Source of the DNA: Escherichia coli O127:H6 str. E2348/69
Lineage (GTDB): Bacteria; Pseudomonadota; Gammaproteobacteria; Enterobacterales; Enterobacteriaceae
Assembly: GCF_000026545.1 (NCBI RefSeq)
Contig: NC_011601.1
DNA length: 64,000 nt
Strand: one strand, 5' to 3'
Both the position numbers and the translations under genes were made by a program. Positions 1-64,000 of the stretch are shown here, piece by piece. The notes below the pieces were generated by a model. It was not told the origin of the DNA. It saw nothing but the letters and a program-made list of their open reading frames with translations, and made no database searches. Each line of letters starts with the position of its first letter. Position 1 is the stretch's first letter.

Positions 1-1170
<1,170 letters not shown>

Positions 1171-1190
<20 letters not shown>

Positions 1191-2220
1191 AATCACCTGT
1201 TGTGTTGATAAGTTCCCTGACAACGCTGGTTGCAAAACTTCCCGCCGGAAGCCAGAAACGGATTTCTACGGTGACATCATCCCACCAGTTCCAGCTTAAT
1301 TGTTGCGGATACAGCAGCATCGCTCTGCGCGCGGCTTCAACTTTTTCGCGCACCAGTAAGGTTTGTAATTCAGTTTCTTCGGCGACAGCTGCTTGTTCGA
1401 ATGCCAGCGCTTCACGCTGAGTTCCCCACTCGCCACTGCCCGGCAATGCGGCGGTTATCATCAGCTCTTTATCGTTGACGCGACGCTGTAATTCCGCCAG
1501 TTCTTCGGTGGTTGCGACAAACCAGCTACCACGTCCGGCTAATTGTAGCGCATCGCCGTCAACAACTTGATTAACGTCTGCTTTTTTGAGGCGCTCAGCA
1601 ACAATCTGATTAAAAAACGCACTGCGGGCTGCCGACAACCAAAAACTCCGTTTATTGCGATCGCGCACCGGAGTATTGGTTTGCGCCCAGCGCAGCGCAC
1701 CCTGCAAGTTGCTACCGCCAATCCCAAAACGTTGGGCACCGAAGTAGTTCGGTACACCTTTTACGCAAATATCGATCAGACGTTGTTCAACGTCATCGCG
1801 ATTGCTCACTTCGCGTAGTACCAGGGTAAAGGCGTTACCTTTCAGCGCCCCTAAACGCAGCTTGCGCTTGTGCCGCGCATACTGCAGCACCTGGCAGCCT
1901 TCCAGTTGAAAGGCGCTCAGATCGGGCATCTCTTTGCCCGGCACGCGAGCGCATAACCACTGTTCCGTAACAGCATGTTTATCTTTTTGCCCAGCGAAGC
2001 TGACTTCACGGGTATGAATTTTCAGGAATTTCGCCAGTGCATCCGCCACAAAACGGGTATTGCAGCCGTTTTTGAGGATTCTAACCAGAATATGCTCACC
2101 TTCACCATCAGGCTCAAAGCCCAAATCTTCCACCACCACAAAGTCTTCCGGATTGGCTTTCAGCAGCCCGGTGCCTTGCGGTTTACCGTGGAGGTAAGTG
2201 AGATTATCAAACTCAATCAT
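1171..2220 (-). CDS. truD: tRNA pseudouridine(13) synthase TruD
   Basis: 349-aa ORF starting [29 protein letters not shown]. Same length and position as K-12 TruD. Overlaps the surE start. Confidence 0.95.
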
Positions 2221-2696
2221 TTTGTTGCCTTAATGAGTAGCGCCACCGCTTCACAGGCAATCCCTTCCCCACGTCCGGTAAATCCCAGTTTTTCCGTAGT
2301 AGTGGCTTTCACGTTAACATCATCCATATGGCAGCCGAGATCTTCGGCAATAAACACGCGCATTTGTGGAATGTGCGGCAACATCTTCGGTGCCTGAGCG
2401 ATGATAGTGACATCGACGTTGCCGAGGGCATAACCTTTCGCCTGAATACGACGCCAGGCTTCGCGCAACAGCTCGCGGCTGTCGGCACCTTTAAATGCCG
2501 GATCGGTATCCGGGAACAGCTTGCCGATATCTCCCTGCGCCGCCGCGCCAAGCAATGCATCGGTCAACGCATGGAGCGCCACGTCGCCATCAGAATGCGC
2601 CAGCAATCCTTTTTCGTAAGGAATGCGTACGCCACCAATGATAATTGGGCCTTCACCGCCAAAGGCGTGTACGTCAAAACCGTGTCCAATTCGCAT
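2217..2696 (-). CDS. ispF: 2-C-methyl-D-erythritol 2,4-cyclodiphosphate synthase
   Basis: 159-aa ORF starting [14 protein letters not shown]...[10 protein letters not shown], the IspF signature. ATGA overlap with truD. Confidence 0.96.
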
Positions 2697-3406
2697 TATG
2701 TATTCTCCTGATGGATGGTTCGGGTGAGGTAAAATTCGGCCAGCGCCAAATCCTCCGGGCGCGTTACCTTGATGTTATCCGCGCGGCCTTCAACAAGTTG
2801 CGGATGAAAACCGCAATATTCCAGCGCCGAGGCCTCATCGGTAATGGTAGCGCCTTCATTTAGAGCGCGCGTCAGGCAGTCATGTAACAGCTCACGAGGG
2901 AAAAATTGCGGCGTCAGTGCGTGCCATAAGCCATTGCGATCAACGGTGTGAGCAATGGCATTTTTACCCGTCTCGGCGCGTTTCATCGTATCGCGCACCG
3001 GCGCAGCGAGGATCCCTCCCGTGCGGCTGGTTTCGCTCAACGCCAACAGGCGCGCGAGGTCATCCTGATGCAGACAAGGACGAGCGGCGTCATGCACCAA
3101 TACCCACTGCGCGTCGCCAGCGGCTTTCAGACCTGCCAGCACGGAATCGGCACGCTCTTCACCACCATCAACAACCGTGATTTGTGGATGATTCGCCAGA
3201 GGAAGTTGTGCAAAGCGGCTATCGCCAGGACTTATGGCAATGACGACACGTTTCACCCTGGGATGCGCCAGCAGCGCATGCACCGAGTGTTCAAGAATGG
3301 TTTGATTACCGATTGAGAGATATTGCTTAGGACATTCCGTTTGCATTCGGCGGCCAAATCCGGCCGCCGGAACCACGGCGCAAACATCCAAATGAGTAGT
3401 TGCCAT
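2696..3406 (-). CDS. ispD: 2-C-methyl-D-erythritol 4-phosphate cytidylyltransferase
   Basis: 236-aa ORF containing [11 protein letters not shown], the cytidylyltransferase P-loop-like motif. Adjacent to and overlapping ispF. Confidence 0.96.
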
Positions 3407-3424
3407 GTTAATTCCCGGGCTGAT

Positions 3425-3736
3425 TTATCGATTGTTTTGCCCCGCAGACTGTGCGCGCTTTGACGCGTCAGGCACCAGACGATAAAACGTTTCGCCCGGC
3501 CTGGTCATGCTGAGTTCATTACGCGCACGCTCTTCGAGCGCCTCCTGGCCGCCATTGAGATCGTCAATTTCGGCAAAAAGCTGATCGTTTCGCGCTTTAA
3601 GTTTCGCGTTTGTAGCTTGCTGTGCCGCCACATCATTATTGACGCGAGTATAGTCATGTATACCGTTCTTACCGAACCACAGCGAATACTGTAGCCAGAC
3701 CAGAATAGCCAGCAACAGCAGCGTTAGTTTACCCAT
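3425..3736 (-). CDS. ftsB: cell division protein FtsB
   Basis: 103-aa ORF with an N-terminal TM segment ([18 protein letters not shown]) followed by a coiled coil. Lies upstream of ispD as in K-12. Confidence 0.94.
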
Positions 3737-3928
3737 CCTGCCCCCTGAAAAACGGCATCTTCATCCCATGCATCCGAAGACGACTCTACATCCTCTGTTG
3801 GGGATACCGCGACAACGCGGGCAAATGTACCACATTTGTCCATTGTTACGTATACCCAGGGCGTGCAGAACATAATCTCATTATTAGTTACGGATTGAAT
3901 TATGAACAGAATAGAGAGGAAAGAACAA

Positions 3929-4252
3929 TTAACCCAGTAGCCACATAAACAGCGCACCAAACATAATGCCAACCGTCGCCAGAGTGAAAACAATACTGTA
4001 GCGTAGCTTTCCGTCCATCAATGAATGCAGTGCAATCCCCACCACCACTGCGACGGGCATCAGCGCCAGAAAGAAAGGCCAGGTGTAGATAAAAAAGAGC
4101 AGCGTGTTAGAGCCATAAATCAACATCGGAATTGCCAACGCGCACAGCCACGATAAAAAACCAACCACAGCGCCTGGCAGCGACCATGTGGTGTCTTCAA
4201 CCTCAGTAAGGCTGTCGTTATTTGTTAATGTAATGTTGTGGCTGTTACGCAT
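3929..4252 (-). CDS. ygbE: small inner-membrane protein YgbE (DUF3561)
   Basis: 107-aa ORF with three hydrophobic segments. Position between cysC and ftsB. Confidence 0.85.
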   Translation of the reverse strand: MRNSHNITLTNNDSLTEVEDTTWSLPGAVVGFLSWLCALAIPMLIYGSNTLLFFIYTWPFFLALMPVAVVVGIALHSLMDGKLRYSIVFTLATVGIMFGALFMWLLG

Positions 4253-4301
4253 ATCTGATCCTGTTACTTTGACGAACCGGGCATGAAAACCCGGTGGTGT
4301 C

Positions 4302-4907
4302 TCAGGATCTGATAATATCGTTCTGTCTCAACAGATCTAATAATTGCTGTACCAAATTTGTTACTAATTGTTCACCATTGAGATGAATTTCTGCCGATTC
4401 AGGCGCTTCGTAAACGGAATCTATTCCCGTAAAGTTGCGCAGTTCACCGGCACGCGCTTTCTTATATAAACCTTTTGGATCGCGGGCTTCGCAAATCGCC
4501 AGCGGCGTATCGACAAACACTTCGATAAAGCGCCCTTCTCCTACGCGTTCGCGAACCATCTGGCGTTCGGCGCGGTGTGGCGAGATAAATGCGGTCAGCA
4601 CCACCAGTCCGGCTTCAACCATCAAATTCGCCACTTCACCGACGCGACGGATATTCTCTTTACGGTCGGCATCGCTAAAACCGAGATCGCTGCATAATCC
4701 GTGGCGAACATTGTCGCCATCCAGCAGATACGTACTGACGCCAAGTTTATGTAACGCCTCCTCCAGCGCCCCCGCGACGGTTGATTTACCGGAACCAGAG
4801 AGGCCGGTAAACCACAGCACAACACCACGATGACCGTGGTGCTGTTCGCGTTGTTGCGGAGTTACTGGGTGGCTATGCCAGACGACGTTTTCGTCATGCA
4901 GCGCCAT
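4302..4907 (-). CDS. cysC: adenylylsulfate (APS) kinase
   Basis: 201-aa ORF with P-loop GLSGSGKST. The start overlaps the cysN stop. Confidence 0.96.
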
Positions 4908-6334
4908 TATTTATCTCCTAGCAAATCGCGCGCGCCCCAGTGCGGAAAGTGGCGGCGAACCAGAGCATTCAATTCCAGTTCGAATACACTGAATTGAGAT
5001 GGCGCAGCAGTTGCCTGGCTAACTGGCTCGTGCACCATACCGGCACCTACGGTCACATTGCTCAGGCGATCGATTAAAATCAGCCCACCGGTCACCGGAT
5101 TTTGCTGATAACGATCTAACACCAGTGGCTCGTCAAAAGTGAGATCCACCAGGCCGATGCCGTTCAGCGGCAGGTTTTCAACTTCGCGTTGGGTAAGGTT
5201 ATTGATATCAACCTGATAACGAATGCCATCAACACGAGCACGCGTCTTCTTACCGGCAATTTTGATGTCATAACTCTGGCCCGGGGAAAGCGGCTGTTCC
5301 GCCATCCATACCACATCCACCGACGCGCTCTGCACAGCCGGTAACGTTTCGTCTGCCGCCAGCAGCAGATCGCCACGGCTAATGTCGATCTCATCCGTCA
5401 GCACCAGGGTGATCGCTTCTCCGGCAAAGGCTTCTTCGCGATCGCCATCAAAAGTCACGATCCGCGCGACGTTTGATTCCACACCAGAGGGCAGCACTTT
5501 GACACGTTGCCCGACTTCCACGCGACCGGATGCCAGCGTTCCGGCGTAGCCACGAAAATCGAGATTCGGACGGTTAACGTACTGCACCGGGAAGCGCATT
5601 GGCTGAGCATCCACCACTCGCTGGATCTCCACGGTTTCCAGCACTTCCAGCAGTGTCGGACCGCTGTACCACGGCATACTTTCACTTTGCGAAGCCACGT
5701 TGTCGCCTTCCAGTGCGGAGAGCGGCACAAAGCGGATATCCAGATTACCCGGCAGCAGCCCGGCAAAAGTCAGATAATCTTCACGAATACGGGTGAACGT
5801 CTCTTCACTGTAATCCACCAGATCCATTTTGTTGATCGCCACGACCAGATGTTTGATCCCCAACAGTGTGGAGATAAAACTGTGACGACGGGTTTGATCG
5901 AGCACGCCTTTACGGGCATCGATCAGTAAGATCGCCAGTTCACATGTCGATGCGCCAGTCGCCATATTGCGGGTGTACTGCTCGTGCCCTGGGGTGTCGG
6001 CGATAATAAATTTACGCTTCTCGGTAGAGAAATAGCGGTAGGCCACATCAATAGTGATGCCCTGTTCGCGCTCAGCTTGCAGGCCGTCCACCAGCAGTGC
6101 CAGATCCAGCTTTTCGCCCTGGGTGCCGTGACGCTTACTGTCGTTATGCAGCGATGAGAGCTGATCTTCGTAGATTTGGCGGGTATCGTGCAGCAGGCGA
6201 CCAATCAGGGTACTTTTGCCGTCATCGACGCTACCACAGGTCAGAAAACGCAGCAGGCTTTTATGTTGTTGCGCAATCATCCAGGCTTCGACGCCGCCTT
6301 CATTGGCGATTTGTTGTGCAAGTGCGGTGTTCAT
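4907..6334 (-). CDS. cysN: sulfate adenylyltransferase subunit 1 (GTPase)
   Basis: 475-aa ORF with GTPase motifs [14 protein letters not shown] and NKMD. Confidence 0.97.
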
Positions 6335-6335
6335 C

Positions 6336-7244
6336 TTAAAAATACCCCTGACGTTTTTTCAGCTCCATAGACCCCGCCTGGTCGCGGTCAATCACGCGGC
6401 CCTGACGTTCACTGGTGGTGGAAACCAGCATCTCTTCGATGATCTCCGGCAGTGTTTGTGCATTTGACTCCACCGCACCGGTCAGCGGCCAGCAGCCCAG
6501 CGTACGGAAACGCACCATCCGTTTTTTAATCACTTCGCCCGGTTGCAGGTCGATACGGTTGTCATCAATCATCATCAACATACCGTCGCGTTCCAGAACC
6601 GGACGTTCCGCAGCGAGATACAGCGGCACAATGTCGATATTTTCCAGCCAGATGTATTGCCAGATATCCTGCTCGGTCCAGTTAGAGAGCGGGAAGACGC
6701 GGATGCTTTCGCCTTTGTTAATTTGCCCGTTGTAGTTGTGCCACAGCTCCGGGCGCTGATTTTTCGGATCCCAGCGATGGAAGCGGTCACGGAAAGAGTA
6801 GATTCGCTCTTTAGCGCGGGATTTCTCTTCGTCACGGCGCGCGCCACCGAAGGCGGCATCAAAACCGTATTTGTTCAGCGCCTGTTTCAGGCCTTCGGTT
6901 TTCATAATATCGGTATGTTTCGCGCTGCCGTGTACGAATGGATTAATCCCCATCGCCACGCCTTCCGGGTTTTTATGCACCAGCAGCTCGCAGCCGTAGG
7001 CTTTCGCCGTACGATCGCGGAACTCATACATCTCGCGGAATTTCCAGCCGGTATCGACATGCAGCAACGGGAAAGGCAGCGTACCTGGATAAAACGCCTT
7101 GCGCGCCAGATGCAGCATGACGCTGGAATCTTTACCGATAGAGTAGAGCATCACCGGATTTGAGAATTCTGCAGCCACCTCGCGAATAATGTGGATGCTT
7201 TCCGCCTCCAGTTGCCGCAGGTGGGTAAGTCGTTTTTGATCCAT
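6336..7244 (-). CDS. cysD: sulfate adenylyltransferase subunit 2
   Basis: 302-aa ORF of the PAPS-reductase/ATP-sulfurylase small-subunit family ([12 protein letters not shown]). Lies directly upstream of cysN. Confidence 0.97.
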
Positions 7245-7495
7245 AACCGTTCCTTTGCAATACCGCTATTTTCTTGCCATCAGATGTTTCGACTATAGGG
7301 AGCGTAAGAGAACGAATGAAATTACCAATTAGAATGAGTAGTTCCTTAACGGAATAACGATTTGGCAAAGCTAATATCAAAAAGTGCTTAAGGCACCGGA
7401 TTTCGGGCGTTTAGGAAGATTTGAAATTGTTTTAGCGCAGCGGCAGTTTCATACTATGGCGGTAAAAAAATTTGCATGGTATTTAAGGACTCACT

Positions 7496-8533
7496 ATGTT
7501 TTCCGCATTGCGCCACCGTACCGCTGCCCTGGCGCTCGGCGTATGCTTTATTCTCCCCGTACACGCCTCGTCACCTAAACCTGGCGATTTTGCTAATACC
7601 CAGGCACGACATATTGCTACTTTCTTTCCGGGACGCATGACCGGAACTCCTGCAGAAATGTTATCTGCCGATTATATTCGCCAACAGTTTCAGCAAATGG
7701 GTTATCGCAGTGATATTCGGACATTTAATAGTCGGTATATTTATACCGCCCGCGATAATCGCAAGAGCTGGCATAACGTGACGGGAAGTACGGTGATTGC
7801 CGCTCATGAAGGCAAAGCGCCGCAGCAGATCATCATTATGGCGCATCTGGATACTTACGCCCCGCTGAGCGATGCTGACGCCGATGCCAATCTCGGCGGG
7901 CTAACGTTACAAGGAATGGATGATAACGCCGCAGGTTTAGGTGTCATGCTGGAACTGGCTGAACGCCTGAAAAATACGCCTACCGAGTATGGTATTCGAT
8001 TTGTGGCGACCAGCGGCGAAGAGGAAGGAAAATTAGGCGCTGAGAATTTACTCAAGCGGATGAGTGACACCGAAAAGAAAAATACGCTGCTGGTGATTAA
8101 TCTCGATAACTTAATTGTTGGCGATAAGCTGTATTTCAACAGTGGCGTAAAAACACCTGAAGCAGTAAGGAAATTAACGCGCGACCGGGCGCTGGCAATT
8201 GCCCGCAGCCATGGAATTGCCGCCACCACAAATCCAGGTTTGAATAAAAACTATCCGAAAGGCACCGGGTGTTGTAATGACGCAGAAATATTCGACAAAG
8301 CCGGTATTGCTGTACTTTCGGTGGAAGCGACTAACTGGAATCTTGGCAATAAGGATGGTTATCAGCAACGCGCAAAAACAGCCGCATTCCCTGCAGGAAA
8401 TAGCTGGCATGACGTAAGACTGGATAATCAACAGCATATTGATAAGGCACTTCCTGGAAGAATAGAACGCCGCTGCCGTGATGTTATGCGGATAATGCTA
8501 CCGCTGGTGAAGGAGCTGGCGAAGGCATCTTAA
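7496..8533 (+). CDS. iap: alkaline phosphatase isozyme conversion aminopeptidase (M28 family)
   Basis: 345-aa ORF with a signal peptide (AALALGVCFILPVHA) and M28 metal-ligand region (HLDT...DDNAAG...GEEEG). Divergent from cysD as in K-12. Confidence 0.93.
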   Translation: MFSALRHRTAALALGVCFILPVHASSPKPGDFANTQARHIATFFPGRMTGTPAEMLSADYIRQQFQQMGYRSDIRTFNSRYIYTARDNRKSWHNVTGSTVIAAHEGKAPQQIIIMAHLDTYAPLSDADADANLGGLTLQGMDDNAAGLGVMLELAERLKNTPTEYGIRFVATSGEEEGKLGAENLLKRMSDTEKKNTLLVINLDNLIVGDKLYFNSGVKTPEAVRKLTRDRALAIARSHGIAATTNPGLNKNYPKGTGCCNDAEIFDKAGIAVLSVEATNWNLGNKDGYQQRAKTAAFPAGNSWHDVRLDNQQHIDKALPGRIERRCRDVMRIMLPLVKELAKAS

Positions 8534-8593
8534 TGGGTTTGAAATGATTACTCCCTTGCCTGCAGGAAATCAATGCCACCAGAAACAGAGTAT

Positions 8594-8657
8594 AAAAAAG
8601 GGTGCAGGAGACCAAACCATCACAATTCAGTACGCGGGGTTTTACCCCGCGTGGTGG
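8594..8657 (-). other. hok mRNA 3' UTR: stem-loop plus putative fbi (fold-back) element ending in a U-run
   Basis: Minus strand after the hok stop reads CCACCACGCGGGGTAAAACCCCGCGTAC...GGTCTCCTGCACCCTTTTTT. There is a hairpin CGCGGGG/CCCCGCG (8633-8651). The 3' segment GGUCUCCUGCACCC can pair with the proposed 5' end GGGUGCUUGAGGCU at 10053-10040 (6 bp + 2-nt bulge + 6 bp, including G-U pairs). Confidence 0.55.
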
Positions 8658-8810
8658 CTACTTCTTCGATTCGTAAGCGAGAACTGCCTTAAACTCCATA
8701 CCACGTTCTCTGATACTCAACTCACACAACGAGTCGCCTACCATCAACGTGAATCCCAGTACTGTACAACACAGTACGATGATTGCCACAAGGGCATATT
8801 TTGTCAGCAT
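8658..8810 (-). CDS. Hok/Gef-family type I toxin (50 aa); coding frame intact but separated from its own SD, leader and promoter by the IS
   Basis: My own translation of the minus strand is [50 protein letters not shown]. It has an N-terminal TM helix, the conserved SLCE cysteine motif and a C-terminal AYES-K tail as in Hok of plasmid R1, and closely resembles K-12 HokE as I recall it. It falls below the 60-aa cutoff of the ORF track. Confidence 0.85.
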
Positions 8811-8813
8811 GTC

Positions 8814-9909
8814 TGTGTAAGTTCACAGAGATATTGCAATTGCCTCCGGATAAGTAAGGGGAGATTGCACTATGCAAATGCAGCATCTGATGGTTGGCTA
8901 TCCTAAGTACTACCAAACGGCCGATTATGCGTTGAGGCTTTCAGTGATGGCTGATATAGCAACAATGAGAATGAAGGCTCTGCACTTCTGGGATAAACAC
9001 GGTATTTCTGCAGCTTCTGAAGCCTTTGGCGTGTCCTGCCGCACGCTTTACTGGTGGCGTCAGTTACTGAACAAGGAAGGACCTGAGGGGCTAATCCCGC
9101 ACAGTAAGGCACCTCTGGTGCGACGAAAAAAACACTGGCATCCCGATGTGCTGAAAGAGATTCGACGCCTCAGGACAGAGCTGCCGAACCTCGGTAAAGA
9201 GCAGATTTTTGTTCGCCTGAAGCCCTGGTGCGAACAGCGCTATCTGGCCTGTCCGAGTGTTTCCACCATCGGCAGAATGATCGCTGCCGCACATGATAAA
9301 ATGCGGATGATACCTGTGCGTCTGGGATCGCGGGGGAAGGCACTGCTTGTCAAAAAGCGGTCTGCCAAACCCCGCAGGCCAAAGCACTACCGCCCGGTAA
9401 AGACAGGTGAGCTCATTGGGATGGACGCCATTGAGCTCAGAATGGGCGAACTGCGTCGCTATGTCATCACCATGATCGACGAATGCAGCAATTACGCGCT
9501 GGCGCTGGCTGTGCCGTCACTCAACAGTGATATCGTCAATCACTTCTTCAGCCGCGCAGCCCGGTTGTTCCCGGTCGGTATCAGCCAGATAATCACAGAT
9601 AACGGAAAAGAGTTCCTGGGAAACTTCGACAAAACGCTGCAGGAAGCCGCTATCAAACACCTCTGGACCTATCCCTACACGCCAAAAATGAACGCTATCT
9701 GTGAACGTTTTAACCGGACGTTAAGAGAGCAGTTTATTGAATTTAATGAGATTTTACTCTTTGAAGATCTGGCGCTATTTAACCAGAAGCTGGCGGAATA
9801 TCTGGTGCTGTATAACAGCAAAAGACCCCACAAGGCGCTCGCACTAATGACGCCCGTGGAATATATTTTAAAAGAGAATAAAAATTGCAATATGTGGTGG
9901 ACCCATACA
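8814..9909 (+). mobile_element. ~1.1 kb insertion sequence, single-ORF DDE (rve) transposase, IS481-like (IS3 superfamily)
   Basis: Imperfect terminal inverted repeats: left TGTGTAAGTTCACAGAGATATTGCAATT, and reverse complement of the right end TGTATGGGTCCACCACATATTGCAATT (TGT...ACA ends, about 20 of 28 matches, one indel). Flanked by a 5-bp direct repeat ATGTC (8809-8813 and 9910-9914). Confidence 0.8.
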
Positions 9910-10146
9910 ATGTCTTGCCTCCTTGCAAAGAAGAGACTAACATCCGAATTGCTTAGGTTCGAACGTAGGCCTCAGGTTGATAGAAATATCGCCTGGGGCT
10001 TTTGTCCATCTGGAACCTCGCGAATGCTTAACGCCAGACAGCCTCAAGCACCCAACGCCATTCTATACCTGTTAATTTTCCCTGCGATGTTCACCTTTAA
10101 ATGCCGGAATGCTGCTCGCAAAATAAAAACGCCCCATCATTTCTGA
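8872..10146 (+). CDS. IS transposase (HTH + rve/DDE integrase core); the ORF runs through the right IR, and the last ~79 codons are read-through into flanking DNA
   Basis: 424-aa ORF with SD AAGGGGAG 9 nt upstream. It has an N-terminal HTH region (GVSCRTLYWWRQ) and a DDE triad context (IGMDAIE ... ITDNGKEF ... YTPKMNAICERFNRTLREQF). No stop codon occurs before the IS end at 9909. Confidence 0.8.
   Translation: MQMQHLMVGYPKYYQTADYALRLSVMADIATMRMKALHFWDKHGISAASEAFGVSCRTLYWWRQLLNKEGPEGLIPHSKAPLVRRKKHWHPDVLKEIRRLRTELPNLGKEQIFVRLKPWCEQRYLACPSVSTIGRMIAAAHDKMRMIPVRLGSRGKALLVKKRSAKPRRPKHYRPVKTGELIGMDAIELRMGELRRYVITMIDECSNYALALAVPSLNSDIVNHFFSRAARLFPVGISQIITDNGKEFLGNFDKTLQEAAIKHLWTYPYTPKMNAICERFNRTLREQFIEFNEILLFEDLALFNQKLAEYLVLYNSKRPHKALALMTPVEYILKENKNCNMWWTHTMSCLLAKKRLTSELLRFERRPQVDRNIAWGFCPSGTSRMLNARQPQAPNAILYLLIFPAMFTFKCRNAARKIKTPHHF
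9915..10065 (-). promoter_or_regulatory. orphaned hok promoter and leader (tac 5' end, small mok-like leader ORFs, Sok target, hok SD)
   Basis: Minus strand reads TAGAAT (-10, 10065-10060), then 6 nt, then GGGTGCTTGAGGCTGTCTGG (compare the R1 hok 5' end GGCGCTTGAGGCTTTCTG as I recall it) ... CTTTGCAAGGAGGCAAGACAT. Joining across one copy of the ATGTC duplication restores AAGGAGGCAAGACATGCTGACA, that is SD plus 6 nt plus the hok ATG. Confidence 0.65.
9950..10004 (+). ncRNA. candidate Sok-like antisense RNA (~55-65 nt)
   Basis: Plus-strand promoter with -35 TTGCCT (9915-9920), 17-nt spacer and -10 TAACAT (9938-9943). Terminator hairpin GCCUCAGG/CCUGGGGC (9969-9999) followed by UUUU (10000-10003). 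The RNA is fully antisense to the hok leader. The ends are predicted, not measured. Confidence 0.5.
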
Positions 10147-10157
10147 CAGAGGCGTTT
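10127..10157 (-). terminator. intrinsic terminator downstream of cysH
   Basis: Minus strand reads AAACGCC-17 nt loop-GGCGTTT followed by TTATTTT, 18 nt after the cysH stop. Confidence 0.55.
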
Positions 10158-10174
10158 AATTTATCCGGCAATAT

Positions 10175-10909
10175 TTACCCTTCGTGTAATCCACATTCCC
10201 TTTTTAAGCCAAAGAAACGCGTTTCTTCTTCCGCCATGCCGGGTTCCCATTTACGGGTTGTATGGGTATCGCCCACCGATAAATATCCTTCATCCCATAA
10301 TGGGTGATATTTCAGGCCATGTTTTTGCAGGTACTGATAAATAGTTCGGTTATCCCAGTCGATAATCGGCAGCACTTTAAATACGCCACGCTGAATTGCC
10401 AGCACCGGTAAATTGGCGCGACTGCCGGATTGTTCACGGCGCAGGCCAGCAAACCAGGTTTGCGCATTCAGTTCTTTCAGCGCCCGGTTCATCGGTTCGA
10501 CTTTGTTGATGTCATTGTACTTTTCAATGCCTTCAACGCCCTGCTCCCACAGTTTGCCGTAGCGTGCTTCCTGCCAGGCGGCGCTTTCGGTAGCACGATA
10601 CACTTTCAGGTTGAGCTTGAGTTTGTCCGTTAACTCGTCAATAAAGCGGTAGGTTTCCGGGAACAGATAGCCGGTATCGGTGAGGATCACTGGAATATCC
10701 GGGCGAATCTGATTCACCAGATGCAGACTCACCGCCGCCTGAATGCCAAAGCTGGAAGAAAGTACATATTCACCGGGCAGATTATCCAGCGCCCAGGCTA
10801 CGCGGCCTTCAGCGTCCAGTTTTTCCAGTTGGGCGTTAGTTTCCGCCAGCGCCAGAATCCGGTCTACCTTTGGCAGTTCGTTCAGGGCGTTTAGATCGAG
10901 TTTGGACAT
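10175..10909 (-). CDS. cysH: phosphoadenosine phosphosulfate (PAPS) reductase
   Basis: Track ORF 10175..11062. The conserved start [21 protein letters not shown] is Met52 of that ORF, giving 244 aa. It has the C-terminal ECGLH motif. The upstream extension runs through a REP element and is not coding. Confidence 0.95.
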
Positions 10910-10930
10910 AAGTTCCTCACTGTTTGCCTT

Positions 10931-10966
10931 GCCTGATGCAACGCTTACACGTCTTATCAGGCCTAC
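10931..10966. repeat. REP (repetitive extragenic palindrome) between cysI and cysH
   Basis: GCCTGATGCAACGCTTACACGTCTTATCAGGCCTAC, the canonical REP consensus (GCCTGATGCG...CTTATCAGGCCTAC). Confidence 0.85.
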
Positions 10967-10982
10967 AAGACCAGGCTGATGG

Positions 10983-12695
10983 TTAATCCCACAAATCGCG
11001 CGCCGGATCGAGCACCGGGCGAATGATGCCCGCACGCACCGTAAAGTCGCCGAAGCCTTCACCCACTTCGCGCTCTTTCGCCCAGCGCCCTATCAGTTCA
11101 TCAAGCGACGCCAGGATTTCCGACTCGGTGATGTTTTCTTTATACATCCGTGGGATACGTGTCCCAATGCGGTTGCCGCCAAGATGCAGGTTGTAGCGAC
11201 CCGGCGCTTTCCCCACCAGACCCACTTCCGCCAGCATCGCGCGACCACAACCGTTCGGGCAGCCTGTTACACGCATCACGATATGCTCATCGCTGACACC
11301 ATGTTTCGCCATTAAATTATCGATGTTGTCGATAAAAGACGGCAGGAAACGCTCCGCTTCCGCCATCGCCAGCGGGCAAGTCGGGAATGACACGCAGGCC
11401 ATTGAGTTTTCACGCTGCGGCGTGACGGCATTCATTAACCCGCTCTCTTTGGCGATCTTCTCGATCTTCGCTTTCTCGCTTTCCGGCACGCCGGCGATGA
11501 TCAGATTCTGGTTCGCCGTAATGCGGAAATCACCTTTGTGGATCTTCGCGATCTCCAGCAGGCCAGTTTTCAGCGGGCGCCCCGGATAATCAAGAATTCG
11601 ACCATTTTCGATAAACAGCGTCAGGTGCCAGTTATCATCAATGCCCTTAACCCAGCCAATACGATCGCCGCGTCCGGTAAACTCATACGGGCGAATCGGC
11701 TCGAATTTGATCCCCGCGCGACGCTCAACTTCCGCTTTAAACGTCTCAACCCCCACGCGCTCCAGCGTGTATTTGGTTTTGGCATTTTTACGATCGGTTC
11801 GGTTACCCCAGTCACGCTGAGTCGTCACGACGGCTTCTGCCACCGCCAGCGTATGCTCCAGCGGCAGATAACCAAACTCACTCGCCGTGCGGGCGTAGGT
11901 TTTCTTGTTGCCGTGCTCGATGGAAAGCCCACCGCCCACCAGCAGGTTAAAGCCCACCAGCTTGCCGTTTTCGGCGATCGCCACGAAGTTCATGTCGTTG
12001 GCGTGCAGATCGATATCGTTCTGCGGCGGGATCACTACCGTGGTTTTGAACTTACGCGGCAAATAAGTCTGACCGAGGATCGGTTCTTCATCGGTGGTGG
12101 CGACTTTTTCCTGATCGAGCCAGATCTCCGCATACGCGCGGGTACGCGGCAGCAGATGTTCAGAAATTTTCTTCGCCCATTCATATGCTTCCGCATGCAG
12201 CTGCGACTCGTAAGGGTTCGAGGTGCAGAGTACGTTACGGTTCATGTCGTTGGCGGTCGCCAGCGCATCAAGACCGACCGAGTGCAGCATCTGATGCACC
12301 GGTTTGACGTTCTTTTTCAGAATGCCGTGGAACTGGAATGTCTGGCGGTTGGTCAGGCGAATGCTGCCATAGATGGTGTTTTCACCGGCAAATTTGTCGA
12401 TCGCCTGCCACTGTTTAGTGGTAATCACCCCACCCGGCAGACGACAGCGAAGCAGCATCGCGTGACGTGGTTCCAGCTTCTGTTCAGCACGTTCGGCGCG
12501 GATGTCGCGGTCATCCTGCTGATACATGCCGTGGAAGCGGATCAACAGGAAGTTATCACCCTTAAAGCCGCCGGTCAGACCGTCATTTAAATCTTCCGCA
12601 ATGGTGCCGCGCAGGTAGTTGCTTTCAAGCTTCATGCGCTCGGCGTCTGTCAGTTTTCCTTCGACCACTAAAGGTCCTGGATGTTTTTCGCTCAT
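10983..12695 (-). CDS. cysI: sulfite reductase hemoprotein beta subunit
   Basis: 570-aa ORF of the siroheme/4Fe-4S nitrite-sulfite reductase family ([16 protein letters not shown] ... TGCPNGCGR). Confidence 0.97.
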
Positions 12696-14494
12696 TAGTA
12701 GACATCTCGCTGATAACGGCGCTCTACGCGCAGCTCACTTAAAAATTCATCCGCCGCTTCGGTGTCCATGCCACCAAATTCGGCAATCACTTCCAGAAGT
12801 GCCTGCTCAACGTCTTTCGCCATGCGATTAGCGTCGCCGCAGACATAAATGTGGGCACCGTCATTGATCCAGCGCCACAGCTCTGCGCCCTGTTCGCGCA
12901 GTTTGTCTTGTACGTAAATTTTTTCTTTTTGATCGCGCGACCAGGCGAGATCGATGCGCGTCAGCACGCCTTCTTTGACGTAACGCTGCCATTCCACCTG
13001 GTAGAGGAAATCTTCCGTAAAGTGTGGGTTGCCAAAGAATAGCCAGTTTTTACCCGGCGCTTCGTCGGCAGCACGCTGCTGCATAAAGGCACGGAACGGC
13101 GCGATGCCGGTGCCAGGGCCAATCATGATCACCGGGGTTTCCGGATTGGTTGGCAGGCGGAAGTTGTCGTTATGTTCGATAAAGACGCGGACTTCACCCT
13201 CTTCTTCCACACGATCCGCGAGGAAGCTGGAGGCACCACCGGCACGGGCGCGGCCTTCCACGTCGCAACGCACCACACCAACGGTAACGTGCACTTCGTT
13301 CTCGACTTCCGCCTGCGAGGAGGCGATGGAATACAGGCGCGGGGTCAGCGGGCGCAGCAGATTAATCAGCGCTTCGGCATCCAGTTGCGCCGGAGAGAAA
13401 CGCACCATGTCGACAATCGGCGTCGTCGCGGCGTAATGCTGTAATTTCGCTTTATCGCCCACCAGCGGCAGCAGCGTTTCGCTGCGGGTAAGCGTGGCAT
13501 AGTTCTCAACAATGTTGGCGGTGTTAACGGTCAGTTCGAAGTGCCACTGTAGCGCTTCGTTCAGAGGCAACGTTTTGCCCTCGACGGTGACAGGTTCATC
13601 GCCTTTCAGCCACAGCAGTTCGACAAGTTCTTTCACCAGTGCCGGATCGTTCTGATACCAGACGCCCAGCGCGTCACCCGGCTGGTAACGCAGGCCAGAG
13701 TCACCTAAGTCAATTTCAATGTGACGAACGTCTTTTTCAGAGTTACGCCCGGTAATTTTCTGGTTAACAGAGAGGCTCGCCACCAGCGGCGCGTCTTTGC
13801 TATACGGGCTGGTGTGGATTTCATTTACCGTGCCAGTAGCGACGGATTGCGAAGGTGCCGCGACAGGCGCACGCGATTTAAGCGCATCAACCACGCGGGC
13901 GCGCCACTCGCTGGCAGCAGCCTGGTATTCAACATCGGCATCGACACGGTCGAGCAGGCGTTCACCGCCCAGTTCCGCCAGCTTACTGTCAAAATCTTTC
14001 CCGGACTGGCAGAAAAATTCATAAGAGCTATCGCCGAGGCTAAACACGGCAAACGCGGTGTTTTCCAGCTTTGACGCTTTTTTGGAGAACAGGAACTTAT
14101 GCAGCGCGACGGCTTCTTCCGGCGGTTCCCCTTCCCCTTGCGTTGACGTCACCACGATAAGCAGTTTTTCGCTGGCGATTTGTTTGAATTTATAGTCACC
14201 CGCGTTCACCAGCTTAACGTTCAGTTTTGCCGCTAATAAATCATCGCGTAATGCTTCAGCAACCCGGCGCGCATTGCCGGTTTGCGAGGCGGAGATAATA
14301 GTTATACCCGGCATTTCTGCGGCGGGCGCTGGCGTCGCTGCAAGCGCAGCAGGCTGCTGGTTGAGCACGCCCCAGAAATAGCCAGAAACCCAGGCAAGCA
14401 GGGTAGGAGTTAAATCGGTCGTGGCCGCCTGAAGGCGTGCCAGTTGCTCCGGGTTCAACGGAAGCAACGCGGAAGGTGGGACCTGTGTCGTCAT
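12695..14494 (-). CDS. cysJ: sulfite reductase flavoprotein alpha subunit
   Basis: 599-aa ORF with flavodoxin-like and FAD/NADPH (CPR-like) domains ([20 protein letters not shown]). Confidence 0.97.
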
Positions 14495-14809
14495 GCGTTG
14501 TTATGTTCCAGTAAGCAAAGCTGTTTCTGCGCCCTGTCAGCGCCCATAAAACAGAAGAGAAGGTAAGGTTAACGGGGTGAACGGTGTGGATTAAAGACGG
14601 GATAGCGATAACTAATAACCAAATCGACTAACCTGTTTTAGCAATAGTCTTTAACAACAAAATAGATTAACCAACCCAATGAAAAACAAATGAATATTGC
14701 CCATCAATAAGATAAATCAGCGATTTTGCGCAACAAAGTCGTTTTAGATAATGCGAAAAAACAGCCTTTCCGGTACTCTACGGCGGTTTTATCGTCATGT
14801 AGAGAAATT

Positions 14810-15175
14810 ATGATGTCCACCACGTTATTTAAAGATTTCACCTTCGAAGCCGCTCACCGCTTGCCGCATGTCCCACAAGGGCATAAATGTGGTCGCCTGC
14901 ACGGGCATTCCTTTATGGTGCGACTGGAAATTACCGGGGAAGTCGATCCGCATACGGGCTGGATTATCGATTTCGCTGAACTGAAAGCGGCGTTTAAACC
15001 AACTTATGAGCGCCTCGATCACCATTATCTCAATGATATTCCAGGTCTGGAAAACCCAACCAGCGAAGTTTTAGCAAAATGGATTTGGGATCAGGTTAAA
15101 CCCGTTGTGCCGCTGTTAAGTGCGGTGATGGTAAAAGAAACCTGCACCGCAGGTTGTATCTATCGCGGCGAATGA
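14810..15175 (+). CDS. queD: 6-carboxy-5,6,7,8-tetrahydropterin synthase
   Basis: Track ORF 14726..15175. The K-12-like start [22 protein letters not shown] is at Met29, giving 121 aa. It has the His/Cys catalytic pattern [11 protein letters not shown]. Confidence 0.92.
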
Positions 15176-15252
15176 TAAGAGTGTGTCGGCGGTCAATTTC
15201 CCTTAAGTAACGCTATGTTAGGGTGTTGTGTTCTGGATATCTGGGGCATGAC

Positions 15253-16524
15253 ATGGAAGACGACTGCGACATTATTATTATCGGTGCCGGAATTGCTGGC
15301 ACCGCTTGCGCGTTACGCTGCGCGCGAGCGGGTTTATCCGTTTTGTTACTGGAACGAGCGGAGATTCCCGGCAGCAAAAATCTTTCCGGCGGGCGGCTAT
15401 ACACTCATGCGCTCGCGGAACTCCTCCCGCAATTTCACCTGACCGCGCCTCTTGAACGACGCATCACTCACGAAAGTCTTTCTCTGTTAACGCAAGATGG
15501 CGCAACGACGTTTTCCAGCTTACAGCCCGGCGGTGAATCCTGGAGTGTATTACGTGCACGATTCGATCCGTGGCTGGTTGCCGAAGCCGAAAAAGAAGGT
15601 GTCGAATGCATCCCCGGTGCGACGGTAGATGCACTGTATGAAGAAAACGGCAGGGTGTGTGGTGTCATTTGTGGTGACGATATTCTTCGCGCCCGTTATG
15701 TGGTGCTGGCAGAAGGTGCCAACAGCGTCCTGGCGGAACGCCACGGGTTAGTGACTCGTCCTGCTGGCGAAGCGATGGCATTGGGGATCAAAGAAGCGCT
15801 GGCGCTGGAACCATCCGCTATTGAAGAACGTTTTCATCTGGAGAATAACGAAGGCGCAGCGTTGCTGTTCAGCGGCGGAATCTGTGATGACTTACCCGGC
15901 GGCGCATTTCTTTATACTAATCAACAAACGCTCTCGTTAGGGATTGTTTGCCCGCTCTCCTCCCTTACGCAAAGTCGTGTTCCGGCAAGCGAGCTGCTGG
16001 CTCGCTTTAAAACGCATCCGGCAGTGCGCCCGCTTATCAAAAACACGGAATCACTGGAGTATGGTGCGCATCTGGTGCCAGAAGGTGGCCTGCGCAGTAT
16101 GCCGGTGCAATACGCCGGTAACGGCTGGCTGCTGGTGGGCGATGCGTTGCGCAGTTGCGTCAATACCGGAATTTCCGTGCGCGGTATGGATATGGCGCTA
16201 ACTGGCGCGCAGGCGGCGGCACAAACGCTGATAAGCGCCTGCCAGCACCGCGAGCCGCAAAATCTGTTTCCGCTTTATCATCACAACGTAGAGCGCAGCC
16301 TGCTGTGGGATGTTCTACAGCGTTATCAGCATGTTCCGGCGCTTTTGCAACGCCCTGGCTGGTATCGGGTGTGGCCTGGGTTAATGCAGGATATTTCCCG
16401 TGATTTATGGGATCAGGGGAATACACCTGTTCCACCGCTGCGCCAGTTGCTCTGGCGTCATTTACGTCGTCACGGCCTGTGGCATCTGACGGGCGATGTT
16501 ATCAGGAGTCTGCGATGTCTGTAG
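15253..16524 (+). CDS. ygcN: FixC-like FAD-dependent oxidoreductase (ETF-quinone oxidoreductase family)
   Basis: Track ORF from 15223. The likely start is MEDDCDIIIIGAGIAGTACA (dinucleotide-binding GxGxxG). Confidence 0.88.
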   Translation: MEDDCDIIIIGAGIAGTACALRCARAGLSVLLLERAEIPGSKNLSGGRLYTHALAELLPQFHLTAPLERRITHESLSLLTQDGATTFSSLQPGGESWSVLRARFDPWLVAEAEKEGVECIPGATVDALYEENGRVCGVICGDDILRARYVVLAEGANSVLAERHGLVTRPAGEAMALGIKEALALEPSAIEERFHLENNEGAALLFSGGICDDLPGGAFLYTNQQTLSLGIVCPLSSLTQSRVPASELLARFKTHPAVRPLIKNTESLEYGAHLVPEGGLRSMPVQYAGNGWLLVGDALRSCVNTGISVRGMDMALTGAQAAAQTLISACQHREPQNLFPLYHHNVERSLLWDVLQRYQHVPALLQRPGWYRVWPGLMQDISRDLWDQGNTPVPPLRQLLWRHLRRHGLWHLTGDVIRSLRCL

Positions 16525-16775
16525 CCCGTAATCTCTGGCGCGCTGCCGATGCGCCGCACATTGTTCCGGCTGACTCCGTTGAGCGCCAGACGGCACAACG
16601 GTTGATTAACGCCTGTCCAGCAGGTCTTTTTTCGCTCACACCTGAAGGTGGCTTACGTGTTGATTATCACGGCTGCCTGGAGTGTGGCGCCTGCCGTTTG
16701 CTGTGCGACGAATCAACACTACAACAGTGGCGCTATCCGCCTTCCGGATTCGGCATCACCTACCGCTTTGGATAA
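16515..16775 (+). CDS. ygcO: FixX-like ferredoxin
   Basis: 86-aa product starting MSVARNLW (Met37 of track ORF 16407..16775). It has a Cys cluster CLECGACRLLC. It overlaps the ygcN end by 10 nt. Confidence 0.85.
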   Translation: MSVARNLWRAADAPHIVPADSVERQTAQRLINACPAGLFSLTPEGGLRVDYHGCLECGACRLLCDESTLQQWRYPPSGFGITYRFG

Positions 16776-16791
16776 ATAATAAGGATAATTT

Positions 16792-17367
16792 ATGCCCCTC
16801 TTACACCTGCTCCGCCAGAATCCGGTGATTGCTGCCGTTAAAGATAATGCCAGCCTGCAACTGGCAATCGACTCTGAATGCCAGTTTATTTCCGTGTTGT
16901 ACGGCAATATCTGCACCATTAGTAATATCGTTAAAAAGATTAAGAACGCCGGGAAATATGCTTTTATTCATGTTGATTTGCTGGAAGGCGCGTCAAATAA
17001 AGAAGTGGTGATTCAGTTTTTGAAACTGGTGACCGAGGCGGACGGAATTATCAGTACCAAAGCCTCAATGCTGAAAGCAGCAAGAGCGGAAGGTTTTTTC
17101 TGTATTCATCGACTGTTTATTGTTGATTCGATTTCGTTTCACAACATTGATAAGCAAGTTGCGCAATCGAATCCGGATTGTATTGAGATCCTGCCAGGCT
17201 GCATGCCTAAAGTGCTGGGCTGGGTGACGGACAAAATCCGCCAACCGCTGATTGCTGGCGGGCTGGTGTGCGATGAAGAAGATGCGCGTAATGCGATTAA
17301 CGCGGGTGTTGTGGCGCTTTCCACCACGAATACTGGGGTCTGGACGTTAGCGAAAAAATTGCTTTGA
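16792..17367 (+). CDS. ygcP: GlpP-family (glycerol-3-phosphate-responsive-type) transcription antiterminator homologue
   Basis: 191-aa ORF, the last gene of ygcNOP. The family assignment is from memory of the K-12 annotation. Confidence 0.8.
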   Translation: MPLLHLLRQNPVIAAVKDNASLQLAIDSECQFISVLYGNICTISNIVKKIKNAGKYAFIHVDLLEGASNKEVVIQFLKLVTEADGIISTKASMLKAARAEGFFCIHRLFIVDSISFHNIDKQVAQSNPDCIEILPGCMPKVLGWVTDKIRQPLIAGGLVCDEEDARNAINAGVVALSTTNTGVWTLAKKLL

Positions 17368-17403
17368 CGGGATAATCGTAACAAGTTGAATTTGGTGTGA
17401 TTT

Positions 17404-17470
17404 GTAGGCTGCACGCCACATCCGACATCCAGCGCCTGATGCGACGCTTGACGCGTCTTATCAGGCCTAC
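17404..17470. repeat. REP/BIME cluster between ygcP and ygcQ
   Basis: GTAGGCTGCACGCCACATCCGACATCC...GCCTGATGCGACGCTTGACGCGTCTTATCAGGCCTAC. Confidence 0.85.
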
Positions 17471-17514
17471 AAGTCCCCAGCCCAGAACCATCGGCAGGAT
17501 CATCCGGCAGCACG

Positions 17515-18375
17515 TTATTGGCAATCTGCGTGAATGTTTGTCACCAGTGCCTCCAGCACCACTTTCCAGTCATCAATCACGCCAACATCTGCCTGTGAAA
17601 ATACCGCTGCACTGGCGTCATGATTAATCGCCACCACAAACTTGCTATTGCGTACGCCCGCCATTAACGCTGCTGCGCCGGAAGCGCCAACAACAATACA
17701 CACCTCAGGTGCCAGCAGATGTCCGGAAATACCAATCACTTTTTCGGCATCAACGCCACCGTTCATCACTCGTGCCCGACTGTAGCCCACTTCGGCTCCC
17801 ATCTTTTCTGCCAGCATAGCGATTTCCTGGTTATCTGCCTCTCCGCCCTGCCCCACCACCAGCACCCGTCTGGCCTCAGCTAATGGGTCACGGGTAACAT
17901 TTTTCAGGTTTTCTATGCTGATAAGCCAGTCTGGAAGCGCGCCGGGGACAATGTTCAGTTGCTGCATCCCAGAGGGCAACGTGGCGTTTTTATCTGCTCC
18001 CGCCTGACGTGCCAGCGAAAGGCATAGCGGGCGTTTTTCTGTTTGCAGCGTCGCCGTTAGCGCATTTCCCCAGTGGGATTTGCGCACGCTTACGGTTGGA
18101 ATATCTAACGAAGTCACCTGGCAGATGCTTGCACCATGTAAACGCCAGGCCAGCCGGGTCGACAGTTCATCGCCAAACGTTCCCGGCGGAAAGAGAACAA
18201 CGTCCGCAGGCGTTCGTTGCCACTGTTCCACCAGCACATCCAGCACCTGTTCCGCAACCATCGGCTGTGGTTCTATTTGCCAATGTGCCAGGGTACAACC
18301 GCTGAAATCCTGCGCCGCCAGCCAGCTCGCTATTGCGGCATGTTCCTGATTTATTGTCACAATTGCGATATTCAT
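17515..18375 (-). CDS. ygcQ: electron transfer flavoprotein alpha subunit homologue (FixB-like)
   Basis: Track ORF 17515..18408. The start is taken at MNIAIVTINQEH (Met12), which makes an ATGA overlap with the ygcR stop. Confidence 0.88.
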   Translation of the reverse strand: MNIAIVTINQEHAAIASWLAAQDFSGCTLAHWQIEPQPMVAEQVLDVLVEQWQRTPADVVLFPPGTFGDELSTRLAWRLHGASICQVTSLDIPTVSVRKSHWGNALTATLQTEKRPLCLSLARQAGADKNATLPSGMQQLNIVPGALPDWLISIENLKNVTRDPLAEARRVLVVGQGGEADNQEIAMLAEKMGAEVGYSRARVMNGGVDAEKVIGISGHLLAPEVCIVVGASGAAALMAGVRNSKFVVAINHDASAAVFSQADVGVIDDWKVVLEALVTNIHADCQ

Positions 18376-19151
18376 GGCTGCATCCTTTGGCGTAAATAGT
18401 CCTGCCATAGCTTTTGCGCTTTTTCTGCTACCGTTTGCCCATCAATCAGCGCCGCTCTGCGTCGTTGCTCTGGCCTTGCCAGTTGCAGGCACTGTATCGC
18501 TGGCGCTTCCGCGGCAACAGTTTCGCGGGTAATCTCCGCTTTCCCCGCCGCCATTCGCTGGCGCATTCCCGGTACTGGCAAGGCCACTTCACCACACTGA
18601 CGCACGGCAATCACCGCAGGCAAGCGAACCCGGCAACAGCGTACCCCATGTTCAGTACGCTGTTCGAGGGTGATAAACGGTGCGTCGAGAGTAAAGCGCT
18701 CCACCTGGGTGAAGCAGGGCCAGACCAGCATTTCCGCCAGCAAAAATGGCGTTTGCCCATTCTGCCCTTCGCTGCTTTGGCAGCCAGTAATTATCAGATC
18801 CAGCGGATTCTGGTACTGCCATTCGGCAATATGGCGAGCGACAAATTCCGGCGCAAAGCACAGATCTGCCGCCGTCTCCAGCAATACAGCGTCCTCAAAC
18901 CCAAGAGCCATGAGATAGCGCAGCCAGTGCAACGCCCGTTCATCCCCCATGCTCAACGCGGTTAAAGACATCGGCGTACCGTTTTTTCTCTGCGCCAACA
19001 GCAGCGCGGCGGCAGCCTGTTCATCGGCACCGAGTAAACTTCGCAGAAGCGAAACATCCGGTCCGATATTACCCTGAGCCGCCGCCTGCCACTCTTTTTC
19101 CGCCAGCATTCCGGCATCCGGTTCGGCTTTAAACGCTAACAGAATGTTCAT
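18372..19151 (-). CDS. ygcR: electron transfer flavoprotein beta subunit homologue (FixA-like)
   Basis: Track ORF 18372..19157. The start is taken at MNILLAFKAEPD. Confidence 0.88.
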   Translation of the reverse strand: MNILLAFKAEPDAGMLAEKEWQAAAQGNIGPDVSLLRSLLGADEQAAAALLLAQRKNGTPMSLTALSMGDERALHWLRYLMALGFEDAVLLETAADLCFAPEFVARHIAEWQYQNPLDLIITGCQSSEGQNGQTPFLLAEMLVWPCFTQVERFTLDAPFITLEQRTEHGVRCCRVRLPAVIAVRQCGEVALPVPGMRQRMAAGKAEITRETVAAEAPAIQCLQLARPEQRRRAALIDGQTVAEKAQKLWQDYLRQRMQP

Positions 19152-20466
19152 TCGCACCTCCTACATTTCCCGCCGCCACCAGCGGGAGTGCTTTGGTTTC
19201 TGGTGCCCATAGCCAGGTCACAACAAAACCAACCAACAACACTGCCGCCAGGAGCAATAAGGTGACTTGCATTCCCCACTGCGCCAGCACCCACGGCAGC
19301 AGGCCCGTACTTACTGCCGCGCCCAACCGACTCATGGCGGTGGCAAAACCGACGCCCAGCGAGCGAATGTCAGTAGGAAAACTTTCCGCAGGCAAAATGC
19401 CCACCAGATTACTGACTGCCGAAATGGTGGTGCTGAAGAGAACAAAAAGCAGCAGCGTTAATGAACTGCCGGAAGGCAAACAGGCCATCACTACCAGCGT
19501 TGCCGCCAGCAGCAAAAAACTTCCCAGTAAAAATCTGCGATGTGCCAGCAGGTGCGTCAGAACTAATCCCAGCAGCGCGCCCACAATTAACAACGCATTA
19601 AGCATCAGGCTGGCAGTCAGCGCATCTTCCAGACCAATAGTTTGGGCGATGGTCGGCAGCCAGGTATAAATCACAAACCATGGGATTACGAGGCAGACAA
19701 AGAAGACGCTGTTAAACGCCGTGCGCCGCCAGTAGCGCGAAGAGAACAAGGTTTTGATGTGTTTATGGGTCGCCGTTGCCACTTCATCGCCCAGTAAAAC
19801 ATGCGGGCCAAAATAGCGATGAACGATAGCGTGAGCTTCTGCAAAACGCCCCTGGCGCAGTAGCCAGCGTGGCGATTCCGGCGTGCCCCAACGTAGCAGC
19901 GTAATCAGCAAAGCTGGTAACGCCGCTGATGCCAGCAGCCAGCGCCAGGCCTCCGGGCTTTCGGAAATAAAGTGATGTCCGGCAATACTTGCCAGCACAT
20001 AGCCTACGGTCCACACCACACTGAATGCGCCCAGCAAAATACCGCGATGGCGGCGCGGGGAAAATTCAGCCAGCAAGGTGTGACCGACTGAGTAATCGCC
20101 TCCCAGACCAATGCCGATCAAAATGCGCAATCCAATAAGATGCTCTGGCGTGGTGGCAAAAAATTGCAAGAACGAAGCGAGCGTAATCAGCATAAAACTG
20201 AAGGTGAAGATTTTTTGCCGCCCGATATGGTCGGAGATCCACCCCAAAACCAGGCTGCCAAGAAACAAACCAAGTAACGCCGAGCCGCCGATCATTCCCG
20301 CCATAAACGGCGTCAGTTGCATGGCGGGCGTAAGCTGAATAATGGCGTAACCAATGACGCCGAGAACATAACCGTCGGTCAGGTGTGCGCCGAAAGTGAG
20401 CGCAGCAATGCGGCAGTGAAAACGGTTAAGTGGTAAATCATCCATTCGCACCGGTGAAGTGTTCAT
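19129..20466 (-). CDS. ygcS: MFS sugar-porter-family transporter
   Basis: Track ORF 19129..20556. The K-12-like start MNTSPVRMDDLPLNRFH is at Met31, giving 445 aa. About 12 predicted TM segments and the GRQK/PESPRWL sugar-porter motifs. Confidence 0.88.
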   Translation of the reverse strand: MNTSPVRMDDLPLNRFHCRIAALTFGAHLTDGYVLGVIGYAIIQLTPAMQLTPFMAGMIGGSALLGLFLGSLVLGWISDHIGRQKIFTFSFMLITLASFLQFFATTPEHLIGLRILIGIGLGGDYSVGHTLLAEFSPRRHRGILLGAFSVVWTVGYVLASIAGHHFISESPEAWRWLLASAALPALLITLLRWGTPESPRWLLRQGRFAEAHAIVHRYFGPHVLLGDEVATATHKHIKTLFSSRYWRRTAFNSVFFVCLVIPWFVIYTWLPTIAQTIGLEDALTASLMLNALLIVGALLGLVLTHLLAHRRFLLGSFLLLAATLVVMACLPSGSSLTLLLFVLFSTTISAVSNLVGILPAESFPTDIRSLGVGFATAMSRLGAAVSTGLLPWVLAQWGMQVTLLLLAAVLLVGFVVTWLWAPETKALPLVAAGNVGGANEHSVSV

Positions 20467-20559
20467 CTTTACCCCTTCATTGTCCGGTAATAAGAACGGC
20501 TTCTCGCCTGAGAAGCCGAAAAGGCAACGCCCTGTCATCGAGGAACGCTGCCTCACACA

Positions 20560-22014
20560 TTATTTTTCAATCGGATAGATAGTACCCGTATTCATAATGC
20601 CGTTAGGATCGAACTGTTTTTTCAGACCTTCCAGCAACGTCCACGCGCTGCCGTGTTCCAGTTTGCTCCAGTGAACGCGATGTTTACCGATACCGTGGTG
20701 GTGCACCATCGAACCGCCGAGACGAATGGTTTCTTCGCAGATGATTTTGTTGAGCGGATTGTGGTACTTGTCGATTTCCTCTTCCGGCTTACAGTCAACG
20801 ACGTTGTAGTCGTAGACGAAGTACATGTTGGTGCCGTTCTGATAGCTATGAGAGGAGTGACCGCCCAGCATGGTGATGTCGTCGGCGTGCGGGAACTCGG
20901 TACGAATACGGTTAATAACGCTTTCGTAGATTTCGTGAATGCAGCTCCAGCAGCCGGACACTTCAGTGGTAAAGCCCATGTTGCCGGTTTTGAGGATCTG
21001 CACACGTTCGGCAGCCACTTTATCCGGTCCCCAGTTCAGGTTGTTAAACCAGGTTTCGATCAGCTTGCTGTCCACGCGCTGGCACTGCGGGTAGCACGCC
21101 ACGATTTCAGCAATCCCTTCACCCGTCGCCTTCGCAATGCGAGGGTTACCTTCAGCCATAAAGATCAGCACGCATTTGCCGTCGGCAAAATGGGTGAAGT
21201 GTTGGGTGCCATCTTCAGCATCATACAAACGAGCAATCGACGGACGATACCCTTCCACCATGATTTCACGCAGGATGTTGAAGCCGGTTTTCATGTCTTC
21301 CAGCACATAGCCATAGAAGAGATTGTTTTCCGGCGTAAATTTGAAGATTTTCACTGTGACTTCAGTGATATAGCACAGTGCACCTTCGTTGCCGATGATG
21401 ATATGACGAATGTCCGGGCCAGCCGCGCGACGTGGCACGTTTTTAATGCGTGTGACGGTGCCATCTGCCAGCACCGCTTCCAGACCAACGACCATATCCT
21501 CGATTGCGCCGTAGAGTGTGGAAAACTGCCCGATACTGCGGGTCGCCACCAGGCCGCCCATCTGCGCCAGCGGCTTTGACTGCGGAGAATGCCCCGTGGT
21601 GTAACCTTTTTCACGCAGCGCGTTTTCCAGCACCTCCAGCGGAACGCCACATTGCGCCGTGGCCTGCATATTCTCAATATCAATATTAATGATTTGATTC
21701 ATGGCGGAGCCGTCGAGCACCACCGAGTTTTCCACAACGGTTTCCAGCCCACCTTCGGTGGCGGAAGCACCGGTACGTGGCACACCGTTAATTTTGTGCG
21801 CATTCATAAAATTCAGCACACGGGATACTTGTTCTGTGGAACCGAGTTTTACGACCGCTGCCGGAATTGGCAAAGTATAAATGCCATGAATATCCGGAAA
21901 TTTACGAAAACGGTCAATACTGTTCTTCTTTAATACTGTTTCATCGGTAATTACGCGATCTGCACCAACAATTTCCTTTAGCTGGTCGACAATCGCTACG
22001 CGAGATAAAGACAT
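20560..22014 (-). CDS. ygcU: FAD-linked oxidase (PCMH-type FAD domain; alkyl-DHAP synthase / D-lactate dehydrogenase-like)
   Basis: 484-aa ORF. Family assigned from overall similarity remembered for YgcU. Confidence 0.88.
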   Translation of the reverse strand: MSLSRVAIVDQLKEIVGADRVITDETVLKKNSIDRFRKFPDIHGIYTLPIPAAVVKLGSTEQVSRVLNFMNAHKINGVPRTGASATEGGLETVVENSVVLDGSAMNQIINIDIENMQATAQCGVPLEVLENALREKGYTTGHSPQSKPLAQMGGLVATRSIGQFSTLYGAIEDMVVGLEAVLADGTVTRIKNVPRRAAGPDIRHIIIGNEGALCYITEVTVKIFKFTPENNLFYGYVLEDMKTGFNILREIMVEGYRPSIARLYDAEDGTQHFTHFADGKCVLIFMAEGNPRIAKATGEGIAEIVACYPQCQRVDSKLIETWFNNLNWGPDKVAAERVQILKTGNMGFTTEVSGCWSCIHEIYESVINRIRTEFPHADDITMLGGHSSHSYQNGTNMYFVYDYNVVDCKPEEEIDKYHNPLNKIICEETIRLGGSMVHHHGIGKHRVHWSKLEHGSAWTLLEGLKKQFDPNGIMNTGTIYPIEK

Positions 22015-22083
22015 AGTAATTCCTTCCTGATAATAAAAATGGAATAGTTATTAATAAGAGAAAACAGAAACCACCGTTATGAA

Positions 22084-22869
22084 TTAGCGCACTAAATAAC
22101 CGCCATCAACCACTAATAAATGTCCGTTGACATAATTCGATGCCGGACTTGCGAGGAATACGGCTGCACCCATTAAATCCTGAGTATCACCCCAACGGTT
22201 TGCCGGAATATGATCAAGAACACGCTGGTTAGTTTCTGGATTACTACGGGTCGCCAGCGTAATATCGGTTGCATAATAACCAGGAGCAATACCATTCACC
22301 TGAATATTATATTGGCCTAATTCATCGCAATAGGCTTTGGTGAATCCGGCAAGAGCATGTTTAGTGGCAGAATAAGCAGGTGACCATTGACCACCTAAGT
22401 AAGAGAACAATGAACAGATATTAATGATTTTACCGCTTTTCTGCGGGATCATAATTTTTGCCGCTTCGTAGCTTAACTCGAATGCGGCGGTCAGGTTCAC
22501 GTCAATCATCGGGTCCCAGTCGGCACGACCAAAGTCCAGCACCTTATTCAGCTTACAAATACCGGCATTGTTAACCAGAATATCTACGGTACCGAAGCGC
22601 TCACAGCAGGCAGCGATAATCTTCTGCGGCGCGCCTTCTGCGGTGATATCCACCTGCATAAAATCAACTTCGACACCCTGTTTTTCAATCATTTCCTTTG
22701 TTTCGCCGTTATCTTTGACGAAACTAGGAATAAAGACATTTGCGCCAGCTTTGGCCAACGCCATGGCAAATGCCTGGCCTAAACCGCTATTCCCGCCAGT
22801 AACAATTGCTGTTTTACCTTTCAGGGAGAAAAAATCCATTGAGAACGCATTGAGAGATTCGATTGACAT
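22084..22869 (-). CDS. ygcW: short-chain dehydrogenase/reductase (KduD/gluconate-5-dehydrogenase-like)
   Basis: Track ORF 22084..22944. The start is taken at MSIESLNAF (Met26, SD GGAG), giving 261 aa. It has TGGNSGLG and YxxxK (YSATKHA) motifs. Confidence 0.9.
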   Translation of the reverse strand: MSIESLNAFSMDFFSLKGKTAIVTGGNSGLGQAFAMALAKAGANVFIPSFVKDNGETKEMIEKQGVEVDFMQVDITAEGAPQKIIAACCERFGTVDILVNNAGICKLNKVLDFGRADWDPMIDVNLTAAFELSYEAAKIMIPQKSGKIINICSLFSYLGGQWSPAYSATKHALAGFTKAYCDELGQYNIQVNGIAPGYYATDITLATRSNPETNQRVLDHIPANRWGDTQDLMGAAVFLASPASNYVNGHLLVVDGGYLVR

Positions 22870-22893
22870 AGTTAGCTCCAATTTCCGTAAGGC

Positions 22894-22940
22894 AAAAAAA
22901 AAGAAAGGTAACTTCCCCCGCGAGAGGGAAGTTACCTTTC
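22894..22940 (-). terminator. intrinsic terminator inside the ygcW 5' leader (candidate attenuator)
   Basis: Minus strand reads GAAAGGTAACTTCCC-tctcgcgg-GGGAAGTTACCTTTC followed by nine T, a perfect 15-bp stem. It ends 24 nt upstream of the ygcW ATG. Confidence 0.75.
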
Positions 22941-22993
22941 TCATTATCTCTGGTAACTGGAGATAATTTTTAGCATAAGGACATAACTGCTAA

Positions 22994-23009
22994 TGTGATC
23001 GTAATCACA
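22994..23009. promoter_or_regulatory. consensus CRP-binding site in the ygcW / yqcE divergent control region
   Basis: TGTGATCGTAATCACA matches TGTGA-N6-TCACA with no mismatch. Confidence 0.7.
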
Positions 23010-23115
23010 GTGTGATGTTCGTATTGTCAAATAATTTAAAAAAGCAGAAGCGTGATTACTCTCACACAACACCTCTGCTTTCCATGTTATTTCTTATTGC
23101 AATTACTAGAGACCT

Positions 23116-23162
23116 GAGAAAAGTAATCCACCTGAAAGGGCGGCTTACTTTTCTCTTTTTTT
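23116..23162 (+). terminator. intrinsic terminator inside the yqcE 5' leader (candidate attenuator)
   Basis: GAGAAAAGTAA-(tCCaCCtgaaagGGcGGc)-TTACTTTTCTC followed by seven T. The stem is 11 bp, extendable through CCaCC/GGcGG. It ends 24 nt upstream of the yqcE ATG. Confidence 0.72.
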
Positions 23163-23186
23163 GTCTATTACAAATGGGAATACGAT

Positions 23187-24464
23187 ATGCAACACAACTC
23201 ATATCGCCGTTGGATAACCCTCGCGATAATTAGTTTTAGCGGCGGCGTTAGTTTCGACCTGGCTTATTTACGTTATATTTATCAAATTCCCATGGCAAAA
23301 TTTATGGGATTCAGCAATACCGAGATAGGTTTAATAATGAGTACCTTTGGTATTGCGGCCATTATTTTCTATGCCCCTAGCGGCGTTATTGCCGATAAAT
23401 TTTCACATCGCAAAATGATTACTTCCGCGATGATCATTACCGGATTACTGGGTCTGTTAATGGCAACATATCCACCGCTGTGGGTAATGCTCTGTATTCA
23501 GGTCGCCTTTGCGATAACGACGATTTTAATGCTGTGGTCGGTGTCGATTAAAGCCGCATCGTTGCTGGGCGATCATAGCGAGCAAGGGAAAATTATGGGC
23601 TGGATGGAAGGGCTGCGCGGCGTCGGTGTAATGTCGCTGGCGGTGTTTACCATGTGGGTCTTTTCTCGCTTTGCACCGGATGACAGCGCCAGCCTGAAAA
23701 CGGTCATTATTATCTATAGTGTGGTTTACATTCTGCTGGGCATTTTGTGTTGGTTTTTTGTTAGCGATAACAACAATCTGCGCAGTGCCAATAACGAAGA
23801 AAAACAGTCATTCCAGCTTAGCGACATCCTGGCCGTTTTGCGCATCAGCACCACCTGGTATTGCAGCATGGTGATTTTTGGTGTCTTCACCATCTACGCC
23901 ATTCTGAGTTACTCCACCAACTATCTGACCGAAATGTACGGCATGTCGTTGGTGGCGGCGAGCTACATGGGGATTGTGATCAACAAAATCTTCCGCGCGC
24001 TGTGCGGCCCACTTGGCGGCATTATCACCACCTACAGTAAAGTGAAATCCCCTACCCGCGTGGTCCAAATCCTTTCCATCATCGGTTTGCTGGCGTTGAC
24101 AGCCCTGCTCGTCACGAACTCTAACCCGCAATCGGTCGCGATGGGGATTGGCCTGATTTTATTACTGGGATTCACCTGTTACGCCTCACGCGGGCTGTAC
24201 TGGGCCTGCCCTGGCGAAGCGAGAACACCGTCTTACATTATGGGCACCACGGTAGGTATTTGTTCGGTGATTGGATTTCTGCCGGATGTCTTCGTTTACC
24301 CGATTATCGGCTACTGGCAAGACACCCTGCCCGCTGCAGAAGCCTACCGCAACATGTGGCTAATGGGCATGGCGGCGCTTGGCATGGTGATCATCTTTAC
24401 CTTTTTGCTGTTCCAAAAAATTCGTACTGCTGATAGCGCCCCCGCAATGGCTAGCAGCAAGTAA
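23187..24464 (+). CDS. yqcE: MFS transporter
   Basis: 425-aa ORF with multiple TM segments. Position as in K-12. Confidence 0.88.
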   Translation: MQHNSYRRWITLAIISFSGGVSFDLAYLRYIYQIPMAKFMGFSNTEIGLIMSTFGIAAIIFYAPSGVIADKFSHRKMITSAMIITGLLGLLMATYPPLWVMLCIQVAFAITTILMLWSVSIKAASLLGDHSEQGKIMGWMEGLRGVGVMSLAVFTMWVFSRFAPDDSASLKTVIIIYSVVYILLGILCWFFVSDNNNLRSANNEEKQSFQLSDILAVLRISTTWYCSMVIFGVFTIYAILSYSTNYLTEMYGMSLVAASYMGIVINKIFRALCGPLGGIITTYSKVKSPTRVVQILSIIGLLALTALLVTNSNPQSVAMGIGLILLLGFTCYASRGLYWACPGEARTPSYIMGTTVGICSVIGFLPDVFVYPIIGYWQDTLPAAEAYRNMWLMGMAALGMVIIFTFLLFQKIRTADSAPAMASSK

Positions 24465-24490
24465 GCCAGGAAAATTACAGGAGAAAAATC

Positions 24491-25969
24491 ATGTCGAAAA
24501 AATACATCATAGGGATTGATGGCGGAAGTCAGAGCACAAAAGTGGTGATGTACGATCTGGAAGGTAATGTGGTTTGCGAAGGCAAAGGCTTATTGCAGCC
24601 GATGCACACGCCAGATGCCGATACCGCAGAACATCCTGACGACGATTTATGGGCATCACTATGTTTTGCCAGTCACGATTTGATGAGCCAGTTTGCCGGA
24701 AATAAAGAAGATATTGTCGGCATTGGCCTGGGCTCAATCCGTTGCTGCCGTGCGTTATTGAAAGCCGATGGTACGCCAGCCGCGCCGTTGATTAGCTGGC
24801 AGGATGCACGCGTTACACGCCCTTACGAACACACTAATCCTGACGTGGCCTATGTCACCTCTTTTTCGGGTTATCTGACACATCGCTTAACCGGCGAGTT
24901 TAAAGACAATATCGCCAACTATTTTGGTCAGTGGCCGGTGGATTATAAGAGCTGGGCATGGAGCGAAAATGCCGCGGTAATGGAAAAGTTTAATATCCCC
25001 CGCCAGATGCTTTTTGACGTGCAAATGCCAGGCACTGTTCTTGGGCATATCACACCACAAGCTGCGCTGGCGACACATTTCCCGGCTGGGCTGCCGGTTG
25101 TTTGTACCACCAGTGATAAACCGGTAGAAGCTCTGGGAGCCGGGTTACTGGATGATGAAACGGCGGTAATTTCTCTTGGCACCTACATCGCGTTGATGAT
25201 GAACGGCAAAGCACTGCCGAAAGATCCGGTCGCGTACTGGCCGATTATGTCTTCTATTCCGCAAACATTGCTGTATGAAGGTTACGGTATTCGCAAAGGC
25301 ATGTGGACGGTGAGCTGGCTGCGCGACATGTTAGGCGAGTCGTTAATTCAGGATGCCAAAGCACAGGATCTTTCACCGGAAGATTTGCTCAACAAAAAAG
25401 CGTCTTGCGTGCCACCTGGTTGTAATGGGCTGATGACGGTGCTGGACTGGCTGACCAATCCGTGGGAACCGTACAAACGCGGAATTATGATCGGCTTTGA
25501 TTCCAGCATGGATTACGCATGGATATATCGTTCGATACTGGAAAGCGTGGCGCTGACGCTGAAGAACAATTACGACAATATGTGTAATGAAATGAATCAC
25601 TTTGCAAAGCATGTGATCATTACTGGCGGCGGTTCGAACAGCGATCTGTTTATGCAGATTTTTGCCGACGTGTTCAACCTTCCGGCACGCCGTAACGCCA
25701 TTAATGGTTGTGCAAGTCTGGGGGCAGCGATCAATACGGCGGTAGGTCTGGGGCTATACCCGGATTACGCAACGGCTGTCGACAAAATGGTTCGCGTGAA
25801 AGATATCTTTATGCCTGTTGAGAGCAACGCCAAACGCTACGACGCGATGAATAAAGGCATTTTCAAAGACCTAACCAAACACACTGATGTGATCCTGAAA
25901 AAATCGTATGAAGTGATGCATGGGGAATTGGGGAATGCGGATTCGATCCAGAGCTGGTCGAATGCGTAA
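24491..25969 (+). CDS. ygcE: FGGY-family carbohydrate kinase
   Basis: 492-aa ORF with the N-terminal IGIDGGSQSTK motif typical of FGGY kinases. Confidence 0.9.
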   Translation: MSKKYIIGIDGGSQSTKVVMYDLEGNVVCEGKGLLQPMHTPDADTAEHPDDDLWASLCFASHDLMSQFAGNKEDIVGIGLGSIRCCRALLKADGTPAAPLISWQDARVTRPYEHTNPDVAYVTSFSGYLTHRLTGEFKDNIANYFGQWPVDYKSWAWSENAAVMEKFNIPRQMLFDVQMPGTVLGHITPQAALATHFPAGLPVVCTTSDKPVEALGAGLLDDETAVISLGTYIALMMNGKALPKDPVAYWPIMSSIPQTLLYEGYGIRKGMWTVSWLRDMLGESLIQDAKAQDLSPEDLLNKKASCVPPGCNGLMTVLDWLTNPWEPYKRGIMIGFDSSMDYAWIYRSILESVALTLKNNYDNMCNEMNHFAKHVIITGGGSNSDLFMQIFADVFNLPARRNAINGCASLGAAINTAVGLGLYPDYATAVDKMVRVKDIFMPVESNAKRYDAMNKGIFKDLTKHTDVILKKSYEVMHGELGNADSIQSWSNA

Positions 25970-26088
25970 GTGAGATAAACAGTGCCGGGTAGATGATTAA
26001 TCCCGGCATATTCACGTTTCCACCACAAAATACCGGGTAACCACTGCTGAATATTGTTCTCTCCTGAGTAGCGTTTATGCTTTAATTG

Positions 26089-26102
26089 CTAAACCGATTT
26101 AA
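26089..26102. promoter_or_regulatory. ScrR-type (LacI-family) operator upstream of scrK
   Basis: CTAAACCGATTTAA. Its reverse complement differs at 1 of 14 positions from the 27105 copy. It lies 30 nt upstream of the scrK ATG. Confidence 0.6.
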
Positions 26103-26133
26103 TTAGTTTAGCAATTAGTATATTGGAGCCTTT

Positions 26134-27054
26134 ATGAGCGCAAGAGTATGGGTACTCGGTGATGCGGTTGTTGATTTATTACCCGAAAGCCAGGGGAGAC
26201 TACTACAGTGTCCTGGCGGGGCGCCTGCTAATGTTGCAGTCGGTATCGCAAGGCTGGGGGGGAAAAGTGCCTTTATTGGCAAAGTTGGCGATGATCCTTT
26301 CGGTCGCTTTATGTATCAGACACTGAGTACAGAAAATGTTGATACACGTTATATGTCTCTTGATCCTCAACAACGCACCTCAATTGTGGCTGTAGGACTT
26401 GATGAGCAAGGAGAAAGAAACTTTACCTTTATGGTACGCCCAAGTGCCGATCTTTTTTTACAACCTGATGACCTTCCTACATTTGGGCCGGGTGAATGGC
26501 TCCATCTTTGTTCCATTGCGCTCAGTGCAGAACCTTCCCGAAGTACCGCATTTCTGGCTATGGAGAAAATACGTCAGGCTGGCGGAAACATCAGTTTTGA
26601 TCCCAATATCCGCAGCGATCTCTGGCAGAGTGAAGCGCTATTAAGAAAATACCTTGATCGCGCGCTTTCGCTGGCGAATATCGCTAAATTGTCCGAAGAA
26701 GAGTTGCTATTCATCAGTGGCGAAAGCCAGGTTCAGCAAGGCGCATATTCATTAGTACAACGTTATTCGTTGACTTTATTGCTTATCACACAAGGAAAAA
26801 ATGGCGTACTTGTGTATTTTCAGGGGCAGTTTATCCACTATCCCGCCAAACCTGTTTCTGTCGTCGATACGACCGGGGCAGGAGATGCTTTTGTCGCTGG
26901 ATTACTTGCAGGTCTGGCTGATTCTGGAATACCAACAAATACCAGACAGCTTGAACGAATCATTGCACAAGCTCAGATTTGTGGTGCTCTGGCGACCACG
27001 GCTAAAGGCGCGATGACCGCCTTACCCCGACAACACGATCTCCCTTCACAATAG
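26134..27054 (+). CDS. scrK: fructokinase (PfkB family)
   Basis: 306-aa ORF with WVLGDAVVDLLPE...LLQCPGGAPANVA and DTTGAGDAF motifs. Clearly homologous to, but diverged from, the Klebsiella/pUR400 ScrK I remember. Confidence 0.9.
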   Translation: MSARVWVLGDAVVDLLPESQGRLLQCPGGAPANVAVGIARLGGKSAFIGKVGDDPFGRFMYQTLSTENVDTRYMSLDPQQRTSIVAVGLDEQGERNFTFMVRPSADLFLQPDDLPTFGPGEWLHLCSIALSAEPSRSTAFLAMEKIRQAGGNISFDPNIRSDLWQSEALLRKYLDRALSLANIAKLSEEELLFISGESQVQQGAYSLVQRYSLTLLLITQGKNGVLVYFQGQFIHYPAKPVSVVDTTGAGDAFVAGLLAGLADSGIPTNTRQLERIIAQAQICGALATTAKGAMTALPRQHDLPSQ

Positions 27055-27104
27055 TGATCCTGCTGTTGTATCTGTAACCCGATTTGTCGTGCCTGTCACA
27101 TTTA

Positions 27105-27118
27105 CTAAATCGGTTTAG
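27105..27118. promoter_or_regulatory. ScrR-type operator, distal copy upstream of scrY
   Basis: CTAAATCGGTTTAG, a near-perfect 14-bp palindrome. Confidence 0.6.
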
Positions 27119-27163
27119 CGAAAATAATTGCTCTGGCTAAAAAGTCAGCTTTATTATCAACAC

Positions 27164-27177
27164 CTAAACCGGTTTAG
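27164..27177. promoter_or_regulatory. ScrR-type operator overlapping the scrY promoter
   Basis: CTAAACCGGTTTAG, a perfect 14-bp palindrome. A perfect TATAAT hexamer lies at 27193-27198. Confidence 0.65.
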
Positions 27178-27197
27178 CATTTTAGCAATTTTTATAA

Positions 27198-28739
<1,542 letters not shown>

Positions 28740-28799
28740 TACCAGACAGCCTCACGGATGTGAGGCTTTTACTGAAATAACAATGAATTAGAGGGTTAT

Positions 28800-30170
28800 A
28801 TGGATTTCGATAAAATCGCCCAATCGTTGCTTCCTTTATTAGGTGGTAAGGAGAACATCGCCAGTGCAGCACATTGCGCCACTCGCCTACGGCTGGTACT
28901 GGTTGACGACACACTTGCCGATCAACATGCCATTGGCCAGATTGATGGAGTGAAAGGTTGTTTTCGTAATTCAGGGCAAATGCAAATCATCTTTGGCACC
29001 GGCGTGGTTAATAAAGTCTATGCTGCCTTTATTCAGGTTGCAGGTATTAGCGAATCCAGTAAAGCAGATACCGCTCGACTCGCCGCTCAAAAACTCAATC
29101 CTTTTCAGCGAATAGCACGGCTACTTTCTAATATTTTTGTCCCCATCATTCCAGCCATTGTTGCTTCTGGTTTATTAATGGGGCTCCTGGGAATGGTGAA
29201 AACATATGGCTGGGTGAATGCCGATAATGCGATTTATATCCTGCTGGATATGTGCAGTTCAGCCGCATTTATTATTCTCCCCATCCTTATTGGCTTTACT
29301 GCTGCTCGTGAATTTGGTGGAAATCCTTATCTTGGCGCGACATTAGGAGGGATTCTGACTCACCCGGCACTCACAAATGCCTGGGGCGTTGCTGCGGGAT
29401 TTCAGACAATGAACTTCTTCGGTTTTGAAATCGCCATGATTGGCTATCAGGGAACGGTTTTCCCCGTGCTTCTGGCAGTATGGTTTATGAGCATAGTGGA
29501 AAAACAGTTACGCAGGTTTATCCCTGATGCTCTGGATCTCATTCTGACGCCATTTCTGACTGTCGTCATTTCTGGCTTTATCGCTCTTTTGATTATTGGT
29601 CCGGCAGGACGAGCGTTAGGTGACGGTATCTCTTTCGTTCTCAGCACGCTGATTGCACACGCAGGCTGGTTAGCAGGGTTGTTATTCGGCGGGCTATATT
29701 CAGCGATTGTTATTACGGGTATTCATCATAGCTTCCACGCAATTGAAGCAGGACTTTTAGGTAACCCTGCAATCGGTGTTAATTTCCTGCTGCCTATTTG
29801 GGCAATGGCAAACGTTGCGCAAGGAGGTGCATGTCTGGCGGTATGGTTTAAAACCAAAGATACAAAAATTAAAGCAATCACCCTACCCTCGGCCTTTTCC
29901 GCAATGTTAGGGATTACTGAAGCCGCTATTTTTGGTATCAACCTTCGTTTTGTTAAACCTTTTATTGCGGCCTTAATTGGTGGCGCTGCCGGCGGTGCCT
30001 GGGTTGTCTCTGTTCACGTTTATATGACTGCCGTTGGTCTGACCGCAATACCCGGCATGGCAATCGTTCAGCCAACATCGTTGGTTAATTATATTATTGG
30101 AATGGTGATTGCTTTCGCTGTCGCTTTTAGCCTCTCTTTATTACTCAAATACAAAACGGACGAGGAGTAA
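28800..30170 (+). CDS. scrA: PTS sucrose-specific EIIBC component
   Basis: 456-aa ORF with EIIB active-site context AAHCATRLRL, followed by a polytopic EIIC domain. Confidence 0.92.
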   Translation: MDFDKIAQSLLPLLGGKENIASAAHCATRLRLVLVDDTLADQHAIGQIDGVKGCFRNSGQMQIIFGTGVVNKVYAAFIQVAGISESSKADTARLAAQKLNPFQRIARLLSNIFVPIIPAIVASGLLMGLLGMVKTYGWVNADNAIYILLDMCSSAAFIILPILIGFTAAREFGGNPYLGATLGGILTHPALTNAWGVAAGFQTMNFFGFEIAMIGYQGTVFPVLLAVWFMSIVEKQLRRFIPDALDLILTPFLTVVISGFIALLIIGPAGRALGDGISFVLSTLIAHAGWLAGLLFGGLYSAIVITGIHHSFHAIEAGLLGNPAIGVNFLLPIWAMANVAQGGACLAVWFKTKDTKIKAITLPSAFSAMLGITEAAIFGINLRFVKPFIAALIGGAAGGAWVVSVHVYMTAVGLTAIPGMAIVQPTSLVNYIIGMVIAFAVAFSLSLLLKYKTDEE

Positions 30171-31579
30171 TGTCGATGCCTTCACAAATGCCCGCGATTT
30201 TACAGGCAGTGATGAAAGGTCAGTCCAAAGCACTGGCAGATGCCCACTATCCTTGTTGGCATCTCGCTCCAGTCACCGGACTAATGAACGATCCAAATGG
30301 CTTTTGTTGGTCTGGAGGCCGCTATCATCTGTTTTATCAATGGAATCCACTGGCTTGTGATCATAAGTACAAATGTTGGGGGCACTGGAGTTCGACGGAT
30401 TTATTGCACTGGCAGCATGAACCATTAGCGCTAATGCCCGATAAAGAGTACGACCGTAATGGTTGTTACTCAGGAAGCGCGGTTAATAATCAGGGCGTTC
30501 TCACACTTTGCTATACCGGTAATGTTAAGTTTGATGATGGCAGCAGAACGGCATGGCAATGCCTGGCCACCGAAAATAACCAGGGCGGGTTTGATAAACT
30601 AGGCCCTGTCATACCGTTACCTGATGGTTACACCGGACATGTTCGTGATCCAAAAGTCTGGAAGCACAACAGCCAATGGTACATGGTGCTTGGCGCGCAA
30701 GATAAAGAGAAACGGGGGAAAGTGCTGCTGTATTCCTCTGTCGATCTCTATACCTGGTCTTTTCATGGAGAAATTGCTGGTAACGGTCTGAATGAAATAG
30801 ATAACGCAGGATACATGTGGGAATGTCCTGATCTTTTCGCCCTTGATGGTGAATACATTCTCCTCTGTTGCCCCCAGGGAATGGTGCGCGAACATGAGCG
30901 CTATCTGAATACTTATCCCTGCGCCTGGCTACATGGACAGTTTGATTACGAGACAGGCAAATTTACGCATGGCGCTTTCTCAGAGCTGGATGCGGGATTT
31001 GAATTCTATGCACCACAGACGATGGAAGCCCCGGACGGGCGACGATTGCTGGTCGGCTGGATGGGGGTTCCTGATGGCGAAGAGATGTTGCAGCCAACCA
31101 GAAAGCATCATTGGCAGCATCAAATGACCTGTTTTCGCGAACTCTCATTCCAGAAGGGAAAATTGTTTCAGATGCCAATCAGGGAACTCGCGCAACTGCG
31201 TGAAGCTGAACACTTCTGGCAAGGAAAAGCGGATCATGCGCCGCATGTCGAAATTGAACGCCTGGAAATGGACATCATTCCGTCGGGTGAGCTGTATCTG
31301 AATTTTGGCAATGCGCTGGCACTGCATCTTAATGACGATGGTATTCAACTACAGAGGAGAAGCCTTGCAGGGCAAGAGAAACTAACTCGTTACTGGCGAG
31401 GAAGCGTAACGTCACTGAAGATTCTCTGTGACAGTTCCAGCGTAGAGATATTCATCAATAATGGTGAAGGTGTAATGAGTAATCGTTATTTTCCCCATCA
31501 TCCAGCTTCGCTGATATTACAGGGTGAGTCTGACGTCACGTTACGCTACTGGTCGCTACGCGCCTGCATGGTAGAATGA
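30170..31579 (+). CDS. scrB: sucrose-6-phosphate hydrolase (GH32)
   Basis: 469-aa ORF with GH32 catalytic motifs MNDPNG, RDPKV and WECPD. The ATG overlaps the scrA stop. Confidence 0.92.
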
Positions 31580-31604
31580 GGGTTTTGAATTACGGATCCT
31601 CGTC

Positions 31605-32612
31605 GTGAGAAAAACCAAACGCGTTACTATTAAAGACATTGCTGAACTGGCGGGAGTGTCGAAAGCAACCGCCAGTCTGGTTCTCAATGGTCGTGGCAAA
31701 GAGTTACGTGTTGCGCAGGAAACGCGTGAGCGTGTGCTGAGTATTGCCCAACAGCAGCATTATCAGCCCAGCATTCATGCCCGCTCATTACGGGACAACC
31801 GCAGTCATACCATTGGTCTCGTCGTTCCTGAAATCACTAACTACGGATTTGCAGTATTTTCCCATGAACTGGAAACATTGTGTCGGGAAGCGGGCGTCCA
31901 GCTCCTCATATCCTGTACTGATGAAAATCCTTCACAGGAAACAATGGTGGTGAACAATATGATTGCCCGCCAGGTTGATGGGTTAATCGTCGCATCCAGT
32001 ATGCTGCATGATAATGACTATCAAAAACTTAGCGAGCAATTACCTGTTGTGTTGTTCGATCGCCACATGAACGGCAGTACATTGCCATTGGTCATTACTG
32101 ACTCTGTTTCTCCCACCGCCGCTCTGGTGGCAGATATTGCACGGAGTCACCCGGATGAATTCTATTTTCTGGGCGGACAACCCCGTTTGTCACCGACTCG
32201 CGATCGACTGGAAGGATTTACACAAGGCTTGCAGCAAGCCGGAGTAACGCTACAACCTGAATGGATTATTCACGGTAATTATCATCCGAGCTCAGGCTAT
32301 GAAATGTTTGCCGCGCTATGCGCTCGTTTAGGACGTCCCCCTAAAGCCTTATTCACTGCCGCTTGTGGATTACTGGAAGGCGTTCTGCGCTATATGAGCC
32401 AATATAATTTACTCGACAGTAAAATACACCTGGCGAGTTTTGATGATCATTACTTGTATGATTCACTTTCGGTAAGAATCGACACAATACAACAGGATAA
32501 TCGCCAACTTGCTTTTCACTGCTTTGAACTTATTTCGCAACTGATTGAAGGTGAAACGCCATCCCCATTACAGCGTTATCTTCCTGCCAGTCTACAAAAA
32601 CGCTACCGATAA
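31605..32612 (+). CDS. scrR: LacI-family sucrose operon repressor
   Basis: 335-aa ORF with a GTG start and N-terminal [26 protein letters not shown]. Confidence 0.9.
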
Positions 32613-32629
32613 TCCCGTCACTATCTTGC

Positions 32630-32659
32630 ATCGCCCCTGTAAAACGGGGCGATTATTTT
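32630..32659 (+). terminator. intrinsic terminator after scrR
   Basis: ATCGCCCC-tgtaaaac-GGGGCGAT followed by TATTTT. Confidence 0.65.
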
Positions 32660-32696
32660 CATCCTGAACGTTAAATATTAATGATGAATAATCAAA

Positions 32697-33368
32697 TCAG
32701 GCAATATTCAAATATTTATGTGTCTGCATCGACAAACGCCAGTTGCGCGCAATGCAGGTATCGATACATAAACGCGTAGCATCTTCCTTCTGGCTAATTG
32801 GCTGAAGTGCAATGACTCGCGGTTTATCATCGGTCAGCGTCGCAAGCAATTCATCCAGTGCTTCGATATCACGTACGCGTCCAACTGGGTGTTTGATTTC
32901 GTTAGCTCGCTCCAGGGCTTGCGACAATACTTCATAGCCGCCGCGCATGTTCAGCTTTGGCGATACGGTAACCCAGGTATTCGGTGTGCAGCGTACCTCA
33001 TGAGTACCACTGGTTTCGATCTGGCAGCTAAAACCGTTCTTTTCGAGCAGGTCAGTCAGTGGCAGCAAATCATGAATGCAAGGCTCACCACCCGTAATCA
33101 CCACGTGACGCGCGGTGTATCCCTGACGGCCAATGACAGCCAGCAAATCTTCACTGCTCGCCGCCCCCCACTTATCACTCTCTTTGGTCTTCGCCAGAAT
33201 GCTGAAAAGGGAGACTTCCCGATCCTCAAGCTTTTCCCAGGTGTGTTTGGTGTCGCACCAGGCACAGCCAACCGGACATCCCTGTAAACGAATAAAAATG
33301 GCGGGGACGCCGGTAAAGTAACCCTCACCTTGCAGGGTCTGGAACATCTCGTTAATCGGGTACTGCAT
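32697..33368 (-). CDS. queE: 7-carboxy-7-deazaguanine synthase (radical SAM)
   Basis: 223-aa ORF with a radical-SAM cluster-binding motif CPVGCAWCDT. Confidence 0.94.
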   Translation of the reverse strand: MQYPINEMFQTLQGEGYFTGVPAIFIRLQGCPVGCAWCDTKHTWEKLEDREVSLFSILAKTKESDKWGAASSEDLLAVIGRQGYTARHVVITGGEPCIHDLLPLTDLLEKNGFSCQIETSGTHEVRCTPNTWVTVSPKLNMRGGYEVLSQALERANEIKHPVGRVRDIEALDELLATLTDDKPRVIALQPISQKEDATRLCIDTCIARNWRLSMQTHKYLNIA

Positions 33369-33661
33369 AGCATTCTCTGTGAAGTGGATAATTGTTAATT
33401 ATTGCAGATCTCGCCGCAATATTCATGCTTTATTAACATTCTGTTACAGGCAGGTTTAAAGAAAAAAGCGAAACATATCGTTAATAATAAAAGGGAGTGA
33501 CATATTATGTCAGAAAGAAATAAAGTAAAGGGATTTTATCATGTCAAAAACATTCACCATAATTATATTTATCTTTTCTGTATTCATTTTTAATTATAAC
33601 GAATCTCAAATTACCGATACCGCCGTCAATTTATTTATCCAGCTTTAATAGGACATTTATA

Positions 33662-34534
33662 ATGCGCTATTTCATACTAATATTCACACTCGTGTGTTCC
33701 TTTGTTGCAGCCCAACCAACTATTGTCCCACAATTACAGCAACAAGTTACGGATCTTACGAGTAGCTTAAACTCACAAGAAAAGAAAGAACTGACGCACA
33801 AGTTAGAATCTATTTTCAATAATACCCAAGTACAAATTGCTGTATTAATTATTCCCACAACCAAAGACGAGACAATTGAACAATATGCTGCAAGGGTTTT
33901 TGACAATTGGCGTTTAGGAGATGCCAAACGCAATGATGGGATACTGATCATTGTTGCCTGGTCGGATCGCACTGTCCGCATCCAGGTAGGTTATGGGCTG
34001 GAAGAAAAGGTAACCGATGCTCTGGCTGGCAATATCATCCGTAGCATCATGATACCCGCATTTAAACAACAAAAATTAGCTAAGGGATTAGAGTTAGCTA
34101 TAATCGCTTTGAATAACCAACTCACTTCACAACACCAATATTCGTCTAATCCTTCAGAAAGTGAATCAGCGTCTTCCAGTGATCATTACTACTTTGCTAT
34201 TTTTTGGGTATTTGCAGTGATGTTCTTCCCTTTCTGGTTTTTTCATCAAGGCAATAATTTTTGTCGGGCATTTAAAAGCAGTGTTTGTATTTCAACAGTC
34301 TATCTTATAGATTTATTCCTGTTCTCCGATCAAACTTTTTCCATTGCTGTATTTTCCTTCTTTTTTGCTTTCACCACCATTATGGTCTTTACCTGTTTAT
34401 GTGTACTTCAGAAAAAAGCATCTGGTAGAAGTTATCATTCAGACAACAGCGGTTCCGGTGGTGGCTCAAGTGGCGGCGGATTTAGCGGCGGGGGCGGTTC
34501 TTCTGGCGGTGGCGGCGCGTCCGGTCGCTGGTAA
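33662..34534 (+). CDS. ygcG: TPM-domain membrane protein with glycine-rich C-terminus
   Basis: 290-aa ORF with a signal peptide, a TPM/phosphatase-like domain, TM segments and a [27 protein letters not shown] tail. Confidence 0.88.
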
Positions 34535-34543
34535 CTCAACCAT

Positions 34544-34574
34544 AAAAAATGCCAGCCCGAAGGCTGGCATTTTT
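34544..34574. terminator. bidirectional terminator between convergent ygcG and eno
   Basis: AAAAA-ATGCCAGCC-cgaa-GGCTGGCAT-TTTT. Confidence 0.8.
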
Positions 34575-34593
34575 AAATCAGATAAAGTCAGAC

Positions 34594-35907
<1,314 letters not shown>

Positions 35908-35937
35908 TCACTAGTTAAACTGAAACTCCAGACAAAC

Positions 35938-35960
35938 AACGCGTACCCAGGGTACGCGTT
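35938..35960 (-). terminator. palindromic hairpin between pyrG and eno (partial terminator or processing site)
   Basis: AACGCGTACCC-A-GGGTACGCGTT, an 11-bp perfect stem 20 nt after the pyrG stop with only a weak U tract. Confidence 0.45.
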
Positions 35961-35979
35961 GCCGTTCTAACTTTTTTAC

Positions 35980-37632
<1,653 letters not shown>

Positions 37633-37844
37633 TTAGGTTGAAAAGACGATGGAATAACCAGGACGGGAAAGCAGTATACCCGAACATGACCTGTGCCACA
37701 AACTTTCATTATCCCTCCTCTTCGCCAGCGCACTATTGAAATCAGGAGTGAGAAAATAGCCCCTTTGGGGTAAATGTTTTTGACGCAAATCAAGCGCTTG
37801 TCATTTAAAAAATGACACAAATCGCGCTTGACCGCGTAATTCCC

Positions 37845-38636
37845 TTAGAGATCAATTTCCTGCCGTTTTACCTGTTGCCAGACTTCTTCCATTGTTTCGA
37901 GGTCAACACCTGTCATTTCCAGTCCACGCGCGGCAACAATACGCTCCACTTCGCGAAAACGACGCTCGAATTTTTCGTTCGCTTTTTGCAATGCGATTTC
38001 CGCTTTTGTCCCTAAATGACGAGCCAGATTGACCGTGGCAAACAGCAGGTCACCCATTTCCTCCTCCAGTTTAGCCTGGTCGACAACAGCCTGCCGCGCC
38101 TCGTACATCACCTCGTCGATCTCTTCGTAGACTTTATCGACTACCGGACCAAGCGTCGTCCAGTCGAAACCAACGTTGGCGCAACGTTTCTGGATTTTTT
38201 GCGCACGCATTAAAGCCGGTAAACTACGAGGAATATCGTCCAGCGCCGAATGCTGCGCTTTCTGCGCGCGCTCTTCGGTTTTGATTTGCTCCCAACGGGC
38301 AAGCACTTCACTACTATTTTCGGCAGAACTGTCAGCAAAAACATGCGGATGGCGACGCTCTAATTTATCGCTAATAGCAGCGCAAATATCATTAAAGTCA
38401 AAGCGCCCTTCTTCCTGAGCCATTTGTGCGTAAAACACCACCTGGAACAGCAGATCGCCCAGTTCACCGCGCAGATCGTCAAAATCTTCACGGGCGATGG
38501 CGTCCAGCACCTCGTAGGTTTCTTCAAGGGTGTAAGGCGCAATGGTGGCAAATGTCTGCTCTTTATCCCACGGGCAGCCGTTTTCCGGGTCGCGCAGGCG
38601 CTGCATGATGGTGAGCAAACGGTCGATTTGATTCAT
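37845..38636 (-). CDS. mazG: nucleoside triphosphate pyrophosphohydrolase MazG
   Basis: 263-aa ORF with tandem MazG domains. Directly downstream of mazF. Confidence 0.95.
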   Translation of the reverse strand: MNQIDRLLTIMQRLRDPENGCPWDKEQTFATIAPYTLEETYEVLDAIAREDFDDLRGELGDLLFQVVFYAQMAQEEGRFDFNDICAAISDKLERRHPHVFADSSAENSSEVLARWEQIKTEERAQKAQHSALDDIPRSLPALMRAQKIQKRCANVGFDWTTLGPVVDKVYEEIDEVMYEARQAVVDQAKLEEEMGDLLFATVNLARHLGTKAEIALQKANEKFERRFREVERIVAARGLEMTGVDLETMEEVWQQVKRQEIDL

Positions 38637-38707
38637 TGAATTATCCTGAAAATTGCGGGTCCGTCAGGTGGAAACCTGTGACCAGAATAGAAGTGAGTTA
38701 GTAACAC

Positions 38708-39043
38708 CTACCCAATCAGCACGTTAATTTTGGCTTTAATGAGTTGTAATTCCTCTGGAGCAACTGTTCCTTTCTTCGTTGCTCCTCTTGCCCGCCAGGC
38801 GATACTTTTTACCTGATCAGCTAACGCTACGCCATCACGTTCCTGACCGGATAGAACAACTTCGAACGGATATCCTTTTGATTGCGTTGTACAAGGAACA
38901 CACAGACACATACCTGTTTTGTTGTTGTACATGAACGGACTCAGGACAACAGCCGGACGATGTCCGGCTTGCTCGCTACCTTTTGTCGGGTCAAAATCAA
39001 CCCAAATCAGATCGCCCGTATCGGGTACGTATCGGCTTACCAT
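38708..39043 (-). CDS. mazF: type II toxin MazF (ACA-specific endoribonuclease)
   Basis: 111-aa ORF starting [19 protein letters not shown]-like N-terminus (here ...PDTGDLIWVDFDPTKGSEQAGHRPAVVLS). Confidence 0.96.
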   Translation of the reverse strand: MVSRYVPDTGDLIWVDFDPTKGSEQAGHRPAVVLSPFMYNNKTGMCLCVPCTTQSKGYPFEVVLSGQERDGVALADQVKSIAWRARGATKKGTVAPEELQLIKAKINVLIG

Positions 39044-39291
39044 TACCAGACTTCCTTATCTTTCGGCTCCCCCCAGTCGATATTCTCGTGGAGGTTTTCC
39101 GGCGTGATGTCGTTGACCAGTTCAGCAAGCGTAAATACGGGCTCTTTACGCACTGGCTCAATAATTAATTTGCCATCCACCAGGTCAATCTTCACTTCAT
39201 CATCAATATTCAGATTGAGCGCCTGCATTAACGTAGCCGGGATCCGCACCGCCGGTGAATTTCCCCAACGCTTTACGCTACTGTGGATCAT
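39043..39291 (-). CDS. mazE: type II antitoxin MazE
   Basis: 82-aa ORF starting [27 protein letters not shown] (AbrB/SpoVT fold). Its stop overlaps the mazF start. Confidence 0.96.
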
Positions 39292-39316
39292 AACCCTTTC
39301 CTCAAACCGCTATCAT

Positions 39317-39354
39317 ATGTAGATACAGTATATATCAATCTACATTGTAGATAC
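39317..39354. promoter_or_regulatory. mazEF promoter 'alternating palindrome' operator
   Basis: GTAGATAC occurs at 39319 and 39347, with the inverted ATCTAC at 39338, giving overlapping alternative palindromes directly upstream of mazE. This matches the published description of the mazEF P2 region as I recall it. Confidence 0.6.
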
Positions 39355-39368
39355 GAACAAGTTTCGGC

Positions 39369-41603
39369 CTAACTCCCGTGCAACCGACGCGCGTCGATAA
39401 CATCCGGCACCTGGTTGAGTTTACCCAGCACGCGACCCAGCACTTGCAGGTTGTAAATCTCAATGGTCATGTCGATGGTCGCCAGTTGCTGTTTGGTGTC
39501 GCTACGGCTGGCAACGCCAAGTACGTTCACCTTCTCGTTGGCGAGAATGGTCGTGATATCACGTAACAACCCACTACGATCATTAGCCACCACGCGGACC
39601 ACCAGCGAATATCCGGCGGAGTAGCTCTCACCCCATACCGCGTCAACAATGCGTTCTGGCGCATGGGAGCGCAGTTCCGCCAATTGTTCGCAATCGGCGC
39701 GGTGTACTGAAATACCGCGCCCCTGGGTAATGAAGCCGACAATCTCATCTCCAGGAATCGGCTGGCAGCAGCGCGCGATGTGGTGCATCAGGTTACCAAC
39801 ACCTTCTACCACCACACGACCGTTATCTTTACTGCGGTTTTGCGGCGTATAGCTTTTTTGCTGAAGTTGCTTCAGCGCGGCGGCATCCTGCTCTTCGGCA
39901 CTCGGCTTATTAAATTGCGATTGCAGGAAGTTCACCATCTGATTGAGACGGATATCCCCGCCACCAATTGCCGCCAGCAACTCGTCGACATCATTGAAGT
40001 TGTAACGCGGCAGCAGATGTTTTTCTGCTTCTTTCAGGCTGATCCCCAGATGTTCCAGCTCGTCGTCAAGGATTTGCCGCCCAGCCAGAATGTTTTTGTC
40101 ACGGTCCTGTTTACGGAACCAGGCGTGAATTTTCGAACGCCCACGGCTGGTTGTGACGTAACCGAGGTTTGGGTTTAACCAGTCACGGCTGGGGTTCGGC
40201 TGTTTCTGGGTGATAATTTCAATCTGGTCGCCCATCTGCAGCTGGTAGGTGAACGGCACAATGCGCCCGCCAATTTTTGCCCCGATGCAGCGGTGTCCGA
40301 CATCACTGTGGATGTGGTAAGCGAAGTCCAGCGGTGTTGATCCCGCAGGCAAATCAACGACATCACCTTTCGGCGTAAAGACGTACACCCGGTCGTCAAA
40401 GACCTGGCTACGTACTTCGTCGAGCATTTCGCCGGAATCAGCCATCTCTTCCTGCCACGCAATCAGTTTACGCAGCCAGGCAATCCGGTCTTCATGTCCC
40501 GAACGTGCGCCGCCAGCTGCCGCGCCCTCTTTATATTTCCAGTGTGCAGCAACACCCAACTCTGCATCTTCATGCATCTGTTTGGTGCGGATTTGGATCT
40601 CAACGGTTTTGCCACCCGGCCCCAGAACCACGGTATGAATAGACTGATAACCGTTTGGTTTCGGGTTAGCGACGTAATCGTCAAACTCATCCGGCAGGTG
40701 GCGATAGTGAGTGTGCACTATCCCCAGTGCGGCATAACAATCCTGTAAACGCTCGGCGACAATACGTACCGCACGCACATCAAACAGCTCATCGAAGGCG
40801 AGGTTCTTTTTCTGCATTTTGCGCCAGATGCTGTAGATGTGTTTCGGACGACCATACACTTCAGCTTTAACGCCTTCAGCTTTCATCTCAGCGCGCAGAT
40901 GGCCGACAAACTCTTCGATATAGTGTTCGCGGTCAAGACGGCGTTCATGCAGCAGTTTTGCGATGCGTTTGTATTCGGTCGGGTGCAGATAACGGAAGCA
41001 GTAATCTTCCAGCTCCCATTTCAGTTGCCCAATCCCAAGACGGTTCGCCAACGGCGCGTAGATATTGGTGCACTCTTTTGCCGCCAGTACGCGTTCATCT
41101 TCCGGCGCATCTTTTACTTCGCGCAGGTGAGCAATACGCTCCGCCAGTTTGATGACCACGCAGCGAAAATCATCGACCATCGCCAATAACATCCGGCGAA
41201 CGTTATCGACCTGTTCGGAGGAAACAGAATCGGTATGCGTCGCTTTCAGCTGGCGGATCGCCGCCATATCACGCACGCCGTGAATAAGGTTAACGACCGA
41301 CTTACCGACGCTCTCACGCAGCACATCTTCGCTGACTACGTTGGCATCGGCCAGAGGGAACAGCAGCGCCGCCCGCAGCGTGTCAATGTCCATACTTAAT
41401 GTCGAGAGGATCTCCACCATCTCAACACCACGCCACAATAACAGACTGGCATCCGGATGCCCCTGCGTCTGTTGCAGACAATACGCCCAGGTTTCGGCTA
41501 AGCACTCACACGACTTCTGGCTGGTAATACCCAGACTTGCGATCCATTTTTCCGGATCAAATTCACCAGCCTTATTGATATGTGCACTTCTTACCGCAAC
41601 CAT
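39369..41603 (-). CDS. relA: GTP pyrophosphokinase ((p)ppGpp synthetase I)
   Basis: 744-aa ORF with RelA/SpoT synthetase, TGS and ACT regions. Confidence 0.98.
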   Translation of the reverse strand: MVAVRSAHINKAGEFDPEKWIASLGITSQKSCECLAETWAYCLQQTQGHPDASLLLWRGVEMVEILSTLSMDIDTLRAALLFPLADANVVSEDVLRESVGKSVVNLIHGVRDMAAIRQLKATHTDSVSSEQVDNVRRMLLAMVDDFRCVVIKLAERIAHLREVKDAPEDERVLAAKECTNIYAPLANRLGIGQLKWELEDYCFRYLHPTEYKRIAKLLHERRLDREHYIEEFVGHLRAEMKAEGVKAEVYGRPKHIYSIWRKMQKKNLAFDELFDVRAVRIVAERLQDCYAALGIVHTHYRHLPDEFDDYVANPKPNGYQSIHTVVLGPGGKTVEIQIRTKQMHEDAELGVAAHWKYKEGAAAGGARSGHEDRIAWLRKLIAWQEEMADSGEMLDEVRSQVFDDRVYVFTPKGDVVDLPAGSTPLDFAYHIHSDVGHRCIGAKIGGRIVPFTYQLQMGDQIEIITQKQPNPSRDWLNPNLGYVTTSRGRSKIHAWFRKQDRDKNILAGRQILDDELEHLGISLKEAEKHLLPRYNFNDVDELLAAIGGGDIRLNQMVNFLQSQFNKPSAEEQDAAALKQLQQKSYTPQNRSKDNGRVVVEGVGNLMHHIARCCQPIPGDEIVGFITQGRGISVHRADCEQLAELRSHAPERIVDAVWGESYSAGYSLVVRVVANDRSGLLRDITTILANEKVNVLGVASRSDTKQQLATIDMTIEIYNLQVLGRVLGKLNQVPDVIDARRLHGS

Positions 41604-41650
41604 CGTCCTCTCCTTTAGGGACCAGACCTGCCGAAATCGGCAAATCGTAA

Positions 41651-42952
41651 CTATTTAACGCGCGAGAAAAGTACCATCGATTCCAGATGTCCCGTGTGTG
41701 GGAACATATCCAGCATCGCCAGTCGCGCAATGGTATATCCTGCTTTTAATAACGCTTCGCTATCCCGAGCCAGCGTTGCAGGGTTACAGGATACATAAAC
41801 TATACGAATAGGTTCCAGTTTTATAATTTGCTGCATAACACCTGCGGCACCTGCTCGCGCCGGGTCCAGCAACACTTTATCGAAGCCGTTTTTCGCCCAC
41901 GGCTGCTTTGTGACATCTTCTTCAAGATTTTCGTGATAAAACGTCACATTCTGTAAGCCATTAAGACGCGCATTCTGCTGGCCTTTTTCCACCAGCGCCG
42001 GAACACCTTCTACACCGACCACACTGGCAGCTTGTGTCGCCAATGGCAGTGTAAAGTTGCCCATACCGCAGAACAGATCCAGTACGCGATCTTCAGGTTG
42101 TACATCCAGCCATTCCAACGCACGCGCTACCATTTTTTGGTTCACACCCGCATTGACCTGAATAAAATCGCGCGGGCTAAAAGTTAAGCGCAACCCGTTT
42201 GAGTCATACCAGGGCATCTCACCAGAGACGGTTTCGAGTATCTCACTATCGGGGGCGAGATACAGATCCAGGCCTTCAGAATGCGAAAAGCGTTCCAGTT
42301 TTTCGCGATCAGCCGAACTTAGCGGTGCGGTATGGCGCAAAATCATCAGCGTGCCGCTGGTTGCCTGTACCAGTTCAACATGACCAAGATGGCGCATAGC
42401 TTGTAAGCTGCCCAGGCATGCCCTGACTTTGGGCAGCAATGCTTCAAGTTGGGGCACTAAAATGGGACATTGTTTAACGTCGACAATGTCACTGGAGCCC
42501 GCTTTGCGAAACCCCATCTGAAGTTGCTGTGTTTTCGGTAAGTAGTTCAGACTTAAACGCGCGCGACGGCGATAGCCCCAGGGAACATCGGCGATCACTT
42601 CAGAGACTTCGTGTTTCATTAATCGGGCGAGTGCCGCACTTTTGCTTCGCTGCTGTAAATCCACGCTGGCGTGTTGTTGCTGACAGCCGCCGCATACGCC
42701 AAAATGAGGACAGCGTGGCGTTTCGCGTTCCGGGCTATCGCTTAACCGGCGCACGACTTTAGCGCGGGCGTATTGTTTTTTATCTTCAGTAACAGTAACT
42801 TCCGCGTTTTCCTGTGGCAATAATCCAGGAATAAATAACGCTTTGCCGTTATGTCGTGCCACGCCCTGACCAAAAGAGTCGAGGTCGTTGACTGAAACAG
42901 TTATGATCTGACGCGTCGTCGTGCGTCGTTTTGCAGAGTAGAATTGCGCCAT
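41651..42952 (-). CDS. rlmD: 23S rRNA (uracil1939-C5)-methyltransferase
   Basis: 433-aa ORF with a TRAM domain, 4Fe-4S Cys motif ([11 protein letters not shown]) and a SAM methyltransferase fold. Confidence 0.96.
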
Positions 42953-43008
42953 TGGCGAGACTTTCTCAATTTAACAGTGTGACCTTAATTGTCCCATAAC
43001 GGAACTCC

Positions 43009-45765
43009 ATGACCAACTACAGCCTGCGCGCACGCATGATGATTCTGATCCTGGCACCGACCGTCCTTATTGGTTTATTGCTGAGTATCTTTTTCGTTGT
43101 GCATCGCTATAACGACTTGCAGCGTCAACTGGAAGATGCCGGAGCCAGCATTATTGAGCCGCTTGCAGTTTCTACTGAATATGGCATGAGCCTGCAAAAC
43201 CGCGAATCTATCGGTCAGTTAATAAGCGTACTGCATCGTCGCCATTCCGATATTGTTCGCGCGATTTCGGTTTATGATGAAAATAACCGACTCTTTGTCA
43301 CCTCCAATTTTCATCTTGATCCCTCATCAATGCAGCTCGGCAGCAACGTGCCGTTTCCTCGCCAGCTCACTGTCACCCGTGACGGCGATATTATGATCCT
43401 CCGCACGCCGATTATTTCTGAGAGTTACTCCCCCGACGAATCGCCCAGTAGCGATGCCAAAAATAGTCAAAATATGCTGGGATATATTGCGCTGGAGCTG
43501 GATCTTAAATCGGTTCGCTTGCAGCAATATAAAGAGATCTTTATTTCCAGCGTGATGATGCTGTTTTGTATCGGTATTGCGCTTATTTTTGGCTGGCGCT
43601 TAATGCGCGATGTAACCGGTCCGATTCGCAATATGGTGAATACCGTCGACCGCATCCGTCGCGGGCAACTCGACAGCCGTGTGGAAGGATTTATGCTCGG
43701 CGAGCTGGATATGCTGAAAAACGGTATCAACTCGATGGCAATGTCGCTGGCTGCTTATCACGAAGAGATGCAGCACAATATCGACCAGGCGACGTCCGAT
43801 CTGCGTGAAACGCTGGAGCAGATGGAAATTCAGAACGTTGAGTTGGATCTGGCGAAAAAGCGCGCCCAGGAAGCGGCGCGTATTAAATCCGAGTTTCTTG
43901 CAAATATGTCACACGAGCTGCGTACACCACTGAATGGTGTTATTGGCTTTACCCGCCTGACGCTGAAAACAGAATTAACACCAACGCAGCGCGATCACCT
44001 GAATACGATTGAACGTTCGGCAAATAATTTGCTGGCAATTATTAATGATGTTCTCGACTTCTCGAAACTGGAAGCCGGTAAGCTGATTCTGGAAAGTATT
44101 CCATTCCCACTACGCAGCACGCTGGATGAAGTCGTTACCCTGCTGGCACATTCTTCTCACGATAAAGGGCTGGAACTGACGCTCAATATTAAAAGCGACG
44201 TGCCTGATAACGTTATCGGCGACCCACTACGATTACAGCAAATCATCACTAACCTGGTGGGGAATGCAATTAAATTCACCGAGAATGGCAACATTGATAT
44301 TCTGGTAGAAAAACGTGCGCTGAGTAATACCAAAGTGCAGATTGAAGTGCAGATTCGGGATACCGGCATTGGTATTCCTGAACGCGATCAATCGCGCTTA
44401 TTCCAGGCCTTCCGACAGGCTGATGCCAGTATTTCCCGCCGTCATGGTGGCACCGGGCTGGGGCTGGTGATTACACAAAAACTGGTTAATGAAATGGGCG
44501 GCGATATTTCGTTTCATAGCCAGCCGAATCGCGGTTCAACTTTCTGGTTCCACATTAATCTCGATCTGAATCCGAACATTATTATTGAAGGGCCATCCAC
44601 CCAGTGCCTCGCCGGTAAACGCCTGGCCTATGTCGAACCAAACTCCGCAGCAGCGCAATGCACGCTGGATATTTTAAGTGAAACGCCGCTGGAGGTGGTT
44701 TATAGCCCAACGTTCTCCGCGCTGCCTCCCGCGCATTACGACATGATGTTGTTAGGCATCGCGGTGACCTTCCGCGAGCCGCTAACAATGCAACATGAGC
44801 GATTAGCGAAAGCGGTATCGATGACCGATTTCCTGATGCTGGCACTTCCTTGCCATGCACAAGTCAATGCTGAAAAACTCAAGCAAGATGGTATCGGCGC
44901 GTGTCTGCTGAAACCATTAACACCTACGCGCCTGTTGCCTGCCCTGACGGAATTTTGTCATCACAAACAAAACACGCTTTTGCCTGTAACCGATGAAAGT
45001 AAGCTGGCAATGACAGTCATGGCGGTTGATGACAACCCCGCTAACCTGAAACTTATCGGCGCATTGCTGGAAGATATGGTGCAACATGTGGAACTTTGCG
45101 ATAGCGGGCATCAGGCGGTTGAACGGGCGAAACAGATGCCGTTCGATTTGATCTTAATGGATATTCAAATGCCGGACATGGACGGCATTCGGGCCTGCGA
45201 ACTCATCCACCAGCTCCCCCATCAGCAACAAACGCCGGTTATCGCGGTAACGGCGCATGCAATGGCCGGGCAAAAAGAGAAGCTGCTTGGCGCAGGGATG
45301 AGCGATTATCTGGCGAAACCGATTGAAGAAGAGCGATTGCATAATTTGTTGTTGCGCTACAAGCCTGGCAGCGGTATTTCCTCTCGCGTCGTGACGCCCG
45401 AAGTCAACGAAATTGTGGTGAACCCGAATGCGACCCTCGACTGGCAACTGGCACTACGCCAGGCAGCAGGAAAAACCGATTTAGCGCGCGATATGCTGCA
45501 AATGTTACTCGATTTCCTGCCTGAAGTTCGCAACAAAGTTGAGGAACAGCTGGTTGGAGAAAACCCGGAAGGCCTGGTTGATTTGATTCATAAACTGCAT
45601 GGCAGTTGCGGCTATAGCGGTGTGCCGCGTATGAAGAATATCTGCCAACTGATCGAACAACAGCTACGTAGCGGTACTAAAGAAGAAGATTTAGAGCCGG
45701 AGCTGCTGGAACTGTTGGACGAGATGGATAATGTAGCGCGCGAAGCCAGCAAAATTCTCGGGTAA
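43009..45765 (+). CDS. barA: tripartite hybrid sensor kinase BarA (HAMP-HisKA-HATPase-REC-HPt)
   Basis: 918-aa ORF with H-box SHELRTPLN, receiver [14 protein letters not shown] and C-terminal HPt [11 protein letters not shown]. Confidence 0.98.
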
Positions 45766-45836
45766 TGGACGTCTTGTCGAGTAGCAACCGGATTTTTATG
45801 ACGCTGGTTTCAGATTGGTGAAAAGTGCCTGTGTTT

Positions 45837-45872
45837 ATGCCGGATGCGGCGTTAACGCCTTATCCGGCCTGC
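45837..45872. repeat. REP element downstream of barA
   Basis: ATGCCGGATGCGGCGTTAACGCCTTATCCGGCCTGC. Confidence 0.8.
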
Positions 45873-45957
45873 AAAACCAATTAAGTTCAATGAATTAAAA
45901 AATGATGTAACCCTGATACGTAGCGCAACAGGCAATTTTGCGTTTGGCATCAGTCTC

Positions 45958-45990
45958 AAACCGGCTCCAGATAGAGCCGGTTTTGGTTTT
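45958..45990. terminator. terminator between convergent barA and gudD
   Basis: AAACCGGCTC-cagata-GAGCCGGTTT followed by TGGTTTT. Confidence 0.7.
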
Positions 45991-45995
45991 CTGTC

Positions 45996-47336
45996 TTAAC
46001 GCACCATGCACGGACGCTTGTTATCGAACGTCCAGCCGGGGATCAGGTACTGCATTCCCATCGCATCGTCACGCGCGCCAAGCCCGTGTTTCTGATACAG
46101 CTCGTGCGCTTTCATCACTTGATCCATATCGATTTCTACACCCAGCCCCGGTTTTTCTGGCACCTGAACCAGACCGCCTTTGATCTCTAACGGTTCTTTG
46201 GTCAGACGCTGATTGCCTTCCTGCCAGATCCAGTGCGTATCAATAGCAGTAATTTTACCCGGTGCAGCAGCGGCTACATGGGTAAACATCGCCAGGGAAA
46301 TATCGAAGTGGTTGTTAGAGTGTGAACCCCAGGTCAGGCCAAATTCATGGCACATTTGCGCCACACGTACCGAACCTTGCATCGTCCAGAAATGCGGATC
46401 CGCCAGCGGGATATCAACGGATTGTAACGAGAGCGTATGGCCCATCTGCCGCCAGTCGGTGGCGATCATATTGGTTGCGGTCGGCAGGCCAGTCGCGCGA
46501 CGGAACTCTGCCATCACTTCACGCCCGGAGAAACCTTGCTCCGCACCACACGGATCTTCTGCATAAGCCAGCGAACCTTTCAGGTATTTACCAATTTTAA
46601 TCGCTTCGTTCAGCGACCAGGCACCGTTAGGATCGAGGGTAATACGCGCCTGTGGGAAGCGTTGCGCCAGTGCCACAATAGATTCTGCTTCTTCTTCCCC
46701 GGCCAGTACACCACCCTTCAGTTTGAAATCGTTGAAGCCATATTTTTCATATGCCGCTTCCGCCAGGCGCACCACCGCATCCGGCGTCATCGCTTCTTCG
46801 TGACGCAGGCGATACCAGTCACATTTATCATCCGGCTGGCTTTGATACGGCAGCGGTGTGGCTTTGCGATTACCGACGAAGAACAGATAACCGAGCATTT
46901 CGACTTCGCTACGCTGTTGACCATCGCCCAGCAGCGATGCCACGTTAACCCCCAGATGCTGCCCCAGCAGATCCAGCATTGCCGCTTCTATCCCGGTAAC
47001 TACATGAATAGTGGTCCGCAAATCAAATGTCTGCAAACCGCGCCCGCCGGCATCACGATCGGCAAATGTATTACGCACCAGCGTCAGAACGTTTTTGTAT
47101 TCACCCAGCGTTTTACCCACCACCAGCGGAATCGCATCTTCCAGCGTTTTACGGATTTTCTCGCCGCCGGGAATTTCCCCTACCCCAGTGTGACCAGAAT
47201 TATCTTTGATAATCACAATATTACGCGTGAAGAACGGTGCGTGTGCACCACTCAGATTCATCAGCATACTGTCATGGCCCGCCACCGGGATGACCTGCAT
47301 TTCAGTAACAACAGGCGTCGTAAATTGAGAACTCAT
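45996..47336 (-). CDS. gudD: D-glucarate dehydratase
   Basis: Track ORF 45996..47360. The start is taken at [23 protein letters not shown] (Met9), giving 446 aa. Enolase superfamily. Confidence 0.95.
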
Positions 47337-47356
47337 ATTTATGTCCTTTTTCAAAA

Positions 47357-48697
47357 TCAATGACGGCCGAAAACGGGACGTTTACGGTCAAAGGTCCAGC
47401 CGGGGATCAGGTACTGCATCGGGCCCGCGTCGTTACGCGCACCGCCAGGCAGACGTTTATAGGCCTCATGCGCCTTTTGTACCTGCTCCCAGTCCAGTTC
47501 CACGCCCAGACCGGGCGCATCAGGAACGGCAATTTTTCCGTTTTTAATCTCCAGCGGATTTTGGGTCAGGCGACAATCGCCCTCCTGCCAAATCCAGTGG
47601 GTATCGATAGCGGTAGGATTACCCGGTGCCGCCGCACCCACATGGGTAAACATCGCCAGAGAGATATCAAAGTGGTTATTGGAATGGCAGCCCCAGGTCA
47701 GCCCCCAGTCGTCGCAAAGCTGCGCTACGCGGACTGCACCGGAAAGCGTCCAGAAGTGCGGATCGGCAAGTGGAATATCTACCGCATTGAGCATCACCGC
47801 ATGACCCATTTCGCGCCAGTTGGTGGCGATCATGTTGGTCGCGACGGGCAAGCCGGTCGCCCGTCGAAACTCCGCCATCACTTCACGACCGGAGAAACCC
47901 TGCTCAGCGCCGCACGGGTCTTCCGCATAGGTAAGAACATCATTCAGCCCTTTGCACAGAGAAATGGCTTCATCAAGCAGCCAGGCACCATTGGGATCAA
48001 CGGTAATCCGCGCATCAGGGAAGCGTTTCTTCAATGCACGAACAGTGTCGATTTCTTGCTCGCCAGGTAACACGCCACCCTTAAGTTTGAAATCTTTAAA
48101 GCCATAGCGATCCTGTGAGGCTTCCGCCAGACGCACAACGGCTTCGCTGTTCATCGCTTTCTGATGCCGCAACTGATACCACTCATGGTTGCCCGGCGTA
48201 TTTTCCAGATAAGGAAGATCGGTTTTGGTCCGATCACCGATATAAAACAGATAACCGAGAACGGTAATAGCATCACGTTGCTTGCCTGGCCCTAACAGTT
48301 CGCAGACCGGAACATTCAGCGCCTGACCTAACAGGTCAAGCAAGGCGGCTTCCAGCGCCGCCACGGCATTAACGCGCAATTCAAAAGTCCAGGCACCTTT
48401 GCCGAAGGCATCAAAATCGGCTGCCTGATTACCTTTATGCACCTGCTGAACCACTTTATTCAGGCGCGCAACTTCCTGGCCCAGCACCATCGGAATAGCC
48501 TCGACCAGTGTTTGATAAATCACCTCTCCGCCCGGCGCTTCACCAATGCCGGTATGCCCGGCATTATCGGTGAGTACCACAATATTGCGGGTGAAATATG
48601 CGTTATGTGCACCACCAATATTAAGCAACATGCTGTCATGTCCGGCGACCGGAATGACTTTCATATCAGTAATAACAGGACTGGATTGTGTCGTCAT
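47357..48697 (-). CDS. gudX: glucarate dehydratase-related protein
   Basis: 446-aa paralogue of gudD ([22 protein letters not shown]). Confidence 0.94.
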
Positions 48698-48698
48698 C

Positions 48699-50051
48699 TT
48701 ATTGCCCCGCGACAGGTTTCAGCTCAATACGCTTGATATCGCCCACCAGCACCAGGTAGCTGAGTACCGCGATTAAGGCATGAACACCAACATAAATCAG
48801 CGCCCCATTAAAGGAGCCAGTCGTGCCAACGATATAACCAATTGCGATTGGCGTGACGATGCCAGAAATGTTACCAAACATGTTAAACAGGCCACCGGAA
48901 AGACCGCTGATCTCTTTTGGCGCAGTATCAGCCATTACAGCCCAACCCAGCGCACCGATCCCCTTACCGAAGAAGGCCAGCGCCATAAAGCCGATGATCA
49001 TCCACTCAACGTTGACGTAGTTGCAGAACACCATCACCATCGACAACAACATGCCCATCACGATCGGTGTTTTACGCGCAATGTTCAGTGAACCCGTGCG
49101 ACGCATCAGCCAGTCGGAAATAATCCCACCCAGCACACCGCCGATAAAACCGCAAACCGCCGGAACGGAAGCCACAAAGCCCGCTTTCAGAATCGACATC
49201 CCGCGCGCCTGCACCAGATAAACCGGGAACCAGGTAATGAAAAAGTAAGTCAGGGCGTTGATACAGTACTGACCGATATAAACGCCGATCATCATCCGTG
49301 ACCCGAGCAGCTGTTTGATCTGCCCCCACTTCACGCTAAACGGCACTTTAACTTTGGTGTTTTGCTGATCCATATTGATCAGCGCGCCACCCGCGGCGAT
49401 GTACTCCAGCTCTTTCTGATTTACGACCGGATGTTGATTTGGCTCGTGGATGACTTTCAACCAGATAAAGCTGATGACAATGCCCAGACCGCCCATAAAG
49501 AAAAAGACGTGTGACCAGCCCACTTCATGCGTCAGCCAGCCCATAATCGGCGCGAAGATAACCGTTGCGAAGTATTGAGCGGAGTTAAAAATCGACACCG
49601 CCGTTCCCCTTTCCTGCGCCGGAAACCAGGCCGCAACAATGCGACTGTTGCCGGGGAAAGAGGGCGCTTCAGCAAGCCCGACCAGGAAGCGCAGCGTAAA
49701 CAGGGCAACGATAATGCCGAATCCACTAAAGATATCGACGAAGCCTTGCAGCAAGGTAAACATCGACCAGATAAAGATCGACCAGAAGTAGACGCGTTTT
49801 GAACCAAAACGATCCAGCAACCAGCCACCAGGGATCTGCCCGATAACATACGCCCATGAGAAGGCAGAGAACACATAGCCCATTCCCACGGGATCAAGGC
49901 CGATATCTTTGGCCATTTCCGAACCGGCAATAGAAAGCGTAGCGCGGTCGCCGTAGTTGAAGGATGTGACGATAAACAACATCACCACTATCCAGTAACG
50001 AGCATTCGTGCGTTTTTCCACACTGCTCGCAGCCTGACTTAAAGAACTCAT
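48699..50051 (-). CDS. gudP: MFS galactarate/glucarate/glycerate transporter
   Basis: 450-aa ORF of the anion:cation symporter family. First gene of gudPXD. Confidence 0.94.
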
Positions 50052-50375
50052 TGTTGCACTCCTGAAAATTCGCGTTAGCCACGCTCACTCTGGACTGCGA
50101 CATCGCCAGGAAATCAGAGGTGACGTAGGGTGTTTTTGCCGTTTTTATAGGTCGTTCGCCGAATACGGCGCGTGTTTATATCTGGCAATAGCAGTATAAA
50201 AAGCGCGCCATAGCGGCTCACCGTGCAACAACACAACATTAATGCGTTCAATGAGGCCCGATTTTGGCATTAGCCCTGGACGGTGGAATCCACTTCACGG
50301 AAATGAAAACAAGAACAAGAAAGGAAGGATTAAAACGAAGAAATAAAGAAGAGTATGAAATGGATCGCTTGACTC

Positions 50376-50432
50376 CAGGCAAACGCCAGTAAAAATCCGC
50401 GCTATGAAGCAGTTTTTACTGGCATTTGCCTG
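50376..50432. repeat. long inverted repeat (20-bp arms, one mismatch, 17-nt spacer) downstream of yqcA
   Basis: CAGGCAAACGCCAGTAAAAA ... TTTTTACTGGCATTTGCCTG. No U-tract follows on either strand. Confidence 0.6.
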
Positions 50433-50484
50433 AAAAGATTCGATTCAGCACCGCTAAAACGGCATTTACCGCTCGCTGAACATA

Positions 50485-50934
50485 TCAGGACAACATCGTG
50501 CCCCAATGTTCAACCCACGGATTTGATTCCGTTTCCGGTTCCGGGTTCTCACTGGCGTCAATCAACAGCATTTCTCCCACCCGCTGAGCGCTCTGTTCCT
50601 GCAACAAGGCATCGAACTGTTTGCCGCCATTGCAGAAATTCACATAACTACTGTCGCCGAGCGCAATCACGCCATAACGCAGATTCGGCTGGAAGCCCAG
50701 ACTATCTTTGATTCCCTGAAAGAGTGGCACAATGCTATCAGGAAGGTCGCCCTGCCCGGTCGTGGACGTAACCACCAGAACATACTTATCCTGATAGGGC
50801 AGCCAGTCGCTTAATTCAGGCTCTTCAAATACCGTTGCTTTGTGGCCCTGCGCGGTCAGAATCGCTTCCGCTTCTTCGGCCACTAACAGTGAATTCCCGT
50901 ACATGGTGCCGACAAAAATACCAATTTCCGCCAT
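50485..50934 (-). CDS. yqcA: flavodoxin YqcA
   Basis: 149-aa ORF starting [16 protein letters not shown]...[10 protein letters not shown] (flavodoxin FMN loop). Confidence 0.92.
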
Positions 50935-50951
50935 ACCGTTTTCTCCCTGGA

Positions 50952-51734
50952 TTAGGAACTTATCTCTCCATCCTGACCCGATGGCGCACTGAACTCAACC
51001 CTTTCATTTTCAGGAAGCAGACCGCGCCAGCCAAATTGTGATAACGCCTGCATCCAGGTGTCGTCCAGGCCCGCGTGAATAGTCAGCGGCTCGCCAGTAA
51101 AAGGATGCGTCAATGACAACTGACTGGCATGCAGCATTAACCGCTGAAGGCCAAAATGCTCAGCACCGCTGCGATTCTGGCGTAAATCACCATGTTTGCT
51201 GTCGCCAATAATCGGGTGCCGCAAATGGGCAAGATGGCGACGAAGCTGGTGCTTGCGTCCAGTTTTCGGCTCCAGTTCCACCAGGCCGTAGCGCGTGGTC
51301 GGGTAACGTCCGGTCGCTACCGGCATTTCTACGGTCGCCAGACCGCGATAATGCGTCACTGCTGGCTGCGGGCCTTTATCTTCGCGGGCAAATTTATCAG
51401 CGATTTTGTCCAGTTCTTCCACCAGTGGATAATCCAGCACCGCTTCTTCCATCAACCAGCCACGCACAATCGCATGGTAACGTTTCTGGATTTGGTGCTG
51501 TTCAAACTGTTGTGCCAGCAGCCGTCCGGCTTCGCTGGATAATCCCATCAACAACACACCAGAAGTTGGTCGGTCCAGACGATGAGCAGTAAAAACATGC
51601 TGGCCTATCTGGTCACGCACGGTTTGCATGACCACTACTTTCTCGTCGCGATCCAGCCAGCTGCGGTGAACCAACCAGCCGGAGGGTTTATTTACCGCAA
51701 CCAGCCATTCATCCTGATAGAGTATTTCCAGCAT
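50952..51734 (-). CDS. truC: tRNA pseudouridine(65) synthase TruC
   Basis: 260-aa ORF with the RluA-family motif HRLDRPTSG. Confidence 0.94.
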
Positions 51735-52063
51735 TAGCTCGCATCATCCGCAAAAAGAGCATCCAGTTTTTCCAGCTCTGCCAGAATAAGCGCGCGTTGC
51801 GGGTGGTCCGTCGCCAGCGCCATTTCATAATAAGGCGCAACAGCAAAAGCGCCCGGTAACGGCTGGTTGTTATCTAACAAATCGTGCATTCGCGGGATCA
51901 GCACCCACTGCAACCACTCCAGTGGTTCCATGGTGTCCATAAAGAACGGTTGAGTACTGTTAAATTGATGCGGCAGGGGTTCATCGTTTCGCCAGTGCTG
52001 ATGTTCACGCAGTAACGCTTCAAGCGCCTGCAACTGGAGACGAACGCGGTCATGAGTGGTCAT
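51734..52063 (-). CDS. yqcC: DUF446 protein YqcC
   Basis: 109-aa ORF. Its stop overlaps the truC start. Confidence 0.88.
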   Translation of the reverse strand: MTTHDRVRLQLQALEALLREHQHWRNDEPLPHQFNSTQPFFMDTMEPLEWLQWVLIPRMHDLLDNNQPLPGAFAVAPYYEMALATDHPQRALILAELEKLDALFADDAS

Positions 52064-52107
52064 AAAGCAACCTCAATAAGAAAAACTGCCGCGAAGAATA
52101 GCAGGAA

Positions 52108-52465
52108 TAAAAAAAGGGAGCACTGTATTCACAGTGCTCCCGGTTCGTTTCGCAGCATTCCGGCTACTTTTATTGCTCCCTGCTCATCCTTGACAACTTT
52201 TCCTCTGGCCTTACGGCCAATCGTTCATCCTGAACTATTGCTTCCTGCTCACACCACCCCGATGTGATACTTCATCCTGAAGTGTTCCTGGCCTTCCTGA
52301 CCCACCGAATCATCCTGACCGGTTCTCATTCTCCATCCTGGAGGTGTCCTTTAACGCGTCCTGCGTCATCCTCTTCGCTTCATCCAGAAGCCTTTCCCTG
52401 AAACACCATCCTGGTGTGTCCTTCAGAAGTGTCATCATCCTGATGTTCACTTCGTTGTCTGACTC
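52108..52465 (-). ncRNA. csrB: CsrB, CsrA-sequestering small RNA
   Basis: The minus strand begins GAGTCAGACAACGAAGTGAACATCAGGATGATGACAC and ends with the terminator GGGAGCACTG...CAGTGCTCCC followed by seven T. I count about 18-19 GGA motifs, many as CAGGATG. It matches my memory of K-12 csrB; the ends are approximate. Confidence 0.92.
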
Positions 52466-52647
52466 CCTGTCGACGAAGATAGAATCGTCTTTTTCTCGAA
52501 GTCTTACAAGGCGCTTACAGACAATGCCTTAAGGAAAATTTCATATGAAAGTTAAGAATTAACAAGCAACATGTTGTTTTTAAATGAGAATAACGATTCT
52601 TATCTTTTTAAGTATTCGCTTATTTCCTGGCGATCTCCTACAGAGTC

Positions 52648-52665
52648 TGTAAGAGATCTCTCACA
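52648..52665. promoter_or_regulatory. UvrY (SirA/GacA-type) binding palindrome upstream of csrB
   Basis: TGTAAGAGATCTCTCACA, an 18-bp near-perfect palindrome (TGTGAGAGATCTCTTACA on the other strand), about 185 bp upstream of the csrB 5' end. Confidence 0.75.
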
Positions 52666-52684
52666 ACCAGATGGGGTATTTGGA

Positions 52685-53230
52685 TTACAGAAGAGGCTTA
52701 AGTTGATTAAGGAATTCCGCAAGATTTGAGGCTAAATGCGTCCGTTTACGTGTTCCCAGCGTCTCTTTGCACACTTCACCGGAGAGATTACACACCGAGA
52801 TGACCTCTAACTCTTCTTCCAGCGTCGCGATAAATAGCGTGGGCGGCAGTTTTAGCCTTTTCTGAGTCACCAGATGACCAATCAGATTTTCCTGCACCCG
52901 ACGGAAGTCGTCTTCACTCCAGGTTTGCAGCAATGTCAGTTTGATATCGCCAAACTGCGCGTGCATATCCCCGGCAAACTGAGTCGTATAAAAGGTATGA
53001 ATCGTGGGTTGTATCACAATATCAAAAGCGCGTTCAACCGCGTTTACATTTTGTTCCCCGGTAAACGGCTGGGGTTGCCAGTATACGGCATCTTCGGTAG
53101 TTGAAATAATGCACGGTGAAGGAACGCCGTACAGTTCCTCACTTAACGGCCAGCTTTTATGCTCTTCATGCCACGCATCGCAGTAGCGTGCAGTAAAATC
53201 TTTCAGGGCTTGTGCGGTCAAATCGTCCAC
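52685..53230 (-). CDS. syd: SecY-interacting protein Syd
   Basis: 181-aa ORF starting [22 protein letters not shown]. Confidence 0.93.
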
Positions 53231-53297
53231 TAATTTCTCTCTTCACTTAAACCAGATACACTTGTCGTTTAGTTTATCTGGTTTATGACGGTGAAAC

Positions 53298-54146
53298 ATG
53301 TCTTCTTATGCAAACCATCAGGCACTTGCGGGCCTGACACTTGGAAAATCAACCGATTATCGGGATACCTATGACGCCAGCCTACTGCAAGGCGTACCAC
53401 GCAGCCTGAATCGCGACCCGCTGGGTCTGAAAGCGGATAACCTGCCTTTTCACGGTACGGATATCTGGACGCTGTATGAACTTTCCTGGCTGAATGCGAA
53501 AGGTTTGCCGCAGGTCGCTGTCGGTCATGTTGAACTTGATTACACCAGCGTAAATCTGATTGAGTCGAAGAGTTTTAAGCTCTATCTCAACAGTTTTAAC
53601 CAGACGCGTTTTAATAACTGGGATGAGGTGCGCCAGACGCTGGAGCGCGACTTAAGCACTTGCGCCCAGGGTAAGGTTAGCGTGGCGTTATATCGTCTTG
53701 ATGAACTGGAAGGCCAGCCGATAGGTCATTTCAATGGCACCTGCATTGATGACCAGGATATCACTATCGATAACGATGAATTCACTACTGACTATCTGGA
53801 GAATGCCACCAGTGGTGAAAAAGTAGTGGAAGAGACGCTTGTCAGCCACCTGCTGAAATCAAACTGCCTGATCACCCATCAACCAGATTGGGGTTCGATC
53901 CAAATTCAGTATCGTGGACGCCAAATTGACAGAGAAAAACTGCTGCGTTACCTGGTCTCTTTCCGTCATCACAACGAGTTCCACGAACAGTGCGTGGAAC
54001 GCATCTTTAATGACCTGTTACGCTTCTGCCAGCCAGAAAAATTGAGCGTTTACGCACGTTATACCCGTCGTGGCGGTCTGGACATTAACCCGTGGCGCAG
54101 TAATAACGATTTTGTCCCATCGACCACAAGACTGGTTCGGCAATAA
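53298..54146 (+). CDS. queF: NADPH-dependent 7-cyano-7-deazaguanine (preQ0) reductase
   Basis: 282-aa ORF of the type II QueF family, with the QueF motif region E(S/L)K(S/A)hK(L/Y)(Y/F/W) (ESKSFKLYL). Confidence 0.94.
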
Positions 54147-54257
54147 ATTTTTTCTCAATTTTGCGTGCTGGATTCACGCAGAAGGTTGTGAAAGGTCAGC
54201 AGGCAGGGCTATTGTAATCAAAGGGAATGACGATATTCGTCCCATAAGGAGTTTTTC

Positions 54258-55622
54258 TTGATTACACATATTAGCCCGCTTGGCTCCATGGATATGTTGT
54301 CGCAGCTGGAAGTGGATATGCTTAAACGCACCGCCAGCAGCGACCTCTATCAACTGTTTCGCAACTGTTCACTTGCCGTACTGAACTCCGGTAGTTTGAC
54401 CGATAACAGCAAAGAATTGCTGTCTCGTTTTGAAAATTTCGATATTAACGTCCTGCGCCGTGAACGCGGCGTAAAGCTGGAACTGATAAATCCCCCGGAA
54501 GAGGCTTTTGTCGATGGGCGAATTATTCGCGCTTTGCAGGCCAACTTGTTCGCGGTTCTGCGTGACATTCTCTTCGTTTATGGGCAAATTCATAACACCG
54601 TTCGTTTTCCCAACCTGAATCTCGACAACTCCGTCCACATCACTAACCTGGTCTTTTCCATCTTGCGTAACGCTCGCGCGCTGCATGTCGGTGAAGCGCC
54701 AAATATGGTGGTCTGCTGGGGCGGTCACTCAATTAACGAAAACGAGTATTTGTATGCCCGTCGCGTCGGGAACCAGCTGGGCCTGCGTGAGCTGAATATC
54801 TGCACCGGCTGTGGTCCGGGAGCGATGGAAGCGCCGATGAAAGGTGCTGCGGTCGGACACGCGCAGCAGCGTTACAAAGACAGTCGCTTTATTGGTATGA
54901 CAGAGCCGTCGATTATCGCCGCTGAACCGCCTAACCCGCTGGTCAACGAATTGATCATCATGCCAGATATCGAAAAACGTCTGGAAGCGTTTGTCCGTAT
55001 CGCTCACGGTATCATTATCTTCCCTGGCGGTGTGGGTACAGCAGAAGAGTTGCTGTATTTGCTGGGAATTTTAATGAACCCGGCCAACAAAGATCAGGTT
55101 TTACCATTGATCCTCACCGGCCCGAAAGAGAGCGCCGACTACTTCCGCGTACTGGACGAGTTTGTCGTGCATACGCTGGGTGAAAACGCGCGCCGCCATT
55201 ACCGCATCATCATTGATGACGCCGCTGAAGTCGCTCGTCAGATGAAAAAATCGATGCCGCTGGTGAAAGAAAATCGCCGCGACACTGGTGACGCTTACAG
55301 CTTTAACTGGTCAATGCGCATTGCGCCAGATTTGCAAATGCCGTTTGAGCCGTCTCACGAGAATATGGCTAATCTGAAGCTTTACCCGGATCAACCCGTT
55401 GAAGTGCTGGCTGCCGACCTGCGCCGTGCGTTCTCCGGTATTGTGGCGGGTAATGTAAAAGAAGTCGGTATTCGCGCCATTGAAGAGTTTGGTCCTTACA
55501 AAATCAACGGCGATAAAGAAATTATGCGTCGTATGGACGACCTGCTACAGGGTTTTGTTGCCCAGCATCGTATGAAGTTGCCAGGCTCAGCCTACATCCC
55601 TTGCTACGAAATCTGCACGTAA
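54258..55622 (+). CDS. ppnN: pyrimidine/purine nucleotide 5'-monophosphate nucleosidase (LOG family)
   Basis: 454-aa ORF with a TTG start and LOG-family PGGxGTxEE motif ([11 protein letters not shown]). Confidence 0.92.
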
Positions 55623-55630
55623 GCTCCCCT

Positions 55631-55668
55631 CCCCCGGTGACGTTTGTTGCCGGGTTTTCTCGTTTTTG
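55631..55668 (+). terminator. probable ppnN terminator
   Basis: CCCGG-12 nt-CCGGG followed by TTTTCTCGTTTTT. The stem is short. Confidence 0.45.
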
Positions 55669-56178
55669 GTCACTTACTCATCAACTCATTTCATTTGTTA
55701 TATGAATGTTTCTTACCATCCTCACGCGATAAATATCACCACAGTTAATATGTCATACAATTTATGTTGAAACGCAAACGTTTCCCTATTTTCATAAACC
55801 ACATTTTATCGCCATAAAAAAGAAATTATCGCCATGATTAACTAAAAGTATTGATTTTTTCAGTTCAACCTACATATATTGCGCGCCCCGGAAGAAGTCA
55901 GATGTCGTTTAATGGGCAAATATTGCCCTTAAATTCTCTTTTACTTTTGATTTACAGAGTAAAGCGTTGGGATTATCTATCTTCCAAGTAGATTATTGTA
56001 TTTGGGATCAAGATCACTGATAGATACATAACTTGTGTGTATCTTTCCGCCCTCAAATTATTACGGTGGAAAATGATTAAGCCATCGCCGATAGACAGAT
56101 TTCATTTTTACGGTCAGGCACCTTCCCGGGCTGAACTGGCTAAAAGCTGAATTATTTGCATTCCTCCAGGAGAAATAG

Positions 56179-57468
56179 ATGGAAACGACTCAAACCAGCA
56201 CGATTGCGTCGAAAGACTCTCGTAGTGCCTGGCGCAAGACAGACACCATGTGGATGCTGGGCCTTTACGGCACGGCAATCGGCGCGGGCGTGCTGTTCCT
56301 GCCAATCAACGCTGGTGTTGGCGGTATGATCCCGCTGATCATCATGGCTATCCTTGCGTTCCCGATGACGTTTTTTGCTCACCGCGGCCTGACTCGCTTC
56401 GTACTGTCTGGTAAAAACCCGGGCGAAGACATCACCGAGGTTGTAGAAGAACACTTTGGTATTGGCGCAGGTAAACTGATTACCCTGCTCTACTTCTTCG
56501 CTATCTACCCGATCCTGCTGGTTTATAGCGTGGCAATCACCAATACAGTTGAAAGCTTCATGTCTCACCAGCTGGGTATGACGCCACCGCCGCGTGCGAT
56601 TCTGTCGCTGATCCTGATCGTGGGTATGATGACCATCGTTCGCTTCGGTGAGCAAATGATCGTTAAGGCGATGAGTATTCTGGTATTCCCGTTTGTTGGC
56701 GTACTGATGCTGCTGGCTCTGTACTTGATCCCGCAGTGGAACGGCGCAGCACTGGAAACGCTGTCTCTGGACACTGCATCTGCAACCGGAAACGGTCTGT
56801 GGATGACCCTGTGGCTGGCAATTCCGGTAATGGTGTTCTCGTTCAACCACTCTCCGATCATCTCTTCTTTCGCCGTTGCGAAGCGTGAAGAGTACGGCGA
56901 TATGGCAGAACAGAAATGCTCTAAGATCCTGGCATTCGCACACATCATGATGGTGCTGACCGTAATGTTCTTCGTCTTCAGCTGCGTACTGAGCCTGACT
57001 CCGGCAGACCTGGCTGCGGCTAAAGAGCAGAACATCTCGATTCTGTCTTACCTGGCTAACCACTTTAACGCGCCGATTATCGCGTGGATGGCTCCGATTA
57101 TCGCGATTATCGCTATCACCAAATCCTTCCTCGGCCACTACCTGGGCGCACGTGAAGGCTTCAACGGTATGGTGATTAAATCTCTGCGTGGTAAAGGTAA
57201 GTCTATCGAAATCAACAAGCTGAACCGTATCACTGCGCTGTTCATGCTGGTAACGACTTGGATTGTTGCCACCCTGAACCCGAGCATCCTGGGTATGATT
57301 GAAACCCTGGGCGGCCCAATCATCGCGATGATCCTGTTCCTGATGCCGATGTACGCAATTCAGAAAGTACCGGCAATGCGTAAGTACAGCGGTCACATCA
57401 GCAACGTATTCGTTGTCGTGATGGGTCTGATTGCAATCTCCGCAATCTTCTACTCTCTGTTCAGCTAA
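56179..57468 (+). CDS. sdaC: serine:H+ symporter SdaC
   Basis: 429-aa ORF of the HAAAP family, polytopic. Confidence 0.96.
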
Positions 57469-57484
57469 GTCCTTTCGCGCCGCT

Positions 57485-57516
57485 TTCGGGCGGCGCTTCC
57501 TCCGTTTTAACGCGAT
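57485..57516 (+). terminator. hairpin between sdaC and sdaB (partial terminator or attenuator)
   Basis: GCGCCGC-tttcgg-GCGGCGC followed by TTCCTCCGTTTT. Confidence 0.5.
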
Positions 57517-57525
57517 GTATTTCCT

Positions 57526-59759
<2,234 letters not shown>

Positions 59760-59764
59760 CGGCG

Positions 59765-59796
59765 TGCCGGATACGGCGCAAACGTCGCATCCGGCA
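59765..59796. repeat. REP-like palindrome between xni and fucO
   Basis: TGCCGGATACGGCGCAAACGTCGCATCCGGCA. Confidence 0.7.
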
Positions 59797-59813
59797 TTAT
59801 CACATCAGCGCAT

Positions 59814-60965
59814 TTACCAGGCGGTATGGTAAAGCTCTACAATATCCTCAAGCGTTGCTTCACGCGGGTTGCCACCGGTACAAACATCATCCAGTGCCGC
59901 CTGCGCCAGTGTCGGAATATCTTCCTTACGTACACCAACATCACGTAAATGTGGCGGAATACCGACATCACGGTTGAGAGCAAACACCGCTTCAACAGCG
60001 GCATTACGCGCCTCTTCCAGGCTCATACCTTCCACTTTCACGCCCATAACGCGTGCGATATCGCGGTACTTCTCACCGGTAAAGTCAGCGTTATAACGCA
60101 TAACATGCGGTAACAGGATGGCGTTCGCAACACCGTGTGGCGTGTTGTAAAACGCGCCCAGTGGATGCGCCATACCATGCACCAACCCTAACCCAACATT
60201 CGAGAATCCCATACCCGCAACATACTGCCCGAGCGCCATTTCTTCTCCGGCATCCTTATCACCAGCAACCGATCCTCGCAGCGCCCCAGCAATGATTTCA
60301 ATCGCTTTAATGTGCAGCGCATCGGTTAGCGCCCACGCGCCACGGGTAATATACCCCTCAATAGCATGAGTGAGCGCATCGACACCCGTCGCGGCTTTCA
60401 GCGCTGGAGGCATACCATCCATCATGTCAGCGTCAATAAACGCCACCTGCGGGATATCATGCGGATCAACGCAAACAAACTTGCGCCGTTTTTCTTCGTC
60501 AGTGATCACGTAGTTAATGGTCACTTCTGCCGCAGTACCTGCTGTGGTGGGGATTGCCAGAATCGGTACACTGGGTTTATTGGTCGGGGAAAGCCCTTCC
60601 AGGCTACGCACATCGGCAAACTCCGGGTTGTTGCTGATAATGCCAATCGCTTTACAAGTATCCTGTGGAGAACCGCCACCAATAGCGATCAGGTAATCCG
60701 CGCCGCTATTCTGGAATACACCGAGCCCTTCTTTGACGACAGTAATTGTTGGGTTCGGCACTACGCCGTCGTAAATCGCCCATGCCAGCCCTGCAGCATC
60801 CATCTTATCGGTCACTTTTGCCACCACGCCGCATTGCACCAGCGTTTTATCGGTGACGATCAGCGCCTTCTGATAACCACGGCGTTTCACCTCATCGGTT
60901 AAAGCTCCAACAGCCCCCCGACCAAACCATGCCGTTTCGTTCAGAATCATTCTGTTAGCCATCAT
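59814..60965 (-). CDS. fucO: L-1,2-propanediol oxidoreductase (iron-dependent ADH)
   Basis: 383-aa ORF starting MMANRMILNETAWFGRGAVG. The true start may be the second Met (60962). Confidence 0.96.
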   Translation of the reverse strand: MMANRMILNETAWFGRGAVGALTDEVKRRGYQKALIVTDKTLVQCGVVAKVTDKMDAAGLAWAIYDGVVPNPTITVVKEGLGVFQNSGADYLIAIGGGSPQDTCKAIGIISNNPEFADVRSLEGLSPTNKPSVPILAIPTTAGTAAEVTINYVITDEEKRRKFVCVDPHDIPQVAFIDADMMDGMPPALKAATGVDALTHAIEGYITRGAWALTDALHIKAIEIIAGALRGSVAGDKDAGEEMALGQYVAGMGFSNVGLGLVHGMAHPLGAFYNTPHGVANAILLPHVMRYNADFTGEKYRDIARVMGVKVEGMSLEEARNAAVEAVFALNRDVGIPPHLRDVGVRKEDIPTLAQAALDDVCTGGNPREATLEDIVELYHTAW

Positions 60966-60989
60966 CCTTCTCCTTGTTGCTTTACGAAA

Positions 60990-61637
60990 TTACTCTTCAA
61001 TCCGTAACCCGTAGGTTTTGAATTTCTCCAGCACTACGGCAATCTCTTCATCGCTCAGCACTGGCACCGGGTCCGTAATCGCCAGGGTCGTCAGGTAAAG
61101 TTGCGCCAGCACTTCAACTTCATGCGCCAGCCATAACGCTTTCTCCAGATTCACCTCACAAGCGATAAGCCCATGATGTTGTAACAAAGTTGCCTTACGA
61201 TTTTTGAGAGCCAGCGCAACATGTTCAGAAAGTTCGCGTGTTCCAAAGGTCGCATAAGGCGCGCAAGGAATAGAATTACCGCCAGCCGCCGCAATCATGT
61301 AGTGAATCGCGGGGATCGGTCGGTTAAGAATGGAAACTGCCGTACAATGAACGGCATGATTGTGAACAACCGCGTTGGCATCCGGTCTGCTTTGATAGGC
61401 CGCCATATGGAAACGCCACTCGCTTGAGGGGAGCTTTCCTTCCTCATGTTTGCCGTTGCCATCAATAAAGACAATATGCGACTCCGTCAGTTTTTCATAT
61501 GGAATGCCTGTAGGCGTAATCAGCATCCCATCCTGATAACGTACACTGACGTTACCCGCTGTCCCCTGGTTCAGTCCCAGGCGGGTCATTTCCAGGCAAG
61601 TGTCAATAATCTGACGAGCAAGTTTATTTCGTTCCAT
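60990..61637 (-). CDS. fucA: L-fuculose-1-phosphate aldolase
   Basis: 215-aa ORF, class II aldolase (GNVSVR, HNHAVHCTA). Confidence 0.97.
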   Translation of the reverse strand: MERNKLARQIIDTCLEMTRLGLNQGTAGNVSVRYQDGMLITPTGIPYEKLTESHIVFIDGNGKHEEGKLPSSEWRFHMAAYQSRPDANAVVHNHAVHCTAVSILNRPIPAIHYMIAAAGGNSIPCAPYATFGTRELSEHVALALKNRKATLLQHHGLIACEVNLEKALWLAHEVEVLAQLYLTTLAITDPVPVLSDEEIAVVLEKFKTYGLRIEE

Positions 61638-61824
61638 TAGCTACCTCTCTCTGATTCAAAACAGGGCAATAATGTTGTTCCTTTCACACTATTGAATTAG
61701 CCGTTTAATTACCCACCATCTTCTTCCTGATTAACCAGAAAGAAATTCACAAGCTTATATTTTGTGACCTGGTTCAACTAATCACAGTAAATAACTGCAA
61801 GTTCTCTTTTTATAACCCTATTAA

Positions 61825-61962
61825 AAATGACCGCTCTTAAAAATATTTATCAAAACGGTCATTTTTCCATTCCCCCTCGCCAGAAATGCCCGTTTTCGGC
61901 ACAAACAATTAATACGGTCATCGGGTTTGTGTTTTTTATGATTTATTTTCTGAAACGGGCAT
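61825..61962. promoter_or_regulatory. fucAO / fucPIK divergent control region with repeated ATG(A/C)CCG / CGG(T/G)CAT half-sites
   Basis: AAATGACCG (61825) pairs with CGGTCATTT (61856). AAATGCCCGTTT (61884) pairs with AAACGGGCAT (61953). A further ACGGTCAT lies at 61914. These are candidate FucR (DeoR-family) sites; the function is inferred. Confidence 0.4.
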
Positions 61963-62183
61963 GAAATTTCGATTATTAAAGTGATGGTAGTCACATAAAG
62001 TCACCTCCCAACTAATAAGTGTGACCGCCGTCATATTACAGAGCGTTTTTTATTTGAAAATGAATCCATGAGTTCATTTCTGACAGGCAAATATTCACTG
62101 ATATGAAGCCCGAACTCGCTGGTTTTGCACTTTTGAAAACATAACCGATTACGTGCTTAAGCTTCTGAACCTAAGAGGATGCT

Positions 62184-63500
62184 ATGGGAAACACATCAAT
62201 ACAAACGCAGAGTTACCGTGCGGTAGATAAAGATGCAGGGCAAAGCAGAAGTTACATTATTCCATTCGCGCTGCTGTGCTCACTGTTTTTTCTTTGGGCG
62301 GTAGCCAATAACCTTAACGACATTTTATTACCTCAATTCCAGCAGGCTTTTACGCTGACAAATTTCCAGGCTGGCCTGATCCAATCGGCCTTTTACTTTG
62401 GTTATTTCATTATCCCAATCCCTGCTGGGATATTGATGAAAAAACTCAGTTATAAAGCAGGGATTATTACCGGATTATTTTTATATGCCTTGGGCGCTGC
62501 ATTATTCTGGCCCGCTGCAGAAATAATGAACTACACCTTATTTTTAGTTGGCCTATTTATTATTGCAGCTGGATTAGGTTGTCTGGAAACTGCCGCAAAC
62601 CCTTTTGTTACGGTATTAGGGCCGGAAAGCAGTGGTCACTTCCGCTTAAATCTTGCGCAAACATTTAACTCGTTTGGCGCAATTATCGCGGTTGTCTTTG
62701 GACAAAGTCTTATTTTGTCTAACGTGCCACATCAATCGCAAGACGTTCTCGATAAAATGTCTCCAGAGCAATTGAGTGCGTATAAACACAGCCTGGTATT
62801 ATCGGTACAGACACCTTATATGATCATCGTGGCTATCGTGTTACTGGTCGCCCTGCTGATCATGCTGACGAAATTCCCGGCATTGCAGAGTGATAATCAC
62901 AGTGACGCCAAACAAGGATCGTTCTCCGCATCGCTTTCTCGTCTGGCGCGTATTCGTCACTGGCGCTGGGCGGTATTAGCGCAATTCTGCTATGTCGGCG
63001 CGCAAACGGCCTGCTGGAGCTATTTGATTCGCTACGCTGTGGAAGAAATTCCAGGTATGACCGCAGGCTTTGCCGCTAACTATTTAACCGGAACCATGGT
63101 GTGCTTCTTTATTGGTCGTTTCACCGGTACCTGGCTCATCAGTCGCTTCGCACCACACAAAGTCCTGGCAGCCTACGCATTAATCGCTATGGCACTGTGC
63201 CTGATCTCAGCCTTCGCTGGCGGTCATGTGGGCTTAATAGCCCTGACATTATGCAGTGCCTTTATGTCGATTCAGTACCCAACAATCTTCTCGCTGGGCA
63301 TTAAGAATCTCGGCCAGGACACCAAATACGGTTCGTCCTTCATCGTTATGACCATTATTGGCGGCGGTATTGTCACTCCGGTCATGGGTTTTGTCAGTGA
63401 CGCGGCGGGCAACATCCCCACTGCTGAACTGATCCCCGCACTCTGCTTCGCGGTCATCTTTATCTTTGCCCGTTTCCGTTCTCAAACGGCAACTAACTGA
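62184..63500 (+). CDS. fucP: L-fucose:H+ symporter
   Basis: 438-aa MFS ORF starting MGNTSIQTQSYRAVDKDAGQSRSY. Confidence 0.97.
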   Translation: MGNTSIQTQSYRAVDKDAGQSRSYIIPFALLCSLFFLWAVANNLNDILLPQFQQAFTLTNFQAGLIQSAFYFGYFIIPIPAGILMKKLSYKAGIITGLFLYALGAALFWPAAEIMNYTLFLVGLFIIAAGLGCLETAANPFVTVLGPESSGHFRLNLAQTFNSFGAIIAVVFGQSLILSNVPHQSQDVLDKMSPEQLSAYKHSLVLSVQTPYMIIVAIVLLVALLIMLTKFPALQSDNHSDAKQGSFSASLSRLARIRHWRWAVLAQFCYVGAQTACWSYLIRYAVEEIPGMTAGFAANYLTGTMVCFFIGRFTGTWLISRFAPHKVLAAYALIAMALCLISAFAGGHVGLIALTLCSAFMSIQYPTIFSLGIKNLGQDTKYGSSFIVMTIIGGGIVTPVMGFVSDAAGNIPTAELIPALCFAVIFIFARFRSQTATN

Positions 63501-63532
63501 ACATATTTTCCGAATAAAGTGAGGAATCTGTA

Positions 63533-64000
63533 ATGAAAAAAATCAGCTTACCGAAAATTGGTATCCGCCCGGTTATTGACGGTCGTCGCATGGGTGTTCG
63601 TGAGTCGCTTGAAGAACAAACAATGAATATGGCGAAAGCCACGGCTGCACTGCTGACCGAGAAACTGCGCCATGCCTGTGGAGCTGCCGTCGAGTGTGTC
63701 ATTTCCGATACCTGTATCGCGGGTATGGCTGAAGCCGCTGCTTGCGAAGAAAAATTCAGCAGTCAGAATGTAGGCCTCACCATTACGGTAACGCCTTGCT
63801 GGTGCTATGGCAGTGAAACCATCGACATGGATCCAACCCGCCCGAAAGCCATTTGGGGCTTTAACGGCACTGAACGTCCCGGCGCTGTTTACCTGGCTGC
63901 GGCTTTGGCAGCTCACAGCCAGAAAGGCATCCCGGCATTCTCCATTTACGGTCATGACGTTCAGGATGCCGATGACACATCGATTCCTGCTGATGTTGAA
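63533..64000 (+). CDS. fucI: L-fucose isomerase, N-terminal 156 codons (runs off the window)
   Basis: My translation from the ATG at 63533 is [35 protein letters not shown]... The frame stays open to 64000, with SD GAGGAA upstream. It is not in the ORF track because there is no stop in the window. Confidence 0.93.

Follow-up and report, generated by a model that had tools for sequence, protein, structure and literature searches.

Positions 25975-32694 of the analysed stretch of Escherichia coli O127:H6 E2348/69 DNA (64,000 nucleotides, 100% identical to that strain, here called the window) very probably hold scrKYABR, a PTS-dependent sucrose regulon of the chromosomal, 'E. coli-native' type, acquired by one ancient replacement. 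In this event an AT-richer block of ~6.7 kb would have been exchanged, by illegitimate recombination, for the entire CRISPR2.2/2.3 region between ygcE and queE. Illegitimate recombination serves as the default explanation of the mechanism. The donor may have been an unsampled enterobacterium, and the allele would since have persisted and spread among lineages, inherited vertically and exchanged by homologous recombination in ygcE and queE. The locus itself is already known and has been in print since 2007.

Gene content of the block

Five intact, co-oriented genes, scrK, scrY, scrA, scrB and scrR, all on the + strand, are the sole genes between ygcE (24491-25969, + strand), an FGGY-family carbohydrate kinase gene that forms the left core flank, and queE (ygcF; 32697-33368, - strand), which forms the right. 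The original prediction of a PTS-type scrKYABR regulon was borne out by family scores, motifs, gene order and conserved operators; the coordinates of the five open reading frames are exactly as it described them, and the family motifs it listed (CATRLR and NDPNG/RDP/EC) are all present. Families were assigned with NCBIfam profiles and their curated cut-offs. The 306-aa product of scrK (26134-27054) is an ATP-dependent PfkB-family fructokinase with GGAPAN and DTTGAGD motifs, scoring 511 bits against the NF006957 fructokinase profile (cut-off 450). The 456-aa ScrA (28800-30170) is a sucrose PTS enzyme IIBC (TIGR01996, 650 bits, cut-off 559) with the phosphorylation-site motif CATRLR at residues 26-31, and the NCBIfam search returned no match to a IIA domain in it. 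The start codon of scrB (30170-31579) and the stop codon of scrA overlap by one base. The 469-aa ScrB is a GH32 sucrose-6-phosphate hydrolase (TIGR01322, 548 bits, cut-off 356) with NDPNG at residue 40, RDP at 159 and ECP at 218, and an identical protein has Pfam domains PF00251 and PF08244 on record. The last gene, scrR (31605-32612), has a GTG start and encodes a LacI/FruR-type repressor of 335 aa (TIGR02417, 463 bits, cut-off 390). RefSeq names the product of scrK 'aminoimidazole riboside kinase'.

The 505-aa product of scrY (27222-28739) is a predicted sucrose-specific outer-membrane porin. Its matches to LamB in NCBIfam are all below threshold; residues 93-505 correspond to all 413 residues of the sucrose porin chain 1A0S in the PDB (E = 1.8e-226), the solved structure of ScrY from pUR400, which the barrel matches. 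The protein is composed of a signal peptide, an N-terminal extension of ~70 residues and a LamB-type barrel. Residues 23-92 are Ala/Glu/Gln-rich, heptad-like and, by inspection, coiled-coil-like, and are missing from the crystallised chain.

Replacement of the CRISPR region

Alignment to scr-less strains places the left breakpoint at 25974/25975 and the right at 32694/32695, both inside the brackets predicted for them (25970-26088 and 32613-32696). Homology to scr-less E. coli extends through ygcE until 25974, 5 bp past the stop codon, and back through queE from 32695, 2 bp beyond its stop codon. The site between ygcE and queE was thus correctly predicted, but the simple insertion proposed there proved to be a replacement, in which the 6.7 kb block takes the place of the whole intergenic CRISPR2.2/2.3 region of ~0.47-1.4 kb. 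Between the same breakpoints, the scr-less strain APEC E12053 has 466 bp with two CRISPR repeats and an AT-rich leader, while the 1.37 kb spacer of the K-12-type strain HB101 contains two arrays, a degenerate one of 2 repeats and another of 7, together with an AT-rich leader. The repeats in scr-less strains confirm the location as the second CRISPR site. In HB101, the predicted K-12 spacer with nothing but a short CRISPR array is roughly what is found. Repeats of the 29-nt type I-E sequence GTTTATCCCCGCTGGCGCGGGGAAC number nine at this locus in HB101 and two in APEC E12053; at up to three mismatches the whole window has no match. CRISPR2 occupies the same locus in both Salmonella and Escherichia (PMC2886076), and the CRISPR state is therefore ancestral.

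The block begins with a 46-bp left junction segment (25975-26020, + strand) containing the hairpin GCCGGG...CCCGGC, which is probably the ygcE terminator, and ends with an 82-bp right junction segment (32613-32694, + strand). The latter includes an intrinsic-terminator-like hairpin downstream of scrR, ATCGCCCC...GGGGCGAT followed by a T-run, at 32630-32653.

Base composition sets the block apart, as had been remarked by eye: its GC content is 46.8%, while the 10 kb flanks reach 51.0% and 49.8% and the window as a whole 50.5%, which puts the block among the lowest 5% when all windows of 6.7 kb are ranked. The third-position GC (GC3) of the scr genes is 0.38-0.48, against 0.55-0.56 for ygcE and queE. 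These low values speak for a foreign origin. The marks of mobility are missing, and here window-wide searches and the annotation agree with the original prediction, which had found no repeats, integrase, tRNA or long direct repeats. No tRNA or tmRNA gene was found in the 64 kb window, no direct repeats (att sites or target-site duplication) join the junctions, whose sequences were also inspected, and no integrase or transposase gene is annotated in or beside the block. Between iap and cysH, at a distance of ~16 kb, lies the closest mobility remnant, a pseudogene of an IS-type 'integrase core'. Compared to a classical integrase/tRNA genomic island, the block shares the deviant base composition only and lacks the tRNA, the integrase and the direct repeats. 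Stephens et al. 2024 (PMC11251922) likewise found scr flanked by no IS or transposable elements, in agreement with the earlier view that the insertion mechanism is unexplained.

There is a slim chance that the scr lineage is the relic of an unsampled or extinct enterobacterium that was captured via a mechanism targeting the CRISPR array or leader, which could, for example, have been recombination at a Cas-dependent or repeat-dependent break. If so, B2 strains would have lost the cas genes and gained scr through mechanistically connected events and not by coincidence.

Distribution and diversity in E. coli

Of 5,426 complete E. coli genomes, exactly 840 (about one in six) carry the full locus; the literature assigns it chiefly to phylogroups B2 and F. 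Searches for the 46-bp and the 82-bp junction segment likewise gave exactly 840 of the 5,426 genomes for each, and both segments are confined to genomes with scr at ygcE-queE. The same two segments in all 840 carriers therefore indicate a single event. Other carriers are 98.9-100% identical to E2348/69 over 8.5 kb. Four queE-locus and three island copies were compared. Divergence among scr+ strains is 0.5-1.1% in the block, against 2.1-3.8% in the adjoining part of ygcE and 2.7-5.5% in queE; the diversity of the block is 2-5 times below that of its immediate flanks, and the density of mismatches shifts at the junctions. Judged from these divergences, the flanks are older than the block, and recombination has taken place. 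The scr allele is also found with both versions of the queE-eno segment, one carrying ygcG only and the other LemA and three TPM-domain genes. Against one scr-less strain, E2348/69 shows mosaic divergence across the 64 kb (95-99.9% identity per kb), and the import tract is therefore not delimited by that comparison.

These patterns bear on the possibility that scr is ancestral in E. coli at ygcE-queE and that CRISPR2.2/2.3 arrays replaced it in most lineages. A block without mobility genes, tRNA or repeats would fit such a history, as would an empty donor search (see below) and the description of the locus as 'native' to B2 by Stephens et al. It nevertheless seems very improbable when CRISPR2 lies here in Salmonella too (PMC2886076), the GC and GC3 of the block are clearly under the flank values, its diversity among carriers is several-fold below that of the immediate flanks, and the minority of genomes with scr at this site share one junction type.

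Predicted regulation and function

The promoter/operator region of scrK (26021-26133, + strand) contains a ScrR-type palindrome, TAAACCGATTTA, at 26090-26101, within a larger inverted repeat (26083-26117). The scrK-scrY spacer (27055-27221, + strand), which would hold the scrYAB promoter, has two further palindromes at 27106-27117 and 27165-27176, a weaker copy at 27075-27086 and a promoter-like site at 27101-27128. At 0-1 mismatch, only one copy of TAAACCGATTTA in the 64 kb lies outside these two scr promoter regions. The motif is also conserved in other genera: each of 71 loci (71 of 71) has it between scrK and scrY, and 44 of the 71 have it before scrK, at a density of 6.5 per kb at these sites vs 0.01 per kb elsewhere in the same loci. 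The palindromes are predicted to serve as ScrR-type operators, for scrK in the first region and for scrY in the second.

The functional steps follow from family membership and from the characterised systems of pUR400 and Klebsiella. By analogy, sucrose would cross the outer membrane through the ScrY porin and be imported by ScrA, which would phosphorylate it to sucrose-6-phosphate. Because ScrA has no IIA domain, it would need the general PTS proteins and EIIA-Glc (Crr) as its phosphate source. ScrB would then cleave sucrose-6-phosphate to glucose-6-phosphate and fructose, the latter to be phosphorylated by ScrK. ScrR is predicted to repress transcription via palindromes of the type AAAYCGRTTT, one before scrK and two or three before scrY, until a sugar-derived inducer lifts the repression; both this inducer and the EIIA-Glc dependence are taken from the pUR400 and Klebsiella systems. 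Transcription would stop at the terminator after scrR.

Phenotypic support comes from other scr+ isolates, most of which grow fast on sucrose, and from the cloned scr locus, which gives growth to K-12 (PMC11251922). For E2348/69 itself, no sucrose phenotype was found in the searchable literature, which leaves some room for reading the locus as a silent remnant whose genes are cryptic or non-functional in this strain. Slow growth on sucrose, or none, is indeed seen in a minority of scr+ isolates (PMC11251922). This reading is nonetheless given little credence: all five open reading frames are full-length with intact catalytic motifs, four of the five products score above curated cut-offs, the operators and terminator are conserved, and the protein accessions of ScrR and ScrA are those of other carriers. 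Furthermore, 20 of 24 scr+ isolates are Suc+ (PMC11251922), and where the cause of a Suc- exception is known it is an IS3 insertion in scrY, which is absent in E2348/69.

Relatives and secondary copies

The proteins are distant from the sucrose systems outside E. coli. Compared to K. pneumoniae ATCC 13883, amino acid identity is 69% for ScrK, 74% for ScrY, 91% for ScrA, 66% for ScrB and 85% for ScrR, and the best matches among the top 80 species-representative genomes reach 93% for ScrA, 87% for ScrR, 83% for ScrY, 73% for ScrK and 71% for ScrB. In a database of 5.8 billion proteins, the nearest ScrB cluster from outside E. coli is 70-71% identical. With the nearest outside ScrB at only ~70%, the locus is therefore not a recent transfer from Klebsiella or pUR400, in line with the divergence from both that had been claimed for ScrK. 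No phage record matching the block was found.

A second copy of the same lineage resides in a tRNA-Phe island with a tyrosine integrase in 109-111 E. coli genomes, and the block is also carried on 22 IncF-type plasmids at 99.0% identity. The island copies differ from one another at 0-8 of 6,593 positions, and the queE-locus copies at 32-74. Plasmid and island copies have a further 17 bp and 460 bp of island DNA in common, both are without the 82-bp right junction segment that holds the terminator, and neither is farther from E2348/69 than other queE-locus copies are. Their near-identity and the missing terminator segment fit derivatives, and not the source, of the chromosomal allele. A later, secondary event would have copied the block 26018/26021-32613 into the tRNA-Phe island, from which it may then have moved to conjugative IncF plasmids. 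The E. coli island stretches that were inspected contain no transfer genes.

CTnscr94 of Salmonella Senftenberg is a conjugative, scr-carrying element that integrates at tRNA-Phe genes, the same kind of attachment site; the element is cited in PMC11251922. By description alone it resembles the secondary island copy of E. coli (~110 genomes), while the block at queE has no tRNA, integrase or conjugation genes. A very improbable origin is a recent transfer from Klebsiella, a pUR400-type plasmid or a CTnscr94-type element: the scrKYABR gene order is common to those systems and the same lineage does occur in an integrase-bearing tRNA-Phe island and on conjugative plasmids, but the identity to K. 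pneumoniae of just 66-91%, the remoteness of the top non-E. coli ScrB, the lack of any phage match and the derived state of the mobile copies all argue against it.

Relation to known systems

The locus was described by Treviño-Quintanilla et al. 2007, by Touchon and Rocha 2010 in strain SMS-3-5 and by Díez-Villaseñor et al. 2010, then again by Stephens et al. 2024 (SCU-147, PMC11251922) and, as 'Region C', in a 2025 UPEC survey. The original prediction pointed to the first of these and suggested that, if it concerned this locus, the island was known. The report exists, is cited for the scr locus in PMC11251922, and the suggestion applies. Nothing essential distinguishes the block in E2348/69 from the published native B2/F scr locus at queE, which has the same five genes and the same CRISPR2.2/2.3 replacement, and the published '6.7 kb replacing about 0.5 kb, no IS' agrees with the breakpoints measured here. 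This analysis adds base-level breakpoints, the count of 840 of 5,426 genomes with invariant junctions, the contrast in diversity between block and flanks, and the link to the secondary tRNA-Phe island and IncF plasmid copies.

The scrKYABR systems of pUR400 (Salmonella) and K. pneumoniae have the same gene order and the same five protein families, and share the EIIBC without a IIA domain, the N-terminal extension of ScrY and operators in the same two promoter regions; the sequences, however, are strongly diverged and the genomic context is another. Similarly, the Citrobacter freundii-like scr of some phylogroup A/B1 E. coli and plasmids is alike in pathway and gene order, but has only ~67% DNA identity, lies at other chromosomal sites or on plasmids, and represents clearly recent transfers (PMC11251922). 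The csc system (cscRAKB, at argW/dsd) likewise enables sucrose use and is likewise variable, since at a fixed chromosomal site strains have either csc or another set of genes. In contrast to scr, it relies on the H+ symporter CscB and the invertase CscA, has no PTS and no porin, supports slower growth, and differs in its proteins and location.

The single junction type, the low diversity of the block, the lack of a sampled donor and the derived copies together narrow the question of the donor and of the mechanism of entry. The derived island and plasmid copies show that the operon is still mobile. The locus explains the fast growth on sucrose expected of ~18% of complete E. coli genomes, a sugar on which K-12 cannot grow; the literature places EPEC E2348/69 in this expected group, along with many B2 ExPEC lineages, ST131 among them. 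At ygcE-queE, a single chromosomal site is taken up by either a metabolic operon or an immune (CRISPR) locus, a textbook example of such alternative occupancy.

Gene content and protein families

The interval 25000–33500 of the window matches NZ_CP059840.2 at 100% identity over its full length, and the window is the chromosome of the enteropathogenic E. coli E2348/69. Between ygcE (24491–25969, + strand) and queE (32697–33368, − strand) lie five co-oriented genes: scrK (26134–27054, 306 aa), scrY (27222–28739, 505 aa), scrA (28800–30170, 456 aa), scrB (30170–31579, 469 aa), and scrR (31605–32612, 335 aa, with a GTG start). Four of the five proteins pass the curated NCBIfam cut-offs for their expected families, namely ScrK as a fructokinase (NF006957, 511 bits against a cut-off of 450), ScrA as a sucrose EIIBC (TIGR01996, 650 against 559), ScrB as a sucrose-6-phosphate hydrolase (TIGR01322, 548 against 356), and ScrR as a fructose/sucrose repressor (TIGR02417, 463 against 390). 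ScrY has only a weak LamB match in NCBIfam; its residues 93–505 align end-to-end with the sucrose porin structure 1A0S (E = 1.8e-226), and N-terminal to this part lie a signal peptide and an extension of ~70 residues that is heptad-like and rich in Ala/Glu/Gln. The reading frames and family scores agree with the five-gene operon of the original prediction, and all of the motifs it named are present: CATRLR in ScrA (residues 26–31) and NDPNG (40), RDP (159), and ECP (218) in ScrB. ScrK has DTTGAGD.

Two names in circulation deserve comment. RefSeq/PGAP calls the scrK product 'aminoimidazole riboside kinase' ('cscK fructokinase' in a few genomes), which looks misleading given the score above the fructokinase equivalog cut-off and the sucrose operon context. 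Additionally, ygcE is termed a 'sucrose kinase gene' in a 2025 paper, for which no basis was seen.

Replacement of the ygcE–queE intergenic region

Homology to scr-less strains ends on the left at 25974, 5 bp past the ygcE stop codon, and sets in again on the right at 32695, which is 2 bp outside the queE stop codon, so that both predicted brackets (25970–26088 and 32613–32696) were right. In APEC E12053, the 466 bp between the same breakpoints contain an AT-rich leader next to two CRISPR repeats of type I-E. The spacer of the K-12-type strain HB101 is 1.37 kb long, with one array of 7 repeats and a degenerate one of 2 repeats. The scr block did not simply insert here but replaced the entire intergenic region. 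The CRISPR state can be taken as ancestral because CRISPR2 occupies the same site in Salmonella (PMC2886076). The block is more AT-rich than its surroundings, as had been judged by eye, with a GC content of 46.8% compared to 51.0% and 49.8% in the flanks and a GC3 of 0.38–0.48 in the scr genes compared to 0.55–0.56 in ygcE and queE. The boundaries are as bare as first described: searches of the window detected no CRISPR repeat (up to 3 mismatches) and no tRNA, no direct repeat was found flanking the block, and no integrase gene is annotated beside it.

The cas operon is also absent. The iap–cysH region (7496–10909) lacks both the CRISPR2.1 array and all of the type I-E cas operon, and between iap (7496–8533) and cysH (10175–10909) there is only a hok-family (Hok/Gef toxin) gene (8658–8810) and an IS remnant annotated as an 'integrase core' pseudogene (8872–9906). 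The remnant (about 8815–9909) does not occur in the scr-less APEC E12053.

Distribution and history within E. coli

An scrB of the E2348/69 lineage (≥95% identity) is present in 987 of 5,426 complete E. coli genomes, and the full ygcE–scr–queE arrangement in exactly 840. By location, the 987 scr blocks comprise these 840 at the queE locus, about 110 in a tRNA-Phe island, and about 38 on plasmids. Outside E. coli, roughly 12% of E. albertii are reported to be scrA+. The 46-bp left junction segment (25975–26020) and the 82-bp right junction segment (32613–32694, beginning ATCGCCCCTGTAAAACGGGGCGATTATTTTCATCC) are each found in exactly 840 genomes and are missing from the rest of the collection, and this single junction type points to one founding event at the queE locus. 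Among four scr+ strains, the block diverges by 0.5–1.1%, the adjoining part of ygcE by 2.1–3.8%, and queE by 2.7–5.5%, with the mismatch density shifting exactly at the block junctions; the scr allele is also found with both versions of the polymorphic queE–eno segment. These patterns suggest that the block postdates the diversity that its flanks show across the species, and that the flanks have probably since been reshuffled by homologous recombination. To look for a recombination import tract, the full 64 kb were compared in 1 kb bins to a single scr-less strain, APEC E12053, and no boundary could be called because divergence is mosaic everywhere in the window (95–99.9%).

The neighborhood is variable in its own right. 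Among E. coli strains, ygcE and queE are unusually divergent core genes (95.4% and 94.4% identical to HB101, respectively), and among scr+ strains they are 94.5–97.9% identical, more divergent than the accessory block between them. The queE–eno segment (33369–34534; compared with loci L001/L085, L088, and L089) contains ygcG only, with or without a small yqcG, in E2348/69, AZ146, and K-12-type strains, and a LemA-family gene plus three TPM-domain genes in APEC E12053, LS45, and MRY15-117. GC falls to 0.36–0.40 at 33250–34500. Elsewhere in the window, gudX and gudD (46024–48679) cross-match at ~68% DNA identity, as expected of adjacent enolase-superfamily paralogues.

Copies in a genomic island and on IncF plasmids

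The same scr lineage occurs in a genomic island at a tRNA-Phe gene in about 109–111 genomes, with 99.0–99.2% identity over 26018/26021–32613; the island also encodes H-NS, a type I restriction system, and a tyrosine integrase. In PLSDB, the lineage is carried by 22 IncF-type E. coli plasmids (e.g., pJJ1887-5), 21 of which are predicted to be conjugative. Island copies lack the terminator segment 3′ of scrR, differ from each other at 0–8 positions in 6,593 bp, and stand 55 differences from E2348/69, compared to 70 for another queE-locus copy. The plasmid copy extends further, by stretches of 17 and 460 bp that belong to the island. Because the island copies are near-identical to one another, no farther from E2348/69 than a queE-locus copy is, and devoid of the terminator segment, and because the plasmid copy carries island DNA, the order of spread was probably from the chromosomal locus to the island and then to the plasmid. 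A defined left element end common to all three contexts was rejected, since the plasmid copy simply carries these 17 and 460 bp of island DNA, and about 550 scr-less genomes have relatives of the 460-bp stretch at 82–84%. A search for terminal repeats, inverted or direct, found none.

Together with these two island stretches (17 and 460 bp), scrKYABR forms a 7.07 kb module shared at 98.8% identity between the tRNA-Phe island (5985–13058 in L003, the NCTC11121 locus) and the leading region of IncF plasmids (7985–15057 in L092, pJJ1887-5); loci L090 and L091 were also used in this comparison. These plasmids are conjugative and come from ExPEC strains, and neither terminal repeats nor an adjacent recombinase that would account for the module's move were seen. 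In plasmid H116, the scr block is interrupted by IS2.

Origin of the block

No close donor was found in the accessible data (the 80 best species-representative genomes and a 5.8-billion-protein database). The best amino-acid identities among the 80 genomes were 93% for ScrA, 87% for ScrR, 83% for ScrY, 73% for ScrK, and 71% for ScrB, and the corresponding values for K. pneumoniae ATCC 13883 were 91%, 85%, 74%, 69%, and 66%. In the protein database, the clusters ranking directly after that of the E. coli ScrB are 70–71% identical (Lelliottia, Cedecea, and Salmonella). With no close relative in either search, the view that this is not a recent Klebsiella transfer is well supported. The donor context was not recovered because the 46-bp and 82-bp junction segments, as well as the 460-bp island extension, have no matches in 80 scr loci from other genera; the block likewise had no match to phage records.

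The scr locus of E2348/69 is a correct finding that is already known and not new. The original prediction allowed that the island might be known, and the locus is indeed published, by Treviño-Quintanilla et al. 2007, Díez-Villaseñor et al. 2010, and Stephens et al. 2024 (PMC11251922); a 2025 UPEC survey places the scr gene set in 'Region C' of 47% of strains. The original observation is confirmed and its interpretation supported. Stephens et al. already acknowledged as unexplained how the founding event took place and from which donor, a question that the present analysis only narrows.

Regulation and predicted function

A near-perfect palindrome, TAAACCGATTTA, lies at 26090–26101, 33 bp upstream of the scrK start, and the scrK–scrY spacer contains another copy (27106–27117) and a variant, TAAACCGGTTTA (27165–27176), with a weaker copy at 27075–27086. 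The scr promoter regions hold all but one of the copies with 0–1 mismatches in the 64 kb window, and at ≤2 mismatches the window has 14 matches, compared to 4.9 ± 2.3 in shuffles. Conservation of AAAYCGRTTT was assessed in scr loci of other genera, using those 71 of the 80 retrieved in which scrK and scrY are adjacent: the motif is in the scrK–scrY spacer of all 71 (two copies in 55) and upstream of scrK in 44, at 6.5 per kb in these regions compared to 0.01 per kb in the remainder of the loci. As the motif is kept in intergenic regions that are otherwise unalignable across genera, the palindromes are putative ScrR operators. The sequence 3′ of scrR contains a hairpin with a T-run after it (32630–32653).

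By family membership and analogy to the characterized pUR400 and Klebsiella systems, ScrY would let sucrose into the periplasm and ScrA would take it up and phosphorylate it, presumably drawing phosphate from the general PTS and EIIA-Glc because it has no IIA domain. ScrB would then split sucrose-6-phosphate into glucose-6-phosphate and fructose, ScrK would phosphorylate the fructose, and ScrR may repress both promoters, that of scrK and that of scrYAB, by way of the palindromes as long as no inducer is present. Nothing on the sucrose phenotype of E2348/69 was found in the searchable literature. Rapid growth on sucrose is seen in most related scr+ E. coli, and the cloned scr locus turns K-12 Suc+ (PMC11251922).
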